A DNA stretch of 64,000 nt from Barthelona sp. PCE (GCA_040285745.1 JAUFOR010000008.1:496001-560000); one strand, 5' to 3'; positions 1-64,000 are shown, numbered from the stretch's first letter. Made by a program: numbers and translations. The notes: a model not told the origin generated them from the letters alone.

Positions 1-2198
1 ATATCCGCCTCGTACTTCTCTGTTTTTCCAATTAACTTCGTATACCCATCACCGAATGAAGCTGCCTTGTTCTCATATGTATCAACTGACTTGTGACGGA
101 TCCAAGTTGCAATGAAATAAGGAGGCGTTTCGCTGTTCTCTGGTATGTCTATCTTGATGTTTACCTTTAACATATCATAACTGGGATTAGTTGTACCAAA
201 ATTCTTTTTCAAACATTTTTCGTACCTATTCTTCTCATTTCCATCACAAAATGGGAACAATAGTTCAAGAGAGGCGTGTTTTGTCGTGAACAAACCCGAT
301 GCCTGACTTATAAAAACTGAATGTTCCTGCAATGTCTTGGACACTGTACTAATGGAAACAAACTCAGACATAAATTCGGTCATAAACATACATACGGTCA
401 CGTGGTGGTCCATCATCAGGTTCTTTGACCTCACTGTTATGTATAACTCTACGTCACTATTTGATCTGATAACATCACTTGAGATACCAATCACAAAAAT
501 ATTATTCTCAACCGTTTTAGTGATACCACCATACACCTGTCTCTCAGTATATGAATCGATGTCATACTGTTTCAGACATGATGAATCACCCGAAATAGGC
601 TTATCAATTCCGAATTGTATGTCAAAATCTTGGAGTAAATCGCTATCTGTGTCTTCGTATGCATCAAAACGCACTTTTATCTCTGTATACTTACTGAGAT
701 CACCTAATTTTACCTTGAAAAGTGCTTCTTCACCAACATCATAAAAAAAACTACATTTCTCTTCATTAACTATTAGAGTTGGAATGCTGTCTAATAGAAA
801 GCTAATAACCAAAGTTTCTGAGAACTCTTGAGCGTTATCAATCAGTAGCAGCACTGTGCTTTCTTTGTTTGCCATTGAAAAACACATGTTTAAAAAAAGA
901 GAGTGTTCCTCTTGAAAAAGTGAAAGCTTTTTCAACTTCTTTCCTTTCTCATCCAAAAAGAAAACACTTGTGCTGGAGATGATCATTCGCTCTGTATGTG
1001 TTATATCTAGCTTTAAAAATGTGTCATATGGTCGAACAAGAGGTGGAACTACAACACGTAAAAACGCTCTACCTAACCCATCAGTTTTAATTGGATGAAC
1101 AGATACAACGTTACTAGTAAGATTCACTTGATTATTAAATGCATGCAAATCGATATCATCATCATTGAAAGCATCAAAATATAAAGAAACTCCTTCAAAA
1201 TAACTAATCAGGAAAAACCCCTCTGTCCCAAAGTACGGTAACTGATGCTGTGGGTTTTTTAATTGAAGATACTTCAGATTATTAGGTTGAGCTCGTATAT
1301 TATCAAAATAAAAGAAATCATGATAATTATTCTCAAAAACTAAATAACAACCATCACATTTAGGTTTTCGAACAAAAACTACCTTGGATTCAAACTCAAT
1401 TATGCCTTTGTCTTCCAAAATATAAGGCGAATAAGAAGTAACCTCCAATTGAACCAAATGTGTATTGTTATATGCGTAAGCCTTGAAAATACCCTGCCCT
1501 AATGCAGCACATGGAAAGATAACTGACTGGTGGGTGATACCAATGAACTCTGAGAGATGAATGGTGTCACGAACATCATGCAAATTTGGTGCTAGTAATT
1601 GCTGTACAACAATCCTTTTTGGATTGGAAAACAAACATCTTATCTCGCATACTTTTTTCGCCATTTTTTCGTCTACTGTGAATTGTTGCGCCTCCTTAAC
1701 AAGACTATACACTTCATAATCAATGCTATATCTCAAAAGTGTATTGCAGTGAACATCCCTTGTTACACCTTCACCACGCATTAATACGGTGAGGCGCAGA
1801 TCTGGAGCGTCCCCTGGAGATGTGACGTTGATGCGTGGAAATTGTTGACGAAGCTCAATCTTATCATAATTCCAAGGTGCAAAACTCACGTTATACAAAT
1901 TCGATTTCGATGATTTATGGTACTCGTGCGCCATACCATACGTCAAAAACGTCTGAAATTGAACATTATTTGGCGTATGTTCCACAGAGGGAAATAAATT
2001 TTCAATACGCATAACTAGTTCATAATTAAAACCATCACTCAGGTTCTCGTGGATTTTAGATGTATCTATAACAACAGTAAGCATGTTGCTACACGATTGA
2101 CTGGACAAAACTAGAGTTTGAGATCCAAACTCAATCTTGTTGTTGCAATATGCAGTAATAACCAAAATTAATAGTGTTAAAAATCCTATACCCCCCAT
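1..2198 (-). CDS. Secreted/surface protein with signal peptide, partial (runs off the left edge, >730 aa); missing from the ORF track because no stop is in the window
   Basis: ATG at 2198: MGGIGFLTLLILVITAYCNNKIEFGS (hydrophobic signal peptide). Frame read open over ~2198-1620 and at spot checks at 1259, 779 and 59 (…SFGDGYTKLIGKTEKYEAD). Confidence 0.8.
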   Translation of the reverse strand, partial: MGGIGFLTLLILVITAYCNNKIEFGSQTLVLSSQSCSNMLTVVIDTSKIHENLSDGFNYELVMRIENLFPSVEHTPNNVQFQTFLTYGMAHEYHKSSKSNLYNVSFAPWNYDKIELRQQFPRINVTSPGDAPDLRLTVLMRGEGVTRDVHCNTLLRYSIDYEVYSLVKEAQQFTVDEKMAKKVCEIRCLFSNPKRIVVQQLLAPNLHDVRDTIHLSEFIGITHQSVIFPCAALGQGIFKAYAYNNTHLVQLEVTSYSPYILEDKGIIEFESKVVFVRKPKCDGCYLVFENNYHDFFYFDNIRAQPNNLKYLQLKNPQHQLPYFGTEGFFLISYFEGVSLYFDAFNDDDIDLHAFNNQVNLTSNVVSVHPIKTDGLGRAFLRVVVPPLVRPYDTFLKLDITHTERMIISSTSVFFLDEKGKKLKKLSLFQEEHSLFLNMCFSMANKESTVLLLIDNAQEFSETLVISFLLDSIPTLIVNEEKCSFFYDVGEEALFKVKLGDLSKYTEIKVRFDAYEDTDSDLLQDFDIQFGIDKPISGDSSCLKQYDIDSYTERQVYGGITKTVENNIFVIGISSDVIRSNSDVELYITVRSKNLMMDHHVTVCMFMTEFMSEFVSISTVSKTLQEHSVFISQASGLFTTKHASLELLFPFCDGNEKNRYEKCLKKNFGTTNPSYDMLKVNIKIDIPENSETPPYFIATWIRHKSVDTYENKAASFGDGYTKLIGKTEKYEAD

Positions 2199-2351
2199 TG
2201 ATGTGAATAAAGCATTACTCAAATGTGTTAGAAAGAGTGAAAAATTCGTTGTCACGTTTTTATCTCTTTTCTCGAGTAACTTTACGTGTTTTTCCACTGA
2301 AAATTTGCGTAGGTACCACAAAATACATAGATTTACGTGTTTCATAAAAAT

Positions 2352-3044
2352 ATGAGAAAAATTATAAAATTTAAGGGCTTAAGAAATCTCAAAGACGATT
2401 TTCATGTCTTTGCAGAGAGAAGTAACAGAGTGGGAGACATTTTTCGCCTGATTCTTGCTGTGTGCTTCACTTTTGTAGTAATTTTAGATTACTACGTAAC
2501 TGCACCCAACAATAATTATTTTATGTACTTGACTAACTTAAGTTTCTTACTCATTATTGTCTATTTCTACATGTTTCCTATTGTTCGGTTGATGTGGCCT
2601 TCTCTAAGCAAAGAAACTCGTAGAGTTCTAGTTAAGATTTTGAGATATTTGATGCTTCACAATTCAGTACTTTCATTTATCGTATCAACGGTGTATTGGT
2701 TATTTTTAGCCCCGGTTTTATGGCATAAGCATTCACCATTATTCAAGGTACTTTCCACAATAGTACATGCAGCTAATTTTGTTGCTTGTTGGTTGGAAAT
2801 ATTCATTCAAAGATGGATGTTCCCAAGATGGTATTTATATATAACTATTTCATTTTTATTTATATATACTTTTGCAGCTTTATTGTATAGGAAAATTTTT
2901 GATTTTCTAGTATATTGGTTTTTAGATGTTTCAAAACCTCTATTCTACATATTCTTACTTGTAGTACCAATAATGATGATGTTTGCTTTCTTTTTAGTAC
3001 AAAAAGTAACGAAATTCCGAGAAAAATGGTTTTATAGAAAATAA
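2352..3044 (+). CDS. Multi-pass membrane protein, FAR-17a/AIG1/rolling-stone-like
   Basis: About 6 hydrophobic segments; YLTNLS and VHAAN motifs resemble the conserved Thr/His of the AIG1/ADTRP family. First ATG at 2352. Confidence 0.65.
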   Translation: MRKIIKFKGLRNLKDDFHVFAERSNRVGDIFRLILAVCFTFVVILDYYVTAPNNNYFMYLTNLSFLLIIVYFYMFPIVRLMWPSLSKETRRVLVKILRYLMLHNSVLSFIVSTVYWLFLAPVLWHKHSPLFKVLSTIVHAANFVACWLEIFIQRWMFPRWYLYITISFLFIYTFAALLYRKIFDFLVYWFLDVSKPLFYIFLLVVPIMMMFAFFLVQKVTKFREKWFYRK

Positions 3045-3051
3045 CCTTATT

Positions 3052-5082
3052 CTACTTATTATTAACCATCATTTCTGATAATTTAGAACCAATACATTTG
3101 GCAACTGAATGGTTTTCAACCAACTCTTCAATTAAACTGCAATTTAACTCCTTTTCTTTTGATTGGGTGATAAGATCTTTCAAGAATCCAACAAGTTGAT
3201 TACTAAATTGTTTTAAATAAACTTTGAGACGATCAAAATCATCATCAATTTTGATTGAAAGCTGTTCAATAAGTAAAGTCAATTGTTCTTCCAAATTATT
3301 ATTGTTAAAGAAATCAAGTAAACGTTGTAAATCATCAACAACACATAATTTCATTTTTTTATCTATAGAAATGAAATATTTCTCAAATAAAAGTTCCAAA
3401 CCATTGTGACGTACAACATCCAACTCTTCTAACAGCATATCATGCGAATGTATATCACCTTTATGTTTCTGTAGTTCAACTCCCTCGCATAACATTAACA
3501 AATCGCGTTCAATACTAAACGGACTTGTGTTTTGTTTTAACTCAATGAGTTCTAGACCCTTATCAATAATTGAATGTATTGCGTTAACTAAAAAGTATGC
3601 ATTTGGCATATCATCAGATTCCGAAAGAATTTCATATAATAACAAACAAGTTCTGTGTAAATGGTTAATATTCTTCAGATCAGCCTCGTATGTCTCAAAA
3701 TTAAGCTTTAACAAACGCAATTCATCAAGTAAAAGTGTGTTAAATTTTGGCCAAACTTCCATTGAATCAAAAGTAGTGATAAAACTACAGTGCTGTGCGA
3801 AACGAGTAAATGTAACTGCTATCAATCCAAAATCTGTAAGTTTAGTTGTCTTACTTAACACTTCAGTCAAAAATACATCAATGCTGGAGTGTAATACATC
3901 AGAAAAGTCAACCATACCGTCATCCACAACAAAAACGCTCTTACCAAAGTTTGTAATATTAATGTACATCAAATTACATATAACCATAAAGTACACCATA
4001 ACCTGAAAAGGGCTTAAATATTCTTCTTCGATACGAAAAAACTTTCTAATATATTCATAATTATATTTGGGCGGTAATACATTTCTTGAATTAACAAGAC
4101 TATACTCTAATAATGCTATTTCTGATTCGCTAATCAAAAAATACCCTTTAGGCAGTTGAACTCTTTCGAATTTCTTCTTAAATAACCCCGAAGTCTCCTT
4201 TGTATTATTAATATGTAAAACTACAACATCACCTAAAAATTTCATCATGCTCTTTGATAGTAATGCCAAATTCTCCTGAATAAATTGATTGATTCTGTTC
4301 AAATAGATTGTAAACAGCTCATTGCGAAGCTTCTGATTATAATTAATCAAAAAGTTCATCAAAATAATGTTAAATGGATTAGGAACAAAGTTTTGCTTAA
4401 TATTACTGAATATAAACACCTTTTTAAGGAAAAACTCGGCGATTCTACCACTTAAAAGATTGATTAAGCGACTTAATTCAAGCGAAAACTCATCAATAAT
4501 CTTGTACTCTTTACCTTGGTTGTCGTTCCTGATCTTCAGAGAGGTCTGGAAGTGGTGAAATGCCTCCATGAACGTGGCTGACTCGATTTCTCCTGTTTCC
4601 AACGTTCTTATTGTGGATGGTGTTAACAAAAATCGATCTACATACACTCCAAGCTTGCTGACAACGTTTTGTCGGTTTTCCAATCGGTGTGAGATCTCGC
4701 TTGTCTGCTCCTGCCATAGTTTAATGCTTTTTGATACTTCTGTAAGATTTGTCTTAAAAGTTGTAATGAGAGACTGTGTGTTGGTTATCTTCTCCTGAAC
4801 TGTCTTCAACTCGTCGTGGTATTTCAAAGAAAGAGGCAAATCATTGCTAAAAACATCAATGAGCTCTTGTTCTGCAAGAAAAATATCCTTTTCAACGTTT
4901 TTGTAAGTATTTGCAAAGTCTCCTAACGACTCTGCTGTTTCTAAATCAGGAAACCGCTCGCAGAAATCCTCAAACTCACGCTGTATGTTAGATAAATCCA
5001 ATTCAACGTTCTCCGTTGTGATATCGAGCTTTTCGATATCAAATTCCAGCCCCAGGGAACTAACAGACTGCTGTTGCTCCAT
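3052..5082 (-). CDS. VPS52: GARP/EARP complex subunit Vps52-like
   Basis: N-terminal coiled coil followed by LENRQNVVSKLGVYVDRFLLTPSTIRTLETGEI, matching the Vps52 signature; 676 aa, helical. Confidence 0.75.
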   Translation of the reverse strand: MEQQQSVSSLGLEFDIEKLDITTENVELDLSNIQREFEDFCERFPDLETAESLGDFANTYKNVEKDIFLAEQELIDVFSNDLPLSLKYHDELKTVQEKITNTQSLITTFKTNLTEVSKSIKLWQEQTSEISHRLENRQNVVSKLGVYVDRFLLTPSTIRTLETGEIESATFMEAFHHFQTSLKIRNDNQGKEYKIIDEFSLELSRLINLLSGRIAEFFLKKVFIFSNIKQNFVPNPFNIILMNFLINYNQKLRNELFTIYLNRINQFIQENLALLSKSMMKFLGDVVVLHINNTKETSGLFKKKFERVQLPKGYFLISESEIALLEYSLVNSRNVLPPKYNYEYIRKFFRIEEEYLSPFQVMVYFMVICNLMYINITNFGKSVFVVDDGMVDFSDVLHSSIDVFLTEVLSKTTKLTDFGLIAVTFTRFAQHCSFITTFDSMEVWPKFNTLLLDELRLLKLNFETYEADLKNINHLHRTCLLLYEILSESDDMPNAYFLVNAIHSIIDKGLELIELKQNTSPFSIERDLLMLCEGVELQKHKGDIHSHDMLLEELDVVRHNGLELLFEKYFISIDKKMKLCVVDDLQRLLDFFNNNNLEEQLTLLIEQLSIKIDDDFDRLKVYLKQFSNQLVGFLKDLITQSKEKELNCSLIEELVENHSVAKCIGSKLSEMMVNNK

Positions 5083-5393
5083 TAAAATTTGCTAATTGAG
5101 GTACAAAAGGATAAAACAGAAATTTTTTGATGGAATAACGTTCATCAAGGTGGTGGTCCTTAATATTGCTTGTATTATTGAAAAGATTAGTGCTTTAAGT
5201 AACATTTTTGCTGATAATTTAAAAATAGAAATAACCTGCATTTTTTGTTATCATGTAGTCATTTCAAAGCAATATAATTACATGGAAATGAAGTTGTATT
5301 AAACAGTTTGACAATGATACGCTTTGTCAAACACTAATGTTGGACAAAAACAATTTTTCTTATTCCACAAAACACACCATTATCAAGCTATAG

Positions 5394-5942
5394 ATGTTCA
5401 ACAAAACAGGGGAATTTGGGGATTTCCAAGTGCTTGTAACTGTAGGCACAACGAAATTCGACGATTTGGTGGAGTTATTTTTGGACTCAAGACCAGATAA
5501 CCTTATTCAGTATTTTGAAAGGCAAAATGTTCGTTTAATTGTGCAGTATGGTCGTTCAGAGCTGGAAATTCCTGAAAATGACGTTTTTCAACAGTTCATT
5601 CCCAATTTTACCGAATGTATCGGCAGATCTAACATAGTAATCACAGCAGGAGGGGCCGGAACTATAACAGAATGTCTTGAACGCAACGTCTATACCATAG
5701 CAATCCCTAATGAAACGCTAATGGGAAACCATCAACTAGAGCTTACTGAACCTCTCTATGAAAAGGGTCTCATCCAAACATTCCGCCTGACAGAGTGCTC
5801 TAGAGATGATGCTATCAACAAGATTAAAAGACTGTATGAAGAATATCAAAAACCTTGTTTCTCTCATGAAAACGATGAATTAAAGCAACAGCTGAGGGAG
5901 GAGTTTGATAGTTTCTTCAATTCAAAGCCTAAAAAGGAATAA
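5394..5942 (+). CDS. ALG13: UDP-GlcNAc transferase catalytic subunit ALG13 (Glyco_tran_28_C)
   Basis: VTVGTTKFDDLV, VQYG, GGAGTITECL, IPNETLMGNHQLEL motifs. Confidence 0.93.
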   Translation: MFNKTGEFGDFQVLVTVGTTKFDDLVELFLDSRPDNLIQYFERQNVRLIVQYGRSELEIPENDVFQQFIPNFTECIGRSNIVITAGGAGTITECLERNVYTIAIPNETLMGNHQLELTEPLYEKGLIQTFRLTECSRDDAINKIKRLYEEYQKPCFSHENDELKQQLREEFDSFFNSKPKKE

Positions 5943-5976
5943 AAATTGTGTTTTAACTTTTATCAGTTTTTTTGTT

Positions 5977-7509
5977 ATGGATTTAATTGGGCTACCTGAA
6001 TCAACAAAGCTAGCACGCGACTATGCTCTTGTCGGTGACTATGTAGCCAGTCTAGCAACGTATAACACGTGTATTGAGCAAATGAAAGGCTATATCAACA
6101 AGCTTAACTCTCCTAACAATATTTCGGATTGGAACCGTGTCCTCACGAAGTTTGAGGCTGAAAAATCACGCGTGCAAGATATTTTGGAGTTGTTGAACAA
6201 CTTTGATAAGAAAGCTGAAGAGGATCCCTTCAGCTTTGGACCTCCTCGTGACGTTATACGCGACCCCCTTGATGTTGTGGAGCACAAACCTGTCAGGAAG
6301 AACATAAAGCCCCCGGTTAAACCTCATTATGTGCGTGATAACAGGAACTCACGTTCGAACTTACACGAGAGAGAGCGTTCGAGTGAATCCCGTTTTGGAG
6401 GCCGCAAGCCTTTTGAGAGAAAGAACTCTGAGCGTAACCGTAAGCCACGTCCTACATCTGATGAAAGATCTCACAAAACTCGAAACAAGTCAGGTCAAGG
6501 TCGTAAACCTCGCCCTAATAGCAGTGGAAGAGGTGGCCGCCGCCCTGAAAAGCCGAAGAATCCTGAGGATCGTCCACTTGAACGTAAGTTTGAGTCAAAT
6601 AACGCCGACCAGTCTCTAATTGACGTTGTCGAGTCTGACATGTTGATCAAGAAGCCAAACGTTCTATTTAGCGACATTGCGGGTCTTATCGAGGCCAAGA
6701 GGCTGATTGAAGAAGCGGTGTTGCTCCCTGCAATCATGCCTGACTTCTTTAAGGGGATTCGTCAACCTTGGAAGGGGATTCTGATGTATGGTCCACCTGG
6801 AGTTGGAAAAACTCTTTTAGCAAAGGCCACTGCAACTGAGAGCGAGCTGGCGTTCTTTAATATGAGAGCTAGTACCATTGGAAGTAAGTACAGAGGTGAG
6901 AGTGAGAAACTTGTGCGATTGATTTTTGAGATGGCTCGTTTCTATAGCCCCTCCATTGTCTTTATTGACGAAATTGATGCTATCTTTAGCGCTGAGCAGG
7001 AGCAGCACCAGGCATCAGTGCGCATTCGTTCTGAATTGTTGCAACAGATGGACGGAATTATTGACGGTCAAGATAGTAGAGTTGTTGTTATCGCTGCCAC
7101 AAATTATCCGTGGAACCTGGCTGAGGCTCTTGTGCGCCGTCTCGAGAAGCGTATTTACATCCCGCTCCCGGATGCTGTGGCTCGTAAAGGTCTTATTCAA
7201 AATTCTTTAAGTGAAATTCAAATGGAGGATGTCGATCTGGACGATGTTGTTGCAAAGACTGAGGGTTATTCCTGTCACGACATCACAATGGTCTGTAGAG
7301 ATGCATCCATGATGGAGATGCGCCGTAGAATTGAGGGACTTAACCCGAGACAGATCAAGGAGAAGATGGCTCAAGCTAGTGAAAGTTTTATGTCTCCACC
7401 TGTTACTCACCAGGATTGTCTTCTGGCAGTACAGCGCATCAAGCCTTCTGTCAAGGCTGAAGATGTTGCTAAACATCATGAATGGTCTGTTAAACATGGA
7501 TCTACGTAG
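5977..7509 (+). CDS. KATNA1: Katanin p60 catalytic subunit (MIT + AAA ATPase)
   Basis: N-terminal KLARDYALVGDY; PDFFKGIRQPWKGILMYGPPGVGKT (Walker A); FIDEID (Walker B); RRLEKRIYIPLP. First ATG at 5977. Confidence 0.93.
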   Translation: MDLIGLPESTKLARDYALVGDYVASLATYNTCIEQMKGYINKLNSPNNISDWNRVLTKFEAEKSRVQDILELLNNFDKKAEEDPFSFGPPRDVIRDPLDVVEHKPVRKNIKPPVKPHYVRDNRNSRSNLHERERSSESRFGGRKPFERKNSERNRKPRPTSDERSHKTRNKSGQGRKPRPNSSGRGGRRPEKPKNPEDRPLERKFESNNADQSLIDVVESDMLIKKPNVLFSDIAGLIEAKRLIEEAVLLPAIMPDFFKGIRQPWKGILMYGPPGVGKTLLAKATATESELAFFNMRASTIGSKYRGESEKLVRLIFEMARFYSPSIVFIDEIDAIFSAEQEQHQASVRIRSELLQQMDGIIDGQDSRVVVIAATNYPWNLAEALVRRLEKRIYIPLPDAVARKGLIQNSLSEIQMEDVDLDDVVAKTEGYSCHDITMVCRDASMMEMRRRIEGLNPRQIKEKMAQASESFMSPPVTHQDCLLAVQRIKPSVKAEDVAKHHEWSVKHGST

Positions 7510-7512
7510 TAA

Positions 7513-8988
7513 ATGGATTTATTCGCCTTACTGTCTGATTTCTTGGAGCCATTACATCTCCGCGATTACGGGGCACGGTTGGGGGACGTTTCTTGCCCAT
7601 ATCTTGATTCTTATAATGAGAAAACTGATACTTTACGCACAAACGCATCAAATTGCGTTGCCTTGATATTTCGTGATGTAGATATCGTTGTGTTGGCACC
7701 GGGTAATGGGGGAAAACTGACTCTATCATCTTTTTTTCAACATTCCGATGGGTTTGTTGGGAAATTTATTACAGCTCTGGAAAGTATCGATTCATTCAAT
7801 AACATTCGTGTTGTGGAACATAAATCGCGGAATGGGAACATAGAGCAGTTGTTTTGTGTATGTACAGATGATTTCGTGTACCTTGTCGACTGTTCAGGAC
7901 AGTTAATATTTATAAACACTCCTGCACCAACTTGGTCTGCAAACTTCATGCACAGCGACGACAAGACCACAATTTTGCTGGGAAATAACCATCATTCTAT
8001 TCAATTAGTCGACTTAGAGACTAAGAAGCATCAGTACTTCTGCATGCAGTATAACTGCCCCTCTATCCACGTGTGTCCGCACACAGGTCTCATTTATGCT
8101 GCATGTATCACTGGAAAGGTATATATAATTGACAGTTCTGCCCCAAAATATAGTTTGATAAAAATGGACGGGGCTGTATGGGATGTTAAAACGATGAACA
8201 TTAATGAGTGTATCAACACACAGAGGACATGTCCCGTAAGTGATGCTATGAGAGCGGGTGCATATCAACTGTTGGTAAAGAACAATCGACTTCAAAAAGT
8301 CAAAGATGCATTAGATGAAGAAATTGAATCAGCTACAGAACAATTTTATGCTGAAGCCAGTTCTCCTCCTGATGATGAAGAGAAGGAAATGTTTTTAGCT
8401 GAAAGCACTGAAGAATTCTACAAAAGTTTAACAGATTACGAACCCATCATCGAATTTCAGTATGGTATTGACTTTGATTATGTTGATTCGGATAAAACGA
8501 GCACAGATATAACGAAAAACTTAGAGTATGAAGAGCCAGAAACTCATGTAATCAATGATTGTCTTCAGAAAGATATTGGTAGTTTTATCAACAATATTTA
8601 TGATTTTGAATATTATGTTGAGACGCCGGAACTACAAGAAACCCTCCTCGTTGTGCTCTATCCGACTGCAATAGCATTATACACAGTTGGAATTAGAACA
8701 GATCTCCTTTTTTTAAATGCTGTTGATGGTTCAAGGCTACTCACACAACTGTTGTTATTGGTTGACGGTGTTTACATCGTTGTTGACAGATATTCAATGA
8801 AATTCTTCATATATCAAGTGATCAAGTACAGAGATAAGAAAATTATTCCCAAAATAACTCACGTTAATTGCAGAGATATGATACATTCAATGGCTGTAAT
8901 TGATGAATGTACTCTTCTCATTGTCTTTTGCAATGGAAATATTGCTATTAAGCATATCACATACAATATTGAAACAAATAATGTGTAA
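7513..8988 (+). CDS. Beta-propeller (WD40-like) protein, possibly CRT10-like
   Basis: 491 aa; PTWSANF…ILLGNNHHSIQL…YNCPSI…AACITGKVYII…GAVWDV resembles CRT10-type WD repeats; acidic central insert. Confidence 0.45.
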   Translation: MDLFALLSDFLEPLHLRDYGARLGDVSCPYLDSYNEKTDTLRTNASNCVALIFRDVDIVVLAPGNGGKLTLSSFFQHSDGFVGKFITALESIDSFNNIRVVEHKSRNGNIEQLFCVCTDDFVYLVDCSGQLIFINTPAPTWSANFMHSDDKTTILLGNNHHSIQLVDLETKKHQYFCMQYNCPSIHVCPHTGLIYAACITGKVYIIDSSAPKYSLIKMDGAVWDVKTMNINECINTQRTCPVSDAMRAGAYQLLVKNNRLQKVKDALDEEIESATEQFYAEASSPPDDEEKEMFLAESTEEFYKSLTDYEPIIEFQYGIDFDYVDSDKTSTDITKNLEYEEPETHVINDCLQKDIGSFINNIYDFEYYVETPELQETLLVVLYPTAIALYTVGIRTDLLFLNAVDGSRLLTQLLLLVDGVYIVVDRYSMKFFIYQVIKYRDKKIIPKITHVNCRDMIHSMAVIDECTLLIVFCNGNIAIKHITYNIETNNV

Positions 8989-9050
8989 AAAAAGATTAAA
9001 TAACACAGTTTATTGCGTTTATACAAGAAAACATGATTGTTCAGTCAGAC

Positions 9051-12000
9051 TTATTCAGCCTTGCTTTGTTGTCTCTTCTCAAAGACAACACCACCAATGA
9101 TAACAATAACAGACAGAATGATAAAGATCAGAGTTGTAGAAGTAGAAACTTCAACAACAACTTTCTCGGAAACAGTCTGTAATTCGGGAACCTTCGTGGG
9201 GAATGAGAATTCACCAGTCATGGTCTCGATATCAAAGAGGTTAGGAGCGTTCTTAATGATCTCCTCAGCGTGAGAAAGAGGAGCACGAACAGTGAAACCT
9301 TTAGAATCATAATAAGGAACAAAGTAATCACAGTGGTAAGTTGTGAGAGCGGCGTGAACCTTCTCATCAACAAACTGAGTCTTTGAACCAGCAAGCTCGG
9401 CTTCGGAAGCGCGAACCTTCTCAAGAGCAATGGAATAGAAAGCTTCCTCGGTGGTAGTGGTAGTACCGTAGAAGATGGACTTCTGAGGACAACCAGATTG
9501 TGAAATCTGATCTCTGGAAAGGAGCTTCATGGAATCAACCTTGAAAGTCATAACAGCAGCGTTCTCGGGGAGCATTTCAACTACAACAAGCAAGTTCTTA
9601 CGGGAGAAAGCGTAAGCACGATGGTTGAGAGTAAAGGTGGTACGGCCATAAGGCTGAACATAATCACCATTCCAATCCTTTTCAGTCCAGAGGTTCTGGA
9701 TATCATCAAAGGCTGAAAGAATAACAAGGTTCTCAGCGTTACGAAGCTTCATATCCTTGTAGGGGTTACCAATGAGACCGAACTTGTTGACACCAAATCC
9801 AATAACATCACCAGTAATGGCAATGTCACGGGCCTCAATGTACATACCAGCGGGGCTGGGAGTAGAGAAGACATAGATGTGGCTCTCGTCTGTTCCACCA
9901 ACTGTAACAGCGGCTTCACGAGTAGTAGGAAGAGATGCAATCTTACCAATGGTAAAGTAAACATTCTCAATGTTCCTGGTTGTGGTACCCAAACCACCGA
10001 AGTTCAAGGTAATGTACATCTTCTCTTCGTGAGGATGAAGAGCGGGGAACTGAAGAGGCTTCATGCTGTTGAAACCACCACGAATATCAAACGAATTCCT
10101 GGCATTGATAACAAACTCGCTCTTGACACCATCAACAATGGCGGTAGCAGCGTTCTGTTCAACAAAGTGAAGATACTTGGCAGCATCGTTCTTGAAGATG
10201 CTGAGATCAACAGAGAAGAAGAGCATGTTCTGAACAGTAGTGGTCAGATCAATGGGGTACTTCTTGGTTGCCTCAACAATGGGAGTAATGGTCAAAGGCT
10301 TAACAGTGTACTTGAGACCGTTGTAAGTGTTACGGTTAGTATAAGTAGCAATGACGTAAATCTTAGAAACATCGGTATGAGCGCGGGCAACATTCCAAGG
10401 CATGAGTTGAGTGGTGCTCTTGACAACAGCGTTGGAGCTTGAAGGAGGAGCAATAGGGCGGAAGTGATCATCGTACATCTTGAGGGTGGCTTCAGCATAG
10501 TCAGAAAGCTCAAGGTAGTGAGTTCCAGCGGCAACAGAAGTGACGTCAATCTCATAGATGTTGACGAGGGAAGAGACAGCCTTGCGGAAAGCAACGGTGT
10601 CAGCAGTCATAGTGGCAAAGATATCGGAAGTATCAACAATGAATTGACTGATAGTGCCATAAATGGAAGAATCGGAAGATTTAACCTCGAAGATGAGTTC
10701 GTCACCAGCTGATACGTTCATGAAAGCATAAGCCTTGTAAGTACCAACTGTGAACTCAATCTTGGAAGCAGCAATAAGAGTACCATCAGCCTTCTTACCA
10801 TAGAAAGAACCTTCAATGCTCAGCTCAGACTCAAAGTGAACACCGAAGAACTTCTTGAATCCATCGACGCCGGCAGGGACAGTGAGCTTGTAAGGAACAG
10901 GCTCAGCCAGGGTGCTAAACTTGATATCACGAGCAGGGTTGAGATCGTGAGCCTTCAATGCGGAGAAGAAAGTTTCGCCCGCAACGCTGACGGCCTCAGA
11001 GTTGGGAATAGGAGTAGCATCAATTTCAAGGGTGAAAGGAGTAGTGGTAGAACCAATACAGAATTCACCGTTGTTCTTGACCTTATCCTGAGCATCAACG
11101 TGAATAAGAATCCAGTTACCCTTGGAGTAAGTACCAGTGTAAGTGGAAGAAAGGGCTGAAGAAGCAGGAGTATCGCTAGGCATATTGTGCTTCATGTAGA
11201 GACCAGACTCGACATAATCAGCAGAAGCAAACTTGATAGAACCAACCTTGATGTTACGGACAGCACCGTAAACAGAAAGGGTCTCGGTATCAATTGAAGT
11301 GTCAATCTTGTAGAAGTAATGACCCTTCACGCTCTTCATACAGTGCTCGGTGTTGCGAGATAATGTCTTGAAGTCGTTGAAACCAACAAATGTGATCTTG
11401 AAGCTGTACTTGGAAAGCTTAGAAGCAGAAAGCTGCATGATGCTACCCTTAACAGTGTGTACAGTAGAAGCAGTACGAGGAAGCAAGACCTTGGTCTTGG
11501 GAAGAATTTGAAGTTCATCAGCAAGGTTAAGGTTGGGATAAGTACCAGGGTTACCGCTCATCTTGAACGTAATTGCGTATTCGGGAGACAAGTTCTCGAA
11601 CTCAATAATGTAATAACCATCTTGAGGGTTCTCAGGGATAGTAAGAGTATACTTACGCTGATCAACAACGGTATCAGTATAACGCTTGTTCATGACAACC
11701 TCTTCGAGAGCCTCAACACGAGTGGTCTCAAAGGTGATGGACTCATCGAAGCCCATGGTGAAATACCAATAGGAGACGGAAGACTTGAGGTAATCAACAG
11801 ACAAATCAGTATAGATGTGACCGTTGTTGGAGAATGTTGTAGTCTTGGTAGAATCGGGGAAGTTCTCATAAGCAGTGAAGGGACTCATGCTAGTGTGAAC
11901 AATAACCTCAGTACCGTAACCACGACGCTCGTTGACGGTATGGCGTACCTTACAGCCGTCAACGGGACACTCGCAAGTAGTAGCAGGGGTGGAACCGCAA

Positions 12001-15000
12001 ACAAGACGGAAACGAACACCGTTCTCAGTTGTGACCTCGACCTTGGGAGTCATGGAAGCAAAAGAGACCTTTGTCCATTCAGAAGTGATACCATCAATGA
12101 CGTAGTCACCGGTACCATCCTGAGTCATGTCAGAAGAGAAGGTATAAGGCTTGGAAACACCAGACTTCATCTCAATGTGACAGATCTCACCTTCAGTGTC
12201 GGGTTGGACAGAGAACTCGGTGGATCCAGAAGCGGGAACAAGGTAACCGAACTTCTTAATGACGGGGAGAGTAATACCATTAATACCCTGGACATTGTAG
12301 TCGCAGCAAGCGTCCTGACAGACGTCAGTAGCCATAAGGTGCTGCTTACAAACAAAAGGCAGAGCTGGCTTGATCTTGTAGTAATCAGTGACAGTGTGAG
12401 TGAAGGTCATATCAGCCTGAGTGACGTCATCTTCGGAAGAAGAATGAGGACCGTAGATGAGGAAACCAAACTTGGTGTCGGGAACATCCCTGCGATCAGA
12501 GGACTCAATGACGCACTCACGAGAGTTATCGCCTTCACAAGCAGCAAGAGAACCACCAAAGACATCAGTGCCCTGAGTGACAACAACAGTAGCTCCAGCA
12601 TTACCAAGAGCAACGGTGTTCTTGAGCTGAATCTTACCAGTCCAAGCCTGCTTCTTAACGTTGATAGTAGTGATAGTAGGATGGAAAAGATAAACGGGGT
12701 TGCCAGAGTTGAGCATCATGGTTGTAGCAGAAGTCATGTCTGTAACAGCAACGACAATAGCCATATCCTTGAATTCGTGCTTGGCGACATCACCAACAAA
12801 CCAACAGTAGGCGTTGGAGAGGGTGTCAGTCTTGATAGAGGGGTTGTAGAAAATCATATCCTTCCAGACAGTGGTATCCTTGCTCCATGAACCAATTTCA
12901 CGAGTCTTGATAGTGTCAGCATCACAAACAATGTTTTCAATATTGACACCATTGAAACGCATTCTAACAACACCGTTAACACCAACGTTAGCGGGCATAA
13001 GGAACTTATAAACCTTCTTGGAGGAAGTGGAAGAACCAGATGAAGCATCTGTACCAACCGTAACAGTCTCGTCAGCAATCTTACCTTCGAGGTCAACATT
13101 GATGGTAACCTCTTCATCAAAATCTTCGAAACCAGGGACAAAGACCATAGCGCCACCTTGTCCAGCAAGGAAAGGGTTGGCGTTAAACAATGTAGAATCA
13201 GATCTACTGATACCTAAGTTGTTAATAATGACACAGCCGTCAGAACAAGTACCAACAAGAGCGTTGAAAGCACCGGGGTATGCAACGGAACGCATCTGAG
13301 CAGTCTTTGTAGAAGTATCAGTAGCAATTTCCATCTTAGTGATGACAACATCAGCTTCCTTAGTAATGGTTAAAATGGGGATCTCACCGAACTTAACAGC
13401 GAATGAAGTGGAAGGAGTCTTTGCAGCAGTAGAGAGAGTAATGCTCTTGGCAACAGTCTTCATCTTCTTGATCTTGATAGCCATGTTCTTGGAACCCTTG
13501 AACATAAAGTAAATCTTGCTGTCAACAACAGCAGCAACGGGGATAATACCCTTCTTGCCAGAACCCATAAGGTTAGTACCGGAAGGAATACCATTGTAAG
13601 TGTAAACAGCACAACCGGTATCAGCATCATCACAAGTGAGCTCGAACCAAATGTACTCAGCATCAGCAAAGTCGGAGTAGATACCCTCATAAAGAGTAGC
13701 AACATCCTCATAACCAGCTGTGATGGTGTTATCACCCTCAGCGAGAGTAACCTGATCATCAGTCTTAAGCTCAACCTTGAAGGAAGCGCCAGATTCATGA
13801 CCAGTAAAATCAGTAACCTTGAAGTAAATCTTGGTTGTAGGGTCAACAAGGAAGTTAAGAGTAGAAACAGTACCCGAAGCACCAAAGATCCAACGATCAA
13901 CCTTATCCTTACTAATGGTGCGAGAGGCCAATGGAGTAGCATCGAAGTATGACTGGGTGGAATCAGCAAGATACATTGTGACGGTGGCAGCAGTCTTGAC
14001 AGTGGTCATCTGGAATCCGTAATACTTTTCGAAATCGTTCATAAGAGAACCATCGACAGTGTATTCAATCCAATAGACCTTGTCGGAATCGACAGAAACG
14101 GAAGAACCAAAGCTTCCAACCTCTTGCTCGGTCTCGGTGACCTTAATCTGAAGCTCCTTGGATTCAACAGTGTAGTTGGTCCTCCACTTGGTGGGAGTGA
14201 ACATAACACTAATGTAAACAGGTTGAGCGACAAGCATCTGCTTGATGCTGAAAGTGTGCTCAGTACCTGAAAAAGAAGCAAGGATAGGCTTGTCATAGTA
14301 GTTACCGTATGTAACAGCAACGACAAAGTCGGCAAGAGTAGTCTTTGTAGTATTCACTCTAATAGAGTAAGTAACTGAAGGACCAGTGGTAGGTGGGGTG
14401 AACTTATAAACGCGAATCTTATGATCAAGGTTCATGAGCTTGGTATCGACGTTGAGAGTCTCAGCGGCAATAGAATCATCAAGCTTAACAGCAAGGTTAA
14501 GGTAGTAGAACTGGGTGAAGCCAACGGTCATCTTGAAGTCAGTAGAAAGAACCTCAGCATGAGGAATGCTCATGGTAGCAAGGTAGACGGCACGAGCGTC
14601 ATCAGTCTCCTCAGCATCCTGGGGATAGAAAGTGACGGAACGGGTAGTCTGACCGAACATAACGTTAGCCTGAACAGTAGGGGGACGGAAATCATCGTTA
14701 CCAATAACAGCAACACCAGCAATGGGGGTGAGCTTCATCTGAACAATATGGTGCAACTTATCAGCGGGGAAAGTAGCTTGATAGTGAACAGCAGTTGTTG
14801 CCTCAAGGGAGACAGCATCGGAGAAGTCGCCAGCAAAAGTCTTGTAGGTCTTGGCCTCGGAGACAATCTCGTAATAGATCTCAATGGACTTGGAACCACT
14901 CAAGGTGAGGAACTTAATGTTCTCAGCAGCCTTGGCCTTGGTGAAGACATAAGTATACTGCTTGATAGCAGCACCAGTATCAATCAAGGCCTTCTTAGAA

Positions 15001-17699
15001 CAACAAGAAGAACCATAGTAACCATCCTTGGCAATATTAATAGTGAATGCCTCCTCTGACTGAACACGCAGCTTAAGGACTGAACCTTCAGGAACGTCAG
15101 AAACAACAGGGAGGTAAGCAAAGTGCTTGGATTCACCAGAAATGAAAGAAACGTGAACGGGATCAACACCAACAGCAACAGGGGTGTAAGTGTGACGCTC
15201 AACAGTAAGAGGGTAGTTGTCAGCAATGCTGAATGAACCAGCAACACTGTAATACAGAGTGGATTTAGAGATACGGGTACAGGGCTCCATAAGGTGAGCA
15301 GCAGCACCGCTGTATGAAAGAGTCCGAATCTGGAAAGAAGAAAGATCCTCGGTCTTGTGAGTAAGAGGATCAACGTTCTCAGAATAATAAAGAGTAGCAG
15401 AGGAATCGGCCTCAGAGTAAAGATAGAAGTAATCGTACTTCATGGTGTGAGCAGAGCCCTTACGGGAAGGGGTGATCTTGAAAGTACGAGCAAGGATATC
15501 AGTAAATCTCCAAGCAGCAGAAGAGCCCTCGCCAAGAGACTTGACGGGATGAGAGAAGTACTTATAAGAAAAGACGACTGGTGTGTTCAAAACTGATGTG
15601 CTGGTGACTTCCATTCTGAAGAAAACAATCTTATCAGAACGAGGGGTATCAGTGAAATCAATATCACGCATGTTGACAACAGTGATCATCTTGTTGTATT
15701 CGGACTTGTATGAAAACTTGTTGCCATCAACAAAATCGGTACAAAGATCGGTAATCCTACCCAAAATCTGATTGCTAGAGGCAGAGTTGGACTCGATCAC
15801 AATCTCCATATAAGTGTTGAGGTTCTCAGGGATTTCAATGGGAATATAAATAACACCATCCTCGTACTGATCTTCGTGGTTGAAGACCATCTTCTGATTA
15901 GGCTTAACCTTCTCAACAATGTTGGGTTTGCTTTCAGTCAAGCGAACTGAAGCAAATCCTCCAGCGGTAGTGGTACCACGGTAACCCATGATATCATCTG
16001 AAGAAAGCTTACAAGCAGGAACAAAGGATGTCATGCTTTCGAGATAAGAAGGTGTGTTTGCACATTGACGAATGTTTGTGGGAAGGAATTTGATACTGTT
16101 ACCGGCACCATTGTAGTTCACATAGTACTTAGAGTTAACATTAAGCTTAGAAGGCTTGATGATAAAAGGAATGGAAGAACCAGTGCCAACAAGCTCACCT
16201 TCAACGGGATCCTCAACGGTCAGCTCTTGAGGGACAACGCGGTGCAGACCAACGGTGATTTCCTTGGGGAACTGGAATCCACCCTTCTTGTCAAGGAGGG
16301 ACATCCAGTAAGTCTTGGAAGAAGACCAGAAACAAGGATCAAGAGGAAGAGACCACTTGGAGTCGGTGATGGTTTGAGAAATAATAACAGTGGGATCGGA
16401 ATAACAGGCAGTGACGGCATGGTTGCGCTCGGCAACGTTGCTGTCCTCACCGAGCCAGAACTTGATTTCAGGAGCTGAATCGGCAGAATAAATAGTAAGG
16501 AGATAAGTCTCGCCTTCAACCAAATCCTTAGGGCTGAAAGTCAAGTGCTTAATGATTCCTTGATCGAGCTTGAAGACCTTCTCCTCACCAATCTTAATCT
16601 TGGTTGCATCCTTGACCTCATCAACAACATAGAAATGTGTCTTGATGGAACAGGTAGCAGTGAACTTGATACGGAAGGCAATCTTCTTGTCAGTGGATGC
16701 ATAAGGGTAGTACTGACGCTCAGAGGTAAAGAAGTGGATACGATCTGTACCAACCATAAAGTCGGTAACAGCGGCCATATCACCACCAAATGTGTAAGCA
16801 CCGGCTGTTGAAACAGCAGCTTCAAAACCAGACTCGACAGAAGAGTGAAGGACAAAGTGGAAAGAAGAATCAGTAATTAAGGTGCCGGGGTTAACGGTAA
16901 CAATAACGACATCACCAGCGTTGGCAGAGATAGTCTTCTCCTCACCAGCAACAGTAATATCAACGACGGAACCAAACGAATGAGAGTACTTCTCCATCTT
17001 AATGTCGAATTTCTTATCAGAATCAACAGGGACGACGGAACGGTCCAAAACACCAATGATCTTAACAGTACCGGTGACGGCCTTGACGTAGTTCTCAAAG
17101 AAGTTGATGTTCTTGGAGGTTTCAGCAGCAAAAGTGGTAGCAGAATCAAAGAGCTTGACCCAACCGTTGGTGCCCTCAAGAATGTAAAAATCAATGGGGA
17201 AAGAAGTCATACCATCATCAGAAGTGAACTTGAAGCGACCCCAAAGCTCAGTGAACTTTGTGGCATCAGCAACACCAGTAACAATCTCAAACATGAAGGC
17301 TTGCTCCAGGTCGGAAGTAGATGAAGTAAGGGAAGCAGTAGGAACAGGTTTCTTAGTGAAATCAACCTGAATCTTACAATCGGTGGTAGTAGAAGCTTCG
17401 GGAAGGACAACAACATCAAAGCTGTTTCCAGCGAAGCTCATAGGCAACCAAATACGCTTGGTAGATCCAGCAGAAATAGTATAGTGGTAGGAATTGGGAC
17501 CAATAACAGGGGTGCTTGCTACAAGTGAAACCTTGAGCTGGCAGCTCGTCTCACTGAGAGACTCGATTTCGAGGTAGCCGAATTCTTCGCTGCCTAAAGC
17601 CTTAGTCTCAGTGTAGTACGTCTGACCTTTAACAGTCGTAGACGCGACAACGGCAGCTAACAATAGGCATAAGCACAGAATAAACTTACTCATACGCAT
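9051..17699 (-). CDS. Giant type I membrane/surface protein (~2,880 aa), beta-rich ectodomain
   Basis: Signal peptide MRMSKFILCLCLLLAAVVAS (ATG 17699 or 17693); single C-terminal TM LIFIILSVIVIIGGVVF; 9-aa tail EKRQQSKAE; strong codon bias. Confidence 0.88.
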   Translation of the reverse strand: MRMSKFILCLCLLLAAVVASTTVKGQTYYTETKALGSEEFGYLEIESLSETSCQLKVSLVASTPVIGPNSYHYTISAGSTKRIWLPMSFAGNSFDVVVLPEASTTTDCKIQVDFTKKPVPTASLTSSTSDLEQAFMFEIVTGVADATKFTELWGRFKFTSDDGMTSFPIDFYILEGTNGWVKLFDSATTFAAETSKNINFFENYVKAVTGTVKIIGVLDRSVVPVDSDKKFDIKMEKYSHSFGSVVDITVAGEEKTISANAGDVVIVTVNPGTLITDSSFHFVLHSSVESGFEAAVSTAGAYTFGGDMAAVTDFMVGTDRIHFFTSERQYYPYASTDKKIAFRIKFTATCSIKTHFYVVDEVKDATKIKIGEEKVFKLDQGIIKHLTFSPKDLVEGETYLLTIYSADSAPEIKFWLGEDSNVAERNHAVTACYSDPTVIISQTITDSKWSLPLDPCFWSSSKTYWMSLLDKKGGFQFPKEITVGLHRVVPQELTVEDPVEGELVGTGSSIPFIIKPSKLNVNSKYYVNYNGAGNSIKFLPTNIRQCANTPSYLESMTSFVPACKLSSDDIMGYRGTTTAGGFASVRLTESKPNIVEKVKPNQKMVFNHEDQYEDGVIYIPIEIPENLNTYMEIVIESNSASSNQILGRITDLCTDFVDGNKFSYKSEYNKMITVVNMRDIDFTDTPRSDKIVFFRMEVTSTSVLNTPVVFSYKYFSHPVKSLGEGSSAAWRFTDILARTFKITPSRKGSAHTMKYDYFYLYSEADSSATLYYSENVDPLTHKTEDLSSFQIRTLSYSGAAAHLMEPCTRISKSTLYYSVAGSFSIADNYPLTVERHTYTPVAVGVDPVHVSFISGESKHFAYLPVVSDVPEGSVLKLRVQSEEAFTINIAKDGYYGSSCCSKKALIDTGAAIKQYTYVFTKAKAAENIKFLTLSGSKSIEIYYEIVSEAKTYKTFAGDFSDAVSLEATTAVHYQATFPADKLHHIVQMKLTPIAGVAVIGNDDFRPPTVQANVMFGQTTRSVTFYPQDAEETDDARAVYLATMSIPHAEVLSTDFKMTVGFTQFYYLNLAVKLDDSIAAETLNVDTKLMNLDHKIRVYKFTPPTTGPSVTYSIRVNTTKTTLADFVVAVTYGNYYDKPILASFSGTEHTFSIKQMLVAQPVYISVMFTPTKWRTNYTVESKELQIKVTETEQEVGSFGSSVSVDSDKVYWIEYTVDGSLMNDFEKYYGFQMTTVKTAATVTMYLADSTQSYFDATPLASRTISKDKVDRWIFGASGTVSTLNFLVDPTTKIYFKVTDFTGHESGASFKVELKTDDQVTLAEGDNTITAGYEDVATLYEGIYSDFADAEYIWFELTCDDADTGCAVYTYNGIPSGTNLMGSGKKGIIPVAAVVDSKIYFMFKGSKNMAIKIKKMKTVAKSITLSTAAKTPSTSFAVKFGEIPILTITKEADVVITKMEIATDTSTKTAQMRSVAYPGAFNALVGTCSDGCVIINNLGISRSDSTLFNANPFLAGQGGAMVFVPGFEDFDEEVTINVDLEGKIADETVTVGTDASSGSSTSSKKVYKFLMPANVGVNGVVRMRFNGVNIENIVCDADTIKTREIGSWSKDTTVWKDMIFYNPSIKTDTLSNAYCWFVGDVAKHEFKDMAIVVAVTDMTSATTMMLNSGNPVYLFHPTITTINVKKQAWTGKIQLKNTVALGNAGATVVVTQGTDVFGGSLAACEGDNSRECVIESSDRRDVPDTKFGFLIYGPHSSSEDDVTQADMTFTHTVTDYYKIKPALPFVCKQHLMATDVCQDACCDYNVQGINGITLPVIKKFGYLVPASGSTEFSVQPDTEGEICHIEMKSGVSKPYTFSSDMTQDGTGDYVIDGITSEWTKVSFASMTPKVEVTTENGVRFRLVCGSTPATTCECPVDGCKVRHTVNERRGYGTEVIVHTSMSPFTAYENFPDSTKTTTFSNNGHIYTDLSVDYLKSSVSYWYFTMGFDESITFETTRVEALEEVVMNKRYTDTVVDQRKYTLTIPENPQDGYYIIEFENLSPEYAITFKMSGNPGTYPNLNLADELQILPKTKVLLPRTASTVHTVKGSIMQLSASKLSKYSFKITFVGFNDFKTLSRNTEHCMKSVKGHYFYKIDTSIDTETLSVYGAVRNIKVGSIKFASADYVESGLYMKHNMPSDTPASSALSSTYTGTYSKGNWILIHVDAQDKVKNNGEFCIGSTTTPFTLEIDATPIPNSEAVSVAGETFFSALKAHDLNPARDIKFSTLAEPVPYKLTVPAGVDGFKKFFGVHFESELSIEGSFYGKKADGTLIAASKIEFTVGTYKAYAFMNVSAGDELIFEVKSSDSSIYGTISQFIVDTSDIFATMTADTVAFRKAVSSLVNIYEIDVTSVAAGTHYLELSDYAEATLKMYDDHFRPIAPPSSSNAVVKSTTQLMPWNVARAHTDVSKIYVIATYTNRNTYNGLKYTVKPLTITPIVEATKKYPIDLTTTVQNMLFFSVDLSIFKNDAAKYLHFVEQNAATAIVDGVKSEFVINARNSFDIRGGFNSMKPLQFPALHPHEEKMYITLNFGGLGTTTRNIENVYFTIGKIASLPTTREAAVTVGGTDESHIYVFSTPSPAGMYIEARDIAITGDVIGFGVNKFGLIGNPYKDMKLRNAENLVILSAFDDIQNLWTEKDWNGDYVQPYGRTTFTLNHRAYAFSRKNLLVVVEMLPENAAVMTFKVDSMKLLSRDQISQSGCPQKSIFYGTTTTTEEAFYSIALEKVRASEAELAGSKTQFVDEKVHAALTTYHCDYFVPYYDSKGFTVRAPLSHAEEIIKNAPNLFDIETMTGEFSFPTKVPELQTVSEKVVVEVSTSTTLIFIILSVIVIIGGVVFEKRQQSKAE

Positions 17700-18743
17700 T
17701 TTCACAAAGAATGTAAAAGATAGCGAGTAAAAAGCGGAAAGCAAATTATGTTGTATAGTTAAAGATAAGCCATACGGTCCATAGGCTAGTTCACATAATA
17801 AACCCACTTTGCACCAAAGCCATTTAGTTGTATAAAGCTTTTATGCAGATATTTAGAACAATAGCTAAACTTAATCAAATGGAAGATTTTTCTACCACAA
17901 TGGAACATGGTACCGTGTAAGAATCACAAAATCATATACAAAAACTGAAATGTTGTCTCCCAAATACTGACTTGAATTTTTTATCATTTTACTTGGGTTA
18001 TCAACCTGTAAGTACCAATCAGGATCACAATAATAACAGATGAGAGGGTTGACAACATCTTATTTTGTCTATCTATTTCATTACAAGTTTTTGTAATGTA
18101 AGAAAATCCATTTTTGCATTTACTAACTTTATTTTTACACAAATAAGGTTTTCTTAAGGAATTTAGTCAGTTTTTTGGACAGCAAAAATCTGAAAACTTT
18201 TTTTGTGAAAGAATCTCACAAAATGTGCACTATTAAAATTGGAGTTTGAGCGTCTATTTGTCCGCGCCTTTACATTGATAGGAGCAATATAATATCTTTC
18301 TACAAACTTTGCATGTAGAAATTTCTTTTTCCAAATTGCTATGTGATCTTTGTTGAAATCAATTTTGCTTGGATTTTTTGCAAGTTGACGAGCATAAAGA
18401 TTTCAAAATGAAAATCGTTTCGTCTTTAAACTTGAACCGGCAACGGAACTTTTCTGCTATTTGTTTTTTTAAAAGATGAGAGCTGTTCAATGGATGTGCG
18501 TAAAATGAGCTACTCTTTTGAGTCAATGTTTCATACTGCTTTTCCTGCATAATTTCAGTTTTCAATGCAAACTTGCGCAGGTATACACAAATAGTTATAC
18601 TGAGTAAATTACTAAAATAAAGCATGTATAAATTGTTGTTTAACCATTTGCAAAAGAGGAAATTAAGATAAATAGGTAGTAACAACAATTACATCGTTTA
18701 CATACATATCACCTCTTCATCCGCAGCATTTCACACGATTGTG

Positions 18744-20414
18744 ATGAAAAATGTTGAAAGAAACTCGATTGAGGCACGATTGTTCGGGAAAAAGAAACAG
18801 CGGAAGAAATTGAAAAATGCTCCAGCACGTATGGACGGTTTAGAGATGACTCGTGTGCGACTCACAGCTCAAAACAGGATTTTGATGACCCAGCTGCAGG
18901 AAGAAAGAAGCCAAGACGTAAAGCCATTACAAAACATTTCGAATGAGATAAATCTTCGTAATGACCTCGAACAGGAGATTGTTGAGCTCAGACTGAAATA
19001 TGAGTCCATACTTGAAGAGAACAAACTGTTGGGGAACATCAAACAGAACCTGCAAAGACATGAAAGAGAACTTCACAAATCAATCATGAGCGGTGATACA
19101 GTAATGGATCATGAACACAGCCTGAAGGTGAACATCAACCATTTAGAGAACAGATTAGAGACGGTGAACCAAGCAATCAATGTTAACGAGAAGTTGCACA
19201 GGAATTTGGAACATGAGATAGGTATCAATATTAATGAATCAAAAGAATCTAATGAACGATTACATGATTTAGAAGTTGAGATCCAGGACATTAATATGAA
19301 GATACAAAAGTTAAATACATATATTCAAGAAAAATCATTAAGTATTCAAAATAGTCAAATGGAATTGGCAAGTTTAAGTTCCCAATTCGCTCGAGAAAAG
19401 AAGAATTTCCTAAATGAAATTAATGAATTGAAGCGATTAATTAATAGTGATATAAAATGGCAAGAAGTTCGAGTCAAGAGTTTTGGTAATATCAAAACTG
19501 ACAAAAGTGTCTTCAAAGATCTTAAATTCATTCTTGAGTGTTTACAGAGTAAGAATGACGGAACTGTATCAAGTGGACAGTTAAACACTAACCAATCGAA
19601 GGAGATGAATAATGAATTGGAAGATTTTGTAGTCAAGGTATTAAGTTCTGCAGATATTTCTACAACAACGTTAGAGTCCATGATTGAGCTCATTAAAAAT
19701 CTGATTGATCATAAGATCAACTATACACAGCTTAAAAATGAACTTTCTCAGTATAAAAAGGCTGCAACAACAGCTGATAGTATAACAGGTGTTAAGTTAG
19801 CTCATGTTGTAGAAACAAAACTTAATTATGCCAAAGATAACCTTGAACGTATTCAATTTAATATATTGAAAGGTAGAAATCTTACAAAGATTTTATACAA
19901 AAACTTACATAATTTAACAACTTTACTTAATCTAAAAAATATTGAATTTTTAGATTTCAATTATTTTGATCAAAATCAAGAGCTTGAGGATGAGATGGAT
20001 TCAGTTTCAAGAAATAGTATGTTGAGCATGCATAAATTCTCAAAGGAACGGTATAAAACAGAATTTTTCCTTAGAAAAAGATATGATTCTGTTAAGAAAC
20101 TCCTTGTTGGGATTGAAAATAATGTCACAAAGCTTTGTAATGCATCTTCAACAGAAGAAGATATTTTACTGCAAGGTGGCAAAGAAAAACGAAAGTTTTC
20201 CATAGAGATTACTGATAAAACAAAGAAAGGAAAGCTTATTCTTGCAGAAAAGTATCTGGATGATTATAAGCTGCGTAAGTTAAACACTAATTACAATCAG
20301 AGTAACATTGATGGTTCCATAATACCTGTACCAAGAAAACAAATCATCAATTCGACAATCAATAAGCTTAAGAAGAAGGAAAGAGACCTCATAAAGAAGA
20401 AAAAAGGATTGTGA
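18744..20414 (+). CDS. Long coiled-coil protein (possibly flagellar/axonemal)
   Basis: 556-aa ORF with extended heptad-rich E/K/N/Q/L composition; family not recognised. Confidence 0.7.
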   Translation: MKNVERNSIEARLFGKKKQRKKLKNAPARMDGLEMTRVRLTAQNRILMTQLQEERSQDVKPLQNISNEINLRNDLEQEIVELRLKYESILEENKLLGNIKQNLQRHERELHKSIMSGDTVMDHEHSLKVNINHLENRLETVNQAINVNEKLHRNLEHEIGININESKESNERLHDLEVEIQDINMKIQKLNTYIQEKSLSIQNSQMELASLSSQFAREKKNFLNEINELKRLINSDIKWQEVRVKSFGNIKTDKSVFKDLKFILECLQSKNDGTVSSGQLNTNQSKEMNNELEDFVVKVLSSADISTTTLESMIELIKNLIDHKINYTQLKNELSQYKKAATTADSITGVKLAHVVETKLNYAKDNLERIQFNILKGRNLTKILYKNLHNLTTLLNLKNIEFLDFNYFDQNQELEDEMDSVSRNSMLSMHKFSKERYKTEFFLRKRYDSVKKLLVGIENNVTKLCNASSTEEDILLQGGKEKRKFSIEITDKTKKGKLILAEKYLDDYKLRKLNTNYNQSNIDGSIIPVPRKQIINSTINKLKKKERDLIKKKKGL

Positions 20415-20417
20415 TAA

Positions 20418-20828
20418 TCATTCTAAAGCTTCTTTCAAATCTTCAATACCTTGTTGAATTTCTGCTTTTTTCGCTTTTTCTAGTTCAACTAGATTACTAC
20501 GCGCTTCAAGAAGTCGCAAGTTCTGGATATGGTCCTCGGTCTGCATGATAGATCCTCTTAGATCCAATAAAACATCATTAATATCAGTTAATCGTTGATC
20601 ATTCAACTCACTCTTTAATACACTGCTACTAGTCAATCGCAAAACACGGAGAAAGTTGCGGATATGCTCGTTCTTAACTGCCCTGATTCCCTCAAGTGGA
20701 TTTTCCTCGATTACTTTCTCAGAAAACCCTGAAACTTTTTTTTCTGGTAAAATCGCTGGTGCTTCATCAGGTACATCTTCGGGGATCTTCGGAAATAAAT
20801 CAAAACTGTTGAAAGCAGAGATATCCAT
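20418..20828 (-). CDS. MED7: Mediator subunit MED7-like
   Basis: NFLRVL…HIQNLRLLEARSNLVELEKAKK parallels Med7 NFLDLL…HHLINEYRPHQARETLR; Pro-containing N-terminus; 136 aa. Confidence 0.6.
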   Translation of the reverse strand: MDISAFNSFDLFPKIPEDVPDEAPAILPEKKVSGFSEKVIEENPLEGIRAVKNEHIRNFLRVLRLTSSSVLKSELNDQRLTDINDVLLDLRGSIMQTEDHIQNLRLLEARSNLVELEKAKKAEIQQGIEDLKEALE

Positions 20829-20878
20829 GTAATAAAAGAAGGAGAAAAAATGGCTACGACTTAACTATCCCTTTTCAC

Positions 20879-23149
20879 ATGGAGTCCATTGTTTCAAACA
20901 ATGAGCAAACGACTCCGGGCATCCCTACAGTCAGTGCAAACAACTGCCAAGTAGAAGTATTGTATTCTGCTGGTGGTATGCCACAATCACTGTTACTTTC
21001 CTTTGACAATATTACTCTGATGCTCGACTGCGGGTGGACATACGATTTTTCAACACAGTGTTTTGGGAACGACGACTTTAATCAAAAGATTTCTAAAGTT
21101 GATGCAGTTCTCATTACTGAAGGAAGTTTCCAACGATGTGGTGCGCTCCCATATCTTGTTCAGACATTTCTGGGGGATCAGGTCCCAGTTTATATGACAG
21201 AGATTGCTCGTGATTTTGCACTTCTTCACATAAAGGATACTTTCCTCAACCACAGGTTATCGCAGGACATCAACTTATTGTCGCTGTCCGATGTTGACAA
21301 AGTGTTCATGCACCAGGTGCGGCCGTTCGTTTTTCTTTCAGACATTAGAATTTCCAATCTGATGGGCGATGAGTTGCTTCGAGTTGTTGCACGTAGGAGC
21401 GGTACCCTTGTTGGCAGTTGTTATTACCTAATAAGTAGACTTAACTCGAGAACAGCGACAGGAGAACTTGAAAACGATATTCTTTACTCTTCTGAACTCA
21501 ACATCCGTTCAAGCTCGTTTTTGGAGAGTCTCGATCTACCCCGTAACGTGACACCGCGTTATCTCATCACTCTGATGCGCGTCCCCCCTGTGGTAACCAA
21601 AACAGGGCGACTCTGTCTGGATCGCGACGCAAAGAACAAGCCGATCAGAAAGATTCTGTTGACAAGCAAAGCCCGCAGGCACACGTTGCAACAGACGCTC
21701 CGTAAGCTATTGAAGAGAGCAAAGAACAACACTGTTGATCCTGGTAATATCTTGATTCCTACGTCCACGTACGGTGTGTCAATGGAAGTTATTTTGGCGC
21801 TGGAGAGTGTATACGAGGCCAGAAAGGAGAAGCGTGGTGTGGTATACCCGTGGAAGGTCTTTTACGTTTCCCCATTGGCCAGAAATATTTTGAGTCTAGC
21901 GCAACGGTGCACAAACTGGTATGGTAAACCTGTAACAACCGCATTATTCAACAACCTTGAGACGAGTGTTGGCACGAAATCGTTGAACCCATTTGATCTT
22001 GATCACATAACTTTGGAGATGGATTTTGAAAATGTTCTGAACTACACTGGACCAAAAATTATTATTGGTGGTGATAAGGACCTGAGTTCAACGCCTGCGC
22101 GATGGATATTTGAGTCTGTTGCTAGATCTCGCAATAATCAGATCTTGTTGGTTGAACAGCCCAATAGTAATAGTCTTAGCGAGTACTTGTTACAGACTCT
22201 TTACACAAGCAAGACGGTACAAACTCAAGTGAGGAAGAAGGTTGTGCTTGGTGATAGAGAGGCAGTTGAAGTCCGCGAGGAAGTTGCACGTATGGAAACA
22301 GTTGATATTGAGAAGGATGATGAGACCACTACAAAACTAATGAAGAGAATTGAGACATGTTGTATTGATCGCTTTGACAGCTCTACTTTCTCACGTCTCC
22401 CTCCCCCGAAATTGCAAGCGCTTGACTGGACGGGTTTCGATTTCGATCACAATATTATTGGTTGCTTGGAACCTAAGACGGAGGAGTATGAGGACATTAG
22501 TGTCTTTGACGAATCCATCGAAGAAAAGACTGTCTTCCAGTACACATCACGTACAGAGGACATACTCGTACGATGCAAGATTGGGTGTATTCCATTCGAT
22601 GCTGCGTTCACGTGCGAGGATTTGATACATTTGGTCAAGGCAGCTTCCGTCAGGAATACAATTGTTTATGGCCCCACCCCTGCTGTGAATCAGGTCGTTT
22701 CAGTTGGCAGGAAGGCCGGTATTACCGCTCTGAAGCCCGGCACACCGCATCAGCTGGTGCTCCCACTTGAAGTCATCCCCTCTCATATGAGCTCAGAGAG
22801 CTCGAAAGCTCTTCACATGGAGGACATTGGTGGATCAGTGGAGATCGCCTCTGCTTTCGCTGGGCTCTCAATTGACCCCATGACTCGTGAAGAAGTGCTT
22901 GAGAAAAAAGATCGCATAGCGCCAAGAAGTCTTTCCTTATTACCGCATCAGTACAAGCCCCTCCCATTGCTAGCTCAGACCCTTAAGGGGGCAGGCTACA
23001 ACGTCATTGGTCCATTTAATGGTACAATAACAGTTAACGGTTGTGTTATGATCAAGAAGAAGAAGAATACATTTACGTTATCTGGTTTACTAAATAGAGA
23101 GTATTCTCTCATCATAAATGAAATTAGGAATATCGTACTGCGTGCTTAA
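20879..23149 (+). CDS. CPSF2: Cleavage and polyadenylation specificity factor subunit 2 (CPSF100; inactive metallo-beta-lactamase/beta-CASP)
   Basis: LMLDCGW, VDAVLIT…CGALPYL (HxHxDH motif lost), GNILIP, GPKII; C-terminal GTITVNGCVMIKK…LSGLLNREY like CPSF100_C. Confidence 0.85.
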   Translation: MESIVSNNEQTTPGIPTVSANNCQVEVLYSAGGMPQSLLLSFDNITLMLDCGWTYDFSTQCFGNDDFNQKISKVDAVLITEGSFQRCGALPYLVQTFLGDQVPVYMTEIARDFALLHIKDTFLNHRLSQDINLLSLSDVDKVFMHQVRPFVFLSDIRISNLMGDELLRVVARRSGTLVGSCYYLISRLNSRTATGELENDILYSSELNIRSSSFLESLDLPRNVTPRYLITLMRVPPVVTKTGRLCLDRDAKNKPIRKILLTSKARRHTLQQTLRKLLKRAKNNTVDPGNILIPTSTYGVSMEVILALESVYEARKEKRGVVYPWKVFYVSPLARNILSLAQRCTNWYGKPVTTALFNNLETSVGTKSLNPFDLDHITLEMDFENVLNYTGPKIIIGGDKDLSSTPARWIFESVARSRNNQILLVEQPNSNSLSEYLLQTLYTSKTVQTQVRKKVVLGDREAVEVREEVARMETVDIEKDDETTTKLMKRIETCCIDRFDSSTFSRLPPPKLQALDWTGFDFDHNIIGCLEPKTEEYEDISVFDESIEEKTVFQYTSRTEDILVRCKIGCIPFDAAFTCEDLIHLVKAASVRNTIVYGPTPAVNQVVSVGRKAGITALKPGTPHQLVLPLEVIPSHMSSESSKALHMEDIGGSVEIASAFAGLSIDPMTREEVLEKKDRIAPRSLSLLPHQYKPLPLLAQTLKGAGYNVIGPFNGTITVNGCVMIKKKKNTFTLSGLLNREYSLIINEIRNIVLRA

Positions 23150-23153
23150 TATC

Positions 23154-25775
23154 CTAAGACTCAATAAACTCTAACGGAATTGTTTGCGATTGTGAGTTTT
23201 GCGAATTTTCAGACATTGAGTCCATACCGGAATCGAAATCAGCAACCATCAACAGGTCTTGATTGAAGGGAGAGTTCGTGTTACCCGGTCGTGCAACCAA
23301 AAACTTCAACTGAGAATCGGAAACATTATAACGAACACTATCTCTAGCACTTTTCTCAACTTCCAACTCGATCTCCATGGAGGGGACAGAAAACATTGAA
23401 CGGCTCTTGATCTTATGTTTCACGAGTGGTGATCGGAGTGGATTAACCACTTCTTCGAAACGTTCTTCTGAGTTCTGAGTGTTAAACTGCTCCAGCAACT
23501 CAGACACGTCCTCGAACTGTTGGTTCTTCTCACAGTCCCGCACATACTCCATTGACCGAATGATATACTGTACAACGTGGACTGCGTTGTCATTGTACAT
23601 CACAACAGGATCACCGGACTTCTTTCTGATTGTTATCATCCTGTCATCACAGTCTATGTTCATGATGGCAACGAACGGGATCTCGTCAAGGACTCTCTTT
23701 TTCTTAACAAATAATACAGAATTCAAAGTAACAATCATGTGAGACATCTGACGCATGCCCTTCCTGATTGATACTTCCTCAAACAGCTCAACCTCGGCGA
23801 CAAAGTTGCGCCTTGATGCGTCCAGGATCGTCTCGATAAATTTCGTTCTGTCCAAGAAGCTGTCCAAGACAATCTCAATGTTCGACTCATTAGGAAGCAT
23901 CAAATCTTCAACATCGAGTTCCGTATCCGCGTTGAGCTGCAGTATCAGCCTCTTGGGGAACGAATTATCAAGAATAATTTGCTGAATCCCACTCAGTGAT
24001 AAAGTAAACTCAAAACGGTTTTGTGAAAAGAATACCAGTGCATCAGTCACAAATCTAATCAAAAACTTGCGTGACTTGAGCTCTCCTCTGCTGATGGAAA
24101 CAGATACGCCTCGTTCCTTGTGATCAGACTGCTTGGTTTCAATAGGGATATCGAGACCAGAATCCGTCACATAAGACAGCGCTTGGCGCCATTCCTTGAA
24201 TATGCGCACGCTCTTGTACAGCGATCTGCGCATCATAGGCTTGAGTACGTTCAAAACAGCTGAAGTGTAGTATGGTGCGAGTAAAAAGATACACTGGAGA
24301 TGTACTTCAATGGATTTGTGAAAGTTTTTAATGCAAAACGCCAGTGTTTGGAGCAAGGCAATTGATGATTCAGATGTAATGTTAAGTAAGGATTCTGCAA
24401 AACATAAGTCTGCAAAGAGCGCCCAGTTGACCGTCTCAACCCCTTTTGTTGTCAAAACCTTATGAATATACAGTGCGATGTCCTCAATTGAATACGAGGA
24501 AACAATGTCAAAGAATCTTGTGCCAATAAAGAAAAAAATTAAATTTCCTTGGCGGTCGCGACTCTCTGTGCAATAAAAAAACTTTGATTGATCAAGAGCA
24601 TTCGCTATCATACCATTGATCTGCACATTCTCCACATCAACATCAGCTGTGTCTTGCAGTTCCTGTGTCAATGTATTGCTGATCGATTTTTTGGCCTTCT
24701 TCCTCTGGAAATCCACGTGTAAGTCGTTGTCTGGGGGCGCACCGAGGCGCTTATAGAAGTCTATAGACTCGAACGTTCCACCTAAACTTACAATGGAGTG
24801 AGAAAACCCGTGTGATACCGAAGAGTGTGTATCAACGTAAATGCTGATGTCTGCTCTCTTATCAATGAAATAGTTCCACATATCTAGCAGCCTTCGTTCG
24901 TCGTACTCCTGTGCGGGGAACGCGACAATGGAGTCGCACGGGGTTGCACTAATATCGATACACAACGTTAATAGCCAGTCGTCTATCTGGGGCAGAGCAT
25001 AGTCAATGAACCCGTTGAGAGGGGCAAGATCAGGTTCTTTCATACCAAATCTAGAGTGGTTGGAAGTTTTCTGCAACACCTTGGAAATTAGCACAAAATT
25101 GTTCTTGATTGGTTTTGTGAACTCACGAATACGCTCTGGGAATAGAAGCATGGGTGCTGCAATCATGGGGTTGATGAAACGAAGGAAAAGAAGGCCGCCA
25201 ATCATTCTTGAAGGATCCTTAATGTCAAAATTCTCACAGGACAACAAACAGACACCGGCCAGTACCCTAATGGATATGGGCATGCGGGAGATTGACTCTG
25301 ACGAGATCAATCGGCCCAGAAACGTGTTGACGATCTTTTCAAACTGACGTACCCTCGCATCAACAACAATTCTGTATTCTTTCTCGCTGTTAGAGGTGAT
25401 CTTGTGGCGGTTGAGTGTGAAGTTATAATCATTACTGAGCATATCCTCAACAAGCGGAGTCATCAACCACTTCAGGTACTCCTCGCCTTCTCTTCTGAGA
25501 AACTCGCAAAGAACATATGATGCCGTTGTGTTTTCACGGAGAATAACATTGGGGTTCTCACTGCGTTCTATTTCAGCAAACAGAATTGCTGACAAGAGAA
25601 CTTGGCTATGATCGTTCACATCGCCGATATGAAGAAGAATGTCGGCTATTCGCTTTCTATTGAGATAGTCGTTCAAACTGCCAAGGCCCTGGACCCAACG
25701 AATATCCGTAAGAAGCTTTGAAATCAAAAGGTTGATTTGATCGCTAAACAGAAGCAGTTTATGCGATTCAGACAT
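23154..25775 (-). CDS. Neurofibromin-like RasGAP (RasGAP + Sec14-like + PH-like)
   Basis: Arginine finger ILRENT; FLRFINPMIAAP; LISKVLQ; Sec14-like FFYCTESRDRQGNLIFFFIGTRF…WALFADL. Confidence 0.88.
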   Translation of the reverse strand: MSESHKLLLFSDQINLLISKLLTDIRWVQGLGSLNDYLNRKRIADILLHIGDVNDHSQVLLSAILFAEIERSENPNVILRENTTASYVLCEFLRREGEEYLKWLMTPLVEDMLSNDYNFTLNRHKITSNSEKEYRIVVDARVRQFEKIVNTFLGRLISSESISRMPISIRVLAGVCLLSCENFDIKDPSRMIGGLLFLRFINPMIAAPMLLFPERIREFTKPIKNNFVLISKVLQKTSNHSRFGMKEPDLAPLNGFIDYALPQIDDWLLTLCIDISATPCDSIVAFPAQEYDERRLLDMWNYFIDKRADISIYVDTHSSVSHGFSHSIVSLGGTFESIDFYKRLGAPPDNDLHVDFQRKKAKKSISNTLTQELQDTADVDVENVQINGMIANALDQSKFFYCTESRDRQGNLIFFFIGTRFFDIVSSYSIEDIALYIHKVLTTKGVETVNWALFADLCFAESLLNITSESSIALLQTLAFCIKNFHKSIEVHLQCIFLLAPYYTSAVLNVLKPMMRRSLYKSVRIFKEWRQALSYVTDSGLDIPIETKQSDHKERGVSVSISRGELKSRKFLIRFVTDALVFFSQNRFEFTLSLSGIQQIILDNSFPKRLILQLNADTELDVEDLMLPNESNIEIVLDSFLDRTKFIETILDASRRNFVAEVELFEEVSIRKGMRQMSHMIVTLNSVLFVKKKRVLDEIPFVAIMNIDCDDRMITIRKKSGDPVVMYNDNAVHVVQYIIRSMEYVRDCEKNQQFEDVSELLEQFNTQNSEERFEEVVNPLRSPLVKHKIKSRSMFSVPSMEIELEVEKSARDSVRYNVSDSQLKFLVARPGNTNSPFNQDLLMVADFDSGMDSMSENSQNSQSQTIPLEFIES

Positions 25776-25898
25776 GTAGAATCGGCGTGCCCTGTTGGTA
25801 AGTGTGGGAAAAGAGGGTGAAAAACAAAAACAAGTCGAGGTGGTTTGAATGAATGATACTCACTTTACAACCTTAATCACACAATTTAACCACTTTAA

Positions 25899-26750
25899 AT
25901 GGGCTTTTTTAAACGGAAACACAAGTCTTTTCATATTCTTGAAGCCAAAGCAGCAAAAAGCAAAGAGAAGTTAGCTGTCTTTGAGGCTGAACTTGAATCT
26001 ATAAATGAGAAGGACTCTTCACCACCATTAATCCCGTATCTCGTGGTTGTCATGATATCAATCGCAATCTATAAAGGCGCACAATTGTTTATTCCAGTGA
26101 AACGTGTGTATTTACTATTGTTATTACCGTTTACTGGATTATATTACAAGTTACCCATATACATACACAATCGTCGCATCCATAAACTTCAAGATAAGAT
26201 ATATTCAGAACGAATGAACATGAAAAAGATCATTGCTTTACTAAAAGATGATGGTTTTGAAGAAAAACTTCAAATGATTGAGGAACTTGAACAAACAGCT
26301 ACTCCCATACGTACTAGATCACAGCCAGTTGCAAGGGAGGAGTGTGCTGATGCTGCAGATGAAGTCAAGGTGAAGAAAAATGGGATGATTAAAAATATGC
26401 TTGACAGAGTTGTTGATTCAGCAGTTGATTTTGAAAACGCCCATCCAATATTCACAACAGATGAGAGCGATGAAGAAATCTCTCACGAGACGAGTAAGCA
26501 AGAGGTGGAACCTAAGCAAGAGGTGGAATCCAAGCAAGAGGAAGAAGCTCACCAAGAAGCTGTTAAAGAAGCTGTTAAAGATGAAGAAGCTGTTAAAGAA
26601 GCTGTTAAAGATGAAGAAGCTGAAGAATCGACAGAGCTTCTGCGCCTCTTTTTAAAGAGTGTTATAGCTTCCAAAGAAGCCCTCACAGTTGATCTAGCGA
26701 GGGATATCCTTCATGGAATAGAGAATCTAGAAGCAGAAAATGATGGCTAA
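25899..26750 (+). CDS. LNPK: Lunapark-like ER junction protein (no zinc ribbon)
   Basis: MGFFKRK (myristoylation-type start), coiled coil, two adjacent TM segments, second coiled coil, MLDRVVDSAV motif. Confidence 0.55.
   Translation: MGFFKRKHKSFHILEAKAAKSKEKLAVFEAELESINEKDSSPPLIPYLVVVMISIAIYKGAQLFIPVKRVYLLLLLPFTGLYYKLPIYIHNRRIHKLQDKIYSERMNMKKIIALLKDDGFEEKLQMIEELEQTATPIRTRSQPVAREECADAADEVKVKKNGMIKNMLDRVVDSAVDFENAHPIFTTDESDEEISHETSKQEVEPKQEVESKQEEEAHQEAVKEAVKDEEAVKEAVKDEEAEESTELLRLFLKSVIASKEALTVDLARDILHGIENLEAENDG
26496..26622 (+). repeat. Coding tandem repeats: 18-bp unit (KQEVEP/S) x2.5, then 30-bp unit AAGAAGCTGTTAAAGAAGCTGTTAAAGATG x2.3
   Basis: Directly visible at 26496-26541 and 26554-26622. 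Confidence 0.9.
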
Positions 26751-27232
26751 TCGTAAAACATTTGATCCTCTTCGTAAACTGCATCAGTATATTCTTCATT
26801 ATTGATATCTACATCATTTGTTTCGTCTTCATAATCCTCTTCCTCTGCCCCATCAATCATGTATGATTGTGTTTGACTAAACCTATTGTACTTCAACAAT
26901 TCTCCTGGGTACGGATATGGATATCCAGGCAGGTTATAAATAAATTGGAAATCAGATATGCCGACTGCTGAAAGGCTGAATGCTTTTCTATCATTCTCGT
27001 TTGGAAGAAAGAATTCATGATTGGGAGTATAAAAATCGTCAAAACCTTCGAATTTTTTTGTTTGTGTTCCTTTTTTGCTGTTCTCCATCTGTCTTTGTTG
27101 CTGTTTAAGTTTGTAATAGCCCGTATAGCATGGCAAACGCTTCATTTTCATATATTGTCTTGCAAAGAACATGTCTGCTTTGGGATCGACTCCACAAAGC
27201 CTCTTAAATGCATCTGGAAGCTCTGGGTTCAT
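26747..27232 (-). CDS. Small acidic-tailed protein, possibly RNA polymerase III subunit RPC31/POLR3G-like
   Basis: First ATG 27232 (161 aa); PCYTG and YPGELL resemble Rpc31 PFYTG and FPxEL; acidic tail ending in aromatic residues (EEEDYEDETND…QMFYD). Confidence 0.45.
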   Translation of the reverse strand: MNPELPDAFKRLCGVDPKADMFFARQYMKMKRLPCYTGYYKLKQQQRQMENSKKGTQTKKFEGFDDFYTPNHEFFLPNENDRKAFSLSAVGISDFQFIYNLPGYPYPYPGELLKYNRFSQTQSYMIDGAEEEDYEDETNDVDINNEEYTDAVYEEDQMFYD

Positions 27233-27480
27233 TTTGAAAGTGTTAAAATTGGATAGAAAAAATTTAACAGCTGATTGAGAAAACGAAAATTTCAAGTGCT
27301 CATGAATGTTTGGGTGCTACACCCTACGATCACAGCCACAGCTTTCGTATACAAGTTCCAATATCCAGAGATAGCACACTAATAGTTTGCAGGCCTATAA
27401 CTGTTTGTTATTCAGGTGAGTTTTTCCCTATATCAGAACACAATTGAATCATATCAGAACAGACCGCTCAAAAAAGACTC

Positions 27481-30057
27481 ATGACTGCCATAAAGAATGT
27501 ATTCAATTTTTTTTCATCTTCTACGTTTCTTTCAATGTCAATATTAAGACTTGAGGGTTACGACATCAATAACCACGATTTAGCCGGTAAGAAAACCATT
27601 AAAAAGCTGTGTGCGCTTCTAGCCAGTGATTTCCGTTTTCAAAAGCAGTTTGTATCCTCACTTGAAGGCGGTCACAGCGATTTCTTTGGCGAGCTGGCAG
27701 CTTTCACCCTTCACCAGCACGGATTACGCTCCCTTGCAGAATTACTTCAACAAGAACTATCACAAACTCGTGAAGAGTCGCTTGCATTAAGAGGTTCAGG
27801 CTTCAACATGAGGTTTCTATCGGTTTTCCTGCGTATTGTCGGAGCAACTTATATAAAATCGCTGCTTGGAGAATTGATTGAAAAGCTCATTCTAGACGTT
27901 GATTATGATATTGAAATCGACATCAACAAGGTCCAAGATGAGACCATGCTTAAATCAAATGTACAGCGTTTCCTTACTATTGGCCGGCAGTTTCTTGACT
28001 CATTATTTGACGCTTCTTCCATTCAAAATATCCCTTTCCCAATAAGATACCTGTGCTGCATTGCCGCAAACGCAGGTAAAGATATCTGTCAAGGTGATAC
28101 AACCCCACTAATATGCGGAATCCACATTCTGAGATACGTTAGCCCTGCTGTCACCCAGCCAAAAAAATACGGAATTGTTGACTGTGACATTGACATCGCA
28201 GCCCGCAGACGTCTCATTCTGTTGGCAAAGGTCCTTCAGTATATTGGTAACGGTATTGTCCCGAGCGATAACGGAGAGAGCGAGACTTACATGCTAACAA
28301 TGTCTGAATTCATCGATGAAAACATTAGTTCAATGCGCCGCTATCTTTCCCGCGTTGCTGATGTTCCTGCACATACCCTGAGCCTCTCTGAAATTGCACC
28401 AGACAGTGTCAACTGGGACTCTCTTCTGACACCCAAACACAGAGCCGCTTTACAGTACGTGATCGTGCTAAACGCTATTCCCATTGCTGTTCACTGTCAG
28501 CAGTACTCCCTTTTCTCATCCCAGGTGCGTAGACACAGACCAATCCCGCACGTGCAGGCTGACCGTGAGTTCCTATCTATTATAAGTGGATTAGGGGAAC
28601 CTGCGTACGCCCCAGACCTTCCCCTGATGCAGCTGCTCCATTCTCAACCACTTGAACTCAATGAAGCGTTTGAGATTGATATGAAGACCGAGCTCAACGC
28701 TGTTGAGAGGAGCAAGGATGACTGGGTATCCTTACGCGTCAATTGCATAAAGGAGATTCTATGGCGTGATTACCGGGAACGTGGTCGCAAATTGAAGTCT
28801 GGTGGTGAGTTCATTTATGTTATAAAGCCAAATCTTGATGTTGTTGAAGACGAAGAGGTGCATGCAACAACTAAGCGGGGCTTTTTCGGACGGGGGAAGG
28901 CTGCCAAGGACTTACGTTATTGTAACGTTTTGTATATAACGCTGGCTAACCTTACACACGCCACTATCCAGACCATTGACAATTTAATCGCTCACATCGC
29001 ACATCACATCGAAGAGAGCAATCTTTGTGATGCGAATTTTGCATGTGTTATCGATGGATCTTTCTATCACATTGAGGAGAACCTGTTAGACTTCTTCAGA
29101 GAACAGCTTTCTTTCCTTATAACGCTGCTCCCCAGATCACTCACACACCGATGCGAGATGGTTCTGCTGCTGCACCCTACAGAATCGTTGGAGAAGTTTT
29201 CCAAGCCCTTCTTGAACGCCCTTGACCATCGTATGATCCGCAGTGTTGAGGAGCTCAATGACTACTTCACTTCCTCTCAGATAAGGCTCCCAGTTGAATC
29301 TGTGCGTGCACTAACTAAGACATGGAATGTGATCAAGATTAACAAGAGAGGAAAGGAGCAACGTCGTGGTATCAAACTGACCCGTGTCTCTTTGCTCAAT
29401 TTGGACGGTCATAGCATCCAAAACGAAATCTTGCTGCCCCAGATCGATGACATTGTCGTGGATGAAGACAATGTAACTTTCCACCTTCACTTTACTGGAA
29501 ACCCTAAGTGCGTCAGTGAACGTGTACACACACGCGTTGACTTTGGCTCCATTGCGGGCTTCTTCATCAAGAAGGGTAAGAATGGAGTCCGTACATATCG
29601 TGCTAGCAGCGAAGAAGAGTGCTCAACAATTGTGAGTGCTATCACAGAGCTTCGTGAAGCTTGTCCGCAAACAATGCGTGATCCGCTCAACTACCTTGCG
29701 TTTGAGACTATTAAGATCAACAACAAGGGCAAGAGGCAGAACAGGCTCCTCAAGCTCACAAACGATTCGTTACTTAACATTGCCGACAAAAGCATCAAGT
29801 GGGAGAAGCCTATTGCTGGTCTTGTACATTTCAATGCCGATGATATTTCGGTCCACTTGGGTTTCAGGGGTGATGCTAAGCGGTGGATTATCGAAACTCC
29901 ACTGGCTTCGACCCTTGCAGAGGCTCTGAGGCGTGCTTTGCAGCGCGAACATGATATCCAGCAGGGTATTATGACTCAGGATAGTGACAAATACGTTGTA
30001 ACAAGTACAGACGAAACTAAGACTGAGGAGAGTGGAGCTGCTGTTCCCTTTTATTAA
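27481..30057 (+). CDS. RasGAP with Sec14-like region and tandem PH/TH1-like modules
   Basis: ALRGSG arginine finger; ILRYVSPAVTQP; RRRLILLAKVLQ; two copies of KINK/NxGKxQxRxxKLT. Start may be the downstream ATG at 27535. Confidence 0.88.
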   Translation: MTAIKNVFNFFSSSTFLSMSILRLEGYDINNHDLAGKKTIKKLCALLASDFRFQKQFVSSLEGGHSDFFGELAAFTLHQHGLRSLAELLQQELSQTREESLALRGSGFNMRFLSVFLRIVGATYIKSLLGELIEKLILDVDYDIEIDINKVQDETMLKSNVQRFLTIGRQFLDSLFDASSIQNIPFPIRYLCCIAANAGKDICQGDTTPLICGIHILRYVSPAVTQPKKYGIVDCDIDIAARRRLILLAKVLQYIGNGIVPSDNGESETYMLTMSEFIDENISSMRRYLSRVADVPAHTLSLSEIAPDSVNWDSLLTPKHRAALQYVIVLNAIPIAVHCQQYSLFSSQVRRHRPIPHVQADREFLSIISGLGEPAYAPDLPLMQLLHSQPLELNEAFEIDMKTELNAVERSKDDWVSLRVNCIKEILWRDYRERGRKLKSGGEFIYVIKPNLDVVEDEEVHATTKRGFFGRGKAAKDLRYCNVLYITLANLTHATIQTIDNLIAHIAHHIEESNLCDANFACVIDGSFYHIEENLLDFFREQLSFLITLLPRSLTHRCEMVLLLHPTESLEKFSKPFLNALDHRMIRSVEELNDYFTSSQIRLPVESVRALTKTWNVIKINKRGKEQRRGIKLTRVSLLNLDGHSIQNEILLPQIDDIVVDEDNVTFHLHFTGNPKCVSERVHTRVDFGSIAGFFIKKGKNGVRTYRASSEEECSTIVSAITELREACPQTMRDPLNYLAFETIKINNKGKRQNRLLKLTNDSLLNIADKSIKWEKPIAGLVHFNADDISVHLGFRGDAKRWIIETPLASTLAEALRRALQREHDIQQGIMTQDSDKYVVTSTDETKTEESGAAVPFY

Positions 30058-30091
30058 GTTTTTGTAAATTCAGTTATTGATTTAAACTTTA

Positions 30092-32032
30092 TTAGTCGAC
30101 ATTTTCAACTGTCTCAATGAGCGTACCACTCTTGGTGGTAATCACGGGCTCGTTCAAGTCAAACTCAAGTATTTCCTGATCAATAATTCCAGGCGTCATC
30201 TTTGGTGATTCAATAACGGCAACAAGAACATCTGCATCAGAGAATGTGGACTTCTCAGAGGCAATATCTTCTTCTTCAGTATCTGAGTCGGTTGAAGAAT
30301 CATTGTTCATCTCACGGTGACGCTTACGGGCAAGTGCACGCATATCAACAACCTTATCGTGTTCATCCACGATCTCGGTACCAAGAATCTCCTCGAGAAT
30401 GTCCTCGAGTGAGACAACACCCTCGAACGTATCGAATTCGTCCATGACAACAAACATGTGCTGTCTCAAGTGGATCATGCGTGCCATAATGCTGATGACG
30501 GGAAGCTGACTTGAGCAACGGATGAGCTTATGCATGAAATGGCCAATCTTCTTGTCGTGACGCTTGCGGCGGACTGCCTCCAAGATCTCATTTCTGTGAA
30601 TCCATCCAACAATGTTGCTTTTGTCTTCCTGCTGGTAGAGGGGGATACGTGAGAAACGCAGAATGCTAGTTTTGGACTCTACAATGTCGCGAATGTACAT
30701 GTCTGCGGAGAGGGAATACACAACAGTACGGGGTGTCATGACTTCGTTGATGCGAACATCACGGAGGCCAATGAGGTTAAGAAGAATGCTGATCTCGTTC
30801 TCGTTGAGGTGGAACCTGTGCGCCTTCTCTGCAAGCTCACGGAGATACTGCGCCTCGCTCTCAGTCACTGCAGCAGATCTCTTGGTGGTCTTAGCGTATA
30901 CGACCTGATCACATTCGTCACAAATAACGGCTTCTTCCATTCGAACGAGGCCGAATTCGCCAAATATATTGACGTAGACAACAACTACGGTGGCCCAAGT
31001 GATGAAGAAGACGAAATCATAAGAATTAATCCACGATGTCTCCTTGAAGTTAGAAAACAGGACAGCGTGAGACAAAAAGTATGCGAGGATTGCCCACAGC
31101 ACTGAAAAAAGTGAGGTGAGCATGGTACGGAAACTCAGACCGAGATGGGCAAACTTCTCCATATTGGTGCTTGTTTTTGCAATAGCGTTGATCACGAAGA
31201 AAACAGCAATGAAGTAGAAAGTGTGCTTCATTGCACCCTCTGCTAAATTACCGCCTGCCATTAACAGACCGAAAGGAGTAAATACCAAGAAGAAAAGAAT
31301 AAAGAAAGATATTAATAGGACGATGATCTTGATCTTTCCCTTTGATGAATTCCTGGTGTTGAGGAGCTCGTCCCAGACTGTGCAAACATGAGACAGAATT
31401 ACTGCAATGCCTGCTAATACTGCAATGTTGGTGTAAGTGGTCAACTCCAGATACTGTCCTTCACATAATTGAGGTACCATGCCTGAAGACATACAGCAGC
31501 CCATCGTGAAGAACAGGAAGAAGCATGCATAACCGAGAATGATCGACCACACAATGGATTTTATCTTACCGCTGTTTGTGTAAGTAAAGAATGATTGGAA
31601 AACAATCAAGCACATGGCGAGAGCAATGTGGGAGATTCCCTTGCGAGATTCAATAACGATTGAATCCATGAGATAGAAATTTCCGACAAAAAGCACAATA
31701 CCAAGAACAATACAAAGTAAAAGCCACCAGAAACCCTTAATTGATGGTTTAGGGGTGCCGTTACAACGCTGGAAGAAGAGAACAACCACAAAGATGTACA
31801 GAATGGCTGGAGAGAAATAATCAGAATAAAATTCCTCTATCATATGGAGACCACCTACAATGATGGAACTAATGATAAAAGTTGCCAGTCCGATGACGAT
31901 CGTGTGAAAGCCACCTGTAATATGCTTCTTATGGTGTTTATCTGAACTTGTATTATAGATTTCTCTTGAAGATTTGAACGTTACAGATGTTTCATTGTCT
32001 GAATCGGAGCCTACCTCGATAATGTGGGTCAT
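30092..32032 (-). CDS. Polytopic membrane protein (~10 TM) with a C-terminal CorB/CNNM-type CBS pair
   Basis: About 10 hydrophobic segments, then VMTPRTVV, FSRIPLY, HMFVVMDEFDTFEGVVSLEDILEEILGTEIVDEHD. Confidence 0.85.
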   Translation of the reverse strand: MTHIIEVGSDSDNETSVTFKSSREIYNTSSDKHHKKHITGGFHTIVIGLATFIISSIIVGGLHMIEEFYSDYFSPAILYIFVVVLFFQRCNGTPKPSIKGFWWLLLCIVLGIVLFVGNFYLMDSIVIESRKGISHIALAMCLIVFQSFFTYTNSGKIKSIVWSIILGYACFFLFFTMGCCMSSGMVPQLCEGQYLELTTYTNIAVLAGIAVILSHVCTVWDELLNTRNSSKGKIKIIVLLISFFILFFLVFTPFGLLMAGGNLAEGAMKHTFYFIAVFFVINAIAKTSTNMEKFAHLGLSFRTMLTSLFSVLWAILAYFLSHAVLFSNFKETSWINSYDFVFFITWATVVVVYVNIFGEFGLVRMEEAVICDECDQVVYAKTTKRSAAVTESEAQYLRELAEKAHRFHLNENEISILLNLIGLRDVRINEVMTPRTVVYSLSADMYIRDIVESKTSILRFSRIPLYQQEDKSNIVGWIHRNEILEAVRRKRHDKKIGHFMHKLIRCSSQLPVISIMARMIHLRQHMFVVMDEFDTFEGVVSLEDILEEILGTEIVDEHDKVVDMRALARKRHREMNNDSSTDSDTEEEDIASEKSTFSDADVLVAVIESPKMTPGIIDQEILEFDLNEPVITTKSGTLIETVENVD

Positions 32033-32220
32033 AAAATGTATGATGAATCGTGGGAATGATGAATAAACTCAAAAACATGGAAAATGATGGAAAATATCTT
32101 AATTCAGGATTTGGCCTTCCTACATCAGACAAACAATATTTTTTAGTGTGATTGTCCATGTGAAACATCCATAAAGCAAACTGGATTTTTTGTTTTGATT
32201 TATTCTTCCCTTTCTTGCAA

Positions 32221-33420
32221 ATGAAGATTGGCTTTCTACACCCTGACTTGGGCATTGGTGGGGCCGAGCGTCTAGTTTGCGATTGTGCGCTAGCATTAAA
32301 AGACGAGGGACACGATGTGACTATCGTCACTGCGCATCACGAGCCGACACATTGTTTCCCAGAAACTGTTGACGGCCGAATTCCCGTCAAGGTATATGGA
32401 GACTGGATGCCTAGACACATTTTAAGACGACTTTATGCATTTTTTGCCTATCTCCGCATGATTTATTGCGCTATAGTTATGTGTATTTTCCACAAATACG
32501 ATTTAATCATCGTTGACCAGGTGTCGATCCCCGTTCCTCTTCTTAAATGGAAATTCAAAAAAGTGATTTTTTATTGCCATTTCCCCGATAAGCTTCTTTG
32601 TACAAACAGATCTTTCATCAAACGCATATATCGCGCGCCGCTTGACTGGTTGGAGGAGAAAACCACTGGAGCTGCTAATGTTATATTGGTCAATTCAGAA
32701 TTTACCCTCCAGACTTTTAAGAAACACTTCCCTTCCATCACAAAGGAGCCCAAGGTCCTATATCCTACCTTCTTTATCGATACCGAAGCTGTACAAACTG
32801 CTGATACTTCTGTTTTAGATGCGGAATTGCTTGAGCCTGACACCCCAATTTTGTTGAGTATCAACCGTTTTGAACGCAAGAAGAATATCATGCTCGCGTT
32901 GGAGGCCTTCAATAGTGTCGCAGATACTTATCCTCGTGCCAAATTAGTTTTAGCTGGTGGTTACGATGTGCGTGTTCATGAAAACGTTGAAGTTCACGCG
33001 GAACTCGTCGAGAAGACAAAGGAATATGATCTGGAGGACCGTGTTTTCTTCTACAAATCATTCTCTAATGAAGCAAAGAACGCATTGCTTAAAACAGCTC
33101 ACATTTTGATTTATACACCCGATAATGAGCATTTCGGTATCGTACCCCTCGAAGCAATGGCTAGTGGTGTCCCTGTGCTTGCAGCCAACACAGGTGGTCC
33201 TCTTGAAACAGTCCACCCCATGAAAACAGGTCTTTTAAGTGATACCGATGTTGAAACATTTAGTAGAAGCCTTGACACCCTCATGAGCATGTTCAGCAAC
33301 GAGAATATATACAAGGAGTTTGCTTTTAGCTGCGTTGAACGAGTTCAAAACTTATTCAGCTTTGAATCTTTCCAGGAACGTCTGGCAACTGAAGTTGATG
33401 AATTGTATTCCCTGGAATAA
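32221..33420 (+). CDS. ALG2: Alpha-1,3/1,6-mannosyltransferase ALG2
   Basis: FLHPDLGIGGAERLV, HCFPET, FYCHFPDKLL, SINRFERKKN, YTPDNEHFGIVPLEAM. Confidence 0.96.
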   Translation: MKIGFLHPDLGIGGAERLVCDCALALKDEGHDVTIVTAHHEPTHCFPETVDGRIPVKVYGDWMPRHILRRLYAFFAYLRMIYCAIVMCIFHKYDLIIVDQVSIPVPLLKWKFKKVIFYCHFPDKLLCTNRSFIKRIYRAPLDWLEEKTTGAANVILVNSEFTLQTFKKHFPSITKEPKVLYPTFFIDTEAVQTADTSVLDAELLEPDTPILLSINRFERKKNIMLALEAFNSVADTYPRAKLVLAGGYDVRVHENVEVHAELVEKTKEYDLEDRVFFYKSFSNEAKNALLKTAHILIYTPDNEHFGIVPLEAMASGVPVLAANTGGPLETVHPMKTGLLSDTDVETFSRSLDTLMSMFSNENIYKEFAFSCVERVQNLFSFESFQERLATEVDELYSLE

Positions 33421-33515
33421 TTGTGCTATACATTTGTATTTGCCGCAAATACTCGCAAACATAATGTAATTTATTTAATCACTCACAAAAAAATAAATAA
33501 ATGAATTGAAAAATC

Positions 33516-33751
33516 AGGTGACATACAGGCGCTAGCCTTCAGACTTTATACTTGAGGTAGTAAACAGCGGAGGGGGACGAAGCGAACCGTCGTGTGTAGT
33601 AGGTGTCCGTAGGACCCGATACGGTTTTTCTTACCTTTTTCAAAAAAAAAAGGTTTTAGGCCACTTCCCGGACGAAACACCCTCTACACGTGGGAAGGCT
33701 CGCCTTCCCACGTGAGCGTTCCCCGACGTCAATAAACCTACTTCAGTATAA
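33516..33751 (-). mobile_element. 236-bp repeat element, left copy (Helentron/HINE-like non-autonomous element, or left arm of a long inverted repeat)
   Basis: Reverse complement of 36303-36538 with one mismatch (33592/36462); imperfect internal inverted repeats at 33546-33560 and 33738-33751; GC-rich within AT-rich flanks. The repeat itself is certain; the class is inferred. Confidence 0.75.
33687..33714. repeat. Perfect hairpin/palindrome CACGTGGGAAGGC-TC-GCCTTCCCACGTG (13-bp arms)
   Basis: Arms are exact reverse complements; also present in the right copy at 36340-36367. Confidence 0.95.
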
Positions 33752-33792
33752 GTTATGATTTTCATTTTTATACCCATTTCAAAGAGTTTTTA

Positions 33793-35904
33793 ATGCCAAG
33801 AATCAGAACTTTTGAGAGTAACATGCCTATATCTGGATTATCAGGCAATTTACAATTCTTTAACGCTGCAAGTACAGATGTTAAGGTTCACAACGATGGT
33901 TTTCACGTAATCGATACCAACTGCAGGCCTATAACTGTTGTTGAAGATGCTTGCTATGCCTGCATCAACTCCAAACCCGCTTTTAAAAATCCTTTCTTCA
34001 GATTTGCCTGCAACGATGTGGAAGGTTTTTACAGCATAAAAGTTGACGAAAACGTCGATAAACTGGGGTTCAATGTATATTTTATGGATTCTCCGACACT
34101 ATCAGATGAAAATGAACCAATAAGAGTTGTCTATCCGTTTGTGGATAAAGGAATCGTAGTTGACCACAATTCGATTCTTTTCTATGATAGAGAACATTGT
34201 ATCATTTCCATTAAAAATCTATATCATGATGTACCTTTACATAGTATGCTTGTCCTCAATATTAACACAGGAGCACATAAAACTATGCTTAATGGGTATG
34301 TATTCTCCCGTATAACCACGCCCTTCATCAGGCAACTGATTCTAACCAAGCATGAGATAGAACCTACGAATTCTGACTATTCCTTTTGGGATTTCCATCC
34401 TTCAATATTACACGGCGAAACAGATGGCAGCGAATATCTAGTGCACTATGGAGGTGATTGGCCGTGTTGGATATCAAAAAATTCCATTGATATAATTAAC
34501 ACTACTGCATTCTTTTTCTCCGTTTTCTCTGGTGGTCGTCATCATGCTTACATATGGCAAGTCGGTGGTGCCCTTATCGATATCTCATCTCTGCTTACAT
34601 TTGAATTAATGAAGTACACAAGATACTTTGAACCAACATACGCTATTCTCCAATCGCTTTCTGAAAAATCAATAGATATCCTTCTCAGCAATGGCACAAC
34701 GACGTTCCATATCATTGCAGGCGAGCATGATTGTATATATAGCTGTGATTTTCAAATTGAAAAATGCTATTGTGAACGAATAGCATTTTCTCCAAATTTC
34801 AATGCACCTCTGCCAAAGCTTTTTGGTGTACCATTGAATCAGGCATGCTTTGGAGAAGTTATTGTCCGTGATAGAAAAGACTTGTTAATGAAGGTTGCTT
34901 CTTTGAAATCTGCTTCCATAGTTTTCCCTAATGTAATATGTTCTGAATCCATGCAGCGTGACTGTAGAGTTTTCTTCCTGTTGGATAGAAACCTAATTGT
35001 GATGCAGTTCTTTTCAGATCCATATTTAAGTGGTTTTGATGGATGCATCGGTGAATTCGATTTTAGTGTCAATCAAGACTCAATAATTTCTATTGGACTT
35101 GTCGAAAACACAGAGGAAGTGGACGATGAGTTCTTGCAGTTACAATACTTCCTTGATAACAGAGATAAAGGTGTTTTTCAACAAAAAAGCTTTAAAATGA
35201 GTAATATCGAGTATCTGGGGTCAAGTGGCGAACACTTCCTAGGTATTTCTCGTAACGGACGTCGTTTTTCGTTGTCTATTGATGGAATAGAGATTTATAC
35301 AGGTACAATGTTCCGTAATTCATGTTTTACCAAAAATTTCTTAGCAATTGGAACGACGGAAGAAGTCATCTGCCTTAATCTCTCGTATGAATCAAACTCT
35401 ATAAACGTAGTATCTGAGGTTACACTTCCGCATTTGAATCAAACAGTTATCGCACCAGCTCCACTATCTGATCATGCAAATTTGCAAGTGGTTGTGGGTA
35501 AGGACTGGGATTCTCGTTCCACTTATGTGTATATTATTGATTGGTTAGGAAAGAGACACAGTCAAAAAGTAATATTACCTGATTTCTCTCATTTTATTGA
35601 TGGATCTCACTTAATGTCACCACAAGGTATATTCCGTATTGGATATGATGACATTCACGATAAGCCGACACTCCAATCCCTTGGTCATCTATTCAATAAG
35701 ATTTTAACTGAATCTAAACAGACTGTTAAATATGATCCATATGATAAGTCTTTTACCATTAAATCATACGATTTCAAGGATTTATCTATTGACCCGGTTG
35801 AAAGCATACAAAGAGTTAGCATTGCTGCTTTTGTTTCTCAAGCAACAATACAAAAAATCTATATGCCTGATTACGAAATTTACAACAATACATACAATAA
35901 ATAA
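33793..35904 (+). CDS. Orphan beta-rich hypothetical protein (703 aa), probable member of a lineage-specific family
   Basis: Long intact ORF with no signal peptide, TM or recognisable motif; C-terminal half loosely parallels 36666-37595. Confidence 0.8.
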   Translation: MPRIRTFESNMPISGLSGNLQFFNAASTDVKVHNDGFHVIDTNCRPITVVEDACYACINSKPAFKNPFFRFACNDVEGFYSIKVDENVDKLGFNVYFMDSPTLSDENEPIRVVYPFVDKGIVVDHNSILFYDREHCIISIKNLYHDVPLHSMLVLNINTGAHKTMLNGYVFSRITTPFIRQLILTKHEIEPTNSDYSFWDFHPSILHGETDGSEYLVHYGGDWPCWISKNSIDIINTTAFFFSVFSGGRHHAYIWQVGGALIDISSLLTFELMKYTRYFEPTYAILQSLSEKSIDILLSNGTTTFHIIAGEHDCIYSCDFQIEKCYCERIAFSPNFNAPLPKLFGVPLNQACFGEVIVRDRKDLLMKVASLKSASIVFPNVICSESMQRDCRVFFLLDRNLIVMQFFSDPYLSGFDGCIGEFDFSVNQDSIISIGLVENTEEVDDEFLQLQYFLDNRDKGVFQQKSFKMSNIEYLGSSGEHFLGISRNGRRFSLSIDGIEIYTGTMFRNSCFTKNFLAIGTTEEVICLNLSYESNSINVVSEVTLPHLNQTVIAPAPLSDHANLQVVVGKDWDSRSTYVYIIDWLGKRHSQKVILPDFSHFIDGSHLMSPQGIFRIGYDDIHDKPTLQSLGHLFNKILTESKQTVKYDPYDKSFTIKSYDFKDLSIDPVESIQRVSIAAFVSQATIQKIYMPDYEIYNNTYNK

Positions 35905-36302
35905 TATCATCTCCTTATTATCGTGTTTTGAATGGTTCATTGAGAGATGATAAGAAAAGAAGGAGCGATTTTTCCTCACCTTTACCTTTTCACTGGATTT
36001 ATATCTCACTTTGTACATCAATTGATCCATAATGAAGCTTTTTTCTCTAACAATAATCCATAAAATATTCAAAATAAATTCGTAAAATAAATACATTTTT
36101 TACTACTAAAAAGATTAAGTTTCTCTGCAACTATTCCAATTCTGAGGTTGATCCTAATGTTTTTTGATTGCTCTAATAAAAATTTTCTTGACGTTAACAC
36201 ATATTACGGTCGTTTTTATTGACTTTCTGTTTATGAATGTTTAGAGTGGTGACAGGAGAAGTGAATAGCAAAAGAATAGAGTATGTTGAGAACTTGAAAA
36301 AT

Positions 36303-36538
36303 TTATACTGAAGTAGGTTTATTGACGTCGGGGAACGCTCACGTGGGAAGGCGAGCCTTCCCACGTGTAGAGGGTGTTTCGTCCGGGAAGTGGCCTAAAA
36401 CCTTTTTTTTTTGAAAAAGGTAAGAAAAACCGTATCGGGTCCTACGGACACCTACTACACATGACGGTTCGCTTCGTCCCCCTCCGCTGTTTACTACCTC
36501 AAGTATAAAGTCTGAAGGCTAGCGCCTGTATGTCACCT
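36303..36538 (+). mobile_element. 236-bp repeat element, right copy
   Basis: 5' TTATACTGAAGTAG (36303-36316), subterminal CTACCTCAAGTATAA (36494-36508), short hairpin AGGC-TAGC-GCCT (36516-36527), then a T run; no target-site duplication seen. Confidence 0.75.
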
Positions 36539-36665
36539 TTTTTACTTTAAAGGAACTTATAAGATTTATTGTGGTGTATTTTATGACAAATGTTAAGTGA
36601 AGGAGGAAGAAAAATCATAATAGAAAATATTCCATTTACACAAAAATTGAAGGTATGTTACCGTC

Positions 36666-38545
36666 TTACCAAACATCATAGGTCGAGAACACAGTCATTT
36701 CACATTGGTCTAAGATATGTGGAATAGAAACAATACGTTCTTCAATGTCATAGTTAGCAAAATTGTTGCTGAAACTGAAGACATTCATCCGTATTTGAAA
36801 ATCATCCATAGCGTCCTCAATAACTGCAAGAACACCACTACATGGTGTTATGAGCCGATATCCTTCATGGATTCTAATATCAGGTACACTGATTGATCGT
36901 ATTTTATCTGAAGCATCAACGAACAATACATCTTGGTTATTTATGAATGCACCAGGCGCAAAGAACATCGGTTTGACATAATTAAACAATGGAACATCGA
37001 AAACAGAAAATATTCCATCACCTTTGTACCTAATAAACATAAACTTCCTGCTCAATTTGACGATAACCTCAGATGGATCATAGGGGTTGGCAATACAAAC
37101 TTTAATGAAGCTTTCACAGTCATGAGAGACTTGTTCAGAAAGAACACCATTGTTGAATTGTAAAAAAAAAATTCTCTTTCTTTCATAGTACCAAATAACC
37201 TCACCAATAAGGTGAAAGCAATGTTTGCTCTGTATTTCTGCAATAATTTTGTCCTTCACAAACAACACAACTTTCCCAAAAGATTTGCGTGGAACAACAA
37301 CGAGTTCATTACTGAATTGAGGAGATTCACACTTACGCTCATCCACGACAGAAGGAAAGTTGGCCACCTCTTTGTTTCCGATATAGGCATGATACATATC
37401 GGAGGATCCCGTTACAACACAAATCTGCCATTGTGAAATATCCAGGTTAAAAAAACTGCTTACGTACATAATTCGGTGGCTTATGAATTCTTTCATCGGA
37501 GACAACAGCGTAAATCGATGGTTATAAACGTCCCATAACAGTCTATTGCTGACAATCTTTGATATATCAATATATGGATCTTGATAGTATATCATCTTGC
37601 TGCAGCAGCTGTGAACTGCGAATCTCCCAATGTTTCACACTTTATAATCGGGTTAAACTGTGTTGTGCATTCATGTGGATTGTAAACGGTACTATATACA
37701 GTATCTCCAAGCGTAACAAAATCCCATAAAGCACAGCAAACACGGTCCGCGTGAAGCACATCGCCTACAGCGGGGTCCCGTATAACCAATCCCTCATATC
37801 TGATGAAAGCATTCAAGTGAGGCCAAATAATTCTCATGAAATTTTTGATGACATTAGGTAATTCGTAATTTATCGGAACAAGAACAGAATATCCATCAAC
37901 TATCGAGTAATTAAAGTACTCTTCGTTATTTCTATGAAGAAAATGGCAATCGCCTGGAGTGATATCAATTCCATTGTATTTTTTTTTGAAAAGAGGATGT
38001 TGCTCAATTAAAATTGGTTCTTTTTGGCTTGAAAACGAGAGAATGGGACCAATTTCATATGATTTCCGATATAAGTATAAGAAATTATTTTGAAGAAGTA
38101 CACCAACATAATCGTCATACAGTAGCTCCATCTCACACATCTTTTGTGTGCACAAGTCGTGTATAATAAGCATGTTTTCATTAATTTCATTCATCCAAAA
38201 ACAATCATTAAGCAATTTTCCGTCTTTTTTAAGAGATAACTGAGATACATCAAAAAAACCGGTAATAATAAACACAGAGTCATCAAATCTGAGCATTTCT
38301 ATCCTTAATACTTCATCATCTTTGGTTTCACACCTGTAAAATACTAATCCAAATTCCGAAAGACTTAATTGTGATATTGTCGAATCAGGATCTGTTTTCT
38401 CAGCTGCAGGAGGAAAAATGATATTATTTTCTTGCTTGACAACCCCAGTAAAAGTTTCAGAACTAATATTGCTCTGAATAACAATGCTGCATTCGAAAAA
38501 AGTGTAATTAAAATCTTTCCCATGGTTAATGACAGGTCTTGGCAT
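36666..38545 (-). pseudogene. Hypothetical ~626-aa gene split by a 1-nt frameshift near 37633-37635 (pseudogene or sequencing error); probable paralog of 33793-35904
   Basis: ORFs 37592-38545 and 36666-37595 abut; adding one A in TGTGAAACATT joins them as KCENIGRFAVHSCCSKMIYYQDP. Both genes start MPR and end with RVSI/RIVSI…Q. Confidence 0.65.
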
Positions 38546-38968
38546 AAGATATCACCATTTTTCTCCAGACCAATGAAAGAGGTAAGATATGTCAGTATGT
38601 AAGGTTTTTCTTGCAGTAAAGTGAATCAAACCGGTTCATGAGAGCATATTAGGTACTGTTATTCTGGATCTAAACATGTTATAAACATATTACGTAGGAT
38701 ATGGTACCGGCGGAAAGTTGAAATAGTGTTGCTCTTTTCTTCTAATTTTACCCTTTGATTTTCTGAGATACTTCCATAGTTATACTTCCTCACCAACGTA
38801 AAAACAGCAAATACTGGAGAAGCTCGTGATTCATTTTCAACCCATATCAAAGGTGCATCACTCAAATAACTCGTTCAACCCTTCATTTACGAGATTAAAT
38901 ACACACACACATACACAATTTATATTATTCAAGCTAGACACTTTTTTTTCTAACTAACTACACTTAAG

Positions 38969-39454
38969 ATGCCTAAAAATAACAGGGGACCACAAGCTTA
39001 CCAAAATACTCGCAAATACAAGCACAACAAGAACTCAAAAAAGACAAAAAAGATTATGGACAGTCCTAACGTAGGTGTATGTCCTCGATGCAGAGATCAA
39101 ATTCAATGGAGAAAGGATTTCCGTAAATATAAGCCACTCACAAGGCCACGAAGATGTGGAGATTGTCGTATTCCAAAGATTCGTTTTGCTTATCACACAA
39201 TTTGTGAAGAATGTGCTACTGAACGTAATGTATGCGCTAAATGTTTAAAATCAGACCCGAATTTGATTCCCTTCCAACAGGAGGAGGAAGAACAGGTTGA
39301 TCTTTCTCATTTACGTGAACGTGAACGCAGAACTGTACTTCGAAAAATGGAGCAGGCGGAACTCGAAGAAGATGAAACTTTTGATGTTGAAGAGATTCTG
39401 GATGAGATGGATGAGAAAATGGCTATTGATGAGGCAAATAGATTTGGTTTTTAA
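38969..39454 (+). CDS. C9orf85 / DUF2039 Cys-rich basic protein
   Basis: QAYQN…KHNKNSKKT…GVCPRCRDQIQWR…KYKPLT…CxxC…AYHTICxxCA…VCAKC. Confidence 0.88.
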   Translation: MPKNNRGPQAYQNTRKYKHNKNSKKTKKIMDSPNVGVCPRCRDQIQWRKDFRKYKPLTRPRRCGDCRIPKIRFAYHTICEECATERNVCAKCLKSDPNLIPFQQEEEEQVDLSHLRERERRTVLRKMEQAELEEDETFDVEEILDEMDEKMAIDEANRFGF

Positions 39455-39492
39455 TATAATAAAAATAATGATAAAAAAAATCTAATAATTTT

Positions 39493-40485
39493 TTACAAGT
39501 GGAGCACAGGTGCTTGTTGGTTGTTCAACTGCTCACTTAGGAATGTAACGAAGTCAGAATGAAACTTTAATATGTATGTGTCTTCCTCAGTGATGCAGAG
39601 GAGTTTCTTGTTCGGTATCCATCTTATGTGACCGTTTTTAACCGAAAACGGGAGACTGAACACACCCAACAGCTCGAACGAGCCCAACAGCCACAATTTT
39701 AAAACATCGTCTGATAGCTCAACGTAAAACCGGTCCAAGATGGTTACACCACTGAGATGTGGTTTCGGTAGCATTGTTATGCGGGATTCAACCCTGGATC
39801 CGCCAACAGAGACTGAGTAACCGCGCTGCTCAGCAGTTTTTAAAAGTACAGTACTGTTATGCGCAAAAATTTGTATTGGAAATTGGGCAAAGGGGAGTTG
39901 TTTCCAGCCCCCAGACCTTGTGTTGATCAGGAAACCAGAGGATTCTGCATCCTCGTACCATATAAAATACGTTGATGTGAGGCTATCAATTACTCGTACA
40001 GTAGCACCGTGCAAAATAGGTAACGGCTCCATTTCTTCGCACACAAACTCTGTTAACTCGAACATATATTCTCGCACTGCGTTGTCCTCAAATACAAGGA
40101 TTAGGGAGTCGCGGGCGAGCCCGACTGATTTGGGAATTGTTTCAGTGCTGAATTTAGGACCCGTAACAACACGATATACTGGTGATAGCTCAATGATGAA
40201 GCAGAAAAACTCAGTGGTCGCGGGTTTGAAGGTGAATAGCATCTTTCTGGCAGCGGAAATCGTAGACATTCTTGTTTCCCAACCGAATTGATATAGACCA
40301 GCGAATGGGCGATCTTCCAGAATCTTCTTATGTGCAGAGACTCCAACACCGGCCGCGTGCGGCATCATTTGTGGTTGTTGCATGACAGGACGTTGTGTAC
40401 GAAATTGGCCCGTTGCTTGAGCGATAATGGAAGGTAGCTCATTGCCAACGCTGACTGGTGGGTAGTTATTGTTCGGGAAGTTCAT
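39493..40485 (-). CDS. Hypothetical protein (~330 aa), Q/P/N-rich N-terminus followed by a beta-rich domain
   Basis: Likely start MNFPNNNYPP at 40485, since the longer ORF start overlaps ARP5; 78-bp divergent gap to ARP5. Confidence 0.65.
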   Translation of the reverse strand: MNFPNNNYPPVSVGNELPSIIAQATGQFRTQRPVMQQPQMMPHAAGVGVSAHKKILEDRPFAGLYQFGWETRMSTISAARKMLFTFKPATTEFFCFIIELSPVYRVVTGPKFSTETIPKSVGLARDSLILVFEDNAVREYMFELTEFVCEEMEPLPILHGATVRVIDSLTSTYFIWYEDAESSGFLINTRSGGWKQLPFAQFPIQIFAHNSTVLLKTAEQRGYSVSVGGSRVESRITMLPKPHLSGVTILDRFYVELSDDVLKLWLLGSFELLGVFSLPFSVKNGHIRWIPNKKLLCITEEDTYILKFHSDFVTFLSEQLNNQQAPVLHL

Positions 40486-40563
40486 GAATTGAATCAAAAC
40501 ATTGTGGAATTGGTGAAAATATGTATAACAGGATGGAATTTGATTTTCTTCCCTTATGCACAC

Positions 40564-42234
40564 ATGGAAAGGCCATTGATTATTGACAATGGTGGGCATA
40601 CTTATCGATTTGGATTTGCAGGCGAAGAGAAGCCTCTTTTCTCCTTTCAAAACATCACCTCAAGATACAGCAACAGAGTGACAAATGAAATATCACAGAT
40701 CTACGGTGTAGACACCCAGTTTACAGATATTTATAAGAGCAAATATCAAACACCGTTCGATAACGGTTTGCTCACAAATTTCAATGCATTTGAACGTATT
40801 CTTGATTATTCCTTCCTTCAACTGGGTACAGAAAGCATCGAGTCTCCGGTTATTATCTCTGAATCATTATTAAACCCTAACGATATAAGAATGCAAATGT
40901 TGGGTGTGCTTTTTGAGTGCTATGAGGTCCCTAAAGTAGCTCTTGGCGTCGATTGTCTGTTCTCTCATGCCTTTAATTCATACTTGGATCTCAGCAAACC
41001 ATTTAATGATGTGAAACAGGTTGCCAAGGATAGAGAGTTGATCATCTCAATTGGTGATTCTTTCACGCATTTCGTGCCGTATACAGCTGAAAAGGGATAT
41101 ATAATGGAGGATTCTACACGCTTGAACGTCGGTGGAGCTCATATCATGGAATATTTTATGAAATCATTAAGTTTGCATTACCCTCATGTGAAAGGTTATG
41201 ATCGTTTCACAAAGACGTATTTGGAGCCATTGAAGCACAAATTCTGCCACGTTGCGCTGGACTTTGACAAAGAAATGGCTAAGTGGAGCAGTTTAAAGTA
41301 CAGAATGTCCAATACTAAACATGTAATTTTTAAAATGATTAAGGATGAGTACAGAGAAAGACGTATTCCATTTGCAACGGGCGGGGAGCCAGCGTTCAAG
41401 GCCCAGGCAGTGGAAGCGGATCAGGTGGATCATTATCGAGACCTATATTCGCGTCGTTCAGAATTGGTTAAGGAGATCGAGACAATTAAGGGCAACATTG
41501 GGATGAGTAACAAGTCGTCTCGCCTTCGCACTGCTATATTTGCAGAGCACGAGGCCAAAACAGAGCAGGATGAATACGGAAATGAAGAGGGTGATTGGGA
41601 TGTCTACTTCCAGATGAACAAGCACTATCAACACGAGGAGCTAACCGCTCTTCGTGAGGACCTGGATGAAGTTGAGGAGGAGCTGCAGAAGGATCCGAAC
41701 TATGTGGCGCTTGAAAGAGCAAAGTTGAAATGCATCGACGTGCTGCCTGCAACAGAGGTTGATGGAAGTGGTTGGGGCTTTGAAAATGACAGAACTCTCG
41801 TTTCCTTAGAGTTTGTACCGTATGAAGAGGCTATGCACGTGAGCACAGAAGCATTCCTTGCATGTGAAGTGCTCTTTAAACCTTCTATGATTGGGAAATC
41901 AAAAATGGGTGTTGGTGAGGTGCTGCAGTCTTATCAGTTGAACGGATTCTCAATCAATGACGTGTTCATGTGTGGCGGCGTGTGCAAGATGAACGGAATT
42001 AATGAGCGCATTAACAGTGAGATTGTTCGTAATCTTCCGGTTGGGACGGATGTCAACATGAGGTGTGCAGATGACGTTGTACTTGATTCATGGCGGGGAA
42101 TGTCACAGTTTGGCCTGGATCTGATGGCCGACCCAAACTCCAGTTACTACTTCACGCGAGAGGAGTACGAAGAGTGCGGTATGGATAATCTGCTGTACCA
42201 CTCACATCATTTTGGCTGGCTAAATGAAATATGA
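40564..42234 (+). CDS. ARP5: Actin-related protein 5 (INO80 complex)
   Basis: PLIIDNGG…RFGFAGE; LFECYEVPKVALGVDCLFS; RLNVGG; central insert with YGNEEGDWDVY; LDSWRGMS; TREEYEECG. Confidence 0.88.
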   Translation: MERPLIIDNGGHTYRFGFAGEEKPLFSFQNITSRYSNRVTNEISQIYGVDTQFTDIYKSKYQTPFDNGLLTNFNAFERILDYSFLQLGTESIESPVIISESLLNPNDIRMQMLGVLFECYEVPKVALGVDCLFSHAFNSYLDLSKPFNDVKQVAKDRELIISIGDSFTHFVPYTAEKGYIMEDSTRLNVGGAHIMEYFMKSLSLHYPHVKGYDRFTKTYLEPLKHKFCHVALDFDKEMAKWSSLKYRMSNTKHVIFKMIKDEYRERRIPFATGGEPAFKAQAVEADQVDHYRDLYSRRSELVKEIETIKGNIGMSNKSSRLRTAIFAEHEAKTEQDEYGNEEGDWDVYFQMNKHYQHEELTALREDLDEVEEELQKDPNYVALERAKLKCIDVLPATEVDGSGWGFENDRTLVSLEFVPYEEAMHVSTEAFLACEVLFKPSMIGKSKMGVGEVLQSYQLNGFSINDVFMCGGVCKMNGINERINSEIVRNLPVGTDVNMRCADDVVLDSWRGMSQFGLDLMADPNSSYYFTREEYEECGMDNLLYHSHHFGWLNEI

Positions 42235-42237
42235 TGT

Positions 42238-43728
42238 TTATTTTCTTGCCTTTCTAGCACGTACAAGATCACGAGCAATATAGACTTCTCCTTTCTTCTT
42301 ATCATCTTCAGTTTTGTCTGAACGGTGAATACCACGGAGTTTTTTCAGTGCACGGTTATACTTATTCCTCATGCGCATGCGGGGGTTAGAATCCTCACGC
42401 TTACGATATCTGTGTAAACCTCTGTTCTTCTCAACTTCACGATTAATTCTTCTCTTGCCGCTTTCGCTAAGTTCCTCCAATTTATCACCTTCCTCAGGGA
42501 TCATGTACTGCTCCTTGCGCTCCTGCTTTTCAATAGTCTTTTGGTTCTTAACAGCGTTATAGAAGTCATCGTCGAAGTCATCATCTGACAAATCTTCAAC
42601 AACAGCCTCTTGCACAGGCTCTACGGGCATCTGTTGCATCTGCGGCTGTGTGGCGCTGTGCGTTCTGTATGGTAAGTCTTCCTCACCACCAATAGCCTGC
42701 TTCTTTTGCTCAACCATTTCATTAAACAAGGATCCCAGCTCCTGCGCCTTTGAGGATGTACGCTTGAGCACGTTGACAGCGCTGACAATGTCCGAGAAAT
42801 CCTCATGGACCTCAATATCGTCCATGTTCTCGACACGCGCCAGATCACGCCTTCTTTGCTTATCTTTCTTTGTTTCGTGCATTACACCCGACTCAGCAAC
42901 CATACGCTCCTGTTCCAGTAGATGTTCGCGGCCCTCGGTCGTTCCGTTCTCATCGATTTCGGTTGGAACGCCAACCAGATCCGACTGCAGTTGTCTGAGG
43001 ATCTTACTTTTCTGAAGTGTGCGCTGTGCCTTACGGATTTCGTATGCCTGGCGCTTCTGCTCACGCTCCTCCTCGCGGTACTCCTGGTGTGCCTGGTTTT
43101 CAAGGAGGGGGTCGACAACGAGTTCATCAAGAACACGTTTGTTTTCATCACCCTCAATTTCGATCTCAGAATCTTCCTCTTCCTCATCAACCTTAATATG
43201 CTCACGGATACCCTTGTAAATACTGCGGTCTAGACCTTCCATACGTGTGATTAAAACACGTAAATCGGTGAGGTGTTTAACAACTGGGTGTTGACCCACC
43301 TTCTTACCTTTTAAGAGAAGAATTGCGAGCATTTGGAGGTTTGCAATGTAATTGGACAGCAATGTAACCTTCATTTTGAGATATTGGTGCTGTTTTTCAT
43401 CCTGTTCCAGATCAATTTCTTTCAGAATTGCCTTCATCTCACGTGCCTTTTCGTTATAATCAAGGAGCACGTTGTTGAGATCGTCAGACTTGACAGAAAT
43501 CTCCTGCATGCGTTCTTCTAAAGATTGTTCTGTTTTCTGCTCTTTGACCGGCTCAGTGATTATTGAGTCGTCCTCCAAGAAGTCTTTTTCATCTAAGGCC
43601 TCCATTTCCTTCTCTTGGAGCTCTTTGGCTTCTTCAAGTTCAAGAAGAATAATTTCTTCATCGTTATCCATTTCCACGGTCTCATCACCACCGTGAAAGT
43701 CGTTATTGCTGAATTCCAGTCTTGACAT
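42238..43728 (-). CDS. SAS10: SSU processome protein Sas10/Utp3 (C1D domain + Sas10 C-terminal domain)
   Basis: YLKMKVTLLSNYIAN…HPVVKHLTDLR (Sas10/Utp3/C1D); GKRRINREVEKNRGL…NPRMRMRNKY (Sas10_C). First ATG 43728. Confidence 0.88.
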   Translation of the reverse strand: MSRLEFSNNDFHGGDETVEMDNDEEIILLELEEAKELQEKEMEALDEKDFLEDDSIITEPVKEQKTEQSLEERMQEISVKSDDLNNVLLDYNEKAREMKAILKEIDLEQDEKQHQYLKMKVTLLSNYIANLQMLAILLLKGKKVGQHPVVKHLTDLRVLITRMEGLDRSIYKGIREHIKVDEEEEDSEIEIEGDENKRVLDELVVDPLLENQAHQEYREEEREQKRQAYEIRKAQRTLQKSKILRQLQSDLVGVPTEIDENGTTEGREHLLEQERMVAESGVMHETKKDKQRRRDLARVENMDDIEVHEDFSDIVSAVNVLKRTSSKAQELGSLFNEMVEQKKQAIGGEEDLPYRTHSATQPQMQQMPVEPVQEAVVEDLSDDDFDDDFYNAVKNQKTIEKQERKEQYMIPEEGDKLEELSESGKRRINREVEKNRGLHRYRKREDSNPRMRMRNKYNRALKKLRGIHRSDKTEDDKKKGEVYIARDLVRARKARK

Positions 43729-43902
43729 GTGCTTATTTCGACTGAACAAAGTGAAAGGGAAATAAAAACTGAAAATGCATGTTTCATGTAGCTGAGTCGT
43801 TTTCCAACCAACCACACTCTGATTCTGCTATTTGCTCCCACAAAAAGCACTGTAAACATAAAGTTTGTGGATTTATTAAATGATAAATTTGGTGATAGTA
43901 CC

Positions 43903-46900
43903 TTACTTCATTGCGTTTAGATCGCTCAGAGTATCGTTCGGCTTGAACGGAGACGACTTGGAAGACGTCCTCGAACGGGCCATAGGCGACATAGCCATCG
44001 ACATTCTGCGTTTTTGTGAAGAAAGTTCAATTTCCTTCCTTGAAGCAGCAGAGAAAGCGGCAAGTTTGGCGGCAAGAATACGAGCAGCCTTCTCTTCTTC
44101 AGGGATATTTGCCAGTTCGGCACCAACCACCCTTTCAATGTTTGAAATCATGGTTTTACCTTGTGACTGGTCATCATGGTTGTGTACATGTCTGTAAAGC
44201 TCCTTGATGGAGTTACTTAGTTGTGACTTATCGTCTTGGATAGAAGACAGTTCAATTTCAGTGTTCTTGAGCTCAAGAGCGATACGATCGTTTGAGATTA
44301 CGTCATCACCCAACATTTCAGAGAAAGCATCGAGCTCACGGCTTAGTACGTCAAGCTCATTAAGCTCCGTCTCAATATCGGTTGGTGCCACAGTTTCTTC
44401 CTCCTTTTCAGTATTATCCTTCTCATCATCTTCATCGTCGAATACATTGAGTCCCATGACATCAGTTTGCACCTTTGTGATGGTGTGATGATACTCAGGG
44501 TGAAGATCGCTGCCTCCGTCTGCTCCAAGAATGAAGTGAGTGAGAGCACGGCATACAACAGCAGCAGCCTGGCCAGGTTCAGCAAGCCTGATGCGGCGAA
44601 TGTATATGTTACTGTTGCGCTCGGGATCGCAGTGATATGAGCGGCCATAACTATTACGGCCGAATTCATGTGACGGGAGACTAGACGCCACCACAAGAGT
44701 GGGACGCTTGGAAACGTTGTTCTTTGCACAAATTACATCGACCAAGTTTTCAACGAAATCATATACCTTCTTTTCGGAAGGTGGCAGATCTTCGGTGTCG
44801 ATTGTGGAGAGCATGCCCTCAAGACGTAATTTCTGCTCAACAAGGTCAATATAGACGTCGCTGAGTTGAGACGAAGATACGGGACGTTGGCGAACACCAC
44901 CATCGAGTTTTGACTCGATTTGGGTGAGGCGTTCCATTAGTGTGGTAACGAATGCGGGGTCAATGTTCGCTGTAGGCTGACCACTGGGAACAACAGGAGC
45001 GGGGGCGGCTTCAACGGTTTGTTCAACCTCCTTCTGCTCCTCTTGCTTCTGCTTGGCCATCTCTGCAGTCTTCTTACGAAGTTCCACGAGTTCCTTCTTA
45101 CGGGTTTCCTCGCGATGGGAAGCAACAGCAGTATGAACCTTGTTCTGTAACTCCACCTTCTTCTGCTGCATTTCTGCGCGGCGACTGGCGTTCTCGATAG
45201 CAAGCTTCTCGTTAAGTGCACGGCGACGTTTGGCACGCACCTTCTCCTTACGATCGTTGAGAAGGCGACGCATTTCAGTAAGCTGCTTTTGTCTTTCAAT
45301 GGCTTGACGCTCAGCAAGGCGAGACATATTGTCCTCATGCTCCTTGATCATTGCGTTCTGATCCTCATCACTGAGGCCGGACGCTGCGAGGTTTTTAATG
45401 AAGGTCTGACGCTTCTTCTTCTGTTCCTCCTTCTGATTAGTTTGGAGGCGATCGAGAGCGCGCTTGATATTCTCTTCATCCTTCTGAGCTTTGAGTTGAA
45501 GTTCCTGCTCGAGAGCCTTGAGCTCCTCCTCGTACTTCTTGGATGCAACCTCACGTTGCTGCTTCTGTTCTTCTTCGAGCTGGCGCAGCGCCTTGGACTT
45601 CTCAGATTCAAGATCTTCGATGTACTTGCGATGTTCAGCAGCGATCTCGGATTCCTTAACCTTGAGAAGCTTGACAGAAGGAACATATGACTCACATACG
45701 TCTTGAATTTGACGGTAACATTTGCGCTTGAAGTTCTCCTTCTCCTGCGAATGTTTCACAGCCAGAGATTCGAGTGCCTGCTTCTGAACAGTTTCGCGCT
45801 CCTTCTGCAACTCGTCTTCTAACTTCTTGAGCTCCTCGTCGAGTGCTTGAGCATACTTCTGCTGCAGATTAGCAGCCTCTTCGACAGAGATCTCCTTCTT
45901 TGCCAGTCTATTGATAACGTCGCGGGAACGTTCAGCGCTCTGTGTAAAGAGATCTGATCGAGCCTTGTGGAACTTAGAATCAACGCTGTTGACGCTGTCG
46001 GCGAGGGTGTCAACCTTCTCGTGCATGTGGCGCATGGACATGAGGTATGCCTCCTTTGCGTGCTGCTCAGACAGAATTTCCTCGATCTTGTTCTGCATCT
46101 GCTCCACAGGGAGACCGTCGATGCCCTTTTCGATGAGGTTCTTGAGCTGCGCCTCACTGAATTCAACCTGTGTCTTCTTCTTCATGGACTCGGCCTCCTC
46201 CTTCGCCTTTGCGATTTCAGCTTGCTTTGCGCGTTCTTGCGCAATGATACGTTGTTTTCTACGGGCTTCCGCAGCCTTACGCATCATGGAACGCTGCTTA
46301 TCGCGCTCGTTGTCGAGGATTGAACTCAGCTGACTGCGGTTGTTCTCAAATTCTTGCAACATTTGCAATTTCTCAGCTTCTGACATGTTCTCGACCTGAG
46401 CTAATTTCATGCGCTCCTCCTCAAGCTGGTCCTTGAGTTCCTTGTCGAGTTTCTCGAGTTGTTGTTCAGTCTCAATCATCTCTTCCTGTTCCTCAATGTC
46501 CAGTTGCTGGTTAATATCATCAAGTTTGTTTTCGTTTTCGATCTTGACCTTAACGAGCTCTTCGTTCACCTTCATGGCTGTCTCGGCTGCTTCACGAAGC
46601 TTATTGACATCATCATTGGTGACAGTTTCACAGTGGTTTGCTACTTCAACAAGTTGATTCTCTTGTTGCTTCAAGAGATCACTGCGCTCCTTCTCCTGCT
46701 CCTCAAGCAGCTTCTGCTGGCGTTCGCGACGACGGCGGGCGGCTTCCTGACGTGCCTTCTTTAACTGAGAAAGGCGGTTGGTCTCAACCTGCATGTGAAG
46801 GTTGTTGAGCTTCTCGTCGAACTCGTTCATGATCTCCTCCTTGTCCTGCGCTGTGATGGCCTGTTCTAAGGCAGACCTACGCTGGTCAATAAGTGACTGT

Positions 46901-49900
46901 TCGATGCTGTGGTTTTCAGTCTCAATTTCAGCAACAAGTTCCAGTTCGGCTAACTTCTCAGTTTCAGCAAGAACTTCAGTAAGGTGACTTTGCTCTTCTT
47001 CGAACTTCTTCTCCTGCTCCTGACGCTGCTGCTCCTGGATATTGGCGATATCGCTTGTGCTGATGTCTTCACCCTTCTTTGCCTTGATAGACATGAGCTT
47101 ATTGACTGCATCACGAGCTTTTTCGATCTGGTCGCTGCGCTTACCCTCGACCTTTTCAAGCATGGCTTGTTTACGGGCCAGACGGTTACGCTGGAGTTCA
47201 GCACGCATTTCTGCTAATTTGATATCACGTTGTTGGTTTAGCTTGTTGGTGAGCAGTTCTGACTCCTTGTCGAAGTCAGCAAGAATACGCTGGCGCGTCT
47301 CCTCATCATTACCATCAACCATACTAAGTACTCGGTTACGTTCTTGAGCGAGTTTTTCAATCTCAGAATTCTTAATAGCTTCAAACTCATTCTCGATCTC
47401 ATCCTCCTTCTTGTCCTCTTCCTTCTCGAGGATTTCCTCCATCTCATTGGACTTCTTCTTAATATCGTTACCCAAAATGTTAAGATCATGGTCGAGCTGC
47501 TTCTGCATTTCAACCAGTTGGTTATCGTTAAACATTGTGTTCTTAATATCGTTGGTTGTCTGCTCGATCTGGGATTCGATCTTGGACTGTTGCTCCTCCA
47601 ACAGCTTGCGTTGACGACGCTCTTGCTGTTCGCGGAGCTTCTGTTGACGCTTAAGCTTGGCCTCCTGTAGCTTCGACTTGGCGTCGAGAACTTGGCGGTT
47701 GCGCTCGCTGTTGTAGCGGTCTTCCAGCATCTTGAGTTGACGTTGATAATCATTCATCAGCTGGTCACGCACATTCTTGTTCTTTTCCTTCTTAAGCAGG
47801 TTTTCGAACTTCTTTTGAGCTTGGCGCTTAGCAATGTCAAGGTCGGTGTCGATCTTTCCGTTGATACCCTCTAGTTTAAGATTCTCAGATTGCTCGAATT
47901 CCTTCTCGATATCATTAAACTCAGAAACAAACTCGTTGTTAAGTGTCTGACGCTCGTTCTGCTGCTCGATCTTGAGCTGCAGCTCGGTCTCCTCATTCTT
48001 ATGCTTGTTACCAAGTTGGTTAAGTACTTGCTGAGTTTCCTCTTCCATACGGAGTTTGATTTTATCAATCTCCTCCTTCTTTCTGTCAACAAGAGCAGAG
48101 ATTTGCTCCTCGACGTTGTTGGCGGTCTCATGATCGTTGTTACGGTGAGCCTCGGAGAGGACATCACGCAAACCCTGGATTTGCGCATCGAACTTACTAC
48201 TGATAATTTGCAATGCAGAGTTGAGAGTGTCATCAATTTGTTTCTTAGTGTTATCGATTTCGTCGGTCTGACGCTGCTTGAGATCCTCCATAGAGTGCTC
48301 AATTACATCAGATACAACAGGGATGTTAACAGAGGTGATTGTGGGCAAATCCGACTCAACAACTGATGGAAGGTCAAGGCCTCCAACATCGGTGACGATA
48401 TCGGTCTCGACTGGTACTCCTCCGGTGCTGCCACGTGCGAGGATTTCGTTCTGACGCTTCATCTCATCGATACGGTTGTTGATCAAATCCTTCAGTCCAC
48501 CTTCATCGATCATCTCGCGAAGAACGTCAGCAAACTCCATAAGATCAACTGCCTCCTGTGAAGCCTGTGAAGGCAGAACAGGAAGAGTTGAAAGGGTTGG
48601 ACCATAATCATGTTCGACCTCTGTGTGCTCTGAAAGCTGTTGTAAGATCTCTCCCAACAACTGTGAAGCATGGTCGATGTTAAACGTTTGGTTCTCTCTA
48701 GTCACTAAAGAATCTGTAAGGGCATCACGGACACCGTCACGAGATCCCTTCAGTCTATCAAGGAGTGTCTCGGCCATACCATTCATGGCAAGCACAAACT
48801 CGTGCTCGTGTGCTACAGCAGCAGCCTGCTGACCTCTCTCGAGTAGCTGAGACTGCATCTCGCCTGCCGCACGTCTGCTCTCATGCAAATCATTGAGCGC
48901 ATCGCGAGTCATAGCCAATACACCACCAATAGAGCCACGGACCTCATCCAATTGATTCTTGTATGTGTCATCAGTTGCTGTGACCAATTCGCGAATGGAA
49001 TCATCATGGATAGCATCGTTGTAGTTGGTTCCATTACGTCTGGCGATTTCATCTTGCTGGGTACGGTTGTAGTCCTCAGTAAGCTTCTCAATCTGTGCAA
49101 CGATCGCGGCAATGTTATCCTCGATGTTACCCAACTCCATACTATCCTCATTCTTGTTCAACAACTCAAGTTGCTCTTCAAATTGACCGTAGAGACTCTC
49201 AAGTTCGTTTTCAAGTCGCTTCATATCTCGACTGGCGTTCTCTCGCATAAGAGTCTCCTGTTCAAGACCGTTACGATCATGCATGGCTTGCTGTTTCTTC
49301 TGTTCATCGTTTTCGCCTTCCTTACCACGTGTCTTTGTATCTGTTGAAAGAACGGGCTTCTTGACACCAGTAGCTGGGTCGGTGATGATATCAATGATGG
49401 TAGCGGTCTTTCCGGTTGTGTAGTCAACCATTTGACCACCAACGAGTAGATCGACCTTTTCATTAGTAAGAGGATCAATGATCTCACCCTCGATGCCTCC
49501 AGTCTTTGCGACGTTCTTGGCGTTCTCGAGGACCTTGTTGAGGTGGAGAGCATTGCCCATATTGAGAACCTTGAGCTGTTGCGAGGCTTGATTATGATCG
49601 TTTTCTGCGAGACGGCGTTCAGTTCCGTTTTGGCTAGAAACATCATCAAGACGGCTGCGCAACTCAAGGAGAGTGTTGTTGAGCTCAGTCATACCATTGA
49701 TAGGGTCGTTGGATGACTCGTAGAATGTCTGAGCAGTTGAAATACCGTTTAGAATACCACCAAGCTCGTTTGAAACGCGTTGGATGTTATCAGTATAGGT
49801 GGACTCGGATGCGAGCTGCCTCATATAGAGTGACAGTAAGTGATGGTCCTCGGCAGGTACTCCATGACCAACGTCTTGATCGAATCTTGCTGTTGTTGCA

Positions 49901-52900
49901 ACAATCTTGTCTCCAGAGAGAGGATCAATGAACTTTGCACCAACACGGATGGGGACATACTCACCGCTGCGAACAGACTTTGCCAGTCCACCGATTGGTT
50001 TGATCTCACCGTGCGGTGCCTGGATTGTGATGTTCATGATAGGAACTATAGCACCAGATACAGGATCGCGCATCGGTTCGTGTAAAACGATGGGGATGTC
50101 TAAACCAGTGACAGGATCAACGTGCATACCACCCAGCGCAACGGCTGAGTTGGTAGATGGGTCGATCGTGGCACCGATAACAGGCACCTTGTTACCAGAG
50201 GTTGGGCACGTCATCATGTCACCTAATGAGAGGCATTTGATGCTCTCCGGTGGGTGGTTAATGGCTGAAACGCAACCTCCTTTGGTGGGGTGGATCGGCG
50301 GTGGAATGTACGGAATAAGCTTAGCATTAACGGGCAAGTTAGGTGAGTCGTAGAAGACAGGCTGACTGGTTGCAGTATCAATTGCAACAGAGCCGACTAT
50401 TGGGACAACAGAGAAATCATTTGGATTGACGATCATGTCTGAGGGACAAGGGAGTAAATCACCGTTCTCACGCACCAACTGGACACCAGGAACAGGACCA
50501 ACAAATTTAGTTGCTAGATCACGACGAGTGATACCAGGAACGATCTTAAGTGTTGTGTCAGGGCCCATTAGAGCCTGTTTCATTGCAAAACCAGTTGTGG
50601 GATCTAGAATATAAACCTTACCTGTCTGTGAAAGCATGCCATACTTACGGCGTTCCTCTTCATGGTTAATCTCCTCGCGGAGGTTGTTTTCATGAGAGTT
50701 CAACTGTGCGAGCAACTTACGAGCGGCAGACATTGCCTTTTCATCAGAGGGATCTGAAAGCAAATCGGCGAGGAGCTTGTTCAGCTCGTTAAGAATCTTA
50801 TCCGAATCATTCATGACGTTGGTAACGTTCTCAGTATGCTTGGATCCTTCCTTCTGTTCCTTGATGAAGTCGTTGTTCAGGTTGTTGATGATAACACTGA
50901 ACTCCTTCATCATCTTCTTGCGCTTGGAAGCATCCTGACCGTTGAGTTCAAGAAGCTGCTGCATACGCTTAGCCATTTCCTTTGCTACAGCACCGGAAAC
51001 ACGGTTAGGTAGAGCATCAACCTTAGCAGTGACAATGTTACGGAGAAGGTCCGAATCCTTCTGCAGTTTGTCGCAGAAGTCATCCAGCTTCTCATCGTGA
51101 TCGCCGAGAAGATTCTTCATCTGGTTACGTTGTTCGGCAAGCTTTTCGAAGAAAGTCTTGACGTTGAAACCTTCAAGATCTACAATCCAATCATCATCCT
51201 TCCACTCCATCTCGAACTCGTTACCAGCATCAATCATTGCATTACGGAACTTGCGAGAGTACTGTGCGAAATCGTGGTGCTGTCCAACAGTACGATAGGC
51301 CGGGGGCTTACCCTTCACACGAGCCCATTGTCTGCGCTGGAAGATGCACATACCAACGACAACAACACCAGCAGCAACAAGGACACCGAGAAGCAGAAGA
51401 AGAACGAGCACCCAATCAGGGCTCAATAGGATTGAATCCGAACGACGGACACCGAGCGCAACCATGTTGGAGGACGTGGAAGCGACGATGCGTGCCTCTG
51501 TCGGGCATCTGGTGTTCTCTGGCATTACCGATATCATTAACTTTCGGGCGCTGTTTGCGTTTGATGAGAACACGTGAACACCATCAGTTGTAAAGGTGAA
51601 ACCGAACAGTGTAACGTTGAGAGATGCGCTCAAACGGGCATCAAGAGAACGGAACATACCGTAATCGAAGTTGGTATCAGTGTTATGAAGGGAATCTTTA
51701 TCGTAGACGGGGTACTGGCCATCAGATACATCAAACAGCACAGTTTCTCCAAGCTCAACACAGACCATCGGTTGTGGGAGGTATGAATCATCAGGAATGT
51801 ATTCAGCACCTGTCACAATGAGGTCCGATATGAATGTCGTCAGATATGCAACTGTGGGGTTATACACACCCTGGAACGTAGCATTTGTGACCTTGATAAC
51901 CTGTGTAGGGCAAGAAGTCTCACCAGAATCAGGAGAACATGATATATCACCGAGGTAACCTGGAAGACCATGGATATTAACCTTTGCAACAGTGGAATCA
52001 TCGTAGTTTGAACTAACTTGGATCCACGGCTCGGTTTCACCTAGATCGAGGTCAGCGGGAACGATTGAGATCTCAGTCATTTGCGCACGACAAGTAGCAT
52101 TACAGATTACGTCTTCATCCAAAGTTTCGGAACAAATACAAAGACCGAGAGACTCGTCGAATGAACCGGATCCAGAAGGACATTCGGTCTTACATGTGGA
52201 GAGAGAAGCAGGTGTTACGCACAACCCCTCTGTGGTTCTAAACTGACCGTCATCACAACGATCATATACGATCGGCTGACAGTCAATAATTGAATCGGCA
52301 TCAGTTTGTGCGACACCGTTAGAGTCGTAGAACTGGTAACCAGGCTCGCAGATACAAGAACGATCAGAAATTTGGAATGCACGGTTGGCACCAACACACT
52401 GACATGTTTTTGCAGCCTCAGAAGAATAAGCTGAGGGACCACATGGGAGACAGCCAGATTTACCATACCAATACGAGTAAGAACCAGCAGCACATGCAGT
52501 ACAGCTTGAAGAGTTACCTTGCTGTGTAAGTGAGTTGAAGTAACCGGGCGCACAAGGCGTGGGAGTAACATCACCAGACTCGCAGTAATAACCAACGGGG
52601 CAGACGTAACCACCCTGGCTTGTAGCATTTGTAGGGGTTGTAGTTATAGCACCCTCAACACAGATGAAACCGGCCTCGCAGATGGTCTTTGTTAAACGGT
52701 CAGCAGCGTCACATGCATATCCTGGAGGACAGATGAGACAGGCGTTATCCAACGAATCCTTGAGTGCCGCGTCAGGGTTATATATATAACCGATTGGGCA
52801 CAGAATTGGTGATGTGGTGTTTTCAGGGCAATACATACCGTCAGGACACTCTGTAGGGATAGTAGTGTTCAGATCAGGACAGTAAGAGCCAGCAGGACAC

Positions 52901-55900
52901 GGATCACAGTCATAAATAGACTCACCACGAAGATCGGCACGGTATGAACCTGTAGGACATGCAACTGGCTCAAATGATCCAGCCTCACAGTAGAAACCAA
53001 TAGGACACGAGTACGTAGTGTAATCATCGGTCATTGTTTCGTTACAGATGTATCCGGCCGGGCAAGTGATACAGTCACCGAGAGACGACATGTTGTAGTC
53101 AGGATTGTATGTTGTGATAGGGCACACCTTAGGCAGTTCGTTATGAGGGCAGTATGAACCGCGAGGACAGTCGAATGGAGCAGAACCGTTACAAACCTGA
53201 CCAGCTGTGCAGATTACACACTCTGAAACCTGAGATGCACCATTGGTTAAAGTCCATGTCAATATCGGACACGTAATAGGAATATCCGTTCCGGCAGGGC
53301 AGTAGTAGCCCATAGGACAAGGTGATCCCATTGATAGAGATCCGTCTGGAATGGACGTATTTGATCCACCGTTACAGATGTAACCTGCAGTACAGTTGCC
53401 AACTATGTCACCACCTGCACAGAACTGACCGGCAGGACACTGGTAACACTCGGCCTCTTGTGTGAGATTACCTGTGGGACCATAAGTTCCACCAGGGCAG
53501 GGTGTCGGGATTTCTGAGCCAAGTTCACAATAGTCGCCCAACGGACAGTCAGTGGGTGTTGTTGCATTGTTCTGACAGTACTTACCTGCTGGGCATGTGA
53601 TGCACGAATCCTTCGCGGTGGAAGGCTGATATGTACCATCAGGGCAACCAAGTGGTGTGAACGTACCAGCGGGACAGTATGAACCGGCAGGACATTCCTC
53701 CTGTGGAATCTGGCCCTCGGTGTCTGGCTTTGAAAGCGGACAGTAGAATCCAGCGGTACACAATGTGCACTCAAACTGGGCAGTTGTGTCGGTATAAGTA
53801 CCGGCAGAACAAGGAAGAGGGGATATTGTCCTTTCAGGACAGTAGAAACCCACAGGACATGGCGCACCTGTTGAGTTGTCAACACCACTAGGTTCGGCCG
53901 TGACAGCACCTTGCACGCAGTAGAAACCAGCTGTACAGTTACCATCGGGAGCAGTGAGGCCAGTGTTCTCACAGTACATACCGGGAGTACATTCTACACA
54001 AGATGTATTATCAACAGCATGTGTTGTGGGGTTGTAAGTACCGATAGGACACGGTACAGGTGAAGATGTGCCTTCTGGGCAGTAATGTCCTGTAGTACAA
54101 GCACCACCATAACCGGAATCGTCTGTGGGTTCGTCAACTTCAGCTGATCCGTTACAGTAGTAACCAGCAGCACAGTTAGTACCGTCTGTGGTCATACCCA
54201 TCGTTGGGCAGTAAAGACCAGGTGAGCACGTTTCGCACTCGTCCACAGAACGAAGGTTGGTGTTGGGTGTGAACATACCACGAGGACAGCGTGTCGGTGC
54301 GACACTTCCCTCCGGACAGTAGTTTCCATCGGGACAGTCTACTGGTACCGTCATTGTTGTATTTGGACAGTAGAAGCCTTCCGTACACGGGAAGCACTCT
54401 CCCTGTTGTGTCATATCGTTGTATGTACCGATAGCACAGTCAAGAGGAGAGGATGATCCATTAACAGAGTACTGACCAACGCCGACTGGGTTCTGAAGAG
54501 GTGTTGAGGCACCACCTGTACAGTAGTAACCAGCATAACATGGGCCAGTTGGGTATGGGTTTCTAGTACCGGAACAGTAGTAACCAGGATCACAAGAGAA
54601 ACAGTCGACTTCAGAACGAGCGCCTGAAACGTTGTTGTAAGTACCAGCGGGGCAAGAAACAGACTGAGCTGAGCCTAAGGGACAGTAACCGCCAGGGGGA
54701 CAGATACCACCGCTTTCATCGTCTGGTGGGGCACTTGTATATGCACGAGTCGAGCAGTAATAACCTGGCTCGCACTTTCCAGTGGGGTTGGGCTGACCGA
54801 GACCGTCACAGTAGTAACCACCTGGACAAGCTGTACATTCCTCGACAAAACCAAGGTTCGTCGCATTACCGTATGTTCCCAGTGGGCATGGTTCGGGGAT
54901 CGAAGTGCCGGTGGGGCAGTAGTAGCCACGTGGACAATTCAGAGGATCTGAAGTAGCCTCAGGACAGTAGTAACCGAGGTTACAGATTGCACAGAAAGAC
55001 TCCTCTTCACCCTTTGTAATATTCCTGAATGAACCGGAAGGACATGGGATCTGGGTGGGACCTGTAGACCCGGAAGGGCAGTAATAGCCAGTGTCACATT
55101 CACCAGTCACCTCTTCTGAGCCAAGAAGACAGTAGTATCCCGGAGGACACTCTAAACAGTCGAGCGCTGACGTCTTGCCAGTGACGTTTGTGTAACGACC
55201 AGCAGGACAGTCTGTAGGCAGAACGGTTGCCTCAACACAGTACTTTCCGATAGGACATGAATTTTCGCCAACAGTGGGCACATGATCAGTGTTGAGATCA
55301 CAGTACTTACCGGCGGGACACAGATAAGTGTTTGTGATGTCATCCAAAGTTGTCGAGTTCGAAGGGCAGTACTTACCCTGTGGGCAGTCGATGCATGATG
55401 TGGCACCATCGTCGGAGTAATAACCGACTCCACACTCGATAGGATCGACTGTGTTCAGTGGACAGCGGTAACCAGCGGGACACAACTGACATGCAGGATA
55501 GCTTCCCGGTCCGATCGATTCGGTGTTAGTGCTGTTGCTGTATGAACCAGCAGGACAGTCAATAGGAGCTGTTGATGCCATGGGACAGTAGCTTCCCTCT
55601 GGGCAATCTGTACAAGCAGATGATGCTGTGAGATCTGTTGCACTCGAGTAGGTACCCGCTGGGCACGCGTTATCGTTGCCGTTGGTGGTGCTTTCAGGAC
55701 AGTAATAACCTGCCGTACAAGGACCAGAAATTGTTGCCTGACCACCGATACAGTGGGAGCCACCAGGACATGGGGTACAATCTCCAACAGCTTCGTTCAT
55801 AGCGTTGGGTGAGTATGAGCCGCCAGGACAGTTGTTCTCCTCTGTGTCGGTTGTTCCAGCAGGACAGTAATGTCCCGAAACACACGGTTGAGGAGGGTTA

Positions 55901-58900
55901 GAGATATAACCGTTACCACCGGAACAAGCGAATCCAGCAGGACAAATTGTGCACTCTGTCTGGTCTGTCAGATTAGTACGAGATGTGAACGTTCCTGCTG
56001 GGCAGGGGTAGGCATCGATAACGGAAGTACCCTCAGGACAGTAATGTCCCTCATCGCACTCCTCATCGGGGTTGATGAGACCAGTCGTTGAACATACCTT
56101 ACCTGCGGTACACAATGTGCAAGAGGTTGTGGCGACACCACCTGTACCAGTTCTGAAACGACCAGCAGGACACAGCGAAGGACTAGATGTGCCCTGGGCA
56201 CAATAGCGACCGGCAGGGCATATGATACAGTCGTTCAATTCCACGCGGTTGCTGGCACCGTTGTAGTAACCTGCGGGACAGGGATACTGAGTCGCGGAGT
56301 ATGTACCCTCGAGACAGTAGTGACCAGTTGGGCACGATGAGATACTGGTTGCACCCGCAGGACAGTATGAACCGGCGGGACAGATAGTGCAATCCGCCTG
56401 ATTAATGTTGCCTTGGTTGGGCGAATAGTAACCCATACCGCTGAACACACCGCAAGTTGATGGGTTGGCGGTACCAGCTGGACAATAGTGACCAGCAGGG
56501 CACTCGTTTGCACCAGAGATAGAAACAGTTCCTGACACACAATAGTGTCCCTCCTCACACTCAATGCATGCTGCACTAGACGAACCACCGGTGTTGGGGT
56601 TGTACGTTCCAGCAGGACATGCGGTCCAATGTGAAGGTGGGTTGCAGTAACCGCCTGCTGCACACTCCTTACCGGTTGGTTCGGCCTGCGTCTCACCCAC
56701 TTCGCAAATGAAACCGTTCGTGCAAGCCAGACAAGCACTGACACCACCGGGAGAGTATGTACCGTGGGCGCACAGTGTTGGAGCAACACTGGGCAACGAA
56801 CACTCGTAACCTGCAGGACAGATCGTACAGTTCTGTTGACCGCCTAGAGAGTAATATCCAGCCAGACAGCCTACAGGGGAAGAAGCCGCAGTGGGGCATT
56901 CGTACCCAGCCGGGCACATTGTGCATGAAGCGGCGTCGGCAGCACTGTAATAACCAGTCGAACAATCCTCACAGGTGATAGCACCAGCAGCGCTGTAAGT
57001 ACCAGCAGGACAAGTTTCTGGAGCAACGTCCTTATCCGGACACTTCGATCCTGAGGGACACTGGCTACAGAAGTGCATACCTGATGATGCCTGGTAGTAT
57101 CCTGAACTGCATGCTTCACAAACGATGGAACCTGCAGAAGAATAAGAGCCAGCCGCACAAAGTACAGGGTTGACAGCAGCGTTGCTACACTCGTAACCCT
57201 GAGTACATTCCGTACACGAGGCCTCACCATCAAGTGAGTAGAAACCGCTAGGACACGGGTTCTCTGTGTTGGTAGATGTTGAGGGACACGCCACACCAGC
57301 AGGGCATGACGTACATACCGTCTCTCCAGCAACAGAATATGATCCACTGGAACAGGTTGTGATACCAGTACCATCGAGGTTAGGGCATTCCTTACCAGCC
57401 TGACATGTTGTACACGTACCAGCACCAGCAGCGGAGTATTCACCAGCAGAACACGGGAGCTCAGCGGTAGAACCAGCAGGGCATCGTGTACCAGCAGAAC
57501 ACTGAGTGCAGGAAGTTGCACCAGCAGCAGAATAGTAGCCGGAAACACACTGTGTTGGGGATGTTGTGGGATTAAGACACTGAGAACCTGCGGGACAGAT
57601 TGTGCACTCGGTTAATCCAGTAGCAGAGGCGTAATATCCAGCGGGACAGTCGTAAGGTGTTGCAAGTCCAGTTGCGTTACAGAACTTGCCCAAAGGACAG
57701 TCGCTACAAGAGCCAGATGTAGAAGCTGAGTATGTTCCTGTTGAGCAGATGAGCTCAGCACTGGCACCTGTGGGACATTCGTAACCGGCAGTACAGTCGA
57801 GACACGTTGTAGCACCCGCAGAGGAGTAAGTGCCTGCACTACACTGTATAGCAGGATCGGACGCAACAGGGCACTTGGAGCCGGCAGGACAAATAGTACA
57901 GCTTGACTGACCAGATGCAGTGTTGTAATAACCAGAAGAACAACCAGTGCATGCTGTAGCACCTGCAGAAGACTTCTCTCCGGCCAGACAAGGCGTGGGG
58001 GAAGTGTCCATATCCGGACACCTCGATCCGGCAGGGCATATTGTACAAGTAGCGACGTTGCCCAGAGAGTAATATCCAGGGTCACACGCCTGCTCCGTTG
58101 TTGCGCCAGCGGGACAGTATGTACCAGCAGAACAAACTGTGCACGTCATAGCTCCTGCGTTGGAATAGAATCCATCGGCACACTGCACTGGGGCAGAGTC
58201 CTTATCTGGACATTTTGAGCCAGCAGGACATTCGAGACAGCTGGATTGGCCAGTGGATGGTTGGTAGAAACCGTCTTCACAAACGGAACAGGAAGAATCG
58301 TTGGAGAAAGTACCAGCAGCACACACCTCAGGAAGACCGGTTCCACAGTCGAGTCCTTGAGGACACTGCTCAGGAAGTCCTGCCTTATTGGGACAGTACA
58401 TATCAACTGGGCACGATTCGCATGATGTGCAACCGTATTCAACGCAATACTCGTTACTTCCACACGCTGTAGGAGAATCCATCAGTGAACTGGGACACTC
58501 AGTACCAGGAGGACAAGGGATGGGAACAGCACTGAAAGCAGGGCAGTATGAGCCAATGGGGCAGTCAATGGGTGTTGTGGTTGCGCCCATACAGTAGTAC
58601 TGAGCAGGACATGCAGCACAAGTAGTCTGATTTTCAGAACTTTGATAAGTACCAGAAGGACACGGGATTGGGTTGGAATTAGGTCTGGGAAGATAGAAAC
58701 CAGATGGTGTAGTTTCACAATATTCAGCTCCACGTGCGACAGTATAAGAACCTGAAGGACAGTCTGTAAAAGATGTCAAACCTGTTCCATAACAGTAAGC
58801 GCCCTTAGGACATACCTTACAAGCGCTCATTCCAGTTTTATCGCTGTAAAAGCCAGCATGACAGTCGTTCATATCACCACCATAACAGTAACTACCTGCT

Positions 58901-61900
58901 TCGCATACAGTGCATGAAGTCTGTGAGCCACCACTAGTGTAGTAACCGTCGGGACATACCGAAGGGCCTTCATATGGTGTGGGGCAGTAGAAACCAGCAG
59001 TACAAGCAGCACAAGCAGCCTGTCCTTCTTCGAGTTGATATTCGCCAGATGTGCACATAGTGGGAGAATCGTTTCCGGTGCCAGTACACTTGTGACCAAC
59101 TGGACAAATGATTTGATATCCAAGACCACCGGGAGTGTAGTAACCCTCGGAGGCAGGAGTACAGGAAGTATCTCCGGGCATGGAATAATCACCAGCGCCA
59201 CAAGCAGTACAAGCAGACTTGTTGGCGTTGGGGACAAAACCTCCAGGACAAAAGAAACCAGATTGACCTGGTCCAGCAGGGCACACCATACCGCTCTCGC
59301 AGTCGGTACACTCCTCAGAACCAGCGCTAGAATACTGTCCGTCAGGGCACAGCGCAGGGGCGCTCATACCTTCGACTGGAACGTAAGTGTTGGCAGGTGC
59401 AATCTCACACTGAGCTAACCCACCAGGGGAATAGTAACCCTTGGCACAGTTAGTAGGTGTAGTTGTTGTACCTGGACAGTACTTACCAGCTGGACAGCTT
59501 GAACATGAAGTGCTGTTCTCAGAACCCTGATATGTGCCTGGAGCACAAGGCAACGGCATAACATCAGAAGTGGGAGAAAAGTAACCAGTAGGTGTAGTTT
59601 CGCACCAAGCAGCACCACCGAGACTGTATGAGCCAGAGGCACATGCAACGGGTGTGTCGGTACCAACTTCCATACAGTACTTACCAGCAGGACATGCTGA
59701 ACACGAGCTCCTGCCATCGACAGGTGTGTAATATCCAGCAGGACAATCTGTTTTGCTGCCTTCTACGCAGAAGCTACCTGCTTCGCATACAGTGCATGAA
59801 GTCTGTGAGCCACCACTAGTGTAGTAACCGTCGGGACATACCGAAGGGCCTTCATATGGTGTGGGGCAGTAGAAACCAGCAGTACAAGCAGCACAAGCAG
59901 CCTGTCCTTCTTCGAGTTGATATTCGCCAGATGTGCACATAGTGGGAGAATCGTTTCCGGTGCCAGTACACTTGTGACCAACTGGACAAATGATTTGATA
60001 TCCAAGACCACCGGGAGTGTAGTAACCCTCGGAGGCAGGAGTACAGGAAGTATCTCCGGGCATGGAATAATCACCAGCGCCACAAGCAGTACAAGCAGAC
60101 TTGTTGGCGTTGGGGACAAAACCTCCAGGACAAAAGAAACCAGATTGACCTGGTCCAGCAGGGCACACCATACCGCTCTCGCAGTCGGTACACTCCTCAG
60201 AACCAGCGCTAGAATACTGTCCGTCAGGGCACAGCGCAGGGGCGCTCATACCTTCGACTGGAACGTAAGTGTTGGCAGGTGCAATCTCACACTGAGCTAA
60301 CCCACCAGGGGAATAGTAACCCTTGGCACAGTTAGTAGGTGTAGTTGTTGTACCTGGACAGTACTTACCAGCTGGACAGCTTGAACATGAAGTGCTGTTC
60401 TCAGAACCCTGATATGTGCCTGGAGCACAAGGCAACGGCATAACATCAGAAGTGGGAGAAAAGTAACCAGTAGGTGTAGTTTCGCACCAAGCAGCACCAC
60501 CGAGACTGTATGAGCCAGAGGCACATGCAACGGGTGTGTCGGTACCAACTTCCATACAGTACTTACCAGCAGGACATGCTGAACACGAGCTCCTGCCATC
60601 GACAGGTGTGTAATATCCAGCAGGACAATCTGTTTTGCTGCCTTCTACGCAGAAGCTACCTGCTTCGCATACAGTGCATGAAGTCTGTGAGCCACCACTA
60701 GTGTAGTAACCGTCGGGACATACCGAAGGGCCTTCATATGGTGTGGGGCAGTAGAAACCAGCAGTACAAGCAGCACAAGCAGCCTGTCCTTCTTCGAGTT
60801 GATATTCGCCAGATGTGCACATAGTGGGAGAATCGTTTCCGGTGCCAGTACACTTGTGACCAACTGGACAAATGATTTGATATCCAAGACCACCGGGAGT
60901 GTAGTAACCCTCGGAGGCAGGAGTACAGGAAGTATCTCCGGGCATGGAATAATCACCAGCGCCACAAGCAGTACAAGCAGACTTGTTGGCGTTGGGGACA
61001 AAACCTCCAGGACAAAAGAAACCAGATTGACCTGGTCCAGCAGGGCACACCATACCGCTCTCGCAGTCGGTACACTCCTCAGAACCAGCGCTAGAATACT
61101 GTCCGTCAGGGGCACAGCGCAGGGGCGCTCATACCTTCGACTGGAACGTAAGTGTTGGCAGGTGCAATCTCACACTGAGCTAACCCACCAGGGGAATAGT
61201 AACCCTTGGCACAGTTAGTAGGTGTAGTTGTTGTACCTGGACAGTACTTACCAGCTGGACAGCTTGAACATGAAGTGCTGTTCTCAGAACCCTGATATGT
61301 GCCTGGAGCACAAGGCAACGGCATAACATCAGAAGTGGGAGAAAAGTAACCAGTAGGTGTAGTTTCGCACCAAGCAGCACCACCGAGACTGTATGAGCCA
61401 GAGGCACATGCAACGGGTGTGTCGGTACCAACTTCCATACAGTACTTACCAGCAGGACATGCTGAACACGAGCTCCTGCCATCGACAGGTGTGTAATATC
61501 CAGCAGGACAATCTGTTTTGCTGCCTTCTACGCAGAAGCTACCTGCTTCGCATACAGTGCATGAAGTCTGTGAGCCACCACTAGTGTAGTAACCGTCGGG
61601 ACATACCGAAGGGCCTTCATATGGTGTGGGGCAGTAGAAACCAGCAGTACAAGCAGCACAAGCAGCCTGTCCTTCTTCGAGTTGATATTCGCCAGATGTG
61701 CACATAGTGGGAGAATCGTTTCCGGTGCCAGTACACTTGTGACCAACTGGACAAATGATTTGATATCCAAGACCACCGGGAGTGTAGTAACCCTCGGAGG
61801 CAGGAGTACAGGAAGTATCTCCGGGCATGGAATAATCACCAGCGCCACAAGCAGTACAAGCAGACTTGTTGGCGTTGGGGACAAAACCTCCAGGACAAAA

Positions 61901-63789
61901 GAAACCAGATTGACCTGGTCCAGCAGGGCACACCATACCGCTCTCGCAGTCGGTACACTCCTCAGAACCAGCGCTAGAATACTGTCCGTCAGGGCACAGC
62001 GCAGGGGCGCTCATACCTTCGACTGGAACGTAAGTGTTGGCAGGTGCAATCTCACACTGAGCTAACCCACCAGGGGAATAGTAACCCTTGGCACAGTTAG
62101 TAGGTGTAGTTGTTGTACCTGGACAGTACTTACCAGCTGGACAGCTTGAACATGAAGTGCTGTTCTCAGAACCCTGATATGTGCCTGGAGCACAAGGCAA
62201 CGGCATAACATCAGAAGTGGGAGAAAAGTAACCAGTAGGTGTAGTTTCGCACCAAGCAGCACCACCGAGACTGTATGAGCCAGAGGCACATGCAACGGGT
62301 GTGTCGGTACCAACTTCCATACAGTACTTACCAGCAGGACATGCTGAACACGAGCTCCTGCCATCGACAGGTGTGTAATATCCAGCAGGACAATCTGTTT
62401 TGCTGCCTTCTACGCAGAAGCTACCTGCTTCGCATACAGTGCATGAAGTCTGTGAGCCACCACTAGTGTAGTAACCGTCGGGACATACCGAAGGGCCTTC
62501 ATATGGTGTGGGGCAGTAGAAACCAGCAGTACAAGCAGCACAAGCAGCCTGTCCTTCTTCGAGTTGATATTCGCCAGATGTGCACATAGTGGGAGAATCG
62601 TTTCCGGTGCCAGTACACTTGTGACCAACTGGACAAATGATTTGATATCCAAGACCACCGGGAGTGTAGTAACCCTCGGAGGCAGGAGTACAGGAAGTAT
62701 CTCCGGGCATGGAATAATCACCAGCGCCACAAGCAGTACAAGCAGACTTGTTGGCGTTGGGGACAAAACCTCCAGGACAAAAGAAACCAGATTGACCTGG
62801 TCCAGCAGGGCACACCATACCGCTCTCGCAGTCGGTACACTCCTCAGAACCAGCGCTAGAATACTGTCCGTCAGGGCACAGCGCAGGGGCGCTCATACCT
62901 TCGACTGGAACGTAAGTGTTGGCAGGTGCAATCTCACACTGAGCTAACCCACCAGGGGAATAGTAACCCTTGGCACAGTTAGTAGGTGTAGTTGTTGTAC
63001 CTGGACAGTACTTACCAGCTGGACAGCTTGAACATGAAGTGCTGTTCTCAGAACCCTGATATGTGCCTGGAGCACAAGGCAACGGCATAACATCAGAAGT
63101 GGGAGAAAAGTAACCAGTAGGTGTAGTTTCGCACCAAGCAGCACCACCGAGACTGTATGAGCCAGAGGCACATGCAACGGGTGTGTCGGTACCAACTTCC
63201 ATACAGTACTTACCAGCAGGACATGCTGAACACGAGCTCCTGCCATCGACAGGTGTGTAATATCCAGCAGGACAATCTGTTTTGCTGCCTTCTACGCAGA
63301 AGCTACCTGCTTCACATGCAGTACATGACGTCTGGTTTGCCGCCGACGTATAGTACCCTGGTTCACAAATAGAAGGTGCAGAGAATACACTGGGTGAATA
63401 GAAGCCAATGGGAGTCTCAGAACAACTGTTTTGTCCTTCCAAATGCTGATAACCGCTTGGACAAATTGTTTGAGAACTTAAGCCAGTACCTTCACAATAG
63501 TGACCTTTAGCACAAAGCGTACAGGTTGTTTGGTTAACAAAAGCATTGTATGTGCCTTCAGGACAATCGTATTTATCGTTTCCGTCACAGTATGATCCAG
63601 CAGGGCAATCTTCACAAGAAGATACGGCGTAACTAAATGTAAGCTCAGTAAAATAGGGAATTATCGATAAAAAACACGTTAAAGCAAGAAAATCGATTTA
63701 ATAACAAACAATTGCATCTCAGGGCATGCAGTAGCCCCAATAGCCAACGCCAAAATGGCTATGAACACAAAAAACTGCAATTTATGCAT
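43903..63789 (-). CDS. Giant cysteine-repeat (GCC2/GCC3, ephrin-receptor-like CPxGxYC) single-pass membrane protein, ~6,600 aa; exon 1 63789-63710, exon 2 63632-43903, +1 G at 61109-61112
   Basis: Signal-peptide exon MHKLQFFVFIAILALAIGATAC splices in frame to YAVSSCEDCPAGSYC; ORFs 61106-63442 and 43903-61053 join if the extra G is removed; TM at ~51340-51414; long cytoplasmic coiled coil. Confidence 0.88.
58892..63313 (-). repeat. Intragenic tandem array: five 882-bp (294-aa) units, apparently identical
   Basis: Anchor CTACCTGCTTC recurs at 58892, 59774, 60656, 61539, 62421 and 63303 (spacing 882, 882, 883, 882, 882); shadow ORFs repeat identically. Confidence 0.97.
63633..63709 (-). other. 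77-nt spliceosomal intron (GTTTGT…GCTTACATTTAG), phase 2
   Basis: GT-AG, AT-rich; removal joins CAA TT|T TAC in frame with the Cys-repeat ORF and supplies the otherwise missing ATG and signal peptide. Confidence 0.85.
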
Positions 63790-64000
63790 ATTAAAGTGCT
63801 CTAGAAAAGGAGTAAAAAAATAAAACGAATTTGTCTTTGTAGCTCTTCACTTTTACGCTTCAGATTCTTACTTTCCCTTGTCGAATACACAGCTTGCGTT
63901 TCAATCGTTGTGATAAGTAATGTTCTACATTCCAAATTATCGTTCCCAAAAACTTTGTGGTATCCAATTAGGGAATTTGTTATTCAATCATAACACTACC

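Follow-up and report, generated by a model that had tools for sequence, protein, structure and literature searches.

Each of the two long inverted arms that enclose a single 703-amino-acid (aa) open reading frame (ORF) in this DNA is, almost certainly, a solo terminal repeat, A+B, of a Ngaro-like retrotransposon with a tyrosine recombinase (YR; DIRS order) that has been active recently. The pair was probably formed by two solo AB insertions around a resident gene of a large host family, here called family F, and was homogenised later. The window, by which we mean the whole stretch of 64,000 nucleotides that was analysed, corresponds to C8:496001-560000 of the host genome assembly (G000; 10.2 Mb in eight contigs, C1 to C8). 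The host, Barthelona, is a free-living metamonad, a compact eukaryote with long uninterrupted ORFs.

The inverted repeat described in the initial annotation is present: 33516-33751 matches 36303-36538, read as its reverse complement, at all but one of 236 positions (33592, G, versus 36462). Its extent requires a small correction. Element copies begin with GGTGAC and finish with GTATAA, such that the element limits are one base shorter (235 bp, Table 1), and the outermost A/T pair of the 236-bp repeat belongs to the host flank. No other inverted repeat of the window is long; two further pairs measure 46 and 35 nt (approximately 72%). Several further statements of the initial annotation stand, namely that the 703-aa ORF is the only one between the arms, that its ATG is 41 bp from the left arm, that target-site duplications are absent (neither at each arm nor at the outer ends of the pair), and that the locus has no mobilising enzyme; such an enzyme is encoded by long copies of the element elsewhere in the genome. 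The interior, 33752-36302, is single-copy in the genome, with the exception of 43 bp. This AT-rich motif (window 36151-36198) recurs at C2:1015072 and in L126. The arms were also considered as a structured RNA gene, for which Rfam gave two chance matches, neither of them in the arms. The glycosyltransferase gene to the left is ALG2-like, a gene name taken from the initial annotation. On the right, the minus strand of window 36666-38545 holds ORFs of 317 and 309 aa with a four-base overlap, which may be one broken or mis-assembled gene of approximately 630 aa; a 642-aa ORF that adjoins another solo is similar to the second of them (E 3e-11).

Table 1. Features of the locus, in window positions, and contig locations of the second YR family.
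Feature	Position	Strand	Remarks
Glycosyltransferase family 4 gene, flanking	32221..33420	+	PF00534, E 3e-33; ends 96 bp before left arm
Left solo AB repeat of YR retrotransposon	33517..33751	+	A 33517-33651, B 33652-33751; A outward, B toward gene
Hairpin in B of left arm, perfected, 13-bp arms	33687..33714	+	Private variant: two additional nt, flipped 2-nt loop
AATAAA in B, left arm	33731..33736	+	Overlaps pol stop codon position of long copies; possible poly(A) signal
Host spacer, 41 bp, upstream of ATG	33752..33792	+	
703-aa host gene, divergent family-F member	33793..35904	+	Profile of other members; beta-rich
Host spacer, 398 bp, AT-rich	35905..36302	.	Single copy except 43-bp motif
Right solo AB repeat	36303..36537	-	A 36537-36403, B 36402-36303; same private hairpin at 36340-36367
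Flanking ORF without Pfam family	36666..37595	-	128 bp past right arm
Second YR family, L092-L097	C8:7-17 kb, C6:17-27 kb, C1:493-509 kb, C8:1109-1119 kb, C2:2085-2095 kb, C8:32-42 kb		

The initial annotation had proposed a genome-wide search with the repeat for the number of copies, their pairing and what lies between them. We found at least 43 matches to the arm DNA; two hairpin self-matches were dropped, and the remaining 41 were grouped into 30 loci. The pair in the window is the only one inverted around a gene, with no such pair at the 28 loci outside it. Outside the window, the only copies close to one another are a tandem of A plus a solo and a pair that differs in age and lies on the same strand with 774 bp between. 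Five of the 30 loci are long copies (L031-L035), outnumbered 25 to 5 by the others. All five share the plan A1-gag-pol(RT, RNase H-like, YR)-B1-A2-B2, with the B1A2B2 repeats downstream of the YR: A, the first 134 bases, is found by itself, and approximately 5.75 kb further on come the last 98 bases, B, with a whole A+B directly behind them. The long copies measure 6082-6086 bp and are 99.4-99.5% identical to L031, with interiors that are 99-100% alike. The arms correspond to A2+B2 of the five long copies with exact ends, the left arm differing from them by 3-4 mismatches and 2-3 gap columns.

The reverse transcriptase (RT) of the pol product was recognized by Pfam (RVT_1, E 1.4e-14, above the cut-off) and shows YVDD in translation. 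The YR is C-terminal; its Pfam match falls under the cut-off (E 2e-4), and the Atlas gave 0.97 to eukaryotic and integrase clusters. The catalytic-type YR residues R, K, HxxR, W and Y are conserved in a second element family, at 23% identity between the two. For the YR region there was no sequence relative in the PDB and none in the 50% protein library except the near-identical P0002. This protein, which its source annotates as hypothetical and assigns to Barthelona sp., is the only close database relative of the element protein, and the other RT matches were distant, mostly to integrase-bearing proteins, with no named reference elements among them. The RNase H region had no Pfam match; acidic residues in the pattern expected for it are kept in the second family. 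A gag-like first ORF of approximately 500 aa lies in the expected place and has no family match, the pol product has no methyltransferase match in Pfam, and approximately 250 aa between the RNase H-like region and the YR carry no assignment. RT, RNase H-like region and YR share one pol frame (1388 codons in L034, 1307 in L033 and L035). The usual separate YR ORF was not seen, and the second family likewise has a frame of 1446 codons. The YR is placed after the RT and RNase H-like regions, whereas in VIPER it is placed before them. Frame breaks occur in four of the five long copies, each time at different places; eight of the ten indel columns among these copies fall in runs of four or more and may be assembly error. 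The element is assigned to the DIRS order, and called Ngaro-like, from the anatomy of its sequence (split direct repeats, RT and YR). This parent element is very young, and protein searches brought up no close relative of it beyond P0002.

The junction of gag and pol in this element has an unusual layout. In L031 and L034, gag is closed by a single TGA, and the pol frame lies directly behind it and in frame (for example, L034:2655-2740). The junction codons are identical in all five long copies, and the first Met of pol is its codon 65. In predicted stability, the 70 nt behind the gag stop rank first among 602 windows of the element (z -4.2), with a very stable stem 7 nt downstream. The second family (L092/L093) has the same in-frame layout, with Lys-TGA-RAT at the junction in all six of its loci examined; the layout is therefore kept in two families that are just 32% identical in pol (over 934 aligned residues). 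In the second family, the corresponding stem did not reach significance (z -0.6), with 207 of 573 windows equalling it in stability. Reading of TGA as a sense codon is unlikely, as 3 of the 22 ORFs in the window end in TGA. Judged from these sequences, read-through of the stop codon is likely, and the gag-TGA-pol junction is a candidate signal for it. The open literature, covered by titles and the starts of abstracts, returned neither a read-through nor a single-ORF layout for Ngaro/DIRS elements, which does not establish absence from print, and no DIRS retrotransposons of metamonads were found in it.

The manner of integration is seen most directly at one long copy that sits within a terminal repeat of the second family, of which the uninterrupted form is known. 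The flanks of this nested copy rejoin exactly to the empty form, with nothing added and nothing lost by the insertion. Seventeen of 20 sites have no target duplication, and the other three have one of 2-3 nt only. The sites compared gave no target-site consensus for the element family. A palindromic target as a rule of the family was rejected, with an average of 3.05 bp at 20 sites versus 2.7-2.9 bp in controls. The second family (L092-L097) also has split direct repeats, and it is present in long and decayed forms with near-identical ends. Copies of the first family lie inside or beside second-family elements at three places. At L037:4416-4671, a solo is split by a 256-bp dispersed repeat, the same sequence being found in L096 (100%), in L152 (93%) and, in part, at other loci. 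At L038:4179-4560, A and 14 bp of B are fused directly to a whole solo AB, with the remainder of the first copy missing, which is possibly the trace of an AB multimer.

The evidence for a shared history of the two arms resides in a hairpin in B. The private form of this hairpin, with two additional nucleotides and a flipped loop, occurs at two places in the genome, which are the two arms, and the older form occurs at 24. In the alignment, the insertion is missing from all 26 other copies that cover the hairpin; an older copy shows only the flipped loop. The computed folding energy of the private form is -23.1 kcal/mol, versus -11.0 kcal/mol for the older form. That both variant hairpins (2 of 26) should fall in this pair has a chance of 1 in 325. 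The arms otherwise match the long copies, save for the substitution at 33592, which is private to the left arm. The shared private variant indicates that the arms are not independent copies of surviving master elements and that they have a recent common history. The restriction of the 33592 substitution to the left arm means that homogenisation was partial or is older than that change. This bears on one suggestion of the initial annotation, that of two independent insertions of a young, dispersed element that targets the loci of the gene family. The element is indeed young and dispersed, but the shared private variant speaks against independence, and the case for targeting (see below) is weak. 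The remark in the same annotation on ongoing homogenisation fits best among its ideas, with gene conversion as the putative process.

We therefore favour two insertions followed by conversion, along the following lines. YR integration would have put each arm in place with exact ends and no target duplication, as shown for the family. Recombination of A1 with A2 within a long copy could have reduced that copy to A+B, or a short AB intermediate could itself have integrated, two routes that are indistinguishable here. The two copies would have landed in opposite orientation on either side of an old family-F gene by chance together with tolerance of the locus. A template switch may then have made the B hairpin of one arm perfect, after which the variant may have reached the other arm, inverted and 2.55 kb away, by gene conversion; for these last steps, our confidence is only a little better than even. 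Besides the substitution private to the left arm, two observations weigh against the two-insertion account. In a simulation of uniform placement, an inverted pair within 3 kb was obtained in 12% of cases with 30 loci and in 5% with 20, so that chance proximity is just 5-12%. The account also leaves the unusual palindromic joins at the locus without explanation. These target joins form palindromes of 7 and 5 bp as they are, and of 9 and 4 bp with the interior flipped, compared to no more than 5 bp at 20 other sites; among the control positions, 2 of 3000 reach a 9-bp palindrome and 23 of 3000 reach 7 bp. Complementary host flanks are located at window 33506-33516, 33752-33762 and 36293-36302. 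The spacer homology and the palindromes do not decide the ancestral orientation of the interior.

An alternative is a single origin of the pair by YR-driven inversion. A long element at the left site would have recombined, through its B1|A2 junction, with host DNA 2.55 kb away. The gene would thereby have been inverted and A2B2 carried to the right-hand site, and repair that used the right arm as template would have reduced the A1-interior-B1 remaining on the left to AB. One history would then cover the nearness, the opposite orientation, the inward B ends, the exact ends and the shared variant. The internal junction is carried by all five long copies, the flipped join is the rare 9-bp palindrome at the first site, and published work on a Crypton reports inversions, linked to the YR, that involve a copy and a target site (10.1101/2022.05.23.493040). 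That precedent is a DNA transposon with a sequence target, whereas the present family has no target consensus. Furthermore, the unflipped join is palindromic too (7 bp), palindromes are lacking at the other 20 sites, none of the five long copies is an inverted or A1-interior-B1 intermediate, and two rare steps are required. We consider a single origin unlikely. Solo-to-solo copying, in which a mutated solo would be transcribed into a short AB RNA and, with a long copy mobilising it in trans, would insert close by, in the non-autonomous manner proper to a SIRE-like element, strikes us as quite unlikely. It would account for the private variant common to both copies and for their exact ends, and it is in keeping with the excess of non-long loci and with the one locus where A and 14 bp of B are joined to a whole solo. 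It also places the sole daughter 2.55 kb from its parent in a 10.2-Mb genome, and elements that move via RNA are not generally expected to hop locally. Past spread could not be shown for any other solo-only haplotype, and the few changes common to older copies fit older masters. The mobility of SIRE itself is left open in its description (PMC6681497). With its shared private variant, the present locus offers a test of whether such repeats are mere leftovers or can be copied.

The shared variant could also stem from assembly or polishing, with one arm overwritten, or from a lost master copy of both arms. The assembly does hold residual indels, as the indel columns in runs attest. On the other hand, the variant is 37 bp from unique flank, all four flanks of the two arms are unique sequence, and the arms differ at 33592; a lost master would need to have left both daughters side by side and none elsewhere. 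Both versions are improbable. A broader reading joins several of these elements: the DIRS-order element would have rearranged the host in place, with its YR inverting a neighbouring gene via B1|A2 or mobilising bare AB in trans, to leave twin solos around a gene of a large, variable family that may still flip, and its single RT-RNase H-YR polyprotein would be made by UGA read-through after gag. We hold this combination to be conceivable but doubtful.

In the two-insertion account, the enclosed gene is older than the arms around it. It had been described as an orphan, and this holds outside the genome, where only the protein itself was found among 5265 candidates of 386-1231 aa; inside the genome, it has many paralogues. 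A first in-genome search with the 703-aa protein gave three weak matches, one of which, used as the query, retrieved 64 matches at approximately 61 loci. The count for family F is a lower bound (at least 61 loci, with 62 of 89 candidates scored). Its members are approximately 710 aa long and 36-93% identical to the query member, have no Pfam family, and in many cases lie near contig ends. Against a profile made from 19 other members, with the window gene left out, this gene scored E 7e-13 among 349 ORFs. With 16-19% identity to 20 members, the window gene is among the most divergent of the family, which argues that it is an old resident and not fresh cargo. The apparent orphan thus belongs to a large, uncharacterised host family. 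The 703-aa protein has no Pfam family, and its Atlas feature matches are all below 0.9. A structure model built from 21 sequences (mean pLDDT 54) consists mostly of strands; the single-sequence model (pLDDT 30) was unusable. The matches to tandem WD-type proteins (TM <0.35) suggest, with low confidence, that the predicted fold of the family is tandem beta-propeller-like. We infer that the gene is a bystander of the insertions.

This view of the gene differs from another option of the initial annotation, a cargo-carrying, non-autonomous transposon whose terminal inverted repeats would spread family-F genes. The geometry of two long inverted arms around one gene is what such a transposon, of the Pack-MULE or composite type, would show, family F is dispersed with young copies of up to 93% identity, and an F gene is touched at 6 of the 27 element sites elsewhere. 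The arms, however, are direct-repeat parts of a retrotransposon, the pair is the only gene-bracketing inverted one in 30 loci, there is no duplication outside it, and the interior is single-copy. The F relatives are without arm pairs, and none of 20 further F loci, drawn from the family list after leaving out those already known to adjoin a copy, has the repeat within approximately 2.5 kb. Together with the divergence of the enclosed gene, which is no fresh copy, this renders the transposon extremely improbable.

The six outside sites comprise five that adjoin an F gene and one long copy that splits a divergent member. The latter, at C1:45787-54044 (L035, L121), divides its gene into parts of 287 and 412 aa. 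In the control, none of 96 ORFs in 20 stretches of 10 kb belonged to family F, compared to 6 of 54 neighbours (Fisher P 0.002). Spacers beside F genes are longer, with means of 924 and 528 bp (20 loci) versus 250 bp in controls. When counted per base of spacer, the test for targeting gave P 0.01-0.06, and 0.3-0.6 if the bodies of F genes count as targets. As the per-gene signal fades in this manner, we do not claim specific targeting of family F. Tolerance, by virtue of long spacers and dispensable genes, can explain the association as well as targeting does. Distant RT-bearing ORFs of approximately 1570-1600 codons (C8:779776-781170 and C3:958626-959957) are located a few kb from F genes, and their position suggests that mobile elements and family F share genomic islands.

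The remaining option of the initial annotation was a segment inverted by recombination. A dedicated system of this kind did not find support, as the arms are without the B|A junction that all five long copies carry. This junction is absent from the whole 64-kb window, and no recombinase was found among seven nearby proteins scanned. Since the arms lack the junction, the YR of the element has no intact site here, and any present-day flipping would be homologous recombination. Passive flipping of the gene by homologous recombination between the arms is possible, and conversion with crossover could bring it about with no switch machinery. A programmed inversion switch at the locus is unsupported. 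Integration of DIRS elements via a B|A-type junction is itself a model that is described as only partly tested (PMC7192593).

Inverted pairs of solo LTRs are remnants of retroelements that offer passive homology for conversion and inversion. The arms differ from such pairs in having no target-site duplication and in ends that derive from split repeats and YR integration. Solo AB repeats are likewise already described, for the Ngaro of Cafeteria burkhardae and for trypanosome SIRE, and the pair is thus a known kind of feature. In Cafeteria, isolated AB repeats are scattered in the genome and were likened to solo LTRs (PMC8547959). The element of that account is similar to ours in its length of approximately 6 kb, in the plan A1-[ORFs]-B1A2B2 and in the order of ORF in the gag position, RT, putative RNase H region and YR; its RT/RH and YR are separate ORFs, whereas here there is one frame, behind gag across one TGA (PMC8547959). 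An inverted solo pair with a shared variant is not among the features described there, in the portions of the account that we cite (PMC8547959). SIRE of Trypanosoma cruzi equals A2+B2 of VIPER and is, like the arms, a short dispersed A2+B2 repeat from a YR retrotransposon with split direct repeats; it measures approximately 430 bp, compared to 235 bp for the arms, and its origin is left open there along with its mobility (PMC6681497). The PAT-like elements (Pat1, Toc, Kangaroo) share with ours the split direct repeats A1-B1-A2-B2, the RT and the YR (PMC4157794). According to the same source, PAT elements encode a methyltransferase, none being detected by Pfam in the present pol product with its approximately 250 unassigned aa, and the YR of Kangaroo is inverted, whereas the one here is not. 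That source also cautions that classification of DIRS elements from structure alone misleads (PMC4157794).

Elsewhere in the window, at 58886-63300, five near-perfect tandem units of 882 bp lie inside a giant cysteine-rich gene. One spacing of 883 in this array coincides with a frame break near 61053-61106 and is probably an assembly indel.
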